From the NCBI RefSeq assembly GCF_000092465.1, contig NC_014205.1:900001-932000 (forward strand): a stretch of 32,000 bases of DNA. Reading direction: 5' to 3'. Source of the stretch: Staphylothermus hellenicus DSM 12710. GTDB taxonomy: Archaea; Thermoproteota; Thermoprotei_A; Sulfolobales; Desulfurococcaceae. The notes under the pieces were generated by a model. It had not been told where the DNA came from. It saw only the letters and a list, made by a program, of their open reading frames with translations, and did not search any database. Below are positions 1 through 32,000 of the stretch, piece after piece. Made by a program: the position numbers and the translations under genes. Positions within the stretch are counted from its first letter, which is position 1. Each line of letters begins with the position of its first letter.

Positions 1-512
1 TCCTCGAATTCGCTGAGTTTGAAATAATATGTTTCCTCCTCTAGCCATTCAAGAGGCTTCTTATGTATAGGACAATATGGTTTTCCATCGATTTCAACAT
101 ATTCTCCTGGACTATAGAATTTTTCGCAATCTACACAATACCATCCAGCATAGCTTGCCTTATATATTAATCCCTTATCATATAGTTTCTGAATAGCTGT
201 TTTAACCGTTTTTTCATGGTATTCATCTGTTGTACGTATAAAGTAGTCATAACTTATATCAAGCATTCCCCAATACTTCCTATAAACATCAGCCATTTCA
301 TCGACAAATTGTTTTGGATGAATCCCTTTCTTCTCCGCAACTCTCTGAAGCTTTAATCCATGCTCATCATTACCAGTTATAAAGAATACTTCATCCCCTA
401 CAAGCCTATGATATCTTGCCATGACATCGGCGAAAACCGTTGTATAGGCATGCCCAATATGTGGTGGTGCATTTGGGTAATATATTGGTGTTGTTATGTA
501 AAATATACTCAT
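1..512 (-). CDS. metG: Methionyl-tRNA synthetase, N-terminal catalytic part (rest of gene lies beyond window start)
   Basis: Own reverse-strand translation from ATG at 510-512: MSIFYITTPIYYPNAPPHIGHAYTTVFADVMARYHRLVGDEVFFITGNDEHG...WYCVDCEKFYSPGEYVEIDGKPYCPIHKKPLEWLEEETYYFKLSEFE. It shows the class I HIGH motif in MetRS context and the CxxC...CPxH zinc knuckle. The + strand ORF 360..716 is its antisense shadow. Confidence 0.9.
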   Translation of the reverse strand, partial: MSIFYITTPIYYPNAPPHIGHAYTTVFADVMARYHRLVGDEVFFITGNDEHGLKLQRVAEKKGIHPKQFVDEMADVYRKYWGMLDISYDYFIRTTDEYHEKTVKTAIQKLYDKGLIYKASYAGWYCVDCEKFYSPGEYVEIDGKPYCPIHKKPLEWLEEETYYFKLSEFE

Positions 513-538
513 CATCTATGCCCCTCGACTACGCTCAT

Positions 539-547
539 TATTTATAA
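539..547 (-). promoter_or_regulatory. Candidate TATA box for metG (leaderless-type spacing)
   Basis: The minus strand reads TTATAAATA. Its downstream edge lies 27 nt upstream of the metG ATG (510-512), which matches the archaeal TATA-to-TSS distance and implies a leaderless or near-leaderless mRNA. TATA-like strings are common in AT-rich DNA, so this is weak. Confidence 0.35.
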
Positions 548-635
548 CTACATTAGTTTTCCTGGTTTTAATCTAGATAATGTATTAGAGAAATATGAAA
601 TTATCCCTTCAAAAACCTATGTTATTAAAATGTTT

Positions 636-2159
636 CTAGGCTTTAATGTATTGTTCAATTCCTTCTTTCAATATCTTCTTAACTTTATGTTTAGCGTATC
701 TCAAGAACATTTTTAGACCCAGTCTTACCGGGTATAGATATGTTTCTTTCAAGTAGAACTTGTTCATTATATCTTCTGCCCAGTATACTGTGTGCTCGAA
801 TGTTTTAAGCATTACGTCTATATGTTCTCTTGTAATATGATCTCTTAGGAACCATGTGTTCTTCTTCAAAGCACCCATTGGAACAAAGAACATCGGTATT
901 ATTACGCTTCTATAAGGTTTTAACCTGTCCATCAACTCCGCTGTTTTAACTAGATCGTCAGGTTTCTCTTCCGGAAGACCAAGTATAATTGTAGCAGCTG
1001 GTATAATTTTGTTTTCATGCATAATCCTAAATGCATCCTCAACTATGTCAGGCCATTTCTCCGCCGGATAAGGCGCTGCTTTAGCAGGCATTATTATTTT
1101 TGCAAGCCTTGGACTGCCTGTTTCAATACCAACTTCTACTCCGAGGAAGCGTCTATGATCGGATAACACATATTCATTCATAAGCTTAGATATAAGTCCA
1201 TACTCGTCTTCAGCATATTTAATAGCTGCTAAGCTTGCATGAGACCATGCAAACTCTTTTTTCTCACCTAATTCTTCAAACACTGTTTTGTGGAGATTAA
1301 TTAGTGGTTCAGGCCTTGGCTTAACACCGTCAGCACCATATAATAGTACGTCTTCGCTATGAAGAATAACGCCTTTAGTTCCCCCGCGGAGATTAATTCT
1401 TATCTCTTCCCTAATTTTCTCCAAAGGAATAAACCTGAGAGGCCTGAGGGTTACACTACAGAATTTGCAGCCGCGCGGGCATCCACGCATAATCTCTATA
1501 AGCCCATTAACGCTTGGAGCCTTAATATTCGGTATCTCCTCGATACTTGGAGCATCTCGTGGACCAACATATATATAGTCAGGTAAAGGCTCATTATTCA
1601 ATGCTTTATCTACAATATCAACAATTACCCTTTCAACTTCTCCATCAATAACTGTGTCAACACCCCATTTCCTCCAAAGCTCCAGCTCCCATAACCACTG
1701 CCAAGCCGCTGGGCCGCCCGCTATTATCTTGACCCCCTTCTCCCTGGCTTTCCTAATAACCGGGCTATTCATGAACCTTTTAAAACTCAACCTGTTAACA
1801 GGTTCTTTACCTGTTAAACTCCACCACTCACTACTTGGAGGCCCATAGGCGAAGTAGTCGTGGTGACCTATCATTAGAATCTTCATAGTATCCAAGTACT
1901 TATGTATATAGTCGGGATCAATTATTGCAGCATTATATCCTTCATCAACAAGTTTTGCCTCAACCTTCCTCATACCATATGGTGCTTCTCTAGGCCTACC
2001 ATACTCGTCAACATCAATTTTTGGAGCTGCAATCCACATCCATAGTTTCTCAGGCACACCTATAGCTGGCCCGGTAGCTATGAAGCCTAAGAATTCTTTT
2101 CCATGATGATTGCTCATCATTGTTCTATCTGTTGTTAAAACTATTTCAAACCCCTCCAT
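636..2159 (-). CDS. Radical SAM protein with N-terminal B12-binding-like domain
   Basis: ORF track 636..2168. CxxxCxxC cluster motif GCPRGCKFCSV. The N-terminal region (MEGFEIVLTTDRTMMSNHHGKEF...MILMIGHHDYF) resembles the B12-binding-domain radical SAM families of archaea. I prefer the ATG at 2157-2159 because GGTGA (2165-2169) sits 5 nt upstream; the track start is a GTG inside that SD. Confidence 0.85.
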   Translation of the reverse strand: MEGFEIVLTTDRTMMSNHHGKEFLGFIATGPAIGVPEKLWMWIAAPKIDVDEYGRPREAPYGMRKVEAKLVDEGYNAAIIDPDYIHKYLDTMKILMIGHHDYFAYGPPSSEWWSLTGKEPVNRLSFKRFMNSPVIRKAREKGVKIIAGGPAAWQWLWELELWRKWGVDTVIDGEVERVIVDIVDKALNNEPLPDYIYVGPRDAPSIEEIPNIKAPSVNGLIEIMRGCPRGCKFCSVTLRPLRFIPLEKIREEIRINLRGGTKGVILHSEDVLLYGADGVKPRPEPLINLHKTVFEELGEKKEFAWSHASLAAIKYAEDEYGLISKLMNEYVLSDHRRFLGVEVGIETGSPRLAKIIMPAKAAPYPAEKWPDIVEDAFRIMHENKIIPAATIILGLPEEKPDDLVKTAELMDRLKPYRSVIIPMFFVPMGALKKNTWFLRDHITREHIDVMLKTFEHTVYWAEDIMNKFYLKETYLYPVRLGLKMFLRYAKHKVKKILKEGIEQYIKA

Positions 2160-2176
2160 ATGTTTCACCCCCCAAT

Positions 2177-2572
2177 CTAGATCTTTACGACTTCTATCCC
2201 TTTATTTTTGAGAAAACTAACTAGTTCAGCAAATTCTTCCTCAACAACCCCGTATACAAGCTTGTTCTGAGCATGGAGATCATTAATTATCTTCTCCAAC
2301 TCTTCAAAGTTAAGGTTATGATATCTAATTGTAAGAGAATACACAATATTATTCTGTATGAGGCTCCTAATATTCTCTATATATAATGGCCTCGGCTTAT
2401 CTGTGACAATATGCAGTGTAAATCTACGCTTATTATGCTTATTTGCAAGTCTCACTAACTCGCTATAAATAGCCCCGCTTCTATCAGTATCATAGTTTTC
2501 CTCGCCCCCCACTCCTATAATTACATGTATATTGTCTTCCTCCAAAACCTTTAGATACTCCAAGGCAATCAC
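2177..2572 (-). CDS. Hypothetical protein (131 aa), co-operonic with the radical SAM gene
   Basis: ORF track. It ends 8 nt before the radical SAM SD/start and begins 15 nt after the upstream regulator stop. No motif recognised. Alternative start TTG 2561-2563, 5 nt downstream of GGTGA (2569-2573). Confidence 0.6.
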   Translation of the reverse strand: MIALEYLKVLEEDNIHVIIGVGGEENYDTDRSGAIYSELVRLANKHNKRRFTLHIVTDKPRPLYIENIRSLIQNNIVYSLTIRYHNLNFEELEKIINDLHAQNKLVYGVVEEEFAELVSFLKNKGIEVVKI

Positions 2573-2587
2573 CTTTAAACACGCAGT

Positions 2588-3019
2588 TCAGGTTTTTCCA
2601 AGATATATTACCTCGTGAAGCCTACGCGAATATGAAAGCAAAATATTTGATAGCTCACTATTATTCGTTTCACTTGCAGCAAAGTCTATTCTAGATTTAA
2701 GCTCGCTGAGATGCTTAAGAATCAGTCTTGCCAATGTATCTCCGTCAGTATAAAACAATTTCTTCCTCCCAACCTTTTTAACTTTAACTAATCCATTAAA
2801 AGCTAAATGCTTTAAATGTGTGCAGAGATGACTTTTAGCATAGCCTGTTTTCTGCGAAAGCTCGTTAAGGGATAATGGTATGGATTCCTTTATCAAAACC
2901 GCTAATGCAGAAGCTGCTACCCCAGGCAGTCCCAGAAACATTAATAAGTCAACAAGTGATCTCATCCCTTCCTCACCCATTCGTATTGTTACTAAATTTG
3001 CGAATTTTAATACTCTCAA
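2588..3019 (-). CDS. Winged helix-turn-helix transcriptional regulator (ArsR/TrmB-like)
   Basis: ORF track. The segment LSLNELSQKTGYAKSHLCTHLKHLAFNGLVKVKKVGRKKLFY is a typical HTH plus wing. The true start may be an internal ATG (M14 at 2978-2980 or M19 at 2963-2965). Confidence 0.7.
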   Translation of the reverse strand: MRVLKFANLVTIRMGEEGMRSLVDLLMFLGLPGVAASALAVLIKESIPLSLNELSQKTGYAKSHLCTHLKHLAFNGLVKVKKVGRKKLFYTDGDTLARLILKHLSELKSRIDFAASETNNSELSNILLSYSRRLHEVIYLGKT

Positions 3020-3099
3020 ATATATTATATTTTTGTGTTAGCAATATATTAATTATTCTATAAGAATTATTTAAACCGTTATAAAAAACGATAATGTTT

Positions 3100-3543
3100 T
3101 TATTTTTTCATAATATTTTTAACATGATCCATGAATTTACTCCAAGAAACTATAGCTCTTTCATGAATGCCTTCTCCAACCACTATGTCGTTAAGCATGC
3201 ATTTTACTCTAAACAATACCTTGTTCTTCTTAACCTCTATAATTTCTGATATGAACCTAACTTTTGAACCAACAGGTGCTGGTGCTTTATGATACACATC
3301 TACATGTATACCTACACTGGTATATTCCTCTCCTAAAAACCGATCAAGCAACCGCTTCGAATTCTCCTCCATCAACGCAATCATTCTAGGAGTACTAAGA
3401 ACACCAATCCCCTTATCCAACAAGAACCTTGGTGCATCATTTATAGATACAACATAATCCATTTCCCTCCGCAAACCAGCTCGTATACTCATATCTATCC
3501 ACCCATTGAAGACCATTCTTCTGTTTAGATTTTTGGAAGCCAT
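3100..3543 (-). CDS. Hot-dog fold thioesterase superfamily protein
   Basis: ORF track. LSTPRMIALMEENSKRLL...GIHVDVYHKAPAPVGSKVRFISEIIEVKKNKVLFRVKCMLNDIVVGEGIHERAIV matches the pattern of fluoroacetyl-CoA-thioesterase-like / 4HBT hot-dog proteins. Confidence 0.65.
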   Translation of the reverse strand: MASKNLNRRMVFNGWIDMSIRAGLRREMDYVVSINDAPRFLLDKGIGVLSTPRMIALMEENSKRLLDRFLGEEYTSVGIHVDVYHKAPAPVGSKVRFISEIIEVKKNKVLFRVKCMLNDIVVGEGIHERAIVSWSKFMDHVKNIMKK

Positions 3544-4022
3544 GAATACCTATGGTTATTTAACAATATTTTAGTTAATGTATTCAATTTACAAACCCCC
3601 AATAACAAGTATGGTTCTGAGAACGTAGATGAAAAGCCCTAGGAGCCTTAACAGTCTTCTCTACAAAGAAGAAAACCACCTAAAAAAGGGGAAGCAGGTG
3701 CAAAACAATACGCGGGCAATCGCTTTCTCTAAGAATAATCCAGGATACATAACAGATTTATCTCTCTTAAAAATATTAACACCGGCCTTAACATATTAGA
3801 ATCTTAACCAGTAAGAAAAATCTATCAAAAAAACCAATAAACTATTAAGTTATTTATAAGTATATCATTGAGAACATACTTATTCTATAATGGTTAACAT
3901 GTTCTTCTATAAACAGATAATTTTTAAGTAGGGAACTTGTTTAAAATATTAGGTAAACATCTGTTAATATTGCATGATGAAGAAATATGGGTAGGACGAT
4001 CATATAAGACGTTGCTGATATT

Positions 4023-5438
4023 ATGTCAGAGCCTCATATTTGGAGACATGGAAAAACATGGATAAAAATACTTGCCGCTACTGCAGTTATTGAGTTAGGC
4101 ACCATAGGATTCTATATTATAGGTATATATACAGGTTTCTTAAAGAGCGGAACTCTTAGCCTTCTAGAATCTTCTTTAGAAACTATTCTTTTAGGCATAC
4201 TATTTCTCCTATTCATTATAAGTTATAAGTTATTGAGACGCATCAAGGTTTCAAGCATATTATTTTATCAGAAATACTTTGCTTTACTTTTCTCGACGCT
4301 GGATATGATCGTATTACTCGAGTTATTTGAAGATTCAGGTATTGTCCAGTCTAAAATGTTTCCTTATACACTAATAAATGATGCATTATTAGTAATAATA
4401 TTAGCCAGTTTCTTAGACCTCGTATATGATCTAATGATTACTTCTGCCACTAGGGAGAAGAGAAAATTAATGCATTCCCCCTTAACCATGTTATCTTTAT
4501 TCATTGTTTTAGTACCCATTGCTTTATTTTTCATTGTATTAACTATATCTAATAAACCAGTTAAACTAGAAGCGTATACTGTAGGCGACATGCTTATTGG
4601 TTTATCTTTCATAATTGTTCTACTCTATTATTCGATTAGAATATACAATTTTATATTATATATTGGGCTCCATGATTATGCTGATACTGTGACTTCTCTG
4701 ATATTATTATTTATTGGATATAATATTGGAGATATTATTGATAATTTTCTGGGTAAAAACCAGCTATTAGTGATTTATATATATTTTGCAATTGATTTAT
4801 CATTGATATTAACGTTATTAATAATAATTTTCAACGGATTATTCAATTTGTTCACCACCGTAGATCCCCTTATTCTAAGAAAAACACTCAGGAATTTCCA
4901 TATATTAATTAATACATCAATAGATGATCCAATCGTTTTTAATTCCAGGATTTTCTCAATGATCCGTATATACTTGAATAAGGTAGGGGGCGTTAAGGAT
5001 AAGATTCTCCTAGTTATCGGTGAACTAAATACTATTCAAAAGATCATTTTACGTGCTACTCTAGGAGATATTCAAGTAGTTAATGTTAGTATTAAGGAAT
5101 ATGGAGGGTTTATTTCCAGGGTAGGGGTTAAAGATGAGATCATAAATTTGATTGAATATTATGAAGCTGCTGCTTCACCTACCCATATATTAGGCGTATT
5201 GAACGAGGTGGTTGATAAGTATAGTGATAAACAAGTAATTGTTCTCTATAATACATTGACAGACTTAATCTTAATGATGGGTACTAGGAGGACTTATCTC
5301 GCATTGAGAAATATTCTGCTCAGTAAAGCATTGAGCCAAAGAATTACAGGCTCCTTCTATGTCATAATCGAAGACGTTCATAGAAAAAGCGATATAGAGT
5401 TATTTAGGAATATTATTCCTAGAGTTATAAGGTTTTAA
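4023..5438 (+). CDS. Polytopic membrane protein with about 190-aa soluble C-terminal domain, function unknown
   Basis: ORF track, ATG start. It has about 8 hydrophobic helices in residues 1-280, then a mixed alpha/beta domain (KILLVIGELNTIQKII...QVIVLYNTLTDLILMMG). The architecture recalls archaeal DUF835-type proteins, but I cannot verify that. Confidence 0.7.
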   Translation: MSEPHIWRHGKTWIKILAATAVIELGTIGFYIIGIYTGFLKSGTLSLLESSLETILLGILFLLFIISYKLLRRIKVSSILFYQKYFALLFSTLDMIVLLELFEDSGIVQSKMFPYTLINDALLVIILASFLDLVYDLMITSATREKRKLMHSPLTMLSLFIVLVPIALFFIVLTISNKPVKLEAYTVGDMLIGLSFIIVLLYYSIRIYNFILYIGLHDYADTVTSLILLFIGYNIGDIIDNFLGKNQLLVIYIYFAIDLSLILTLLIIIFNGLFNLFTTVDPLILRKTLRNFHILINTSIDDPIVFNSRIFSMIRIYLNKVGGVKDKILLVIGELNTIQKIILRATLGDIQVVNVSIKEYGGFISRVGVKDEIINLIEYYEAAASPTHILGVLNEVVDKYSDKQVIVLYNTLTDLILMMGTRRTYLALRNILLSKALSQRITGSFYVIIEDVHRKSDIELFRNIIPRVIRF

Positions 5439-5476
5439 TTATTGATTTTAAAATAATCCTTATTTGGTGAAAGAAT

Positions 5477-6325
5477 TTGAAAGCATATGTCTCCATAGAT
5501 ATTGAGGGGTTACCCGGTATAGCATCTACAACCATGGTTTCTCCTGGTTATACCCAGTATAGCCGTGGATCAAAAATTATGACAATGATCGCTAAGGAGA
5601 CAGCTAGGGCATTGCTGAATAATGGTTTCGATAAAGTAGTTATTGCGGATAGTCATGGATATATGACAAATATTGATTATTTAGAACTACCCAGGAATAC
5701 TTCTCTAATACAGGGCTTTCCGAGACCATACTCTATGTTGACAGGGCTTGATAACTCATATGATTCTGTATTATTTATAGGATACCATACAGCTGCTGGA
5801 ACAATGCATGGTTTCCTAGATCATACCATGAGTAGTAGAGTGTTCGCTGAAATAAGATTGAATGGTAGAAGAGCTAGTGAGTACTTGATCAATGCTCTTG
5901 TAGCTGGTGAGAAAGGTGTTCCAGTAATACTTGTTGCAGGTGATTCTCTGCTGAGAGATGAGGTTTCCAAGCATACTCCATGGGCTGTATTCATCGGTTT
6001 AAAACAGGGAATAACACGTTATGCAGCAATATATGAGAGCTTTGATGATGTTCTCGATAAGCTCCGGGAAGGAATTGTTGAAGCAATTAATAGGCTTAGG
6101 AGTGGAGAGGTAAAACCATTAGTGCTTGATAAACCCTATACTGTAGAAATAATGTTGAGAGACGAACTAGTGGGGGACGTGCTGGAAACATGGGATATAC
6201 TTGAAAGAATAGATGCTTATAGATTTAGATACGAAGCGAGCAATGCACATAGAGTATTAGCAATTATAGAACTTATAGCGTTTATAGGTTATGGTGTGTA
6301 TGCATTAAGGGAAAGGCTTAGATAA
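5477..6325 (+). CDS. Peptidase family M55 (DppA-like D-aminopeptidase)
   Basis: ORF track. The N-terminus MKAYVSIDIEGLPGI, ADSHGYM and IGYHTAAGT match conserved blocks of the M55 family. TTG start at 5477, with GGTGA (5466-5470) 6 nt upstream. Confidence 0.8.
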   Translation: MKAYVSIDIEGLPGIASTTMVSPGYTQYSRGSKIMTMIAKETARALLNNGFDKVVIADSHGYMTNIDYLELPRNTSLIQGFPRPYSMLTGLDNSYDSVLFIGYHTAAGTMHGFLDHTMSSRVFAEIRLNGRRASEYLINALVAGEKGVPVILVAGDSLLRDEVSKHTPWAVFIGLKQGITRYAAIYESFDDVLDKLREGIVEAINRLRSGEVKPLVLDKPYTVEIMLRDELVGDVLETWDILERIDAYRFRYEASNAHRVLAIIELIAFIGYGVYALRERLR

Positions 6326-6418
6326 ACATATTTTTATCTTTTAACAATATATTGATGTTTAATCGCTGAGTATTATGTGTTAACTAGTAGTGATGAATCT
6401 GTTTCGCGGTGATCATGA

Positions 6419-7516
6419 TTGGTGTTTGAAGGCTTAATGCATATTACTTTGGGCAACATAGTAATGATTTGTGTCGGCCTCATTCTTGTATATTTAGCGA
6501 TTAAACACGAATATGAGCCATTAATACTTTTACCCATAGGTATTACAGCTGTCCTAGTAAATCTTCCTTTAACAGGTCTCACAGAGCCGCCATATGGTTT
6601 CTTATACCTTGTAAAACATTATTTGATCGATACCGAGGTTGTGCCTCTCTTAATATTTTTCGGTCTCGGAGCAATGACTGATTTTGGACCAATGATCGCT
6701 GATCCAAAAAGCTTATTATTAGGCGCAGCAGCCCAGATCGGCGTCTTTGTTGCATTGCTAACAGCACTACTACTAGGATTCAACTTGAAAGAAGCTGCTA
6801 GTATAGGAATTATTGGAGGAGCTGATGGCCCCACAACTATTTACTTAACAGTCAAGCTTGCACCCCACCTATTAGCTGCCACAGCTGTTGCAGCCTATAG
6901 CTATATGAGCCTGGTCCCCCTTATTCAGCCCCCAATCATTAAAGCATTAACAACGAGAGAAGAGCGAAGAATTAGGATGAAACAGTTAAGACCTATTTCT
7001 AAGAAGGAAAAGATTCTTTTCCCAATAGTTTCAATGATTACTGTTGGATTACTTGTTCCAAGCGCTGCACCATTAATAGGGATGATCATGATCGGTAACT
7101 TGTTTAGAGAATCCGGCGTGGTTGAGAGGCTCAGTAAAGCTGCTCGAGAAGAACTAATGAATATTGTAACGATATTTTTAGGGTTAGGAGTGGGCTCAAC
7201 TATGAGGGCTGAAACATTTCTAACATATAAAACATTATTAGTGCTTGGATTGGGAGTGGTAGCATTTGCAGCTGCAACAGCTGGAGGCGTATTGTTTGCT
7301 AAACTAATGAATCTATTCTCCAAGGAGAAGATTAATCCAATGATAGGGGCATCAGGTGTTTCAGCAGTACCTATGAGTGCACGAGTAGTTCAGAGATTAG
7401 CTATTGAAGAAGATCCTGAAAACCACTTATTAATGAATGCGATGGGGCCTAACGTGGCTGGAGTGATCGGCACAGCAGTTGTAGCAGGTGTATTCCTATC
7501 AATGCTTGGAGGCTGA
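6419..7516 (+). CDS. Na+-translocating decarboxylase beta subunit (OadB/MmdB/GcdB family)
   Basis: ORF track. Family blocks [33 protein letters not shown] and [16 protein letters not shown]. The start is ambiguous (TTG 6419, GTG 6422 or ATG 6437). Confidence 0.88.
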
Positions 7517-7535
7517 TCATATCTAGGTGATTAAT

Positions 7536-8015
7536 ATGGATATAAACACCATAATAACGGGCTTATATATAACAGGTATTGGTATAGCCATAGTTTTCAG
7601 TGTCTTATCTATTCTAGTCATCCTCGTATATGTTCTAAAACAAACTATTTACAAACCCGCCGAGAAGACGGGAAAGAAAGAGATCGGGAAAACAAAGATT
7701 AGGGTTGAGGAAAAGCCTGCTGAGACCAGAAAACCTAGGAGAGAAACTGATCCAAAACTAGTTGCATTACTCTCAGCAGCGATCACGGCTTTTAACGAGT
7801 ATAAAGCATCTACGCTGAAAAAATACGGGGTTTTCAAGGATTTCCCCGAACTAGCCCGTCTCCTACCATTAGCTGGTGTATTGTTTAAATCAAAGATCAA
7901 GGTAAGCTTTGGAGGCAAAGATATTATTGTAGACGTTGAGGAACTACCTAATAATATGTATAAGGTAGGTGTTGGAGGAAAAACATATATAGTAAACTAC
8001 TCTATACAGCAGTAA
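7536..8015 (+). CDS. OadG-like decarboxylase small membrane subunit fused to a short C-terminal extension resembling the head of biotin-carrier subunits
   Basis: ORF track 7527..8015. I prefer ATG 7536, 5 nt after GGTGA (7526-7530). The N-terminal single TM (ITGLYITGIGIAIVFSVLSILVILVYVL), K/E/P-rich linker and DPKLVALLSAAITAF are OadG-like. The C-terminal KIKVSFGGKDIIVDVEELPNNMYKVGVGGKTYIV resembles the N-terminal strand pair of MmdC/GcdC-type biotin carriers, but there is no MKM biotinylation motif. Confidence 0.65.
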   Translation: MDINTIITGLYITGIGIAIVFSVLSILVILVYVLKQTIYKPAEKTGKKEIGKTKIRVEEKPAETRKPRRETDPKLVALLSAAITAFNEYKASTLKKYGVFKDFPELARLLPLAGVLFKSKIKVSFGGKDIIVDVEELPNNMYKVGVGGKTYIVNYSIQQ

Positions 8016-8016
8016 A

Positions 8017-8496
8017 TTATTTTTTCAACAATTCTCTAATAAAATCAACAACTATTCTACCAGCTTCGCATCCATCTGAAGCATATAATAATTCGGCTTT
8101 CATCCTATGATCAATGTATTTATCGAAACACTGAGGCACCCTATCTGTTTCCCTCCCAGATTTAACAACAACTATTGGTTTCCCAAAATCATAGCTGAGC
8201 ATAATTTCTATTATTGAGCCAATACTGCCCCCCATAGCTACCAGTATATCGCCTGTTTTACACATAATAGTGCTTCTAGTCGGGAAGCCTAGATCGGTTT
8301 GAACAATAATGGTGTTTTCATTATTTGGAGGCATAACAGGCGGATTATCTGGAAGTATAAACATTGTTTGAATACCAGCTTTAACAGCGTGGTCAGCAAT
8401 ATTCTTCATTAAACCCCAATAACCTCCTAGAACAACTACTATGTTTTCTTTAAATCTGGATAATTCATTGATGAAGCACATAGAATTCTTCAACAT
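8017..8496 (-). CDS. LOG / TIGR00725-like Rossmann protein (lysine-decarboxylase-like family); true N-terminus probably upstream of first canonical start
   Basis: ORF track. VVVLGGYWGLMKNIADHAVKAGIQTMFILP and ILVAMGGSIGSIIEIMLSY match the GGxxGxM...PGGxGTxxE logic of the family. The in-frame upstream sequence (to 8553) encodes the expected first beta strand, ITRKVYVAVAASSE, but contains no ATG/GTG/TTG. Confidence 0.7.
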   Translation of the reverse strand: MLKNSMCFINELSRFKENIVVVLGGYWGLMKNIADHAVKAGIQTMFILPDNPPVMPPNNENTIIVQTDLGFPTRSTIMCKTGDILVAMGGSIGSIIEIMLSYDFGKPIVVVKSGRETDRVPQCFDKYIDHRMKAELLYASDGCEAGRIVVDFIRELLKK

Positions 8497-8646
8497 GTCT
8501 TCATCGGGTTTCTCGCTTGAAGCTGCAACTGCTACATATACTTTTCTCGTTATAAACCACCTATGCCTTCCTTTATTCCTATATGGAACAGTATCTTCTT
8601 AATAGGTCAATGTATAAAATAATTTTTTTATTTAGAATTAGCAGGT

Positions 8647-9522
8647 TTACTGTTCAGTAATTGTATTAAATGAGACTATGACTTTTCCTATTTTCTCGTA
8701 TAATTCATTTAAAGAATCGCCGGCTCTATCCCATATTCTCCTGCATAGATCGAATCTTCCAAGATCTTCGCATAGTTTTCTGATCTTGGATATGAATATA
8801 TTTATATCACTATATATATTGAGTGCTCTTTCTAATTCACTTGATGCTAATAATATAGTGTTTTCAGCAACTTCTCTCAGAATATCCGCTATGATATCGA
8901 TTATCTCAGTATTTTCACCTAGTATTTGTGGAGGATAATTATCAACAATCATAGATACGATGTCAGTTTTTGTTTGGAGACAAAGGGGTTTATTGCTGAG
9001 CTTATCTTTAATAAATACTAGTACGTCTTTTAACTTAACTGGTGAGAGAACAGATAATGGACCAAATGTTATTGCTCTCAAGAATTCCCTAAGATCCTTT
9101 TCATTATCTATCTTCTCCGGCGCCTGCCTCAATAATTCCTTTACTCTCTCAGCTAGTTCATCTCGTAGGTTGAGAAACGGGAAGATCTCCAATAATGTTA
9201 TGAGGCCCATTCCTTTAAAATAGTTTTTCCTATACTCCTCCAAGATCTTTTCGGGTTTTGTATCTTCTAGAACTTTCTTTATTAGTCCTTCATCAACAAC
9301 CATAGATATTGATCGAAGCAATACTTCTACTGGTGCTTGGCTCTTAAGAGCTTTTAACAATTCCAAACCAACCATGTATTCTTCAGTATCTGTAGGCCTC
9401 ATTAATAGATCCTTCAGTATTCTTCCTATTTCGGAGAAATCACATTTACTTCTAAGACATTCATAAACTGTAAGCCATGGATTCCTCATTATTTTATCAT
9501 ACAATTCCTTAGAATAGCTCAT
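8647..9522 (-). CDS. Hypothetical all-alpha protein (291 aa)
   Basis: ORF track, ATG start. Charged helical composition and long uninterrupted frame. The two + strand ORFs inside it are Ser/Leu-rich shadows. No motif recognised. Confidence 0.6.
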   Translation of the reverse strand: MSYSKELYDKIMRNPWLTVYECLRSKCDFSEIGRILKDLLMRPTDTEEYMVGLELLKALKSQAPVEVLLRSISMVVDEGLIKKVLEDTKPEKILEEYRKNYFKGMGLITLLEIFPFLNLRDELAERVKELLRQAPEKIDNEKDLREFLRAITFGPLSVLSPVKLKDVLVFIKDKLSNKPLCLQTKTDIVSMIVDNYPPQILGENTEIIDIIADILREVAENTILLASSELERALNIYSDINIFISKIRKLCEDLGRFDLCRRIWDRAGDSLNELYEKIGKVIVSFNTITEQ

Positions 9523-9631
9523 CTATATACACCATTGAGGTTCTTATTATACCTTATATGATTATAAGCTCTTATAAGACCTACTAGCAACATATAGTAG
9601 CGTATATGGCTGTGTAAGATACTGTTTTTAA

Positions 9632-10129
9632 CTAGTATCCATACCTTATACTTATTACTGGTTTGCCCAGGATTTTCTCTATATTGCTAATAATGTCTTT
9701 TATTTCCCGGTAAGAATATACTTGGATAAATCCATGTTTATCGACAACCACTATTATTTCACCGGCAAGCCTTGAACCAGATACGCATTGGGGAGTGTAG
9801 AAACGGATTTGTTTAAATATTAACGTAAAGTCTGCTCTTAGCTTAACCCCTCTCTTATCGCATTCTTCAATAATTAATCTCGGAATATCGGCTAAATGTG
9901 TTCCTTCATTAATAAGTGCTACAATTTTTGCCGTTGATAATTTATAGTATATAATTGTTTTCTCAGATAATTCTATGTTTTTTAATGCTCTCCTATAAGC
10001 TACTGCTATGTTTTGATGACTTGTACCAATTATTTCAGCTATTCTACGATAACTATAACCTCTGGATTTATAGTATAGAGATACTAGTTGTATCTTTGTT
10101 AGGAAACCATATTTCTTCTTCATTTTCAT
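9632..10129 (-). CDS. tfx: Tfx-family DNA-binding protein (N-terminal LuxR/sigma-70 region 4-like HTH)
   Basis: ORF track. FLTKIQLVSLYYKSRGYSYRRIAEIIGTSHQNIAVAYRRALKNIELSEKTI is the Tfx-type HTH, followed by the about 90-aa Tfx C-terminal domain. Confidence 0.75.
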   Translation of the reverse strand: MKMKKKYGFLTKIQLVSLYYKSRGYSYRRIAEIIGTSHQNIAVAYRRALKNIELSEKTIIYYKLSTAKIVALINEGTHLADIPRLIIEECDKRGVKLRADFTLIFKQIRFYTPQCVSGSRLAGEIIVVVDKHGFIQVYSYREIKDIISNIEKILGKPVISIRYGY

Positions 10130-10166
10130 TCACACAATATGTCCATGTTATAATTGTAAAAAATGT

Positions 10167-11816
10167 CTAGTATTCTTCATTATTCTTTATTCTATGAACA
10201 CTAACTATTGGCGCTGCTGATCCCTTCAAGTTTTTAACGATTAATCTAGCCTTACCACCTGATCCCTTCACTGTTACTGGGAGGAATAAACTGGATACAT
10301 ATAGTAGCGTGCTGGAAACTATGCTGGCATAGAATCTACCATATATTGTATCTGTATCCAATGGTTTATCGCTGTGCCCGATATATGCGCATGCTACTTT
10401 TCCTCTGCAAACATTTAGTGTTTGCCAAGCAGTAAATGCTTTATGATCAGCTGTTATCAATAATATTCTGTTCTCTGGGAGATTAGGTGCTTCAACAGCC
10501 ATTGATGCTTCGCAAGGCTGTGCTGTAGCCGGTAATGTTTTGGCGTCATAATAATATCTTGTCTCGAGCAATGCTCTATTAGCTAGTAAAGCCATAATAT
10601 ATGATACACGCTGTAACCCCCCTACATCAGGATTTGTCTCTGCAACCTTGCCGTTAATTTCTGTTTCAGCACATCTTGGAATATACACTGATATATTCCG
10701 TAGAGTGCTCCAGGGAGAACCCTGTCTTATACTTGCTTTAAGCAGTACCATGTGGAGTCCTTGGTAGAAGAGATTAGTGTCTGGAACAATTGCTAGTTTA
10801 TTTCTCTCACCTGTTGATCTAAGAATTATTCTGTGAAGCTTCTCGCCTTCATGATCAAACCATTGCGGACTTGATGAAGCAGATTCTTTAATTATTAGAT
10901 CAGCTGCGCCAACATATCTTTGGATCTGCATAACTAATCTATCAATGCTCTGCTTATCTTTATCAGCAATAGTCATACCTAGTAATTCGGAAATCTGTTT
11001 CCAAGCATTATATAACATGCTACTAGTGTTTTTGTCAGGGCCTTCCAGCTCCTCAATAATTAGAAGCCTGCGCCTCTCCCCTAATGCACCAATTGTTTCT
11101 ATCCATGCCTCTAACCTGTTGTTTTTGTTGTCACCTGGCATGTATCGCCTACTATTATGATAGGTTTCTATGAAGCCAGATCTTGTTAATGTATTGAATA
11201 GTTTTGATACCGCAATATATATTCCCCTACTGCCTCTCCACTCAATGTTTTTTGGGTAATCATTAACTATTGATCCCTTATTTTTAATATCCGCGTCTCC
11301 ATACACGTATACTTTGTGGAGCCATCTAGGACTGCCTGGATAAGCAGGTATTCCATATAATGGGATAGTTTCTACAACAGTAAATACTGCTTTATCACCA
11401 AGTACTTTCTTAACCGAGTAAACTGTTGTTGCAGCTATTGCTCCATCACTACCCGATAAGTCAACCACTATTTTCTCAGCTTGACCACTTATTTTACTAA
11501 ATACATTGTTGAGAGTAAATGCTGTATCGAAAACATTATCTTTAATTAAAGGTTGTCCAAACATGTAGTCTGGAAGAATAACCGAGCCTATATTCTCAAC
11601 ATCCTCCTTAATATGTTGAAGACTCTGCTTAACTGATTGGACAACGTGTTGGCTAGTGAGAATAGCGAATAAATCAATACCTAGTTCTTCAGCTAACCTA
11701 CCTATTACAGTAGGTGTGATCCAAGGATATTTATCTACAACTAATATACTTGGATAAAAACCAGACAATATTTTCTCCTTTAAAACATCTATAAACGAAG
11801 CATTTACCCTAGACAT
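10167..11816 (-). CDS. Large uncharacterised protein: N-terminal Rossmann-like (CARF-like?) region, helical middle, C-terminal PIN-domain nuclease
   Basis: ORF track, ATG 11814-11816. PIN signature: LAIVPDTNLFYQG (first Asp), PRCAETEING (Glu) and ILLITADHKAFTAW (TxD). In the N-terminal 170 aa, alternating strand/helix pattern with KIVVDLSGSDGAIAATTVYSV recalls the DxTxG strand-helix of CARF domains. The CARF assignment is tentative. Confidence 0.7.
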   Translation of the reverse strand: MSRVNASFIDVLKEKILSGFYPSILVVDKYPWITPTVIGRLAEELGIDLFAILTSQHVVQSVKQSLQHIKEDVENIGSVILPDYMFGQPLIKDNVFDTAFTLNNVFSKISGQAEKIVVDLSGSDGAIAATTVYSVKKVLGDKAVFTVVETIPLYGIPAYPGSPRWLHKVYVYGDADIKNKGSIVNDYPKNIEWRGSRGIYIAVSKLFNTLTRSGFIETYHNSRRYMPGDNKNNRLEAWIETIGALGERRRLLIIEELEGPDKNTSSMLYNAWKQISELLGMTIADKDKQSIDRLVMQIQRYVGAADLIIKESASSSPQWFDHEGEKLHRIILRSTGERNKLAIVPDTNLFYQGLHMVLLKASIRQGSPWSTLRNISVYIPRCAETEINGKVAETNPDVGGLQRVSYIMALLANRALLETRYYYDAKTLPATAQPCEASMAVEAPNLPENRILLITADHKAFTAWQTLNVCRGKVACAYIGHSDKPLDTDTIYGRFYASIVSSTLLYVSSLFLPVTVKGSGGKARLIVKNLKGSAAPIVSVHRIKNNEEY

Positions 11817-12083
11817 TAACGACTACCTCCAATACAAACAAGTTGTCTCTTCTAAACCAGTATTTACATGTTCTGTTATCCATATACGTCCCTTATGCAT
11901 ATATACATTTGAAAAGATAAAAAGAGTACTACAACAATTAAGCTAGGCTTAATAATCACAGGTTTAAACAGGTAACACGGTTTTCAGCTTATCTAGAAAT
12001 ATATCCACGTATTATCTTGTTAACACTTTAAACTTGTTTTAAAAATATTTTCAAAAACCATATCATGGTTGAGGTGGGAATAA

Positions 12084-12374
12084 ATGCCTATTAAGCAGAG
12101 CAGAGTATATGATAGAAGTATTGAATTAGCTGGTTTTATTGAGCATAAATACTTGTTGATACTTGAAGATATTGTTGCTCGAGAAGCCGAGATTTTATCG
12201 AAACCTGTAAAGACACAGAAAGACCTATTATTACTAGTAGGTTTTAAAGCAATGAAGAAGCATATTGCGGAAGAGCTAGGACTTAATTATCATGAAGACG
12301 AATATGTAGAAGACTTGCTGGATGAAATAGAAGCACTAACAAATACTGTGGAGCCAGTTGAATCAGAAGCTTAA
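12084..12374 (+). CDS. Hypothetical small acidic protein (96 aa)
   Basis: ORF track. ATG preceded by GAGGTG 7 nt upstream. First gene of a three-gene + strand cluster. Confidence 0.55.
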   Translation: MPIKQSRVYDRSIELAGFIEHKYLLILEDIVAREAEILSKPVKTQKDLLLLVGFKAMKKHIAEELGLNYHEDEYVEDLLDEIEALTNTVEPVESEA

Positions 12375-12426
12375 AAAAATTATTTGATCAACGAGATTTC
12401 TAACACAATATATACTGGTGATTAGA

Positions 12427-12729
12427 GTGAGAGAAAATATTACTATAACCGTAGTATATGGATCCCCTGAGGAAGCAGTAATAGTTAATGCAGTATCAGT
12501 AGCAGCATCTAAACTATTAGAAGAGGGTATTGAAGCAAACATTATACAAGTATATATGCCCGGTACAAAACCATCTATAAGCGTTAACGGTGTATATGTT
12601 GAAATAGATGAGCTACTCCATTTAAAAATAGAGGAGAAAGCATATGAAACCCTCATAGAAAACATTACTAATAAGGTTTCAGAACTAGTTAGCGGAATAG
12701 CTGCTATGACTATAAAAGAAAACGTATAG
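12427..12729 (+). CDS. Hypothetical small protein (about 100 aa)
   Basis: ORF track 12418..12729. I prefer GTG 12427 because GGTGA (12417-12421) lies 5 nt upstream. The antisense ORF 12363..12665 is Ser-rich and judged a shadow. Confidence 0.55.
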   Translation: MRENITITVVYGSPEEAVIVNAVSVAASKLLEEGIEANIIQVYMPGTKPSISVNGVYVEIDELLHLKIEEKAYETLIENITNKVSELVSGIAAMTIKENV

Positions 12730-12813
12730 TTTATGAAATAAATACCTTAATTAAACCTGCTAGTTTATCCTAGAAAATAGTCAGGGGAAATTATTTTTCC
12801 GAGGCCTAAAATA

Positions 12814-13581
12814 ATGTTTAAATTATTGAGAAAACAAATTCCTAAATATACAATATTAACTCTTATATTATTGCTTATCTTTTCTCAATCCATACATGTA
12901 TTTTCAGCGTATAGAGAAGAATACCCAGTAAAGGGGCAGGGCAATCTATACCTGTTAGATGTTGACATTAATATTTATAGGATTGGAAACTATGGTGTGA
13001 TATCTATTTATTTAAAGCCGGATGGGGTATATGCTTATGGGATCACGGTATTAAAGGATCCTGATAGAGAAGCTTATTCATTGTATTTAATGCTTGGAAC
13101 ACAGAATGAATGGTATTATCTTGGAGATAGTGATGAACCTAATTTAAAGTTCCGCTTATTCATAGATGTTAATAGTAGTAGAGCCGTTGTAGTATATGAT
13201 AATTGTCTAATTAGAGAATATAATCTCTCACATATTCCAAAACTTAAAAAACTATATGTTTCATCATTCAATATAACTGGTAGACAAGCTGATTACCCAC
13301 GTTTTATAATAAATAGTTTAAAAGCCTCCGTCCTAAACATATCGATAAACAATCTAGGAGAATACTATTGTACACCAGACATTAGCACATTACTAAATAA
13401 ATCCACAGGGACTCCAGCCATTATTAGCGTGACAAATACAACCCGGCAAACCATAAATACCACAACCACATCTATAGAGAGAAAACCTATACTTAATACA
13501 TGGTATATACTAATAATTATTGTTTTAATCCTAGCTTTTCCCATCATAACATATTTCTATAAAAAGAAAAGATATGATTAG
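12814..13581 (+). CDS. Secreted, C-terminally membrane-anchored protein with Thr/Asn-rich stalk (probable glycoprotein)
   Basis: ORF track. Features: N-terminal signal/anchor (KYTILTLILLLIFSQSIHVFSA), several NxS/T sequons, a TNTTRQTINTTTTS stalk, a C-terminal TM (WYILIIIVLILAFPIITYF) and a KKKRYD tail. Confidence 0.65.
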   Translation: MFKLLRKQIPKYTILTLILLLIFSQSIHVFSAYREEYPVKGQGNLYLLDVDINIYRIGNYGVISIYLKPDGVYAYGITVLKDPDREAYSLYLMLGTQNEWYYLGDSDEPNLKFRLFIDVNSSRAVVVYDNCLIREYNLSHIPKLKKLYVSSFNITGRQADYPRFIINSLKASVLNISINNLGEYYCTPDISTLLNKSTGTPAIISVTNTTRQTINTTTTSIERKPILNTWYILIIIVLILAFPIITYFYKKKRYD

Positions 13582-13697
13582 AGAAAAGGTCCCCCGGTCC
13601 GTGAAACAATCATCCCTTCTAAACAGTTTGGTCATCTAGTAGAGGCCTCGGTCATCCCTTTTTCATATTTTTATTAACGGGTGATTTTAAGTTATAT

Positions 13698-15989
13698 CTA
13701 GACAATTGGTTTTCCATATTTATTCTTGAGGGGTTCGACTGTTTTTATGGCTCCTTTCTTCAATATGTTTCCTAGAACATATGCTGCTTTCCTACGGGAT
13801 AATACTTGGTTATTGTTTCCACAGTACGGACTATATATGCATCTTGGACATCCATCTTCGCAGTCGCATTTTGATACTATTTCATAGGCTATCTCTTCTG
13901 CTTTTTCGAATCTCTCGAATAATAGTTTAGCTAAGCCAGAGCCTCCGGGTGCACCATCATATATTACTATGTCTCCACTAGGATAACTAATGCCTCCCAT
14001 TTCACCTAGTGCCGCTCCACATACTGGTCTAGCAGCAGAGATTAATGCGTGTTCTATGGCGTGAAAAGCTTCAGCATTGCTCATATAATCCCATTCGGGA
14101 TTCTCCGGGTACTTTAATAGTAATGCTTTTGTGTTATAGGTATATGTTACTGGGCGATCAAACCAATACTTTATACCAGCCTTTTCTGTCTCCCAATAAT
14201 TTCTAACAATGTATCCCTCAACACTTATACTGAGCTTTACCCATGCATAAGCTAATGGTATCCCCCTACTACTAGTTCTAGAAGCTAGAATACTATAGTC
14301 AACTAGGTCGACAGTATAGAGTGGCCTAGTATAATATGGTGTATCATCCGGTAATCTCTTAACACGTGCAATCTTCTTATCAACATCTATTTCTATAGAC
14401 TTATATATTCTTCTATTAAGCAAATAAACCGCGTCAGGATGTAGATCGAGAACTGCTTGTGGAAGCTCTCTATAACCTACAATGTTTTTCTCATCAACAT
14501 CATATATAACAACCTGTGGACCACTACCCCTAATACTCATATATTCCATGAAAACCTTTCTCGCCAACCTATAGTTTGGATAAATATATGGTCCAACCCA
14601 AGAAACAAGTCTCTCATACCTAAGCCTATCAGCAACACGTAGCCAAACACCCTTCAACCCATCCCTTCTAATCCTCCCCTGCTCTAATAGGAGAGCCAAT
14701 AAATGGATTCTCAAAACTTCTTCATTCTCAGGATCCATGTATAGTGGTGGGATTTCTTGTTCAAAATACCTCTTAGGATTTCGCTCATAATATGCATCAA
14801 TAGGATCATCTGCTAAAACTGTGAAAACATATCCTTTCCTACCCCTACGCCCAGCTCTACCAGCCCTCTGTAAATACTTTGCAAAGCTGGGAGGTGGAGC
14901 AGCCATAATGACTGCGTCGAGAAACCCAATATCTATTCCTAGTTCAAGCGTTGGTGTAGCGGCAACACCGCTGATCTCTCCGGCTCTAAGCTTTGACTCA
15001 ATCATTTTTCTCTCATCAGCTGGTAAACCAGCTCTATGAACCATTATATCTACACCATAGCTTCTCCAAGCAATCCTAGCGATTAATTCAGCCATTTGCT
15101 GACTATCAACGAATACTATGAATCTAAGTCCTCGACGGGCAAGAACAGATGCTAATGCTGCTGTAACCGTCCATCTGCTAAGCCTGCCAGCTGATACGAG
15201 GACATGATAAGCTATTCCCCTCCTCCTCAACGGCCCCTCAATAACCTTTACGGGGACACCGAATAGTGTTTCACCATGTTCTCTCGGGTTACCAATGGTT
15301 GCGGATGAACCAATATATTGTGGCGGATTATTTCTACGATACCTATTGATTCTTTCAAAAACAGCTTTAACATGTGATCCAAAAACACCCTCGTATACGT
15401 GTAGTTCATCTACAACCATGAACCGGGAATCTTTAACGAATCTCCTAATAGTTGGGCTGAGAACAAGGCCTACATGTATCATGTCCGGATTAGTAACAAC
15501 TATGTCTGGCGGGTTAGCCGATATTTTCTGTCTAATCTTGCGTGGAGTATCACCATCATATACTGCTGCCGAGAAAACCCCGTAGCCTAGATAATCATTT
15601 ATTCTTTGAAGCTGATCCCTTGCCAGCGCTTTTGTCGGATACACCAGCATTGCTTGTGGCTTAGGAGTTCTCTTCTCATATATTTTCCTTAGAATTGGTA
15701 GGAGGAATGCCTCAGTCTTACCTGTTCCTGTTCCAGCAGTTATAACGACGTTTTCACCGTTCAATATACTCTTGTATGCATCGTATTGGAAACGATAAAG
15801 CCTCCTTATCCCTCTCCTCTCTAAAGCTTCAATCAATGGATCGGGTAAATCTATGTCCTCAATACATGGACCGGGCTCCGGCTCACCTGTTTCTTCGCGA
15901 TAAACATAGATAACACCTATATCCCTAGCCTTTATAAGCTCCTGGAGATCATTATCTATGTCCAGGATTAATTGATCCCTAATAATCAT
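13698..15989 (-). CDS. Superfamily 2 DExH helicase with C-terminal DUF1998/MrfA-type zinc-binding domain (COG1205 family)
   Basis: ORF track. Motif I AGTGTGKTEAF, motif II VVDELH, motif III SSAT, motif VI QRAGRAGRRG. The C-terminal four-Cys cluster is CDCEDGCPRCIYSPYCGNNN. Confidence 0.88.
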   Translation of the reverse strand: MIIRDQLILDIDNDLQELIKARDIGVIYVYREETGEPEPGPCIEDIDLPDPLIEALERRGIRRLYRFQYDAYKSILNGENVVITAGTGTGKTEAFLLPILRKIYEKRTPKPQAMLVYPTKALARDQLQRINDYLGYGVFSAAVYDGDTPRKIRQKISANPPDIVVTNPDMIHVGLVLSPTIRRFVKDSRFMVVDELHVYEGVFGSHVKAVFERINRYRRNNPPQYIGSSATIGNPREHGETLFGVPVKVIEGPLRRRGIAYHVLVSAGRLSRWTVTAALASVLARRGLRFIVFVDSQQMAELIARIAWRSYGVDIMVHRAGLPADERKMIESKLRAGEISGVAATPTLELGIDIGFLDAVIMAAPPPSFAKYLQRAGRAGRRGRKGYVFTVLADDPIDAYYERNPKRYFEQEIPPLYMDPENEEVLRIHLLALLLEQGRIRRDGLKGVWLRVADRLRYERLVSWVGPYIYPNYRLARKVFMEYMSIRGSGPQVVIYDVDEKNIVGYRELPQAVLDLHPDAVYLLNRRIYKSIEIDVDKKIARVKRLPDDTPYYTRPLYTVDLVDYSILASRTSSRGIPLAYAWVKLSISVEGYIVRNYWETEKAGIKYWFDRPVTYTYNTKALLLKYPENPEWDYMSNAEAFHAIEHALISAARPVCGAALGEMGGISYPSGDIVIYDGAPGGSGLAKLLFERFEKAEEIAYEIVSKCDCEDGCPRCIYSPYCGNNNQVLSRRKAAYVLGNILKKGAIKTVEPLKNKYGKPIV

Positions 15990-16013
15990 TTATAACATAC
16001 CCAAAAACATTAT

Positions 16014-16247
16014 CTAGCCCTTCATAGATAATTCCTTTATCTTCCTATCCTCCCTACTAAGCTTTTTCCACAACTTATAGTGTTCCTCACACAAATAAAC
16101 AATACCGGGTCTTCTAGGGGGATGAGCATGATAAACTTTAAGCTTTAACCCAGCCCTCTCCTCGAGTATCTTAGCATCTAAATAACTAATCTCCCTAACA
16201 GCCTCCCGACCACATCCCTCAACACTACATGTCTTCTTCTCAGCCAT
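16014..16247 (-). CDS. Small zinc-ribbon-like protein (77 aa), immediately upstream of and co-oriented with the helicase
   Basis: ORF track. CSVEGC...CEEH metal-ligand pattern and basic C-terminus. There is a 24-nt gap to the helicase start. Confidence 0.55.
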   Translation of the reverse strand: MAEKKTCSVEGCGREAVREISYLDAKILEERAGLKLKVYHAHPPRRPGIVYLCEEHYKLWKKLSREDRKIKELSMKG

Positions 16248-16436
16248 TTCTTACACCATATATTATATATGTATAAACACTGAATATTAGGATTAGCTAA
16301 TAGTTTAACAGCTAATAATAACATATTATAAAACCTAATATTCACTAGTGAATAGAGGATCTTATATTTTTGAAAAGAATTTAACTTGTATATTTCTATA
16401 TTGTTTAGATGAATACGTATTAGTAGATGATGCGGT

Positions 16437-17843
16437 ATGAGTTTATCCGGCCTAGACATTGCTCGTCTAATAAGGTATGGTGAGGAGCTTGGCGCAGAAT
16501 ATGTTGATGTCAGGGTTCATGAGAAAATATATGAGCTTATCACTCTGGACAACGGTGTTTTAAGGGAGTATAGTATTAATAGGTTGCGCGGTGTTGGTGT
16601 TAGAGTCCTTGTCGACGGGTTCATGGGTTATGCTGCTACAAACGTTTTTGACTGGGAAAAGATCAAGAACACTGTTGTGGAAGCTGTTAAAAACGCTAAA
16701 GCACTGAGTCTGCATGGTTCTAAAACCATACTGTATAGTAGGCCTAGCTACAAGGACAAGATCATTAGTCATTACGCTATTGATGCTTTAGAAATAGATC
16801 CCGGGGAGAAAATCGAGGTTTTGAAAACAATATATGATGCTAGCAGAGAAGTTAAAGGCGTTGTCAGCGTTACTCCTAGGTATGGATACGAAGTTGATCA
16901 TAGAATAATTGCTTCCAGTAATGGAGACTACGTAGATGTTACTACTCGACTAATAGGTGTGGGGGCATTTATTGTTTCAATGGTTGAAGGAGTTAGTGAG
17001 AGATTATGGGATTCTAGATCAAATGTTGCCGGGTGGGAGTTTATTAAGAACCTTGATATTGAAGACTTCGCATCAGAGAACGCTAAGCTAGCGGTGGAAA
17101 CCGCTAAAGCCCCAGTAGTTAAGCCAGGTAAATATGTTGCTATCCTAGACAATGAAATTGTCGGGCTAATGCTACATGAAGCATTCGGTCATGCAACAGA
17201 GGGAGACATAGTTGAATCTGGTGGAAGCGTGTTGGAGGGTAGAATAGGCGAGAAAGTTGCCAGTGAACATGTAACAATAGTGGATGATGGCAGAGTAGCT
17301 GGTGGATACTATGTTCCATACGATGATGAAGGCACAGCTAAGAAGAAAGTTAGAACTGTTGATAAAGGAGTATTGAAGACATTTCTCCACAGCTTATCCA
17401 CAGCTGAAAAACTAGGCGGAGAACCAACAGGTAATGCTCGAGCTATGACTTATGCTCACCCACACCTTGTAAGGCAGACAAACACCTATATGGAGCCTGG
17501 TGATTGGAAAGTAGATGAGCTATTCGAGGATACGGGGAGGGGAATATATGTTAGGGGTAAAGGAGCTATGGGTGGAGAAGTAGATCCTGCAATGGGCACA
17601 TTTACTTTCACAGCTGGTCCAAGCTATCTAATAGAAAATGGTGAGCCAACAAAACTTGTTCGCGGAGTAATGCTTTCAGGCTTTATCTTGGAGACATTGA
17701 AGAATGTTGATGCTGTCGCAAACGATCTAGTTGTTAAAACAAGTGTTTTCGGAGGATGCGGTAAGGCTGGACAATTAGCACGTGTAGGTGATGGCGGGCC
17801 ACATGTTCGCGTACGTGAAATAACAATTGGTGGAGGTGGCTGA
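16437..17843 (+). CDS. tldD: TldD-type metalloprotease (peptidase U62)
   Basis: ORF track. HEAFGHATEGD motif and the C-terminal Gly-rich blocks GKGAMGGEVDPAMGTFTF and GGCGKAG typical of TldD. Confidence 0.88.
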   Translation: MSLSGLDIARLIRYGEELGAEYVDVRVHEKIYELITLDNGVLREYSINRLRGVGVRVLVDGFMGYAATNVFDWEKIKNTVVEAVKNAKALSLHGSKTILYSRPSYKDKIISHYAIDALEIDPGEKIEVLKTIYDASREVKGVVSVTPRYGYEVDHRIIASSNGDYVDVTTRLIGVGAFIVSMVEGVSERLWDSRSNVAGWEFIKNLDIEDFASENAKLAVETAKAPVVKPGKYVAILDNEIVGLMLHEAFGHATEGDIVESGGSVLEGRIGEKVASEHVTIVDDGRVAGGYYVPYDDEGTAKKKVRTVDKGVLKTFLHSLSTAEKLGGEPTGNARAMTYAHPHLVRQTNTYMEPGDWKVDELFEDTGRGIYVRGKGAMGGEVDPAMGTFTFTAGPSYLIENGEPTKLVRGVMLSGFILETLKNVDAVANDLVVKTSVFGGCGKAGQLARVGDGGPHVRVREITIGGGG

Positions 17844-17844
17844 T

Positions 17845-19215
17845 ATGCGTGAATACATGCTTGAATTATCTGATAAGATATTTAATGAATTATTGAAGAG
17901 AGGGGTTGAAGAAGCAGAATTCTATGGTGTATGGACAAAGAACATGTTAATAGATGCATCACGCGATGAAGTGAAAACAGCTACAACTAGATATGTTGTA
18001 AACTATGGTGTTAGAGGAGCTATTCAGAGAAGAGTTGCAGGAATTGCTTCAGAGGATTTAGAAGCTGATCCATCAAAACTAGCTGATCAATTATTATCCT
18101 TGATAAAAGCATCACCTGAAGACAAGTATTGGCCGGGCTTCGCAACAGGTTATAGTAGAGGAGTTATGGGAGACGCCTACGATGAGAAAACCGCTAAGAT
18201 CCCTCCTGAGGAAGCAATAGATATAATGATCCAAGCCTTCAACGAATCAAAAGATATTGCAAGGAAGAATGGAGCTGAAGAATCAGTAATTACTAGAGGA
18301 AGCTTCAGAGTAGGGGTTGGAGGAGTATTTGTTGCAAATACCTATGGTGAAAACATATATGAAGAATTCACTGCTACAACACTAATGTATAGTGTCAAGT
18401 CTAGGAAGGCCGGTGAAGAATCCAGTTTTGACGCATATTTTGGTAGTAGAAGAATAGATATTGATGAAATATTGGAGCAAGCCAGAAGAGCAGGCGGGTT
18501 CTCAGTTAAATTTATTGGGGCAAAAACAGTTCCAAGCGGCGAATACACTGTAGTAATAGATCCATATATGACAGCATTATTCCTATCATCAGCTTTGATC
18601 CCAGCATTTTCAGCTCAGAATATTCAACAAAATCGTAGCCCGTTAAAGGACAAGCTGGAGAAACAAGTCCTAGCAGAAAACATAACCATTACAGATGAGC
18701 CAGGAATAAATTGGGGACTAGGCACACGCAGCTTTGACGATGAAGGAATACCTACTAGGACAAAAACACTTGTCGATAAAGGTGTTCTAACCGGGTATCT
18801 CTACGACTACTATACAGCTAGAAAAGAAAACAGACACTCTACTGGAAACGGTTTCCGTAGACAACCATCATCACCGCCCTCACCGTCTCCAACGAATTTT
18901 GTGTTGAAAGCTGTGAAAAACCCTGTAAAAATAAATAATATGCTGGAAGATGTTGGGAGAGGAATAATAATTCATGGAATGATCGGGTATTGGATGTCTA
19001 ATTATGTAAATGGAGCTGTTCAAGCAACAATTACTCATGGATTCTACGTTGAAAACGGTGAGATAAAATATCCTGTTAAAGGATTAGTTGTTGGCGGAAA
19101 CATCTATGATTGGCTAGGGAAACAACTAGTTAGCGTCAGCAAGGAAATCTATAGGGTAGAAAACACTTATGCACCGCAAATAATTGTTGAGAAAGCAAGA
19201 ATTGCTAGTAAATAA
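17845..19215 (+). CDS. pmbA: PmbA/TldE-type partner of TldD (peptidase U62)
   Basis: ORF track 17827..19215 (TTG). I prefer ATG 17845, 1 nt after the tldD stop. Paralogous to TldD without the HExxxH motif; conserved FDDEGIPT and GNGFR blocks. Confidence 0.82.
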   Translation: MREYMLELSDKIFNELLKRGVEEAEFYGVWTKNMLIDASRDEVKTATTRYVVNYGVRGAIQRRVAGIASEDLEADPSKLADQLLSLIKASPEDKYWPGFATGYSRGVMGDAYDEKTAKIPPEEAIDIMIQAFNESKDIARKNGAEESVITRGSFRVGVGGVFVANTYGENIYEEFTATTLMYSVKSRKAGEESSFDAYFGSRRIDIDEILEQARRAGGFSVKFIGAKTVPSGEYTVVIDPYMTALFLSSALIPAFSAQNIQQNRSPLKDKLEKQVLAENITITDEPGINWGLGTRSFDDEGIPTRTKTLVDKGVLTGYLYDYYTARKENRHSTGNGFRRQPSSPPSPSPTNFVLKAVKNPVKINNMLEDVGRGIIIHGMIGYWMSNYVNGAVQATITHGFYVENGEIKYPVKGLVVGGNIYDWLGKQLVSVSKEIYRVENTYAPQIIVEKARIASK

Positions 19216-19217
19216 TA

Positions 19218-20129
19218 CTAGTCAATATGTCTAAGCTCAAATGTATGGGTTGGATCAAGAACTTTTTTCTCCCCCGCCTCAACCTCAATAATTAATTCAC
19301 CAGTATCCCTAACATCTACTGCCTTACCAACTAGTTCTCCCTGAAGAGTTTTGACAAGAACTTTCCTATTCAGTGTTTCAAGGTATTCCATATAGTTCTC
19401 CCTTATCTTCTCAGGCTCTAAAGAAAGTTTTTCCATCCTGCTCATCCAGCCTATTAATAGTGATAAGAACCTGTTTCTAGGTGTTAGTTTATTCAATATG
19501 TTTTTCAACGATATAGTGTCTGGGAGGGGTGGATCATTGTTAATGTTTATTCCTATACCAATATATAGTAGTATTTGATCCCTGAATGCCTCTCCCTCTA
19601 TAAGTATACCTGCAATTTTCTTATTATCAACAATTATATCATTGGGCCATTTAATACTTGCTTCTACACCATAGCTTTTCCTAAGTATTCTAACCAATAT
19701 AATTGGTATAATTATGGGCGTCATACTAGCTGTCTGCGAATTCGTTAATATTTTGAACGTGGTCCATAAACCCCCTAGATCACTATACCATTTCTTCCCA
19801 TGCCTACCCTTACCAGCCAACATATACTCTGCAACAATAACACTCCAAGGACTAGCACCCTTCGCAGCCTCCTGTGTTGAGCCAAGCAATGGTTTATGTA
19901 TTAGAAGCCATCCCCAAGGCTTTAACGTGCTGGGATTATCCGCTGGATTCCATATAATCCTGCCTTTCTCAATACTTATCAAGTAATTCTTACTCATATC
20001 ATTAACTATTCTCTCTAAAAGACCGGGCTGAATACCTATCTCCCAAGCTAGTTCTCTCAATACATATTCTTGTCTATGAATAAGCTTATCAATTATCAAT
20101 AACTTAATAACTGTTTCCTCGCTAATCAA
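19218..20129 (-). CDS. birA: Biotin-protein ligase with N-terminal wHTH (BirA-like)
   Basis: ORF track (TTG start). GKGRHGKKW (GRGRxGRxW variant) and IKWPNDIIVDNKKIAGILIE (KWPND block). N-terminal HTH LRELAWEIGIQPGLLERIVNDM. Confidence 0.85.
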   Translation of the reverse strand: MISEETVIKLLIIDKLIHRQEYVLRELAWEIGIQPGLLERIVNDMSKNYLISIEKGRIIWNPADNPSTLKPWGWLLIHKPLLGSTQEAAKGASPWSVIVAEYMLAGKGRHGKKWYSDLGGLWTTFKILTNSQTASMTPIIIPIILVRILRKSYGVEASIKWPNDIIVDNKKIAGILIEGEAFRDQILLYIGIGININNDPPLPDTISLKNILNKLTPRNRFLSLLIGWMSRMEKLSLEPEKIRENYMEYLETLNRKVLVKTLQGELVGKAVDVRDTGELIIEVEAGEKKVLDPTHTFELRHID

Positions 20130-20149
20130 TAAACTACATCCCTCAATAC

Positions 20150-20809
20150 CTAGAGGTTTTTCATCTTTCCATATATTTTATCAATTCCTAATATATAGGG
20201 TAGGTTTGGATAATAAACTCTTAGCAGATCATATAAGTTGATTACTGAAGCATTGGTTTTTGCTTCTTTTAAATCAACTATTCCCTTCCTCCACAGATCG
20301 GATAGTAGTTTGAGAAGCAGATTACGTTTTTCCTCCATCTCCCTGGCAGCCTTGTATTCGTTTGGCAAATATATTTGCGGCCAATTAATAGTGTTCCGCA
20401 TTAAGCTACTAATATATTCTTTATCCTTCTCAATAACTGGGCATTTAACGCTTAAACCATAATCAGCAACTGCAAATATTATTTTTAACTCAGTACTTAT
20501 AGTGTATCTAACTTGTTTGGGGACGTAGGGGTAGCTTCTGCAAATCAATGGTTTATATATATTGTTTATTAAGCATAGATTCTTTTTAGTGAGAAAAGGA
20601 CATTTACCATCGATTAACTCCATAGCATAGCTTAAAGCAATATTGACTCTGCGACGAGCATCATATACTTTATAGCCGATCCGGCTCTTATATGGTAGCC
20701 CTAGCTTCCCAGCCAGCAGTCTAAGTATTGTTTCCTCATATGGTAATAGAGATACCGGGGATGCTTTACAGCATTCGCCGCATAATATACACTTAAATCT
20801 CTTATACAC
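20150..20809 (-). CDS. YkgJ/UPF0153-type CxxCxxCC zinc/iron-chelating domain protein
   Basis: ORF track (GTG start preceded by GGAGGAG). FKCILCGECCK motif plus additional Cys (CPFL, CLINN, CRSYP) as in PF03692-type proteins. Confidence 0.7.
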   Translation of the reverse strand: MYKRFKCILCGECCKASPVSLLPYEETILRLLAGKLGLPYKSRIGYKVYDARRRVNIALSYAMELIDGKCPFLTKKNLCLINNIYKPLICRSYPYVPKQVRYTISTELKIIFAVADYGLSVKCPVIEKDKEYISSLMRNTINWPQIYLPNEYKAAREMEEKRNLLLKLLSDLWRKGIVDLKEAKTNASVINLYDLLRVYYPNLPYILGIDKIYGKMKNL

Positions 20810-20841
20810 ACCGACTCCTCCACTGGAGGCGTTAATGATTT

Positions 20842-21405
20842 TTAAACAGTAACATAGTATCCTGGTAGTTTTTCTTTGTAAAGCATTCTTATCCTATTAA
20901 TACCGTCTATTTTCTCAATAATTTCGGCGACAGGTGGTGGAACTAGTTTTTTCCATTCATCACTACCTTCAGCTATTAGTTTTCTAATAACTGTTCCCCT
21001 ATAATTTCTTCTCTCAACTACTGGCGGCTGTATGACATGGTAGCCTTCCTCGATAAAGAGTCTCTGTATAATAGGATTCAATGTTACAACATATTTGAAC
21101 GGCGGACTATATAGTTTCACATAATGCACAGCAGCTCTACTAACTTCTAGGGTTGGAAGAGTCACAGTTATTAGTTTATCTAAAGATAGCCGTGCCCATT
21201 TGATCGTTTCGCGCAGCATTTCTATTCTTTCACCAGCTGTAAACGGGTTTTCTGGTGTATGGCTCTGGCTAGCCATGCCAACTATTATAATTATCTCTTT
21301 AAATTTTTCATGACAATACTTGATCACGTTGAAGTGTCCATAGTGGAGGGGCTGAAACCTAGCGATCATCATGCATCTATCATCAACACCAACCATTACA
21401 GGCAC
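20842..21405 (-). CDS. nadM: Nicotinamide-nucleotide adenylyltransferase (archaeal NMNAT)
   Basis: ORF track. ARFQPLHYGH corresponds to the GRFQPxHxGH nucleotidyltransferase motif, and the size (about 175-187 aa) fits. The start is uncertain: GTG 21405, ATG 21396 (GGTGC 5 nt upstream) or ATG 21372. Confidence 0.85.
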   Translation of the reverse strand: MPVMVGVDDRCMMIARFQPLHYGHFNVIKYCHEKFKEIIIIVGMASQSHTPENPFTAGERIEMLRETIKWARLSLDKLITVTLPTLEVSRAAVHYVKLYSPPFKYVVTLNPIIQRLFIEEGYHVIQPPVVERRNYRGTVIRKLIAEGSDEWKKLVPPPVAEIIEKIDGINRIRMLYKEKLPGYYVTV

Positions 21406-21495
21406 CGCCTACCCTATAGAGTCTTTATAATCAGTTATTAAACATATATTGCTAAGTAATTATATAGGTAGCTCCAGGATAAACGGTGGATAAAA

Positions 21496-22110
21496 ATGTC
21501 ATCTATAATCAAGCTTAACGAAGCATTATCGCTAATCATAGCATCTATCGTTGTATCCCTAGTCTTTGGATTAGACTACTTATTATCAGGTAACCTAGTT
21601 GTTTTCTCAATTATTTCTACCGGGGCAATAATAGCTATGGTTCCCCACGAACTAGCTCATCGATGGAGTGCTCGGAGAATGGGTTGTTATAGTAGGTACG
21701 TCCTAGATCCTACAGGGTTATTATTAACGATTATAACAGCTATACCATTCATACCCTTCAAAATAATTATGCCTGGATACACTCTTGTCATAAGCCACCA
21801 CTATGACCCCATGGAGAATAAGAGGATTAATGGAGTAGTATCATTAGCTGGCCCCGTAACCAATATATTGTTTGCAACAATATCCTTCTTCACAGTTGTG
21901 CTCTGCTTAAAAACCATGATGTGTTCCATGTTATTATTTGGCCTCGCATATTGGACAGCACTACTTAACTCCTGGGTTGCATTCTTTAATCTACTACCTA
22001 TACCGCCACTCGATGGATCAAAGGTTATTTCTTGGAAACCAATACTATGGATCATATCATTTGTTTTCTCAATAGGACTATTCATTACCCTACAGTTCGG
22101 CCTATTCTAA
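21496..22110 (+). CDS. Site-2 protease-like membrane metalloprotease (peptidase M50)
   Basis: ORF track. HELAHRW (HExxH) within a TM segment and FNLLPIPPLDGSKV (NxxPxxxLDG), the two S2P hallmarks. Confidence 0.85.
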   Translation: MSSIIKLNEALSLIIASIVVSLVFGLDYLLSGNLVVFSIISTGAIIAMVPHELAHRWSARRMGCYSRYVLDPTGLLLTIITAIPFIPFKIIMPGYTLVISHHYDPMENKRINGVVSLAGPVTNILFATISFFTVVLCLKTMMCSMLLFGLAYWTALLNSWVAFFNLLPIPPLDGSKVISWKPILWIISFVFSIGLFITLQFGLF

Positions 22111-22153
22111 CACATTTTATATAGGCTCCAAAATATTATACTGGGATAAATAA

Positions 22154-22555
22154 ATGAGCATTATAAGTAGTGGTAAATCCGTCCTAGCTAAACCATTCAT
22201 AGCATTACTGCTATTAACAATATTGTTTTCACTAACCGTTTTTCTCCCACGAATATTTCATCCAAGTTTAAAAAATAATTTCTCACCTATAAGGGGTGGA
22301 TTATCTATTCAATACAAGTTATTAGAAAATAAATCAACATTAACGATTAATATAACAAATAATTATGGTGAAAAAGTATTCATAATCAATATATCAATAT
22401 GTAGATCAACACATCAATTAAACACCGAGATAAAACCAGGTGAATCAAAGTTTTTCACAATAAAAATGCCTAGAGAAAAGAATAATTGTCTTTTAAGAAT
22501 AATATATGAGTATAAGGGTTCACAGAGGATCATTTATAGGCTTGTATCTGGTTAA
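22154..22555 (+). CDS. Hypothetical N-terminally anchored small protein (133 aa)
   Basis: ORF track. Signal-anchor helix (PFIALLLLTILFSLTVFL) followed by a beta-rich ectodomain. No motif recognised. Confidence 0.55.
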   Translation: MSIISSGKSVLAKPFIALLLLTILFSLTVFLPRIFHPSLKNNFSPIRGGLSIQYKLLENKSTLTINITNNYGEKVFIINISICRSTHQLNTEIKPGESKFFTIKMPREKNNCLLRIIYEYKGSQRIIYRLVSG

Positions 22556-22564
22556 AAAAGGTTT

Positions 22565-23362
22565 TTATATTAATAATTCCTCGCTAGGCTTCTTCTCTTC
22601 CACCGTTTCAGATAATAGCTTTATTCTCTTCACGTGCTCCTCTATCTTCCATATCTTATAGCCTAACAAAATATATGTGATCAATCCTATGATAAAGGTT
22701 AACCCGCTAACTATTAGAATGGGGATTAGTGCTGAAAATAATCCCGTGGATAAAATAGATGCTATATCCTCCTGTGTATTAGCAGACTCCACTTGTGGAA
22801 TAAGCTTCTCCAAGTTTTGAGCAGAATATAGTGTTGCAGGTGATGATAATATTGTGAATACTGCTAGGAGAATCATTAATATGAATAAATAGCTGGGTAC
22901 AGCATTGTTGGTATCCCTACTTAATCTCTTCACACCAATCGATTCAAGCATTATGCCTAGCCCCATTATTATTGGTGGAATATAGCTGCTAGGACTCCTC
23001 ATTAAATCAACCGTTTGTCGTAGATAAGGAACAATCTTCTCTTTCAGCTCAGATACTGTTTCATTACCCTTTATCTGAATCTGCGGAACACCCTGCGTTC
23101 CTGGAAGAAGATTTGCACCCCCTATAAAGCTACTATAGAGAATTATTAGTAGTGTTATGATCGAACCAATAATTGCTAGGTCATAAGCAATATTTCTACC
23201 CCAACGTTTGATCTTGAACCATCCAATAGGTATAAGTGCTGAGCCAACAATGTTTCCTATGGGTATTATTCTTAGAAAATACCCTACTGCCAAGTATTTA
23301 CGGGAATTCAGAGGAAAAGATAGTAGTTTTTCCTCCAAAACCTCCACCTGAGCCTTTACCAA
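22565..23362 (-). CDS. Polytopic membrane protein (5-6 TM) with acidic C-terminal tail; last gene of a four-gene operon
   Basis: ORF track (TTG 23362). The start is ambiguous: TTG 23338 follows GGTGGAGG, and TTG 23293 lies 4 nt after the upstream stop. Hydrophobic helices include IIGSIITLLIILYSSFIGG and LFILMILLAVFTILSS. Confidence 0.65.
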   Translation of the reverse strand: MVKAQVEVLEEKLLSFPLNSRKYLAVGYFLRIIPIGNIVGSALIPIGWFKIKRWGRNIAYDLAIIGSIITLLIILYSSFIGGANLLPGTQGVPQIQIKGNETVSELKEKIVPYLRQTVDLMRSPSSYIPPIIMGLGIMLESIGVKRLSRDTNNAVPSYLFILMILLAVFTILSSPATLYSAQNLEKLIPQVESANTQEDIASILSTGLFSALIPILIVSGLTFIIGLITYILLGYKIWKIEEHVKRIKLLSETVEEKKPSEELLI

Positions 23363-23717
23363 TATATTTTTCTAGTTTCTCAATAATTTCTTTTACTCTC
23401 TCCCTCTCATGGTGCCTGATACATTGAGCTATTAATTCATTGTATCTTTTATTATATGATTCCCGATCAATCCTCCCCTCTGCCAGCAACTCTTTAACCT
23501 TAGCTACACATATTTTTTCAAATTCTCTGCTCCAAGGAACAACCACGTATATATATGGATATCTTGGATCAGCCTTTCTTATTCTGACAAGACTTCTAAT
23601 ACCGGCTTTAACAAGTAGTTCTCTAACCTTACCGATCTCCTTCTTCTCGAAAACATAGCATTCGAATGTTTTAAACGCCTTAATCATTCTCTTAGCTAGT
23701 TCGAGTAGTTCACTCAT
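23298..23717 (-). CDS. Hypothetical protein (139 aa) with Gly-rich C-terminal tail
   Basis: ORF track. The start ATG overlaps the upstream stop (ATGA at 23714-23717). The tail GKGSGGGFGGKTTIFSSEFP is encoded in the region that overlaps the downstream membrane-protein ORF. Confidence 0.6.
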   Translation of the reverse strand: MSELLELAKRMIKAFKTFECYVFEKKEIGKVRELLVKAGIRSLVRIRKADPRYPYIYVVVPWSREFEKICVAKVKELLAEGRIDRESYNKRYNELIAQCIRHHERERVKEIIEKLEKYIGKGSGGGFGGKTTIFSSEFP

Positions 23718-24151
23718 ATCTTTTCATCACCTAGTCTCATCTTTTTTATTGGGAGCCTTGTTTTCTCAATGAATAATCTTATTAGCCAAGCATATATTGG
23801 GTCTCCAATGCTTTTCCTAAGGACTCCATCATAGTATTTTGCTCGGTAGAGGAGTTCACCCCTATAATTATATACGCTGATAAAACCTTTGACTTTACCT
23901 AGAAAATTACGTACAAACCATCCATAAACAACGTATTCGCCATGGTTAAGTCTTATGTAAAGCTTCCAAGCACTCCCCTTAACATATGTTGGTTTATCCG
24001 GTTCTCGAGACACAACGTATTCACTAGCCCTATCTACAGGTATGAATCCTTTAGTTCTAGAATATATGTAGGCAACAGATTTCGCAATATGCTTCCCCCT
24101 CCTACTACGAGACTCCTCGATCTTAAGCCCCCCTACAACATATTGGCTCAT
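23714..24151 (-). CDS. Hypothetical basic beta-rich protein (145 aa)
   Basis: ORF track. ATGA start/stop overlaps at both ends (24148-24151 and 23714-23717) indicate translational coupling. Rich in Tyr, Arg and Lys. Confidence 0.6.
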   Translation of the reverse strand: MSQYVVGGLKIEESRSRRGKHIAKSVAYIYSRTKGFIPVDRASEYVVSREPDKPTYVKGSAWKLYIRLNHGEYVVYGWFVRNFLGKVKGFISVYNYRGELLYRAKYYDGVLRKSIGDPIYAWLIRLFIEKTRLPIKKMRLGDEKI

Positions 24152-24411
24152 TGTTTCCCAGCTCCCTCATCACATATATAAAGCAGGGCTCCCTCCTTAA
24201 CCATTATAGAGGGTTTTTCAGCATCAACAACTATTACAATAGGTTCTGGAGACAATTGCCTAGACAACCTAACCTCTCCAGCCTTAATAATAACCTGCTT
24301 AATATGATCAAATCCTTCCTCCCTAACCAGAGAACCATCGCTATCATAAACCCTGGCCAAAACACTATACTCATCCGGCCTATGCTTCAAAGACAAAACA
24401 ACCTTACCCAT
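24148..24411 (-). CDS. Hypothetical small protein (87 aa), first gene of the four-gene operon
   Basis: ORF track 24148..24432 (GTG). I prefer ATG 24409-24411 (MGKVVLSLKH...). A TATA-like ATTATATT (24444-24451) would place the TSS downstream of the GTG. The antisense ORF 24151..24444 is Asn/Leu-rich and judged a shadow. Confidence 0.55.
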   Translation of the reverse strand: MGKVVLSLKHRPDEYSVLARVYDSDGSLVREEGFDHIKQVIIKAGEVRLSRQLSPEPIVIVVDAEKPSIMVKEGALLYICDEGAGKQ

Positions 24412-24516
24412 ACCACGCCAGCCTCCAAACACTTCTATGCATGAATATAATTTATTAGTGGATTCAAGATTATGTTTTTATTGTTTATACTGGTTTCCAT
24501 GTTTTCTATTCATGAA

Positions 24517-24762
24517 TCATTGTTTCATTTTATTTATCGGCACTAGTTTCCTCATATGTTTCAAATACATTGGAAGTTCAATTCTAGAAATGACATGAAA
24601 ACCATATTTTTCAGCGTTCCATATTATGTCAGCCTTTATTCTTCTACGCTCTCGTGGTATCAGCGGAGCATCTATAACAACTAGGACATCAACATCGCTT
24701 AATACAGTCAACCTATTCTCAGCTGCTCCGCTAAAAACATAGATTTCCGCATTAGGTAACAA
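24517..24762 (-). CDS. Minimal nucleotidyltransferase-fold protein (MNT-like), N-terminally very short
   Basis: ORF track (TTG start). IYVFSGAAENRLTVLSDVDVLVVI corresponds to the hGS...(D/E)xD strand-turn of Pol-beta-type minimal NTases, but with SG instead of GS and only about 10 residues ahead of it. Confidence 0.6.
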   Translation of the reverse strand: MLPNAEIYVFSGAAENRLTVLSDVDVLVVIDAPLIPRERRRIKADIIWNAEKYGFHVISRIELPMYLKHMRKLVPINKMKQ

Positions 24763-24772
24763 ATTTACAGGA

Positions 24773-26356
24773 TTAAACGGTTATTTTTTCTTCCTCGTAT
24801 TTCTCAGGGGATAATTCACTATATATTTCTTTGATTATCTTCTTGTACTCGTCAATGCTTATTCCCAGCTCTGAATTAAGTGTTTGCCTTATTTTCTCGG
24901 TAACTATTGATTCATATTCTAGTCTATGCAGTCCTCTCCTAACATATGCTCTGAATATTATCATTAATGGTATGCCCTCCTCAACTAGGAATACGTCTCT
25001 ATCCTTAATGATTTGTCTATCCTTTTTCTTACCAATATGTAGTGTTAAGAGGTTTGCACCACCAGTTTTACCAGGCATGAGTATGCTTCTTGGAACAGGC
25101 GATATATCTAGTACATCTATCCATACATCTGATTCATCAACTCCCTTATCCTTCAGAGAATCATATACTGTTTCCCTGATCTTATCAGCGATTCTTCTAC
25201 GATATTCTTTGTCGAATACTAGTTTTAATATCTGCTTAACTGCCAGGGGTCCTTGATAACTGCTCAAAATATATTCTCTACCAACTCTCTTCCATTCCGG
25301 CTTCCTCTCAATCAATAATCTATATGTTAGCTTGGATAATTCTCCATTACTGCTTAGTGCTTTTTCAAGCATTACATCATATATTTTAACATCAGTTAAG
25401 GCTAAGTAACCATAAGGGTTGCCTCTGGCTAGATCAATTACTCTACCAGTAAGATCTATTTGCTCATCCAGTTTTCTAAGAATAGTTTTTAATAATTGGT
25501 CGAAAGCCCTATTAACACTATGATAATATACGTGTTCAAACATGTTTGCTTTAGCATATAGATAAGCCCTAAACTCTCCCCAAGTATTCCTGTCAAGGAG
25601 GAGTAGTGGCTTATTGTTTTCAAAGTATGGATAAGTATTCTTATAGAGTCTCTCATAATCAATGTATCCATACTCGTTTGTCCCAGTATAGTAGCTGTCT
25701 CTCCTGAGAAAATCAAGAATATCCGCTGGGTACAAGCTATCCTTTATCAACCACCTCATAATCAAGAGAATCTTATCCCTTGGCTCATTTGGGCCTAGAA
25801 TACTCATTAATATATCGTATAAATGACCCAACCCATAGGTGTCTTCGAATCCTCTAATCTTATCCTCCAGTAATTGCTCCACTATTTTATACCCTATTTT
25901 CTCGTGATTATTAACTTCTACTGGAACCCTGTTATTACCCCATAATAGTGCTTCTTCGAATGCGTGTCCAAAACATGCATGACCTGCATCGTGGAGAAGT
26001 CCTGCAAGCCTTACTGCTTGTATTAATGAGTCGGGATCATAGTCTTCCAAGTATTCTTTACCATAATATACTAGTATTTTTGAAATAATATCCTCAACCA
26101 TTAACCCGGCAAGATGCATTACTCCTACAGCGTGCTGGAAACGTGTATGAACCGCTCCAGGATATACTAGGTGAGCTGTTTGCAGCTGTAATATATATCT
26201 TAGTCTCTGTAGTATTAAGCTGTTTATAATTTTCTCCTCTATCTCCCTGTTAAAATACGCGTATCCATATATTGGATCACTTATCTCCTTCCACGTAAAC
26301 TTATGCATATACCTTGCCGCAACATCTCTATGTCTTAACATGGCTACATCAACCAT
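24773..26356 (-). CDS. HD-domain phosphohydrolase, SAMHD1/COG1078-like (putative dNTP triphosphohydrolase)
   Basis: ORF track. RFQHAVGVMHLAG...LLHDAGHACFGHAFE...DILDFLRRDSYYTG reproduces the H..HD..D metal-ligand pattern and the DxxxRD block of COG1078 HD proteins. Confidence 0.82.
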   Translation of the reverse strand: MVDVAMLRHRDVAARYMHKFTWKEISDPIYGYAYFNREIEEKIINSLILQRLRYILQLQTAHLVYPGAVHTRFQHAVGVMHLAGLMVEDIISKILVYYGKEYLEDYDPDSLIQAVRLAGLLHDAGHACFGHAFEEALLWGNNRVPVEVNNHEKIGYKIVEQLLEDKIRGFEDTYGLGHLYDILMSILGPNEPRDKILLIMRWLIKDSLYPADILDFLRRDSYYTGTNEYGYIDYERLYKNTYPYFENNKPLLLLDRNTWGEFRAYLYAKANMFEHVYYHSVNRAFDQLLKTILRKLDEQIDLTGRVIDLARGNPYGYLALTDVKIYDVMLEKALSSNGELSKLTYRLLIERKPEWKRVGREYILSSYQGPLAVKQILKLVFDKEYRRRIADKIRETVYDSLKDKGVDESDVWIDVLDISPVPRSILMPGKTGGANLLTLHIGKKKDRQIIKDRDVFLVEEGIPLMIIFRAYVRRGLHRLEYESIVTEKIRQTLNSELGISIDEYKKIIKEIYSELSPEKYEEEKITV

Positions 26357-26468
26357 ATATACTAGGCTGGTAATACCATATGATCTAATGACTTTATATT
26401 ATTTTTCCCATGACAACTGATCTGTCTCACACCTTATAATTGGACCAGGTAATACATGGGTAATACGG

Positions 26469-26840
26469 GTGGATATACAAGGTTTTAACGGGATCGCCGA
26501 GTTGTTATCGCTTAAACATGTTGGTAAACTTAAATTATTGGCTAGATCAATTGTGTTCCTAGCAGGATATATCTTATCCCCCCTCTCATGGTGGAACGAC
26601 TTATTCGTGAATATACCACTCGCATACTTGCTCGCAACCCTAATCCATAGCCTGGCAGGAATTGATTTCCCAATATTATTCAGCACAGGCTACGCACTAA
26701 CAAATATTGCTGGAATACTAATAATGAAAATAAGCATTACAGGCATCAACAAGAAAAACATGTTGAGAGACCTAATACTAACAATACTCTACTCGATCAC
26801 AGCATACATCATACTAGAAAACATCCCCGGAATACATTAA
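26469..26840 (+). CDS. Small membrane protein (3-4 TM), function unknown
   Basis: ORF track (GTG start). Clear hydrophobic helices (IVFLAGYILSPLSWW, IPLAYLLATLIHSLAGI, ALTNIAGILIM, LILTILYSITAYIIL). The overlapping minus ORF 26399..26686 looks like a shadow, though this is not certain. Confidence 0.55.
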   Translation: MDIQGFNGIAELLSLKHVGKLKLLARSIVFLAGYILSPLSWWNDLFVNIPLAYLLATLIHSLAGIDFPILFSTGYALTNIAGILIMKISITGINKKNMLRDLILTILYSITAYIILENIPGIH

Positions 26841-26895
26841 GGGAAAAATTGTTTAAAAAATAGTTATTATTGGATTACATAGGACTAACTCATCT

Positions 26896-27093
26896 TTACT
26901 TAGCATACTCCTTATATAACCAGCCCTTCTCAGTCCTAACAACAAGCCCAGCCTTCTTCAAATCCTGGAGTCTCCCACGAATAGTATTATAGTTTAGCCC
27001 TGTAATTTTCTGGATCTCCTTGGGAGACAATGGCCTCTTCTCCTTCTTAAGCACCTCTAATATTATCTCCTTCGCGGTCTTCCTCTCACTCAT
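26896..27093 (-). CDS. Small winged-helix DNA-binding protein (65 aa)
   Basis: ORF track 26896..27177. I prefer ATG 27091-27093 (MSERKTAKEIILEVLKKEKRPLSPKEIQKITGLNYNTIRGRLQDLKKAGLVVRTEKGW), with GGGGAG 8 nt upstream. Classic helix-turn-helix-wing layout. Confidence 0.65.
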   Translation of the reverse strand: MSERKTAKEIILEVLKKEKRPLSPKEIQKITGLNYNTIRGRLQDLKKAGLVVRTEKGWLYKEYAK

Positions 27094-27311
27094 AACAATC
27101 TCCCCACAAACAATCCTTAACCACATGATCCTTATGATTTCATGGTTATTAAACTTGATCCCAAACCTAACAACCAAGACAAAGACACAGAGAAATCAAA
27201 GCTAACACCACTAGAAAAACATTATAAACAAACCAGAAACAAAACCACCAAACCAGAAGAAATAAAGGGAAAAGAGGGGGTTCAACACATATTTTGAAAA
27301 GACCAGAAAAC

Positions 27312-27329
27312 GAGAACTCCCCGGTTCTC
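27312..27329. repeat. Hairpin/palindrome motif copy 1: GAGAAC-TCCCCG-GTTCTC
   Basis: Read directly: perfect 6-bp arms with a 6-nt C-rich loop. Same family as copies at 27376, 27614, 27764, 29409 and 30340. Confidence 0.8.
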
Positions 27330-27375
27330 AATATAGATGAAGGGCTTGATCATGTATTAGCCCCCCGCATAATTA

Positions 27376-27394
27376 GGGGAACCGGGGAGTTTCC
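27376..27394. repeat. Hairpin motif copy 2 (opposite orientation): GGGGAAC-CGGGGA-GTTTCC
   Basis: Read directly. The arms pair with one G:U if transcribed. Followed by ATGATC, as in other copies. Confidence 0.75.
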
Positions 27395-27424
27395 ATGATC
27401 TAGACATAATCCAATAGAAGCAGT

Positions 27425-27583
27425 AGCCCCCTCTACATGAAGTATTTTGTAGGAAATCCTAATAATGTATCTTATAAGAATGGAGAGCTGGAAACACCTT
27501 GAGCACCCTATATGTTTTTATAGAATCCCCCTAACAACACTTCAAGGATATGGATTATAACATGATCCATTTATGAGGGGGCT
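27425..27583. repeat. Long-range GC-rich inverted repeat AGCCCCCTC (27425-27433) / GAGGGGGCT (27575-27583)
   Basis: Perfect 9-bp complementarity, read directly. The G/C runs stand out against AT-rich surroundings. Confidence 0.7.
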
Positions 27584-27613
27584 GATGTGTTTAAAAGATA
27601 GTGTTTAAATAGT

Positions 27614-27631
27614 GAGAACCGAGGAGTTCTC
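27614..27631. repeat. Hairpin motif copy 3: GAGAAC-CGAGGA-GTTCTC
   Basis: Read directly: perfect 6-bp arms. Confidence 0.8.
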
Positions 27632-27661
27632 AAAAACATAAGCATCCCAAACAAAAACCAT

Positions 27662-27734
27662 AGCCCCCCTCACCAACTAGGAGAGATGAAAATCCAAGAG
27701 ATATCAATAAACGCTTTTTCATGAATAGGGGGCT
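27662..27734. repeat. GC-rich inverted repeat AGCCCCCCT (27662-27670) / AGGGGGCT (27727-27734)
   Basis: Complementary with one bulged C, about 56-nt loop. The flanking CAT...ATG extends the stem. Confidence 0.65.
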
Positions 27735-27763
27735 TTATGTTTTTACAGGATTAGATCTTGTTT

Positions 27764-27783
27764 GGGGAGCCGGGGGGTTCCCC
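27764..27783. repeat. Hairpin motif copy 4: GGGGAGC-CGGGGG-GTTCCCC
   Basis: Read directly. The arms pair with one G:U. Followed by ATAGATCAAC, which is mirrored at 30331-30340 in the right arm. Confidence 0.75.
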
Positions 27784-27917
27784 ATAGATCAACAAACATT
27801 AACAACCCTTACACCCCCCTCAACAAGAAACAATATCGATACATCTGTAAACAATAATACATAGAGCTTTCTTCTCAGATTTTTCTTTAGAAAAGCCTTG
27901 TATAAAAGTTGTTGGAG

Positions 27918-27923
27918 AAAAAA
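27918..27923 (-). terminator. Oligo-T tract downstream of the frameshifted pilin gene (candidate archaeal terminator)
   Basis: The minus strand reads TTTTTTCTCCAA about 22 nt after the stop. The same TTTTTTCTCCAA string follows the paralogue. Confidence 0.4.
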
Positions 27924-27944
27924 GAATAATGTGAAATATTTGTT

Positions 27945-28019
27945 TTATGGTAGTGTTACTGTTGCTGGATACTGTCCGCCGCTAGCAGTATGAATAAGAA
28001 TACTGACAGTCTCACCACT
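27945..28019. repeat. Left copy of 75-nt near-identical inverted repeat (3' end of frameshifted pilin gene)
   Basis: The reverse complement differs from 30101..30175 at 3 of 75 positions (hand alignment). Encodes SGETVSILIHTASGGQYPATVTLP*. Confidence 0.85.
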
Positions 28020-28735
28020 AGCAAATTCTTCGGTGACAATCGGGTTAAATTCGATTATGAAATCCACACTATCTAATTCACTTCCACTATCACTATCATA
28101 AAGTTTTATGTGCCATGTATAGATACCTGGATTCTCGGGCAACTGTACATTTTGTAAGGACAAATCATCCGATTGACCACTTGCAATTTCCTTTGTATCC
28201 GATGTTGCCGAAGGATTGGTTTCGGGAATCTCAACATAGACATTACGGCTACCCTGCTGTTCATCATTTTTAACCGTTACAGTTAATGTGGCTGTTGTAC
28301 CAGGCCCTCCAATGACTATATCGGGATACTTTGAAATATATACATTTGTATTGGCTGGCTTTTCTCTAGTAGTAGAATGGATCATTATTTGATCATTTAT
28401 TGGTTGGCCCGTGCGTGTTAGATAGAATAGTATTTCTGTTTTCTCTCCAGGGTTTAGTGTTTTGCTGTATGTTATTGTTCCTGGTTTGTTGTTTATGAAT
28501 ATATTGTCTATTGTTGCTGTTTTGTCCCTGTATTCTTAACTATTACATGAACTATCCAGTACTGATTATTACTACTATCTGTTTTGCTTTCAGCATAAGC
28601 ATTTACTACTTCTAGCTTCTCAACACCAGTAAAACTACCTGTTAATCCCGTGATCCACAATGCTACAGCTATGCTGATCGCTATAGCAACTGCTACTATG
28701 ATCACGGTTGCAATAACAGGTGATATAGCCTTCAT
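27945..28735 (-). pseudogene. Type IV pilin-like (class III signal peptide, Pilin_N) protein interrupted by a 1-nt frameshift; carries an extra Ig/CARDB-like module
   Basis: Track ORFs 28508..28735 (MKAISPVIATVIIVAVAIAISIAVALW...VKNTGTKQQQ*) and 27945..28385 are two frames of one gene. The second frame is open from 28530 and reads ...TATIDNIFINNKPG..., collinear with VKNTGTKPVTIDGVFINNKPG of the intact paralogue. Relative to that paralogue, one C of the Pro codon is missing next to 28519. Repaired length is 263 aa. Confidence 0.7.
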
Positions 28736-29408
28736 ATCGCTTACACCTCTTAATTCTCCCTTTTAATTATCCTCGTCATTACTTATTATATCCATGCATA
28801 CATATATGCTTAACTACTTAGATGAAAATTCTTCATGATCATCCAAGTCTATTTAATATGTATATTTTCATGTTTATTCAAAGATCCCATGGTTCTAGAT
28901 AATCTATAAGATATGGATGAGCTACGGATCCATAGAGAGGGATTGCAGATTTGTTCCCATATATGCTTCTTTTGAAAGATCCTAGATACATGTATAGGGT
29001 GCTGTGTCTTTATTAACTATACTGTAATAAGGATCAATGTGGCATGGTTTAGGCTTTAATAATGCTTATGAACTAGGTATTATGTTTCACAATAACATAA
29101 GTATTTATCTCAGCTGATTCATTATGGTTTATCAAGTGTGAAAATACAAAGTAAAATATGTGAAGCATGTTCTTCAACATAATTGTTGTAGTTTATTAGG
29201 AGAAATTGTATCTCTCAGAAAACATACCTCCTCACAGCATATAAAGAGCTTAAACACCACCCATACATTTCTCTCACATACACTATTCTCTTAAATATAA
29301 GATAGAATGAAACATGCATTACAACTAGCATTTACTAGGTTTTATCAGCCCCATCCCTCACTATCGGAAGAGGGGATTGGAGAAGGGTAAAGAACTCTCT
29401 CACAAAGT

Positions 29409-29425
29409 GGAAACCCCCGGTTCCC
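29409..29425. repeat. Hairpin motif copy 5: GGAAAC-CCCCG-GTTCCC (in the spacer between the two pilin genes)
   Basis: Read directly. GTGGAAACCCCCGGTTCCCATAG compares with the reverse complement of copy 2, ATGGAAACTCCCCGGTTCCCCTAA. Confidence 0.7.
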
Positions 29426-29489
29426 ATAGCATGACCCTGTCCAAAAACACGTAACCCTCTCCCATTAAAAACTATGATCTCTCCTCCCC

Positions 29490-29526
29490 CTGCTTCAGAA
29501 AAAGAAATTGATACTGAGCGAAGCAG
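29490..29526. repeat. Stem-loop CTGCTTC-N23-GAAGCAG in the inter-pilin spacer
   Basis: 7-bp perfect inverted repeat, read directly. About 125 nt upstream of the intact pilin start codon. Confidence 0.55.
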
Positions 29527-29650
29527 TGTTTTGAGACAGGATATAGATAAACATTTAAGCAAAACGTATTAGTTGTATAAAAACATGTATTAGTAATCAT
29601 AAACTTTAAATCATCAGATAAGAAGAATATTAGTATGGGTGATCATTTTT

Positions 29651-30175
29651 ATGAAGGCTGTAGATCCCGTTATTGCAACTGTTATTATTGTTGCTGTTGC
29701 TATTGCTATTAGTATAGCAGTAGCACTATGGATAACAGGATTAACAAGCAGCTTCACAGGCGTTGAGAAACTAGAAATAGTAAACGCATACGTAGTTAAT
29801 GTTGAGGATACTTCTCCTGATGATACAAGTGTAGATCATCCTGGATGGAATATAACTGTAATAGTTAAGAATACTGGGACAAAACCAGTAACAATAGATG
29901 GAGTATTCATAAACAATAAGCCTGGAGACGCTGGTAAAGTATATACCAAATATGTTTCTAATCCTTCTAGTGGTAATCCACATGATACAAATCCGGTGGG
30001 AGCAGGTTTAACAATAAATCCTGGGGAACAGAAAACATTATACTTTTATCTAAGTACTGTGGAAAATGACTCGAATAGTCCTGTAAGCGATAAATTCTCT
30101 AGTGGTGAGACTGTTAGTATTGTTATTCATACTGCTAGCGGTGGACAGTATCCAGCAACAGTAACACTACCATAA
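29651..30175 (+). CDS. Type IV pilin-like secreted protein (class III signal peptide, Pilin_N/DUF1628-type N-terminus)
   Basis: ORF track 29639..30175. I prefer ATG 29651 (MKA/VDPVIATVIIVAVAIAISIAVALWITG), which gives the short basic leader plus hydrophobic helix typical of prepilin-peptidase substrates. GGGTGA lies 9 nt upstream. Confidence 0.8.
   Translation: MKAVDPVIATVIIVAVAIAISIAVALWITGLTSSFTGVEKLEIVNAYVVNVEDTSPDDTSVDHPGWNITVIVKNTGTKPVTIDGVFINNKPGDAGKVYTKYVSNPSSGNPHDTNPVGAGLTINPGEQKTLYFYLSTVENDSNSPVSDKFSSGETVSIVIHTASGGQYPATVTLP
30101..30175. repeat. Right copy of 75-nt near-identical inverted repeat (3' end of intact pilin gene)
   Basis: 72/75 identical to the reverse complement of 27945..28019. 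Encodes SGETVSIVIHTASGGQYPATVTLP*. Confidence 0.85.
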
Positions 30176-30198
30176 GAAAGATAGAAGCTATTAAATAA

Positions 30199-30204
30199 TT
30201 TTTT
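30199..30204 (+). terminator. Oligo-T tract downstream of the intact pilin gene (candidate archaeal terminator)
   Basis: TTTTTTCTCCAA about 24 nt after the stop codon, conserved with the left arm. Confidence 0.4.
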
Positions 30205-30311
30205 CTCCAATATTTTTTCAGAGGGCTTTTCTTGAAAATATATTTGAGAGAAGCGTCTACGCATCGTTGTTTATGGTTGTATTGTTAATATGGTTTCTTG
30301 TTAAGGGGACG

Positions 30312-30529
30312 TGGGGGATTGCGATTTTTGTTGATCTATGGAAACTCCCTGTTCTCATTGATCAATGATTAATTCTTAACCGTACATGCGCCCTCAATGA
30401 ACTGTTTTTGCTGATGTCCTAGAGTCTTAATTGATGAGAGAATTAGGAGTTCATTTACATTTGTTATGGTTTGTTAGAAATCACTGATTTCCCGAATAGG
30501 TACAATGATCAAGTATGTTGCAACCCCCA
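30312..30529. repeat. GC-run inverted repeat TGGGGGATTGC (30312-30322) / GCAACCCCCA (30520-30529)
   Basis: Complementary with one bulged A. Lies in the flank downstream of the intact pilin gene. Confidence 0.55.
30340..30356. repeat. Hairpin motif copy 6: GGAAAC-TCCCTG-TTCTC (downstream of intact pilin gene)
   Basis: Read directly. It is the positional counterpart of copy 4 in the inverted duplication (shared GTTGATCTATGG context). Confidence 0.7.
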
Positions 30530-30593
30530 TATCTATGGAGTGCTGGGATTTTATTGTGTTTTGAAGTGCTTTGTATTTTTCCTGTATATTTGA

Positions 30594-32000
30594 TTAAGCG
30601 GTCTTTTGTTTTATGTGTTTTTGTATTTTTATGGTTAAGTATGCTGTGATGGTTGTTAATATGATTGTTGGGAGGGCTGAGAAGTGTATGATGTAGAAGC
30701 TCCATAGGCTGTGGTTTCCTATTATGTATAGGGTTAGGTACATGGTCCATATGGAGTAATATGATAGTAGGAGTTTTCTAAGCTTATCTATTCTTATAGT
30801 CCATGGCATAGTTATTATTCCTAGAATGAATCCACATAGGTAAACTATTGGTAAACCCATGCATTTCACTGGTTGATGATTTACTGGGTTTATCCATAAG
30901 GTGAAAGATTGCCTGCCTAGAAGCCAGTCTATCGGTGAAGATGAAATTGATCCTATGCTTTTTGTCGATAAGTGCCAATGTATAGCATCTACTATGGATG
31001 CTTGGAACCATTTCTGGAACCCATAATAGTTTATGAAAGGAACCGAGAACAGTATTAATAGTAATGGGAACACTACATAGTATCTGAGCAACGTTCCGAA
31101 AGCGTGTCTTAACTTGTAAAGAATATCTCCTCTTTGAAAGAATCCCTCAATGAATTCAGCTGGTGCAATGAATAATCCAGAAAATTTTATAAGACCTGCT
31201 AAGCTGAACAGAACTGTTCTAGCCACACTGGTTTTGAGTGAAGTGTATGGATATTTTATGAATACATAAACACCAACAACTGTAAATACTGCTAGGAAGG
31301 GATCTAGCATCGCTAATACTCCAACAGTGTGGTATGTATTATCAAAATACATGATAATAGGTGTTATGAGAGACAATAAGACAGCATGTTTTCCTCTAAG
31401 GAAAACTCTGAGTATCTCATATGTTATGAGATATGAGAATGAATATATGAGAGCTGTTGAAACAATACTTGGAATCCTCCAAGAAGCCGGGTTATCGCCT
31501 AATAAAACAATAGATAGCATAATAAAATACTTACCTAGAGGAGGATGTTCAAGGTTAAAGTATTCATTAATACCCCCCTTATCAGGCAAAGCCCATCCAG
31601 GAATAACATCTAAAACACTATAATTTAACCTATTAAAATCCCTAACAACATCGTTGATGGAGCAATTCTTCTTTAGAGAAACATATACAGCATTCAAACC
31701 ACCAACATATAAGCTCCTAGTAAAACTACGATTATCCTTCACAACAGTAACCCTAGCAACAAGTGAACCCCTATATTCATCTTCAACAAGACTAAAACAT
31801 AGCTGACCAGAAACACCATTTAAAATAGATGTATTAAAAGGCTTATCCAATACAACAGTATATAATGAACCAGCAGAACTATTCACCCTAATAGAGTCGT
31901 AACCAAAAATCTTATACAAAATATTCCTAGCAGAAGAAACATACCAAACCTCATCAGAGACATAACAACTCTTAAAACCAAAACCACGAAACAACTCATA
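30594..32000 (-). CDS. GT-C fold glycosyltransferase of the PMT/GT39-like (dolichyl/polyprenyl-phosphate-sugar dependent) family; 5' end beyond window
   Basis: ORF track 30594..31994; the frame stays open to the window edge. Loop-1 acidic motif SDEVWY, hallmark EHPPLGKY followed by WRIPS, more than 8 TM helices, and a late SSSPIDWLLGR block, as in PMT-family enzymes. Confidence 0.75.
   Translation of the reverse strand, partial: YELFRGFGFKSCYVSDEVWYVSSARNILYKIFGYDSIRVNSSAGSLYTVVLDKPFNTSILNGVSGQLCFSLVEDEYRGSLVARVTVVKDNRSFTRSLYVGGLNAVYVSLKKNCSINDVVRDFNRLNYSVLDVIPGWALPDKGGINEYFNLEHPPLGKYFIMLSIVLLGDNPASWRIPSIVSTALIYSFSYLITYEILRVFLRGKHAVLLSLITPIIMYFDNTYHTVGVLAMLDPFLAVFTVVGVYVFIKYPYTSLKTSVARTVLFSLAGLIKFSGLFIAPAEFIEGFFQRGDILYKLRHAFGTLLRYYVVFPLLLILFSVPFINYYGFQKWFQASIVDAIHWHLSTKSIGSISSSPIDWLLGRQSFTLWINPVNHQPVKCMGLPIVYLCGFILGIITMPWTIRIDKLRKLLLSYYSIWTMYLTLYIIGNHSLWSFYIIHFSALPTIILTTITAYLTIKIQKHIKQKTA

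Follow-up and report, generated by a model that had tools for sequence, protein, structure and literature searches.

A divergent pilin-like gene pair of Staphylothermus hellenicus with a frameshifted partner and a younger inverted repeat shared at the 3′ ends

Why should two divergent pilin-like genes of Staphylothermus hellenicus DSM 12710 share sequence that runs beyond their stop codons? The genes lie in the 32,000-nt stretch of contig NC_014205.1 analysed here (the window) and, as a sequence-only reading had noted, point away from a spacer of about 0.9 kb, with both starts reading MKA(I/V)(S/D)PVIATVIIVAVAIAISIAVALWITGLT.

A divergent pair with one broken gene

27945–28735, minus strand: 'long' pilin paralogue, 791 nt, frameshifted by a 1-nt deletion at about 28526–28528
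29651–30175, plus strand: 'short' pilin paralogue, intact, 174 aa; ORF with a class III-type signal peptide (MKA-VDPVIATV...), N-terminal helix and β-sandwich
28736–29650, no strand: AT-rich spacer of 915 nt between the genes, holding both promoters; its halves are mutually unrelated

The protein encoded by the right gene is 100% identical to S. hellenicus protein P0001. Its AlphaFold model (pLDDT 88) contains a helix at the N terminus (6–34) and strands forming a β-sandwich, and its top PDB matches in Foldseek are archaeal type IV pilus subunits, led by Aap 8q30 and followed by 8fk7, 6w8u, 6w8x, and 6nav. Solved subunits of this kind account for all of the best fold matches (E 1e-6 to 4e-4, TM 0.5–0.67 on target), and AapB 8q30 is also the best sequence match in phmmer (E 2e-5). 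The Aap/Ups-type pilins of Sulfolobales (8Q30 AapB, 6NAV, 6W8X, 6W8U, and 8FK7) likewise combine a short positive leader, a hydrophobic N-terminal helix, and a β-sandwich head. By sequence and predicted fold, the right gene is an Aap/Ups-like archaeal type IV pilin gene, which upholds the earlier pilin-like reading. The Staphylothermus pilin is, however, just 16–21% identical to the solved Aap/Ups-type pilins, and any filament it forms in Staphylothermus is putative. The top NCBIfam model is UpsA, yet it scores 28–38 bits against a curated cut-off of 130; other pilin profiles also fall below their cut-offs (Pilin_N, 20 versus 25.2; TIGR02537, 18.9 versus 20).

The left gene, previously taken as one gene at 28735–27945, has no single ORF. 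It splits into two ORFs of 75 aa (28508–28735) and 146 aa (27945–28385), and the deletion site reads GGGACAAAAC-AGCAAC, where the right gene has GGGACAAAACCAGTAAC. With the missing base restored, the left gene encodes 263 aa and is orthologous to the 273–277-aa genes of relatives, whose proteins require two frames to cover it in tblastn. Logan contig SRR3925462_94 (3 samples) yields this same pair of ORFs. Because independent read assemblies carry the identical deletion, the left gene is a pseudogene of the 'long' paralogue. Among the window ORFs scanned, none was recognised as an assembly ATPase or platform gene, and with one of its two genes dead the locus does not bear out the description of a self-contained surface-filament module.

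Extent and age of the inverted similarity

28596–28736, minus strand: N-terminal arm of old paralogy from the repeat search, pairing with 29650–29790 at 79% nucleotide and 94% amino-acid identity
29650–29790, plus strand: N-terminal arm of the right gene, partner of 28596–28736
27773–28038, minus strand: left arm, younger tract: closing ~94 nt of coding sequence, the stop codon, and a 3′ flank of ~172 nt reaching hairpin d
30082–30349, plus strand: right arm of the younger tract, partner of 27773–28038
27945–27977, no strand: exact 33-nt inverted repeat (final 10 codons plus stop), partner 30143–30175; short-read contigs break here
30199–30210, plus strand: oligo-T terminator-like tract TTTTTTCTCCAA, 23 nt past the stop; left copy at 27912–27923, minus strand

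What had been described as a 3.3-kb inverted duplication is a repeat of two arms of ~0.26–0.27 kb with unrelated upstream regions. Two inverted matches are recovered by blastn, the first pairing 28479–28736 with 29926–29650 (71.6% identity, E 2e-40) and the second 27773–28038 with 30349–30082 (75.7% identity, E 5e-49). The second continues ~172–175 nt beyond both stop codons to a GC-rich hairpin; self-alignment thus finds significant similarity outside the coding regions, reaching ~172 nt past both stops, and the proposal that non-coding DNA was co-duplicated is borne out. Homology had been traced for ~300 nt past the stops, of which the ~175 nt to the hairpin stand: the stop-to-hairpin alignment exceeds shuffled sequences by z = 23 (local) and z = 14 (global), with 0/500 and 0/2000 shuffles scoring as high. 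The next 80 nt are marginal (z = 2.8, reached by 22/2000 shuffles) and score no higher than the same module does against unrelated module copies, and beyond the module end no similarity over shuffles is found (z = −0.15). Among the collinear blocks listed earlier, TTTTTTCTCCAA, GGCTTTTCT, GTTTCTTGTT(G/A)AGGGG, and GTTGATCTATGG with the hairpin are retained, and the CCC..TCATGAA and TATGGTTT blocks lack statistical support because of these low scores after the hairpin and the module. With 72% identity across 165 nt, chance alone predicts exact runs of ~12 nt, and no block is conserved beyond that. Within the spacer, the two upstream halves are no more alike than shuffles (z = 0.4). By eye, the last ~60 nt of the spacer look like the promoter that precedes the short gene in relatives (CTTTA(T)AAATC..ATCAG).

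The similarity has two ages. Across the 47 codons of the N-terminal region, silent sites are saturated (pS 0.72, pN 0.05), whereas the C-terminal codons have a pS of 0.14–0.24. From the T-run to the hairpin, 16.8% of aligned sites differ (p 0.168), a value indistinguishable from that of the adjoining C-terminal silent sites (Fisher p 0.4–1.0, on a neutral yardstick of few silent sites, 3–6 differences in 22–25 sites) and far under that of N-terminal silent sites (72%; Fisher p 7e-10). The hairpin is the most diverged portion of the tract (p 0.32 between copies d and f). Identity drops to about 50–60% in the 21–23 nt between stop codon and T-run; coding region and flank could therefore represent separate patches of similarity, or the flank could belong to a longer repeat unit inserted behind each terminator. 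Since flank divergence matches that of C-terminal silent sites and lies far below that of N-terminal ones, the shared flank looks like a passenger, a younger conversion or duplication tract drifting neutrally, rather than a conserved cis element. The argument that flank conservation goes unexplained by the protein genes, and so points to a functional element, fails on this comparison (16.8% versus 14–24% at silent sites) and on the lack of the flank at the related loci examined.

Palindromic modules and the pilin loci of relatives

27268–27438, no strand: convergent double module a/b, hairpins 27312–27334 (plus) and 27376–27396 (minus); 57 and 52 bits
27569–27676, minus strand: module c, hairpin 27609–27631; 57 bits, with a mirrored half of 21 bits on the plus strand
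27722–27827, minus strand: module d (G-run, 35 nt, hairpin 27765–27784, C-run); 51 bits; the left tract terminates inside
29364–29467, plus strand: module e, in the spacer ~185–290 nt upstream of the right gene; 47 bits
30296–30402, plus strand: module f, degenerate, hairpin 30339–30358; 34 bits; the right tract terminates inside

The hairpin belongs to a family of ~100–190-nt palindromic modules with six copies in the window and others in related genomes; outside their core, copies are ~50–65% alike. Modules were found neither elsewhere in the window beyond 27.27–30.40 kb nor in a 20-kb stretch of S. marinus F1. The a/b double module has an orthologous copy in the S. marinus-like contig L040, and some constraint on the modules may exist, because the a–b core (~87% identical) is somewhat better conserved than average alignable intergenic DNA between S. 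hellenicus and the S. marinus-like strain (78%). At one site a module is present in that strain and absent from S. hellenicus. The modules are most likely candidate MITE/REPIN-like repeats. In S. marinus, a putative MITE of ~260 nt with inverted repeats on both sides has been reported in 14 copies (PMC2678158); such elements, like bacterial REP/REPIN sequences (PMC3116915), are short and non-coding with inverted termini and GC-rich hairpins. The modules, whose likeness to the S. marinus MITE is one of description, also differ in presence between species at one site, and they stand alone or in convergent pairs (a/b, L010, L041, and L040), recalling REP singlets and REPINs. Unlike these systems, the modules are confined to one part of the window, and they lack a recognisable target-site duplication or cognate transposase.

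At the related loci L007, L008, and L009, three pilin paralogues form a tandem array with a convergent PMT gene 43 nt beyond the stop; L010 and L041 each have two same-strand paralogues. Every pilin paralogue of these relatives has a T6(C/A)T-type T6 run 20–50 nt past its stop, the distance being 21–23 nt in both S. hellenicus copies and roughly 35–50 nt in relatives. The shared flank was sought downstream of the orthologues in L007, L009, L010, and L041, and is absent. Both S. hellenicus copies read SGE where all relatives read SGQ, and their C termini are 90% identical to each other versus ≤80% (left) and ≤87% (right) to any relative. In L009, the genes encoding 277 and 156 aa agree at 87/87 C-terminal nt with an N-terminal pS of 0.65; in L010, the two N termini are 99% identical with a C-terminal pS of 0.39. 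These homogenised patches point to concerted evolution among pilin paralogues.

Origin of the shared flank

The observed frameshift, homology extent, two ages of similarity, tandem arrangement in relatives, and module family are probably best explained if the locus is a rearranged, partly decayed version of the pilin cluster that related Desulfurococcaceae keep in tandem, with the younger tract as a passenger. The left 'long' paralogue, inactivated by the 1-nt deletion, is inverted relative to the tandem arrangement. The N-terminal signal-peptide and helix similarity is old paralogy maintained by protein-level selection, whereas the inverted repeat formed by the last ~94 coding nt and the ~175-nt 3′ flank is far younger. 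This repeat probably arose through gene conversion (non-reciprocal recombination) from one paralogue to the other or through a partial duplication, the mechanism and any direction of exchange being inferred, and it has since drifted at the neutral rate. The tract ends within one copy of the GC-rich palindromic module on either side, and the modules probably mark the recombination boundary.

Alternatively, the conserved ends and 3′ flank could be homology arms through which pilin paralogues trade their variable middle domains, an archaeal form of cassette variation, which we consider unlikely. Pilin middle domains do diverge far faster than adjacent non-coding DNA: intergenic sequence is 80–94% identical between L010 and L041 where gene middles are 14–40% identical with large indels, and surrounding non-coding DNA is 96% identical between L007 and L009 against 28–60% for gene middles. 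Two further findings point the same way: in four genomes, paralogues of one genome are homogenised patchily at the N- or C-terminal end, and paralogues come and go at different places on the chromosomes of S. marinus and S. hellenicus. However, no donor/recipient pair with a swapped middle domain emerged, identity alone would lead one to expect conversion at conserved ends without a dedicated function, the left copy is a pseudogene, and the flank repeat was seen in a single genome. The multicopy pilE/pilS pilin loci of Neisseria undergo gene conversion and carry a conserved 3′ Sma/Cla repeat. They likewise have conserved gene ends, a variable middle, a shared downstream non-coding stretch, and non-reciprocal exchange, whereas the S. 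hellenicus locus has two copies, one of them dead, in place of a silent cassette array, and a flank repeat found in one genome and without evidence of being required for exchange.

It is quite unlikely that the ~200-nt block from T-run to module end is a mobile repeat inserted independently after each terminator, with the coding similarity a separate matter. The identity dip between stop codon and T-run would suit such insertions, as would a block terminating in a member of a repeat family with inverted termini, the 14 MITE copies of S. marinus (PMC2678158), and the module lacking at one S. hellenicus site. Against them, the ~100 nt from T-run to module start are common to d and f only, there is no evident target-site duplication, C-terminal silent-site and flank divergence are equal, and the shared T-run spacing fits a single ancestry for the entire 3′ end.

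A co-duplicated functional cis element or small RNA under selection is very unlikely. The homology beyond the T-run is genuine, the modules form GC-rich islands inside an AT-rich hyperthermophile genome, an outer G-run/C-run stem folds around the module hairpin, the core AACYCCCCGGTT is nearly invariant across 13 copies, and the a–b core is well conserved between species. Yet the flank diverges as neighbouring silent sites do, hairpins d and f disagree at 32% of positions, with a poor stem in f, and the related loci examined lack the flank. Folding gives z-scores of only −1.5 and −2.3 and a weak consensus structure (−10.8 kcal/mol over 230 columns), and folding energies favour neither strand; an Rfam search returned zero matches even at E ≤ 5, and no consistent archaeal promoter is seen by eye upstream of the modules.

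That the inverted arrangement is an assembly artefact is a negligible prospect. The exact 33-nt inverted repeat does interrupt k-mer assembly at each arm, but three short-read assemblies made independently agree exactly with the window and break nowhere else. Logan contig L006 covers 27948–30137 with zero mismatches and includes both gene heads diverging from the spacer, contigs L004 and L005 connect the left flank to 27974, the published finished genome was built from 462x Illumina, 132x 454, and 28-kb paired ends (PMC3236042), and the genes would still diverge if the inter-arm segment were flipped. The flank shared by the two S. hellenicus pilin paralogues looks like the leftover of gene conversion or partial duplication, and a regulatory role for it is disfavoured.

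An intact pilin-like gene and its frameshifted paralogue

Two pilin paralogues point away from each other at this locus, and the features discussed here are as follows.

29651-30175, plus strand: right gene (short paralogue), an intact ORF of 174 aa
28735-27945, minus strand: left gene (long paralogue), 791 nt, comprising ORFs of 75 aa (28508-28735) and 146 aa (27945-28385) in different frames
26896-27093, minus strand: winged-helix (wHTH) regulator of 65 aa, adjoining the locus
30594-31994, minus strand: PMT/PMT_2-family (GT-C) glycosyltransferase

The sequence-only reading took the left gene as one gene, but its 791 nt cannot form a single ORF. Alignment of the paralogues places the lesion at one missing base near 28526-28528 (GGGACAAAAC-AGCAAC in the left gene, GGGACAAAACCAGTAAC in the right), and putting this base back yields a 263-aa protein whose N- and C-termini are as in the right gene. 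The same two ORFs are also called on an independent short-read contig, present in three samples, and three short-read contigs agree with the window at every base; where they break off, it is always at an exact inverted repeat of 33 nt (27945-27977 and 30143-30175). The frameshift is thus real, and the divergent arrangement is no assembly artefact. The window is S. hellenicus DNA, its right-hand protein matching one from this species at 100% identity, and finishing of the published genome used 462x Illumina coverage, 132x 454 coverage and 28-kb paired ends (PMC3236042). Programmed frameshifting at the lesion was rejected for want of a heptameric slippery site, and we therefore treat the left gene as a pseudogene, in which low-level frameshifting may occur. 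At the frameshift site (28519-28529, minus strand), -1 re-pairing of tRNA-Lys on CAAAAC would bring back the long frame.

Canonical pilins begin with a class III signal peptide, which consists of a short charged leader, a small residue at -1 and a hydrophobic helix (PMC11178815). Both N-termini here, MKA-(I/V)(S/D)PVIATVIIVAVAIAISIAVALW, match this pattern, and score slightly below the cut-offs of the Pilin_N HMM (20 versus 25.2 bits) and TIGR02537 (18.9 versus 20 bits). An AlphaFold model of the right gene product (47 homologues, pLDDT 88.2) has an N-terminal helix of 29 residues (6-34) followed by nine strands in a beta-sandwich, the long helix and sandwich head of an archaeal type IV pilin. 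Its best Foldseek matches in the PDB are all crenarchaeal type IV pili, led by the Aap filament of S. acidocaldarius (8q30) and followed by 8fk7, 6w8u, 6w8x and 6nav, and phmmer likewise returns 8q30 (E 2e-5) as well as Iho670. The fold and phmmer matches support the original description of the genes as type IV pilin-like, with the class III signal peptide, PibD-type cleavage and filament assembly putative.

In type IV pilus operons, assembly ATPase and membrane platform genes adjoin the pilins (PMC11178815). The neighbours of this pair instead encode the wHTH regulator, an HD hydrolase and the PMT-family glycosyltransferase, and Pfam assigns no T2SSE- or T2SSF-type gene elsewhere in the window or in its syntenic loci, some ORFs having no Pfam match. 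With the left gene dead and no ATPase or platform gene detected nearby, the suggestion of a self-contained surface-filament module is unsupported. The wHTH regulator is 92% identical to one that precedes a K+ channel and pilin cluster in L009, one of five contigs with related pilin loci (L007-L010 and L041). In all the related loci seen, the PMT-family gene directly adjoins the short pilin gene and faces it convergently; it is found in L007 (2281-3819) and L008 (1972-3510), where it lies 43 nt past the last pilin stop, and as fragments in L009, L010 and L041. Its product is a candidate pilin-modifying enzyme.

Extent and age of the shared tract

The paralogues are joined by two separate inverted blastn matches. 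One pairs the N-terminal coding parts (28479-28736 with 29926-29650, 71.6% identity), and the other pairs the C-terminal coding parts and approximately 172 nt past both stops (27773-28038 with 30349-30082, 75.7% identity). The upstream regions of the two genes are unrelated when compared, and the 3.3-kb inverted duplication originally envisaged reduces to these two matches.

Self-alignment does bear out similarity outside the coding regions. Taken on its own, the non-coding stretch that separates the stop codon from a GC-rich hairpin gives z = 23 in local and z = 14 in global alignment, with no shuffle scoring as high. The 80 nt after the hairpin are marginal (z = 2.8) and no closer to each other than to other copies of the repeat module described below, and past the module end a shuffle test finds no similarity between the arms (z = -0.15). 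Of the collinear blocks reported by the sequence-only reading, the first four are accordingly real and the last two unsupported; likewise, the conservation said to run for about 300 bp ends around 172 nt past the stops, beyond which it is marginal.

Divergence between the two paralogues by class of site
First 47 codons, silent sites: pS 0.72 (saturated)
First 47 codons, replacement sites: pN 0.05
Last 29-33 codons, silent sites: pS 0.14-0.24
3' flank from T-run to hairpin, aligned sites: p 0.168, plus 17 gap columns

Divergence of the flank is indistinguishable from that of the C-terminal silent sites (Fisher p 0.4-1.0) and strongly different from that of the N-terminal silent sites (Fisher p 7e-10). 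Saturated silent sites at the N-terminus, set against a young C-terminus and flank, indicate that the gene pair is old and that the tract was homogenised much later. The C-terminal ~94 nt and the flank have since been diverging at one, apparently neutral, rate, and the most diverged part of the tract is the hairpin (p 0.32). This level of identity predicts exact runs of about 12 nt, so the "conserved blocks" call for no special explanation. Over the 21-23 nt from the stop codon to the T-run, identity is only ~50-60%, and the coding and flanking similarities could therefore be two patches instead of one tract.

The best explanation, and probably the correct one, is that recent conversion or partial duplication gave the intact pilin gene a tract in common with its paralogue, which is inverted and frameshifted; once formed, the tract would drift neutrally, and it ends in a local palindromic repeat. 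The similarity leaves the coding region, silent divergence within the tract is low and matches that of the flank, and the two copies share derived states.

Homogenisation and turnover among related pilin loci

Three tandem paralogues (221-244, 277 and 156-162 aa) are present in L007, L008 and L009, and L010 and L041 each carry two on the same strand with ~1 kb of non-coding DNA between them. The left gene corresponds to the 273-277-aa type and the right gene to the short type. Because the relatives keep their paralogues in tandem or on one strand, the divergent orientation in S. hellenicus is derived.

Identity matrices reveal that patchy homogenisation within genomes is common among these paralogues. 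The 277-aa and 156-aa genes of L009 are identical at 87 of 87 C-terminal nucleotides, with an N-terminal pS of 0.65, while the L010 pair has N-termini 99% identical and a C-terminal pS of 0.39. Both S. hellenicus copies read SGE where every relative has SGQ, and ATITLP is common to both L009 copies. Such patchiness is what gene conversion among paralogues characteristically leaves behind, and the S. hellenicus tract would merely extend it into the flank. The flank itself is absent from the related loci examined (L007, L009, L010 and L041), apart from a generic T6 run, T6(C/A)T, lying 20-50 nt after every pilin stop in the relatives. A pilin scan of a genome collection that lacks the source genome returned only three distant loci.

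The conserved ends and flank might themselves act as recombination handles between pilin paralogues. The homogenised gene ends of L009 are in keeping with this reading and the flank repeat, seen only in S. hellenicus, is not; we regard the reading as unlikely.

Between close relatives (L010 3667-6008 with L041 669-2702, and L007 1-2400 with L009 3513-5900), the pilin middle domains are 14-60% identical and carry large indels, versus 80-96% identity for the surrounding non-coding DNA, which suggests that the exposed pilin domain is replaced or diversified rapidly. Elsewhere, the S. marinus F1 pilin paralogue Smar_1493 (149 aa) lies on a ~765-nt segment between the PmbA/TldD genes and a DEAD helicase (L012 9850-10615). 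This segment is absent at the syntenic S. hellenicus junction (window about 16321-16367), indicating that the chromosome gains and loses pilin paralogues at more than one place. An IS607-type element encoding a serine recombinase and TnpB lies ~600 nt upstream of the long pilin gene of L010 (1126-3055, minus strand), and very close homologues of its TnpB (75-82% identical) are widespread in Thermoprotei metagenomes.

Palindromic modules and the nature of the flank

The hairpin belongs to a repeat module composed of a G-run, (C)WTG(A)GAGGGGG, 33-36 nt of spacer, the hairpin with its nearly invariant core AACYCCCCGGTT, about 30-35 nt, and a C-run. Six copies (a-f) fall within 27268-30402, where the core pattern would be expected 0.26 times; neither the remaining 28 kb of the window nor 20 kb of S. 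marinus F1 contains any. Modules occur singly (c, d, e and f, ~100 nt) or as convergent doubles (a/b, ~170-190 nt), and mirrored halves are found on the opposite strand. Across five contigs there are 13-14 copies, always with 33-36 nt from G-run to hairpin, some of them between the pilin paralogues of L010 and L041. An S. marinus-like contig (L040), the best one for the orthologous locus, carries beside its wHTH gene an a/b orthologue and an extra copy (209-282) absent from S. hellenicus; the contig stops inside the counterpart of the b hairpin. Between its wHTH gene and the a/b modules, ~940 nt (218-1160) hold a toxin-antitoxin-like pair, a DUF2283 gene and a 106-aa gene, which is missing in S. 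hellenicus (window about 27162-27195).

A metagenome scan for G-run plus hairpin gave 26 matches, 25 of them due to chance in GC-rich contigs and one, in the JGI contig L020, apparently genuine; a scan for the convergent hairpin pair gave none. The L020 module (1022-1130) precedes an archaeal RNase P RNA gene (622-970, minus strand; RF00373, 146 bits) by 50-150 nt, and the modules are thus not confined to pilin loci. Candidate target-site repeats picked out by eye (AAAAC around a..c, CATTTGAGA around the L020 copy) are A-rich or overlap the beginning of the module, and they lack consistency. Rfam matches none of the modules, which also show no strand bias when their folding energies are compared, no conserved ORF and no consistent promoter. 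With several copies of one architecture and with inverted termini, they most resemble palindromic repeats of the MITE or REPIN type. In S. marinus, a putative MITE of ~260 nt with flanking inverted repeats is reported in 14 copies (PMC2678158), and the modules may be related to it. A search for that MITE by way of TnpB gave only IS607-type TnpBs from other archaea and no S. marinus entry. Both arms of the young tract (27773-28038, minus strand, and 30082-30349, plus strand, each spanning the last ~94 coding nt, the stop and the 3' flank to the hairpin) end inside a module, d on the left and f on the right, which suggests that the modules may have marked the recombination boundary.

The flank could alternatively be a longer repeat inserted independently after each gene. 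The poorly matched interval after the stops would fit such insertions, and the agreement between flank and C-terminal silent divergence fits a single homogenisation better; we hold independent insertion to be quite improbable. A selected cis element is likewise quite improbable, since the flank diverges about as much as C-terminal silent sites and has no Rfam match, leaving the functional non-coding element of the sequence-only reading, for all its real similarity past the stops, unsupported.

Rfam was searched across the window at its gathering threshold and across 26800-30800 at E <= 5, with no match in either case. A tRNA scan, blastn against phage and plasmid collections, and three viral-contig scans were all empty. 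Two-sequence RNAalifold of the flanks gives a weak fold. The invariance of the hairpin core makes it uninformative for covariation, the outer positions often mismatch, and folding energies are similar on both strands. Small ORFs run alike over modules d and e simply because the underlying DNA is alike, and in c and f the corresponding frame is interrupted by stop codons. tblastn with pilin, K+ channel and other neighbouring proteins matches nothing in the flanks, which are therefore not recognisable decayed genes. A replication origin, with ORB repeats around an AT-rich spacer, was also rejected, as the ORFs scanned in the window include no Orc1/Cdc6 domain and the motif is a poor match; it presumably has only GGAAAC in common with the ORB consensus.

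A broader proposal, which we consider improbable, is that gene ends and flank serve as handles for swapping a hypervariable pilin surface domain, with the palindromic modules seeding such exchanges and rearrangements as a new element of archaea, REPIN-like or recognised by a protein. If true, this would be an archaeal form of pilin variation in Staphylothermus-like archaea, possibly under pressure from viruses for which pili serve as receptors. As found, probable gene conversion between paralogues and a pseudogene in a small hyperthermophile genome carry little significance; they exemplify processes already known, and the repeat family is an uncharacterised addition. The case does illustrate that "non-coding conservation" beside duplicated genes needs a silent-site yardstick before any function is proposed. 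Possibly worth more are the palindromic repeat family itself in Staphylothermus relatives, the pilin middle domains, whose rate of change far exceeds that of the non-coding DNA around them, and the PMT-family glycosyltransferase kept beside these pilin genes across genomes.

Follow-up and report, generated by a model that had tools for sequence, protein, structure and literature searches.

Each of the six palindromic dyads at a type IV pilin locus in the window (the whole 32-kb stretch of DNA analysed here) forms the exact centre of a ~100-bp module of two-fold symmetry, in which a G-run, the dyad and a C-run follow one another at fixed spacing. The module resembles a DNA site bound by protein more than it does an RNA hairpin, and we consider, at a little under an even chance, that it is a putative cis-acting double-stranded DNA site assembling a symmetric protein complex. 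It seems to be restricted to the archaeal genus Staphylothermus. As far as we searched, no described motif family matches it, in agreement with the earlier note on this DNA, which could name none.

Six dyads and the modules around them

The six palindromes of the earlier note are all real, at 27312, 27377, 27614, 27765, 29409 and 30340, and they do occur in both orientations, with the G-rich loop on the + strand at 27377, 27614 and 27765 and on the - strand at 27312, 29409 and 30340. Its start coordinates stand for four copies, and those it placed at 27376 and 27764 carry one surplus G each. The GATC(W)ATGG flank it described is present at three (27377, 27765 and 30340) and partial at 29409. 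The dyad consensus is RRGAAC-CGGGGR-GTTCYY; 23-24 of the 24 half-sites have AAC at positions 4-6, and position 2 can be G, A, T or C.

The pattern GRRARC-N6-GTTYYC gave 7 strand-matches in the window against 0.09 ± 0.35 expected from 100 dinucleotide shuffles. A position weight matrix derived from 12 copies gave 22-32 bits to the six window copies and 16.7 bits to the best of all other sites in the 32 kb, and over 504 kb a clean gap separated family members (≥22 bits) from background (≤17.6 bits). By the same scan the string at ~13590, which had been called merely reminiscent, is not a copy, and the remaining 29 kb contain no further copies; within the 32-kb window, the motif is confined to the pilin locus as had been claimed. 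All six dyads lie inside three long non-coding stretches (27094-27944, 28736-29650 and 30176-30593).

The original description captured the dyads and missed the flanking G-run at -43 and C-run at +43. The outer G-run, TGAGGGGGCT, is found ~43 bp from the dyad on one side and the C-run ~43 bp away on the other; information is ~1.5 bits per column in the dyad, peaks at the two runs and is ~0-0.2 bits in the spacers. Strict G4...C4 pairs 80-92 nt apart occur three times in the 32 kb, compared to a mean of 0.35 in shuffles, and all three have a dyad exactly midway. Among 13 Staphylothermus copies the G-run sits at -42.5 to -45 in 11 and the C-run at +41.5 to +47.5 in every one. The 43.5-bp spacing corresponds to ~4.1 helical turns, and a few alternative G- or C-runs lie ~10 bp, or one turn, nearer (in E6, in copy c of the S. 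marinus-like contig L193 and in S. marinus F1), so that a helical phasing of the boxes is suggested by these few cases.

Module E1 (27268..27375, - strand) has its dyad at 27312-27329 (GAGAACTCCCCGGTTCTC) with the CGGGGA loop on the - strand, and on the + strand a G-run (27276-27280) and a C-run (27361-27366) at 42.5 and 43 bp from the dyad centre. E2 (27333..27437, +; dyad 27377-27394, GGGAACCGGGGAGTTTCC) has a weak G-run at 27342-27344 and a C-run at 27427-27431. In E3 (27570..27677, +; dyad 27614-27631, GAGAACCGAGGAGTTCTC; G-run 27577-27581, C-run 27664-27669) the outer boxes are inverted copies of each other over 11 bp (TGAGGGGGCT / AGCCCCCCTCA). E4 (27719..27826, +; dyad 27765-27782, GGGAGCCGGGGGGTTCCC; G-run 27728-27732, C-run 27814-27819) lies ~125 nt past the stop codon of the frameshifted pilin gene, and its dyad, if extended, reaches 8 bp with a GGGG loop. 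The dyads of the last two modules are 17 nt long with a 5-nt loop. E5 (29362..29470, -; dyad 29409-29425; + strand G-run 29372-29375 and C-runs 29455-29463) lies between the two divergent pilin genes, and the start codon of pilin B follows 226-242 nt downstream. E6 (30300..30402, -; dyad 30340-30356) lies where the pilin B and GT39 genes converge, with + strand G-runs at 30305-30308 and 30313-30317 (41.5 and 33 bp from the centre) and a C-run at 30391-30393; its dyad contains one A.C mismatch and one G.T, whichever strand is read. E4 and E6 are paralogues, 72% identical along 155 nt, and belong to an inverted duplication, missed previously, which also carries the 3' ends of both pilin genes.

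The surrounding genes encode a 65-aa winged-helix protein (26896..27093, -; best Pfam match HTH_11), which is a candidate binder, type IV pilin A' (27945..28735, -), in two frames via a 1-nt deletion near 28510, the intact 174-aa pilin B (29651..30175, +), and a PMT-like family 39 glycosyltransferase (30594..32000, -) extending 20 codons beyond the window end.

Distribution and conservation

The window comes from Staphylothermus hellenicus DSM 12710. Copies are present in S. hellenicus, an S. marinus-like strain, S. marinus F1, two Staphylothermus sp. MAGs and one unclassified Desulfurococcales MAG, that is, beyond the source genome, in three to four other Staphylothermus genomes plus the Desulfurococcales MAG, in which the three copies have weak or missing boxes. 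None of the 65 metagenomic pilin loci examined carried the module, nor was it found in relatives whose neighbouring HD protein is ≤80% identical. Pilin genes do not always adjoin the copies; elsewhere in the group the neighbours are unrelated genes. The number of copies at this locus varies among genomes (6, at least 3, 1 and 3), with a single degenerate copy in S. marinus F1, and the non-coding stretch holding E6 is missing in a relative with the same pilin-GT39 arrangement, where the gap is 42 nt.

An ortholog of E1 is present in contig L193, and from its dyad toward lower coordinates E1 is 67-68% identical over 120-140 nt to copy c of that contig and to the S. marinus F1 copy. For E2, L193 begins 1 nt inside the dyad and the retained 17 nt are identical. 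Between orthologous copies the dyad is 78% and the C-box 81% identical, compared to 55% for the spacer between them, a pattern which suggests purifying selection.

In three Chloroflexota MAGs a nearly identical dyad occurs twice in inverted orientation, at a distance of 133-135 nt. At the sole annotated locus among them the pair lies between the divergently oriented cas1 and HTH_11-WYL regulator genes, which, by analogy, is where an operator pair would be expected.

A proposed protein-DNA complex and other explanations

We infer that a dimeric sequence-specific DNA-binding protein would occupy the 18-bp dyad, through half-sites RRGAAC, or GGGAACC around a GGGG centre, with two more contacts at the inverted TGAGGGGGCT boxes, which lie on the same helical face at a distance of four turns in each direction. 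A single symmetric protein-DNA complex, wrapped or looped, could thus form on each module, with a box sometimes shared between adjacent modules. Clusters of modules take up extended non-coding DNA in variable regions of Staphylothermus genomes, here the type IV pilin locus. The likeliest role would be local control or insulation of neighbouring genes, or DNA organisation. Non-random clustering, three-part symmetry and spacing that stays fixed despite unrelated spacers argue for such a site, as do transversions in a Staphylothermus sp. MAG (GTGAAC, GCGAAC) that spoil pairing and keep the GAAC core, together with the conservation between genomes and the missing RNA signal. Against it, the CGGGGR centre (4-6 bp) is conserved yet asymmetric, which a simple symmetric dimer would not need, most copies lie >100-200 nt from start codons or downstream of genes, where archaeal operators are not usually found, and the poor boxes of the Desulfurococcales copies also count. 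The earlier note had considered operators for a dimeric winged-helix protein and pointed to the 65-aa gene next door. The protein-bound dyad is the putative reading we favour, but the link to this particular protein is weak, because its gene is conserved without nearby copies: the protein is 98.5% identical in S. marinus F1, where the lone degenerate copy lies 1.4 kb off, past another gene, and 71-75% identical in relatives with no copy within ±10 kb. The distance of most copies from any promoter weakens the link further.

The substitutions in the arms that keep pairing through G:U had been taken as a hint of selection at the RNA level. A stable RNA (or ssDNA) hairpin of the G-loop strand, maybe closed by the G/C boxes and serving as a processing, stability or protein-binding signal or as an sncRNA, would make sense of the 6-8-bp G+C-rich stem that the dyad can form, of the conserved loop, of the mutual complementarity of the outer boxes, and of the fold of the whole E3 module (z = -5.1 versus shuffles). 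We hold this to be improbable, since five of the six modules, all except E3, fold no better than shuffles, and the equal ±43 spacing on both sides is a symmetry that RNA does not require. Pairing across copies (91.7%) is what column shuffles give (92.5%), the covariation score is no better than shuffles and the RNAalifold covariation term is -0.02; what is left of the hint is the 9:3 ratio of G.U pairs to A.C mismatches on the G-loop strand, which the purine-rich half-sites (RRGAAC) explain. As to the suggested check for compensatory substitutions across orthologous loci, the changes in orthologous E1 break one pair with no compensation, and transversions in the copies of a Staphylothermus sp. 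MAG (L200) break pairs on both strands. Rfam returned no family match even at E ≤ 10, and the orientation of the dyads relative to neighbouring genes is mixed.

Somewhat less improbable, but still unlikely, is a selfish or neutrally duplicating palindromic repeat (REP/BIME-like or an old MITE) that has no host function and resides in dispensable non-coding DNA of a variable island. The copies are grouped in extended non-coding DNA at a locus that varies in copy number and, between close strains, in gene content (toxin-antitoxin pairs, pilins and GT39 come and go), their neighbours in other group members are unrelated, and some are 67-72% identical over 120-155 nt, which points to origin by duplication of longer segments. 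Contigs L193 and L093 start inside a dyad, which could mean a repeat long enough to break assembly, and IS607-family elements as well as 260-nt MITEs have been reported from S. marinus (PMC2678158). Those MITEs, however, differ from the modules in their size and in having been recently active. Dead copies should decay evenly, whereas here only three short islands are conserved at fixed spacing between spacers of ~0 information, so that the earlier suggestion of termini of a degraded miniature mobile element is not well supported either. The ~30-bp overlap of E1 with E2 cannot come about by simple insertion, and boxes are sometimes shared between neighbouring modules; no target-site duplications were seen, the window has no transposase gene, and neither the phage nor the plasmid collection gave a match.

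About as improbable as the hairpin are core sites of a site-specific recombinase, whose arms would bind the enzyme while the asymmetric centre gives polarity and the G/C boxes act as accessory sites, for inversion, excision or exchange of (pilin) cassettes. Inverted arms do flank a conserved asymmetric 4-6-bp centre in both orientations, E5 and E6 are direct repeats bracketing pilin B and its promoter (931 bp), pilin A' has E4 and E5 on its two sides in inverted orientation, and the locus is hypervariable between strains. The homology of E1 to S. marinus F1 begins exactly at the dyad edge and runs in one direction only, the last gene of the pilus operon lying on the opposite side in F1, and the two contig ends inside a dyad fit as well. 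A possible breakpoint coincidence occurs just once, however, and both Logan assemblies of S. hellenicus pass E1-E4 unbroken and stop at the pilin coding repeat. The arms are just 6-7 bp, there are no genes between modules E1-E4, and neither the window nor the neighbouring regions in relatives contained a recombinase gene. Archaeal origin boxes consist of a short dyad plus a G-string, and long non-coding regions with dyads and G-strings in both orientations recall a chromosomal or captured replication origin. This is by far the least probable of the explanations: the G-run here is 43 bp from the dyad and not adjacent, no Orc1/Cdc6 or WhiP gene is nearby, GC-skew has no notable switch, relatives have clusters at several unrelated loci, and S. 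marinus F1 keeps just its single degenerate copy here.

Comparison with known systems

The TrmB-family motif is TATCAC-N5-GTGATA and that of NrpR is GGAA-N6-TTCC. Like archaeal and bacterial winged-helix operators, the module has two 6-7-bp half-sites ~11-12 bp apart, centre to centre, and lies in non-coding DNA with a small HTH_11 gene adjoining, as the similar Chloroflexota dyad adjoins an HTH_11-WYL gene. It differs in its six mostly promoter-distant copies over 3 kb, its conserved asymmetric centre, its additional boxes at ±43 bp, and the retention of the neighbouring regulator where the motif is missing. With bacterial REP/BIME elements it shares short, G+C-rich, imperfect intergenic palindromes in both orientations, clustered, genus-specific and often between convergent genes; unlike them it is archaeal, lacks both a GTAG-type 5' tetranucleotide and a nearby RAYT transposase, and is a three-part module with fixed 43-bp arms and apparently low copy number. 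MITEs resemble it as ~100-bp repeated elements bounded by inverted G/C boxes, in a genus that bears MITEs, but the module interiors are unconserved and the modules overlap, and no target-site duplications were seen; the 260-nt MITEs of S. marinus (PMC2678158), as described, differ in size and degree of conservation.

Inverted arms about an asymmetric centre are common to attC, shufflon sfx, Tn3 res and Xer dif sites; integron attC is also ~100 bp in total with conserved outer boxes and a variable interior, and the R64 shufflon is tied to a variable pilin locus. Unlike recombination sites with accessory arms, the module has no recombinase nearby, very short arms and a conserved element that is central and not only terminal.

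Pilin antigenic variation in Neisseria involves an upstream G4 sequence and a Sma/Cla repeat downstream of pilin copies. The module has no four-run G4 motif, relatives also carry it away from pilin genes, and pilins A' and B are only 79-88% identical, in their conserved ends, so that no recent conversion has taken place. The two loci are nonetheless alike in their conserved G-run repeats downstream of pilin copies, in the pairing of an intact with a defective copy, and in the hypervariable middle of the pilin family.

Architecture and gene setting of the repeated module

The six hairpin-like motifs that the earlier note described at the pilin locus do exist: the pattern GRRARC-N6-GTTYYC has seven strand-matches in the 32-kb window, where 0.09 would be expected. 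With G:U pairs and loops of 4–7 nt allowed, a scan returned five fully paired copies and nothing comparable elsewhere in the window, and permitting a single mismatch added the sixth, imperfectly paired copy at 30340. Scored with a weight matrix built from 12 family members, the six copies reach 22–32 bits and the next best site in the window 16.7 bits; the string around 13590, which the note had called merely reminiscent, proved to be no copy. The copies, here called E1 to E6, have their dyads at 27312, 27377, 27614, 27765, 29409 and 30340, giving successive spacings of 65, 237, 151, 1644 and 931 nt. That they belong to no named motif family also held, as far as we searched: Rfam contains no match, and we found no description of this element in the literature.

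When copies and flanking DNA were aligned, with the G-rich loop setting the orientation, two further islands emerged: TGAGGGGGCT to one side of the dyad and the complementary sequence to the opposite side. A G-run lies 42.5–45 bp from the dyad centre on one side and a C-run 41.5–44 bp from it on the opposite side in six of six window copies; G4...C4 pairs 80–92 nt apart occur only three times in the 32 kb, each with a dyad exactly midway, compared with a mean of 0.35 such pairs in shuffled sequence. This strict geometry of G-run, dyad and C-run makes each copy a two-fold symmetric module of ~100 bp. Information amounts to ~1.5 bits per column in the dyad and ~0.2 bits in the spacers, the half-sites lie about one helical turn apart with dyad symmetry, the CGGGGR centre is kept with minor changes in all 12 copies, and the 5' flank of the dyad has the consensus TTnTG. 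Alternative G-runs or C-runs occasionally stand ~10 bp closer to the dyad. Between orthologues, the dyad and C-box are 78–81% identical and the intervening spacer 55%, a pattern suggestive of selection acting on the islands. Modules E1 and E2 overlap by ~30 bp, and E4 and E6 are paralogues within an inverted duplication that includes the 3' ends of both pilin genes. The original observation of six copies is thus confirmed and extended to a three-part module.

The window, from Staphylothermus hellenicus DSM 12710, has a G+C content of 36.9%, and its genes around the modules begin with an HD phosphohydrolase (ADI32069; 24773–26356, minus strand), a DUF7980 membrane protein (26469–26840, plus) and a winged-helix protein of 65 aa (ADI32071; 26896–27093, minus), for which HTH_11 is the top Pfam family. 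Non-coding DNA of 850 bp separates the winged-helix gene from a frameshifted type IV pilin gene (27945–28735, minus); 915 bp lie between this gene and an intact type IV pilin gene, pilin B (29651–30175, plus), whose product is 100% identical to a catalogued S. hellenicus protein, and 418 bp between pilin B and a family 39 glycosyltransferase (GT39) gene, which runs on the minus strand from 30594 to past the window end. The two pilin genes form a head-to-head inverted duplication with conserved N- and C-terminal ends (79% and 88% identity) and a hypervariable middle. A 1-nt deletion near 28510 (GGGACAAAAC-AGC vs GGGACAAAACCAGT) splits the minus-strand gene, which is either a pseudogene or affected by a homopolymer sequencing error, and both Logan assemblies of S. 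hellenicus reads end at 27974, within the C-terminal pilin repeat. A search of the non-coding stretches of the window for decayed pilin genes gave nothing significant. We also considered the G-box as a remnant of a pilin start (ATGAAGGCT vs ATGAGGGGGCT), an idea that we discarded since its opposite box has no ATG.

Distribution in Staphylothermus and its relatives

The S. marinus-like contig L193, whose HD protein is 95% identical, carries orthologues of E2 and E1 and a third copy; beyond these come a toxin-antitoxin pair (RelE-like/DUF2283) and, after it, the same winged-helix gene. The type IV pilus operon of S. marinus F1 has a single degenerate copy at its 3' end (GGGAACAGGGAGGTTCTT, with the C-run at +43), and there is none between TrkA and the winged-helix gene. 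A Staphylothermus sp. MAG (contig L200) has three copies inside 300 bp, between two tandem pilin genes. Scanning genome contigs with GRGAACCGGGGAGTTYYC, which among the matches listed gave mostly chance ones in G+C-rich bacteria, led to two further loci: Staphylothermus sp. AUK105 (L093), with two copies at the contig start adjoining a radical-SAM gene and boxes at −44 and +43, and Desulfurococcales archaeon S143_80 (L086), with three copies and weak boxes in 1.4 kb of non-coding and small-ORF DNA, where there are no pilin genes. These clusters at other loci in related MAGs show that the element occurs at more than a single locus; module clusters often adjoin pilus or pilin genes, but not always.

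No copy was found in 65 metagenomic pilin loci (306 kb in total), so the motif is not a general feature of this pilin family. Nor was a module present in relatives with an HD protein 66–80% identical or in ~60 kb flanking the Staphylothermus loci; the viral contig scan yielded only two chance matches, and the phage and plasmid collections none. One relative with the same pilin–GT39 arrangement lacks the module and has a gap of 42 nt where S. hellenicus has 418 nt including E6. When relatives' pilin loci were searched for analogous repeated palindromes, the sole match, in L130, lay within pilin coding sequence. Carrier and non-carrier genomes together restrict the family to Staphylothermus and close kin, where it occurs in clusters; this three-part palindromic module of DNA thus seems specific to the genus.

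Several further features of these loci deserve mention. Toxin-antitoxin-type genes are present or absent around the locus between close strains, such as the RelE-like nuclease and DUF2283 pair of L193 (535–1070) and the minimal nucleotidyltransferase of S. hellenicus (window 24517–24762), which is not in S. marinus F1; the neighbourhood is a variable island. The T2SSE pilus assembly ATPase upstream of the pilus operon of S. marinus F1 (L199 1–1406) carries an intein, as called from Intein_splicing and LAGLIDADG matches. The independently assembled contigs L193 and L093 both start, at position 1, within a dyad copy, which could reflect chance, a longer assembly-breaking repeat or sequence heterogeneity at the dyad. 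On L014, another contig of S143_80, an exact 18-mer copy without G or C boxes (2571–2588) falls within a surface-protease-like ORF of 2062 aa and encodes ENSPVP there; given the three true intergenic copies that the same MAG has on L086, this could be coincidence or not. At L200 1877–1921, beside VapBC-like toxin-antitoxin genes, is a fragment resembling a tRNA gene's 3' half (T-arm, acceptor strand, ending CCA), which may be the remnant attachment site of an integrated element; a tRNA finder reported no complete tRNA gene there.

RNA hairpin or protein-binding DNA

The palindrome could be imagined to act as a structured RNA hairpin, and its G:U substitutions had been taken as a hint of selection at the RNA level. 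This reading fails each test run, and we regard it as improbable. Rfam gave no match over the whole window at gathering score, and at E ≤ 10 over 27100–30500 only three chance-level matches, none on a dyad. RNAalifold returned the central stem only, with a covariation term of −0.02; ten ungapped copies are 91.7% paired, against 92.5 ± 1.9% in column shuffles, their covariation score (0.222) is no better than that of the shuffles (0.233), and five of the six modules fold no better than shuffles. The excess of G:U substitutions is 9 against 3 and follows from purine variation in the half-sites (RRGAAC). At the variable position L200 has T or C, so that neither strand can pair there, although the GAAC core is kept, and the check for compensatory substitutions that the earlier note had suggested went the same way, the E1 orthologues of S. 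hellenicus and L193 differing by the loss of one pair, uncompensated. A terminator role was rejected separately, since the T-runs immediately behind both pilin stop codons already look like archaeal terminators, and a T-run follows just one of the dyads.

On the evidence of its sequence, we tentatively favour the module acting as a protein-binding DNA site. The equal ±43-bp arms (approximately four helical turns), the alternative runs ~10 bp closer and the free spacers are all constraints to be expected from a symmetric protein-DNA complex. An obvious candidate binder is the neighbouring winged-helix protein, and the dyads had been proposed as its operators; the protein-binding dyad survives from this proposal, while the link to the 65-aa neighbour is weakened because the protein is conserved in genomes that lack the motif nearby. 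Its identity is 98.5% in S. marinus F1, which has just a single degenerate copy, and that far away, and 71–75% in relatives without a copy within ±10 kb. The modules have the dyad symmetry of operators but do not lie at or overlap promoters: E5 stands 226–242 nt away from the ATG of pilin B and E1 ~220 nt from that of the winged-helix gene, and E4 and E6 sit downstream of genes.

Three Chloroflexota MAGs (L018 1253–1404, L081 1164–1314, L122 2076–2228) have a dyad nearly identical to that of the modules, GGGAACCGGGG[A/T]GTTCCC, in two inverted copies 133–135 nt apart. In L018, the one of the three that gene annotation covers, the pair occupies a divergent intergenic region with an HTH_11-WYL-WCX regulator gene on one side and cas1-cas2-cas4 on the other, and in L122 the gene downstream of the pair begins with near-identical protein sequence. 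The arrangement resembles a conserved pair of operators for a regulator of CRISPR-Cas. By analogy, not homology, such a dyad can sit where the operator pair of an HTH_11 protein would be expected.

A second short palindrome recurs in the window at 27121–27144, 27348, 27394, 27561, 28835–28842 and 29639–29646, with five of the ten CATGATC sites of the 32 kb falling within 27124–28840. A perfect ATGATCAT stands 100 nt upstream of the start codon of the frameshifted pilin, GTGATCAT just upstream of that of the intact one, and a CATGA...TCATG dyad in the promoter region of the winged-helix gene; this palindrome may be a separate operator.

Recombination, replication and known repeat systems

Inverted arms around a conserved asymmetric centre common to the sites, copies in mixed orientations, direct repeats bracketing pilin B and one homology break, in E1 compared with the S. 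marinus F1 copy, that starts at the dyad edge are all consistent with sites of site-specific recombination. We nevertheless consider such a role improbable: the arms are very short, no recombinase gene occurs in the window or in the gene tables of the compared loci, and the S. hellenicus read assemblies are unbranched through E1–E4. The specific proposal that the modules are cis sites of an undescribed recombination system of hyperthermophilic archaea, varying gene cassettes in variable islands, has in our estimation a very small chance of being correct. In this scheme the dyad would serve as the core for crossover, with accessory sites in the G and C boxes, and cassettes such as pilins, toxin-antitoxin pairs and the glycosyltransferase would be moved, inverted or exchanged; if true, Staphylothermus would have shufflon- or integron-like variation of its type IV pili, the first archaeal cassette-shuffling system. 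Besides recombinase genes, the window lacks any transposase, Orc1/Cdc6 or tRNA gene, as well as a tRNA fragment as attachment-site remnant. A replication origin, with the copies as ORB repeats, is unlikely, there being no adjacent initiator gene (orc1/cdc6 or whiP). A selfish duplicating repeat would suit the variable, gene-poor setting and the segmental similarity of 67–72% between some copies, but conservation is confined to the islands and the modules overlap, and we think this explanation rather unlikely.

To our knowledge, descriptions of repeated and selectively maintained non-coding elements from Crenarchaeota are few. Three conserved islands within 100 bp, in helically phased spacing, imply dedicated, not yet known DNA-binding machinery, and if the module controls or insulates the pilin genes, it would offer a handle on surface-filament regulation in an aggregate-forming hyperthermophile.

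Compared with known systems, the modules differ from a CRISPR array in their irregular spacings (65–1644 nt) and match no CRISPR repeat family in Rfam. Unlike MITEs, the copies are not alike over their full length, only some pairs being alignable, at 67–72% identity. The G and C boxes form inverted repeats, with no flanking duplications seen; the suggestion in the earlier note of termini of a degraded miniature mobile element sits poorly with this lack of full-length likeness and with the overlap of E1 and E2. S. marinus has IS607-family elements (PMC2678158). In contrast to REP/BIME elements, no RAYT (TnpA-REP) or other transposase-like gene accompanies the modules in the window, and the 5' flank is TTnTG, not GTAG; like REP/BIME elements, the modules are short imperfect palindromes, intergenic, clustered and in both orientations, and, if they are selfish repeats, they would extend REP/BIME-like elements to archaea.

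Follow-up and report, generated by a model that had tools for sequence, protein, structure and literature searches.

Introduction

Concerted evolution of paralogues by ectopic gene conversion is familiar from the inverted tufA/tufB pair of Salmonella and from the archaeal chaperonin genes. More specialized arrangements have been described for bacterial pilin genes. In Moraxella, the tfpQ and tfpI genes undergo Piv-mediated inversion between repeats that lie in the constant 5' part of the coding region, outside the promoter, so that inversion switches the 3' part that is expressed; a dedicated recombinase gene lies adjacent to them. In the pilE/pilS system of Neisseria, pilins composed of conserved and variable segments are altered by non-reciprocal recombination between copies.

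Duplicated mtrA genes of methanogens also evolve in concert by ectopic gene conversion (PMC4632066), and the same process has been surveyed for duplicated prokaryotic genes in general (PMC6053082). For the lpl cluster of Staphylococcus aureus, recombination units are reported to span conserved parts of the tandem paralogues (PMC2568036). A search of the literature for gene conversion in archaeal pilins or archaellins found no report, and a search on the pili of Staphylothermus found nothing specific.

We analysed 32,000 nucleotides of the Staphylothermus hellenicus DSM 12710 genome (NC_014205.1, positions 900,001 to 932,000), hereafter termed the window, which contains two neighbouring pilin genes, A and B. 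These genes are an old paralogous pair in which individual blocks have probably been homogenised by recurrent ectopic gene conversion, that is, by ordinary concerted evolution. The process, the concerted evolution of duplicated genes, is known, and the locus is a new instance of it. The locus adds statistically supported, block-wise concerted evolution in archaeal surface-filament genes, and the pattern recurs in no fewer than three genomes, two of which are close relatives of each other.

Organization of the locus

Genes A and B are arranged head-to-head. Their positions in the window and those of their conserved blocks are:

28735 to 27945, minus strand: gene A, long AapB-like type IV pilin paralogue, 791 nt, frameshifted
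29651 to 30175, plus strand: gene B, short, intact AapB-like type IV pilin paralogue, 525 nt, 174 aa
28596 to 28736, minus strand: 5' conserved block of A, class III signal peptide and alpha-1 helix, repeat I1
29650 to 29790, plus strand: 5' conserved block of B, repeat I1
28479 to 28547, minus strand: middle conserved block of A (VIVKNTGTK..IFINNKPG), repeats I3 and I4, contains the frameshift site
29857 to 29926, plus strand: middle conserved block of B, repeats I3 and I4
27937 to 28038, minus strand: 3' homogenised block, arm in A, last ~94 nt of the coding sequence and 8 nt past the stop codon, repeat I2
30082 to 30183, plus strand: 3' homogenised block, arm in B, repeat I2

A repeat search recovered these blocks as inverted repeats: I1 (141 nt, 79% identity) comprises the 5' blocks, I3 (45 nt, 78%) and I4 (29 nt, 97%) fall in the middle blocks, and I2 (102 nt, 88%) comprises the 3' blocks. 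The longest exact match between the genes is 33 nt (27945-27977 and 30143-30175). With the one missing base restored, the product of A has 263 aa. The N-termini of the two proteins read MKA(I/V)(S/D)PVIATVIIVAVAIAISIAVALWITGL and their C-termini SGETVSI(L/V)IHTASGGQYPATVTLP.

The ORFs between 26.4 and 32 kb encode a DUF7980-like membrane protein (a family name carried over from its orthologues), a wHTH protein, A, B and a PMT-like glycosyltransferase. No recombinase ORF was found in this interval, the examined part of the window has no pilus-assembly genes, and a tRNA search was negative. A scan for bacterial-type promoters and terminators gave 13 promoter-like sites against 14.8 expected, and such a scan is uninformative for an archaeon. 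The S. hellenicus genome contains one further paralogue that we could find, P0035. Exact look-ups of B, in 174-aa and 178-aa versions, and of P0035 matched no record.

Identity of the pilins

A and B both code for archaeal type IV pilins that resemble AapB. The family profile matches the AapB filament subunit of Sulfolobus acidocaldarius (8q30) with E=1.3e-7; the match to the Pfam Pilin_N domain is weak (E=0.008) and below the curated cut-off. The family has a short, positively charged leader and a hydrophobic N-terminal helix, and MKA/ISPVIATVIIVAVAIAISIAVALWITGL is invariant across it. The AlphaFold2 model of B (pLDDT 88.7) places a helix at residues 6-35, and its top Foldseek matches are the crenarchaeal pili 8q30, 8fk7, 6w8u, 6nav and 6w8x, with TM-scores of 0.46-0.69 normalized to target length. 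The profile and Foldseek matches together identify a beta-sandwich head like that of solved crenarchaeal pilus subunits. Three protein blocks hardly vary: the signal peptide and helix at the N-terminus, a strand block in the middle, and the final ~25 residues, which make up two C-terminal beta-strands. The variable middles of the pilins are too diverged to align.

Like the aapA/aapB locus of S. acidocaldarius (8q30; PMC11178815), the S. hellenicus locus carries two pilin paralogues, with the same fold and detectable sequence similarity. AapB alone builds the Sulfolobus filament (PMC11178815), which makes a dispensable second pilin plausible. However, sequence identity to the S. acidocaldarius proteins is ~21%, the last 25 residues are invariant in the Staphylothermus family, whose long form bears an additional domain, and no assembly genes were seen in the examined part of the S. 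hellenicus window.

Uneven divergence between A and B

Divergence of the two genes is far from uniform. By codon alignment and direct counting, the genes differ at 31 of the first 141 nt and at 33 of the first 144 nt, but at just 3 of the last 75 nt when the stop codon is counted (GTC/GTT, CTT/GTT and GGC/GGT), which reproduces the counts made by hand in the initial annotation. The middle block is intermediate in the codon alignment. Codons specifying the same amino acid differ in 23 of 41 cases in the 5' block and in 2 of 22 in the 3' block (Fisher p=3.2e-4), the 3' signal resting on 22-25 codons only. The MaxChi breakpoint test on polymorphic sites (38/80 versus 3/38 differences) gave a permutation p of 6e-4, so that the earlier claim of non-uniform divergence holds in a proper alignment. 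A strict longest-perfect-run (Sawyer-type) test of the same pair was not significant (p=0.10), because three mismatches interrupt the 3' tract, and the mismatch-tolerant MaxChi test was used in its place. Most of the differences within the tract fall on gene A.

Between S. hellenicus and S. marinus, ~22% of synonymous codons differ in orthologous genes. Measured against this baseline, the 5' blocks, at 56%, are much older than the split between the two species, whereas the 3' tract, at 9%, is no older than that split.

Comparison with relatives

The structure of the long pilins likewise indicates an old duplication. Gene A shares an inserted Ig-like domain of ~115 residues with the intact long forms P0015, P0019, P0021 and P0028. 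Long and short forms are paired in loci L001, L044 and L045, and in L002 the long form adjoins a partial second copy. Since the inserted domain is common to all long forms and is homologous in the window and these four loci, the duplication that gave the long and short forms is older than the split from several relatives; together with the synonymous divergence of the 5' blocks, this confirms the age that had been proposed for the duplication. The pairs in the relatives are tandem, long-then-short on one strand, and the inverted arrangement in S. hellenicus therefore shows that an inversion occurred.

Although the duplication is old, no 3' block is closer to that of A than that of B. Over 72 nt the two differ at 3 positions, whereas A differs from the long forms of L001, L002, L044 and L045 at 9-11. 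Both A and B have GAG (Glu) where 18 of 18 other sequences have CAG or CAA (Gln), and AGC where 17 of 18 others have AGT; they also share CAG TAT. At the position of the shared Glu, P0035, the third S. hellenicus paralogue, retains Gln.

A sharper form of the same pattern is found in the relatives. Near-identical spacers downstream of the long genes mark L001 and L044 as closely related genomes. Their long and short genes differ at 2 and 0 positions of the 72-nt block, respectively, and at each of the 3 positions of the 3' block that separate L001 from L044, both paralogues of a genome agree. The contrast between the ends of each pair is as follows:

L044 pair: ~91 nt of 100% identity at the 3' end; 23/43 synonymous codon differences at the 5' end
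L001 pair: ~81 nt of 100% identity at the 3' end; 24/43 synonymous codon differences at the 5' end
L045 pair: 126 nt of 100% identity at the 5' end; 6/21 synonymous codon differences at the 3' end

These tracts are sharp-edged (Fisher p 1.6e-6 to 7e-4; MaxChi p<=4e-4). One caveat is that the comparison loci come from metagenome assemblies, in which short repeats could in principle be made too uniform by the assembler. The sharp tracts and the genome-specific shared states argue for recurrent gene conversion rather than for nucleotide-level constraint, and they favor the first of the two explanations originally offered for the 3' block.

The second explanation is that the 3' 75 nt are constrained at the nucleotide level, be it by structure in the mRNA, by a terminator or a regulatory signal, by an antisense transcript or by strong selection on codons; it is very unlikely. 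It would accord with the lower divergence of 3' than of 5' blocks across the family (mean 0.36 versus 0.48), to which general constraint or frequent exchange between lineages may indeed contribute, and with the last 24 nt, CCAGCAACAGTAACACTACCATAA, which are unchanged in many family members. However, synonymous codons of the 3' blocks differ in only 0-9% of cases between adjacent paralogues but in 14-68% between genomes, and in the L045 pair it is the 3' block that has diverged and the 5' block that is identical. Codon preference is equal in 5' and 3' blocks, the predicted RNA fold of the 3' block is ordinary (z about -0.7), and there is no Rfam match at either gathering or permissive thresholds. 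Nor would any constraint create twice the non-synonymous Gln-to-Glu change that A and B share. The between-genome divergence largely refutes nucleotide-level constraint, which is not needed to account for the data.

The S. marinus genome was considered as a source of an orthologous pilin pair and was rejected. Its synteny with the window ends at 27163, and a K+ channel gene and a pilus-assembly operon are found there instead; this operon (T2SSE/T2SSF) adjoins the orthologous wHTH gene. The only close family member in S. marinus, Smar_1493, sits between the genes for TldD and a helicase, and the equivalent site in the window is empty. The 5' block of B is 87% identical to the 5' end of Smar_1493.

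Probable recurrent gene conversion

The pattern resembles described cases of ectopic conversion in that same-genome paralogues are closer to each other than to their orthologues, tracts are discrete, and homogenisation is limited to segments already held similar by selection; in an inverted pair, the segment between the copies can be inverted as well. It differs from them in that the Staphylothermus family homogenises only terminal blocks of ~80-130 nt around a hypervariable middle and a domain insertion, and in that different lineages of the archaeal pilin family have reset different blocks. One consequence is that trees and orthology calls for these pilins depend on the block that is chosen.

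We infer both the recombination mechanism itself and the order of events from these patterns. Purifying selection holds the three protein blocks nearly invariant, and the DNA similarity maintained in this way would let homologous recombination copy short tracts between neighbours. Single blocks would occasionally be reset to near-identity, while in others the synonymous divergence accumulated since the old duplication would stay at saturation. The latest reset in S. hellenicus would have covered approximately the final 100 nt of the coding sequence, and A would then have lost one base in a short homopolymer. Homology downstream of the two genes probably reflects an older, larger exchange or an inverted partial duplication, tied to the inversion of A.

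Downstream flanks and palindromic repeats

Similarity between A and B extends beyond the coding sequences, into a region that also contains short palindromic repeats:

27773 to 27923, minus strand: downstream flank of A, homologous to the B flank, with a T-rich tract and one palindromic repeat unit
30199 to 30349, plus strand: downstream flank of B, homologous to the A flank
27312 to 27782, no strand assigned: palindromic repeat cluster, core GRRAACYCCYCGGYTCYC, copies at 27312-27329, 27377-27394, 27614-27631 and 27765-27782
29410 to 29426 and 30340 to 30357: degenerate palindromic copies

The flanks are identical at 111 of 155 positions (72%, with gaps; E=6e-20), and the alignment scores 81 bits versus at most 27 bits in 100 shuffles; the conserved downstream flank noted initially is thus genuine. 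The 3' tract sits in an inverted repeat of ~270 nt. As reported for the S. aureus lpl cluster, the evolving unit is a conserved gene-end block with adjacent intergenic DNA, rather than an ORF, and is exchanged among neighbours; the lpl genes are a bacterial lipoprotein cluster of many tandem copies, whereas the S. hellenicus pair consists of two inverted ones.

These flanks raise the possibility, which we regard as real but doubtful, that one inverted partial duplication produced the A/B pattern without recurrent conversion. When A was inverted, the 3' end of B and ~170 nt of its flank would have been copied in inverted orientation, replacing the 3' end of A; the coding part would since have been kept alike by selection on the protein while the flank drifted. 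Homology is indeed collinear from the 3' block through ~155 nt of flank, none of the relatives' loci shares the flank, and A did become inverted relative to the tandem pairs. The 28% divergence of the flank is also of the same order as the synonymous divergence between S. hellenicus and S. marinus. However, synonymous sites in the tract (2/22) are less diverged than the flank (binomial p=0.03), so that a single event is an imperfect fit to both, and the dispersed palindromic unit in the flank can inflate apparent homology. The tandem relatives, moreover, have been homogenised block by block without duplication of a flank, which indicates that recurrent conversion operates in this pilin family in any case.

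A search for the palindromic core gave 5 matches versus 0.03 expected. In most copies the core lies between complementary G- and C-rich arms (GAGGGGGCT ... AGCCCCCTC), and the folds of the repeats have z-scores from -0.6 to -3.0. Nine of the 36 runs of at least five G or C in the window fall within 27276-27814. The G/C runs to which attention was first drawn are thus real and locally enriched; as a pilE-like initiator they do not qualify, being the cores and arms of this palindromic repeat.

An improbable alternative: programmed variation

The conserved 3' ends, the frameshifted copy and the G/C runs had together suggested an analogy to pilE/pilS. A programmed system of this type, or an invertible switch, would use the conserved blocks as recombination handles and A as a silent donor or phase-OFF copy, and exchange or inversion would alter the surface of the expressed pilus. 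The locus does show a variable middle flanked by invariant blocks, one copy disabled through a change in homopolymer length, and an inverted-repeat geometry; the family is mosaic across genomes, in that the 5' serine-codon types do not track long or short identity. As in Neisseria, a conserved repeat is present at and beyond the 3' ends of the copies, here the 3' block and the 155-nt flank.

Nevertheless, programmed variation at this locus is highly improbable, and the pilE/pilS analogy was not supported. A regular-expression search of the whole window for G4 motifs (four runs of >=3 G or C, loops of 1-12 nt) found nothing, so that the Staphylothermus locus, unlike pilE, is without a G4 initiator. 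It also lacks an array of promoterless, 5'-truncated cassettes: there are just two linked copies, one of them disabled, and A retains its start codon, a full signal peptide and a Shine-Dalgarno-like GAGGTG 8 nt upstream. The exchange tracts detected all lie in invariant blocks, and the variable middles are too diverged for alignment. Furthermore, S. hellenicus is free-living in hydrothermal vents, where it has no adaptive immune system to evade.

Similarity to a site-specific switch (Piv, Hin or shufflon) is likewise limited. As with tfpQ/tfpI, two inverted pilin coding regions lie ~2 kb apart with inverted repeats inside coding sequence. At the S. hellenicus locus, however, it is the 3' ends that carry the good repeats, the segment includes both promoters, and no recombinase gene was detected between 26.4 and 32 kb. 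If the segment were inverted across the 3' repeats, the two coding sequences, and hence their products, would be essentially unaltered; the 5' repeats, at 79% identity, have only short exact matches in common. Contigs for the stretch that separates the repeats are identical in three sequencing runs. The speculative antigenic-variation reading is withdrawn here.

A looser form of exchange can be imagined, although we consider it unlikely. The invariant N- and C-terminal blocks could act as portable handles by which surface-exposed middle cassettes are swapped between paralogues and, after DNA transfer, between strains, with the frameshift of A as a reversible OFF state; block-wise exchange and family-wide mosaicism are the sequence features consistent with this. 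If so, the Desulfurococcales would gain a recombination-driven means of pilus diversification, which might serve, for instance, against viruses that bind pili. More broadly, the long/short loci make it testable whether the conserved termini of pilins promote the exchange of variable surfaces in archaea.

Frameshift in gene A and reliability of the sequence

The reading frame of A is interrupted within its middle block:

28516 to 28528, minus strand: frameshift site, GGGACAAAAC/AGCA in A versus ...AAACCAGCA or ...AAAAACAGCA in relatives

Gene A lacks one base at ~28519 (ACAAAA-CAGCAACA in A versus ACAAAACCAGTAACA in B), and comparison with the relatives indicates that a short homopolymer contracted in A. 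The 1-nt deletion splits the gene into ORFs of 75 aa (28735 to 28508) and 146 aa (28385 to 27945), and the frame 3' of the deletion is open for ~195 codons up to the normal stop. The lost base and the concentration of tract differences on A fit a recently disabled copy, and A is probably inactive.

An assembly from an independent read set, L051, matches 27948-30137 of the window at 100% and contains the frameshifted copy that had been proposed. Independent Logan assemblies also match the window at 100%, including the three mismatches and the frameshift, which rules out an assembly artefact as the source of these features. Two independent assemblies stop at 27974, and a third contig covers exactly 27948-30137; short exact inverted repeats in such pilin pairs thus break short-read assemblies.

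Pilin paralogues of S. hellenicus

Staphylothermus hellenicus is a marine hyperthermophilic crenarchaeon whose genes in this neighborhood share ~88% DNA identity with those of S. marinus F1. Two members of a pilin gene family, here termed A and B, are oriented head to head:

28735 to 27945, minus strand: gene A, long form, frameshifted
29651-30175, plus strand: gene B, short form, intact (174 aa product)

In Pfam, only Pilin_N and DUF4352 matched, both sub-threshold. The family profile matches the Aap filament subunit 8q30 of S. acidocaldarius (E=1.3e-7), which the structure paper identifies as AapB (PMC11178815). In the AlphaFold2 model of B (pLDDT 88.7), residues 6-35 form an N-terminal helix that precedes a beta-sandwich; the best structural matches of the model are the crenarchaeal type IV pili 8q30, 8fk7, 6w8u, 6nav and 6w8x. 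These profile and structural matches justify the term pilin paralogues used in the initial annotation. Two parts hardly vary across the family: the N-terminus and the last 25 residues, which are confidently predicted in the model as two C-terminal strands.

Gene A is one base short at ~28519 (ACAAAA-CAGCAACA, versus ACAAAACCAGTAACA in B), so that frame 0 ends after 75 codons. The -1 frame is open for ~195 codons, up to the usual C-terminus of the family. With the base restored, A encodes 263 aa, with both ends resembling B and an extra inserted domain of ~115 residues. The frameshift, already recognized in the initial annotation, is also present in an independent assembly (L051), in a contig carried by three sequencing runs. 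It lies in a short homopolymer context, ACAAAAC (28516-28528, minus strand), through which all intact long-form orthologues read. The long open frame beyond it shows that the lesion is either recent or bypassed; judged from the sequence, ...TGTK-T-ATID..., as in several intact relatives, would result from a -1 slip on A-AAA or from an additional A in the transcript. A and B differ at four positions over the final 75 coding nt; at three of them A alone departs from the family majority, a number too small for significance, and one of these departures changes Val to Leu at a nearly invariant residue.

Three independent contigs assembled from public read sets match the window at 100% identity, which rules out an assembly artefact as the source of its sequence. 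The ends of these contigs (27948, 27974 and 30137, taking L049, L050 and L051 together) fall at a 33-nt exact inverted repeat at the pilin 3' ends. Such breaks are expected for k-mer assemblers and are not evidence of inversion; since the short-read contigs end there, they do not set the orientation of the 2.19-kb segment between the repeats.

Mosaic divergence and probable gene conversion

A repeat search aligned A and B as inverted repeats at their 5' ends (141 nt, 79% identity), in a middle block (29 nt at 97% and 45 nt at 78%) and at their 3' ends (102 nt, 88%, including the 33-nt exact match). The original hand counts of differences are exact: 33 over the first 144 nt, and 3 over the last 75 nt when the stop codon is included. 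Among codons specifying the same amino acid, 23/41 differ in the 5' block and 2/22 in the 3' block (Fisher p=3.2e-4), and a maximum-chi-squared breakpoint test on family-polymorphic sites separates regions with 38/80 and 3/38 differences (p=6e-4). A strict no-mismatch run test on the A/B pair was not significant (p=0.10). The mosaic divergence is correctly described and is non-random.

Either recent gene conversion of the 3' block or constraint on its nucleotide sequence had been proposed to account for this pattern. Constraint at the DNA level predicts that orthologues should be at least as alike as paralogues, and the reverse is observed: over the final 72 coding nt, A shows 3 differences from B, against 9-11 when it is compared with long forms from other genomes. 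A and B share GAG (Glu) where 18/18 relatives have CAG or CAA (Gln), AGC where 17/18 have AGT, and CAG TAT where most have CAA TAC; a third S. hellenicus paralogue retains Gln at the first of these sites. Codon preference is equal in the 5' and 3' blocks, which argues against codon bias as an explanation, and neither an unusual predicted RNA fold in the 3' block nor an Rfam match was found. Constraint is thus disfavored; conversion is supported, and is further strengthened by parallel cases among metagenome-assembled relatives. In the L044 pair, ~91 nt at the 3' end are 100% identical, identity drops abruptly to background at the edges, and 23/43 synonymous codons differ in the 5' blocks; the L001 pair is identical over ~81 nt at the 3' end, with 24/43 differing at the 5' end. 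The L045 pair is reversed: identity covers 126 nt at the 5' end, beginning 2 nt ahead of the ATG, and at the 3' end 6/21 synonymous codons differ. L001 and L044 are close relatives, as the near identity of the spacers downstream of the long genes shows. Even so, 3 positions of the 3' blocks differ between them, and at each of these the two paralogues within a genome agree. This pattern bears the signature of recurrent gene conversion, in short tracts, between neighboring copies. That paralogues, archaeal ones among them, undergo gene conversion is well established (PMC4632066, PMC6053082). Literature searches on archaeal pilins and archaellins returned no report of it in these genes; the A/B pair adds a new case of a known process.

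In L045 (1126-3055), the long pilin gene has immediately upstream of it genes for a serine resolvase and for a TnpB-like protein (Cas12f1-like_TNB), possibly an IS607-type element. This is a further sign that these pilin loci are recombination-prone.

Age of the duplication and downstream flanks

Long and short forms occur in tandem on one strand in L001, L044 and L045, and in L002 the long form precedes an incomplete second copy. The neighborhoods of L044 (DUF7980, winged-helix and K+ channel genes) and L045 (PMT-like gene) overlap that of the window. Since these relatives carry the pair and all long forms share the inserted domain, the duplication is older than these lineages and, given the tandem arrangement of the relatives, gene A has been inverted in S. 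hellenicus. An old duplication, as first proposed, also agrees with the 5' blocks, in which 56% of synonymous codons differ between A and B, near the highest value for any two family members; the figure is 9% in the homogenised 3' tract and ~22% for S. hellenicus and S. marinus orthologues.

The conserved downstream flank noted initially is borne out: 111/155 positions are identical (81 bits, versus <=27 bits in shuffles). This 72% homology is restricted to S. hellenicus among the loci compared, and part of it is one palindromic repeat unit. It is probably the trace of an older, larger exchange, or of a partial duplication in inverted orientation that accompanied the inversion of A. Divergence is higher in the flank than at synonymous sites of the 3' tract (p=0.03), a difference that would then be explained by a shorter conversion at a later time or by constraint remaining on the coding sequence. 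The order of these events is inferred.

Comparison with pilE/pilS and the palindromic repeats

The locus had been likened to the pilE/pilS antigenic variation system of Neisseria. This analogy is not supported. No G-quadruplex motif occurs anywhere in the window and no recombinase gene is found among the ORFs near A and B. Unlike a truncated pilS cassette, A is full-length and has a start codon and signal peptide as well as a Shine-Dalgarno-like motif, and, in contrast to pilE/pilS, the DNA exchanged in this family is the invariant rather than the variable part. Both coding sequences would remain essentially intact if the segment inverted across the 3' repeats. Reversible switching at the A4/C tract, or low-frequency cassette exchange, is an unlikely possibility.

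The G5-6/C5-6 runs that had been likened to a G-rich initiator are present, but they belong to a palindromic unit, of which they form the cores and arms. Its core is GRRAACYCCYCGGYTCYC, and most copies have complementary G- and C-rich arms ~27 nt from the core (GAGGGGGCT ... AGCCCCCTC), forming imperfect hairpins of ~110 nt. Six copies surround the pilin genes:

27312-27329: palindromic unit
27377-27394: palindromic unit
27614-27631: palindromic unit
27765-27782: palindromic unit
29410-29426: palindromic unit
30340-30357: palindromic unit

Four of the five palindromic stretches tested fold better than shuffled sequences (z -2.0 to -3.0; the fifth, -0.6). The unit could be a MITE-like element or a regulatory array. 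One copy lies in a GC-rich island in the spacer upstream of B (29350-29500; ~0.50, versus ~0.36 locally), which has no Rfam match and a fold z of only -0.6. An S. marinus-like contig (L016) terminates inside one copy of the unit.

Synteny and neighboring genes

Synteny with S. marinus stops just upstream of the winged-helix gene (window 27163 onward). In S. marinus this place (L017 1-9200) is occupied instead by a K+ channel gene and by an operon for type IV pilus assembly comprising an intein-containing T2SSE ATPase, T2SSF and five further ORFs, and another strain has a ~1.1-kb insertion with a DUF2283 gene pair (L016 80-1195). The pilin locus lies at a rearrangement hot spot. In S. marinus, the pilin gene Smar_1493 is flanked by TldD and a DEAD-box helicase (L014 9849-10615), in a ~770-nt stretch absent from the window (site 16321-16367); its 5' end is 87% identical to that of gene B, approximately the genome-wide orthologue level.

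The winged-helix protein (65 aa; 26896-27093, minus strand) is identical at 64/65 residues in S. hellenicus and S. marinus. In several lineages (L006, L011 and L044) its gene adjoins a family pilin gene or lies downstream of one. The protein is a candidate regulator; the palindrome cluster is located in the upstream region of its gene. Adjoining the short pilin gene is a gene for a membrane protein of the PMT family (dolichyl-phosphate-mannose protein mannosyltransferase-like; 30594-31994, minus strand), also found beside the short pilin in L045 (6584-6895), whose product may glycosylate the pilins.
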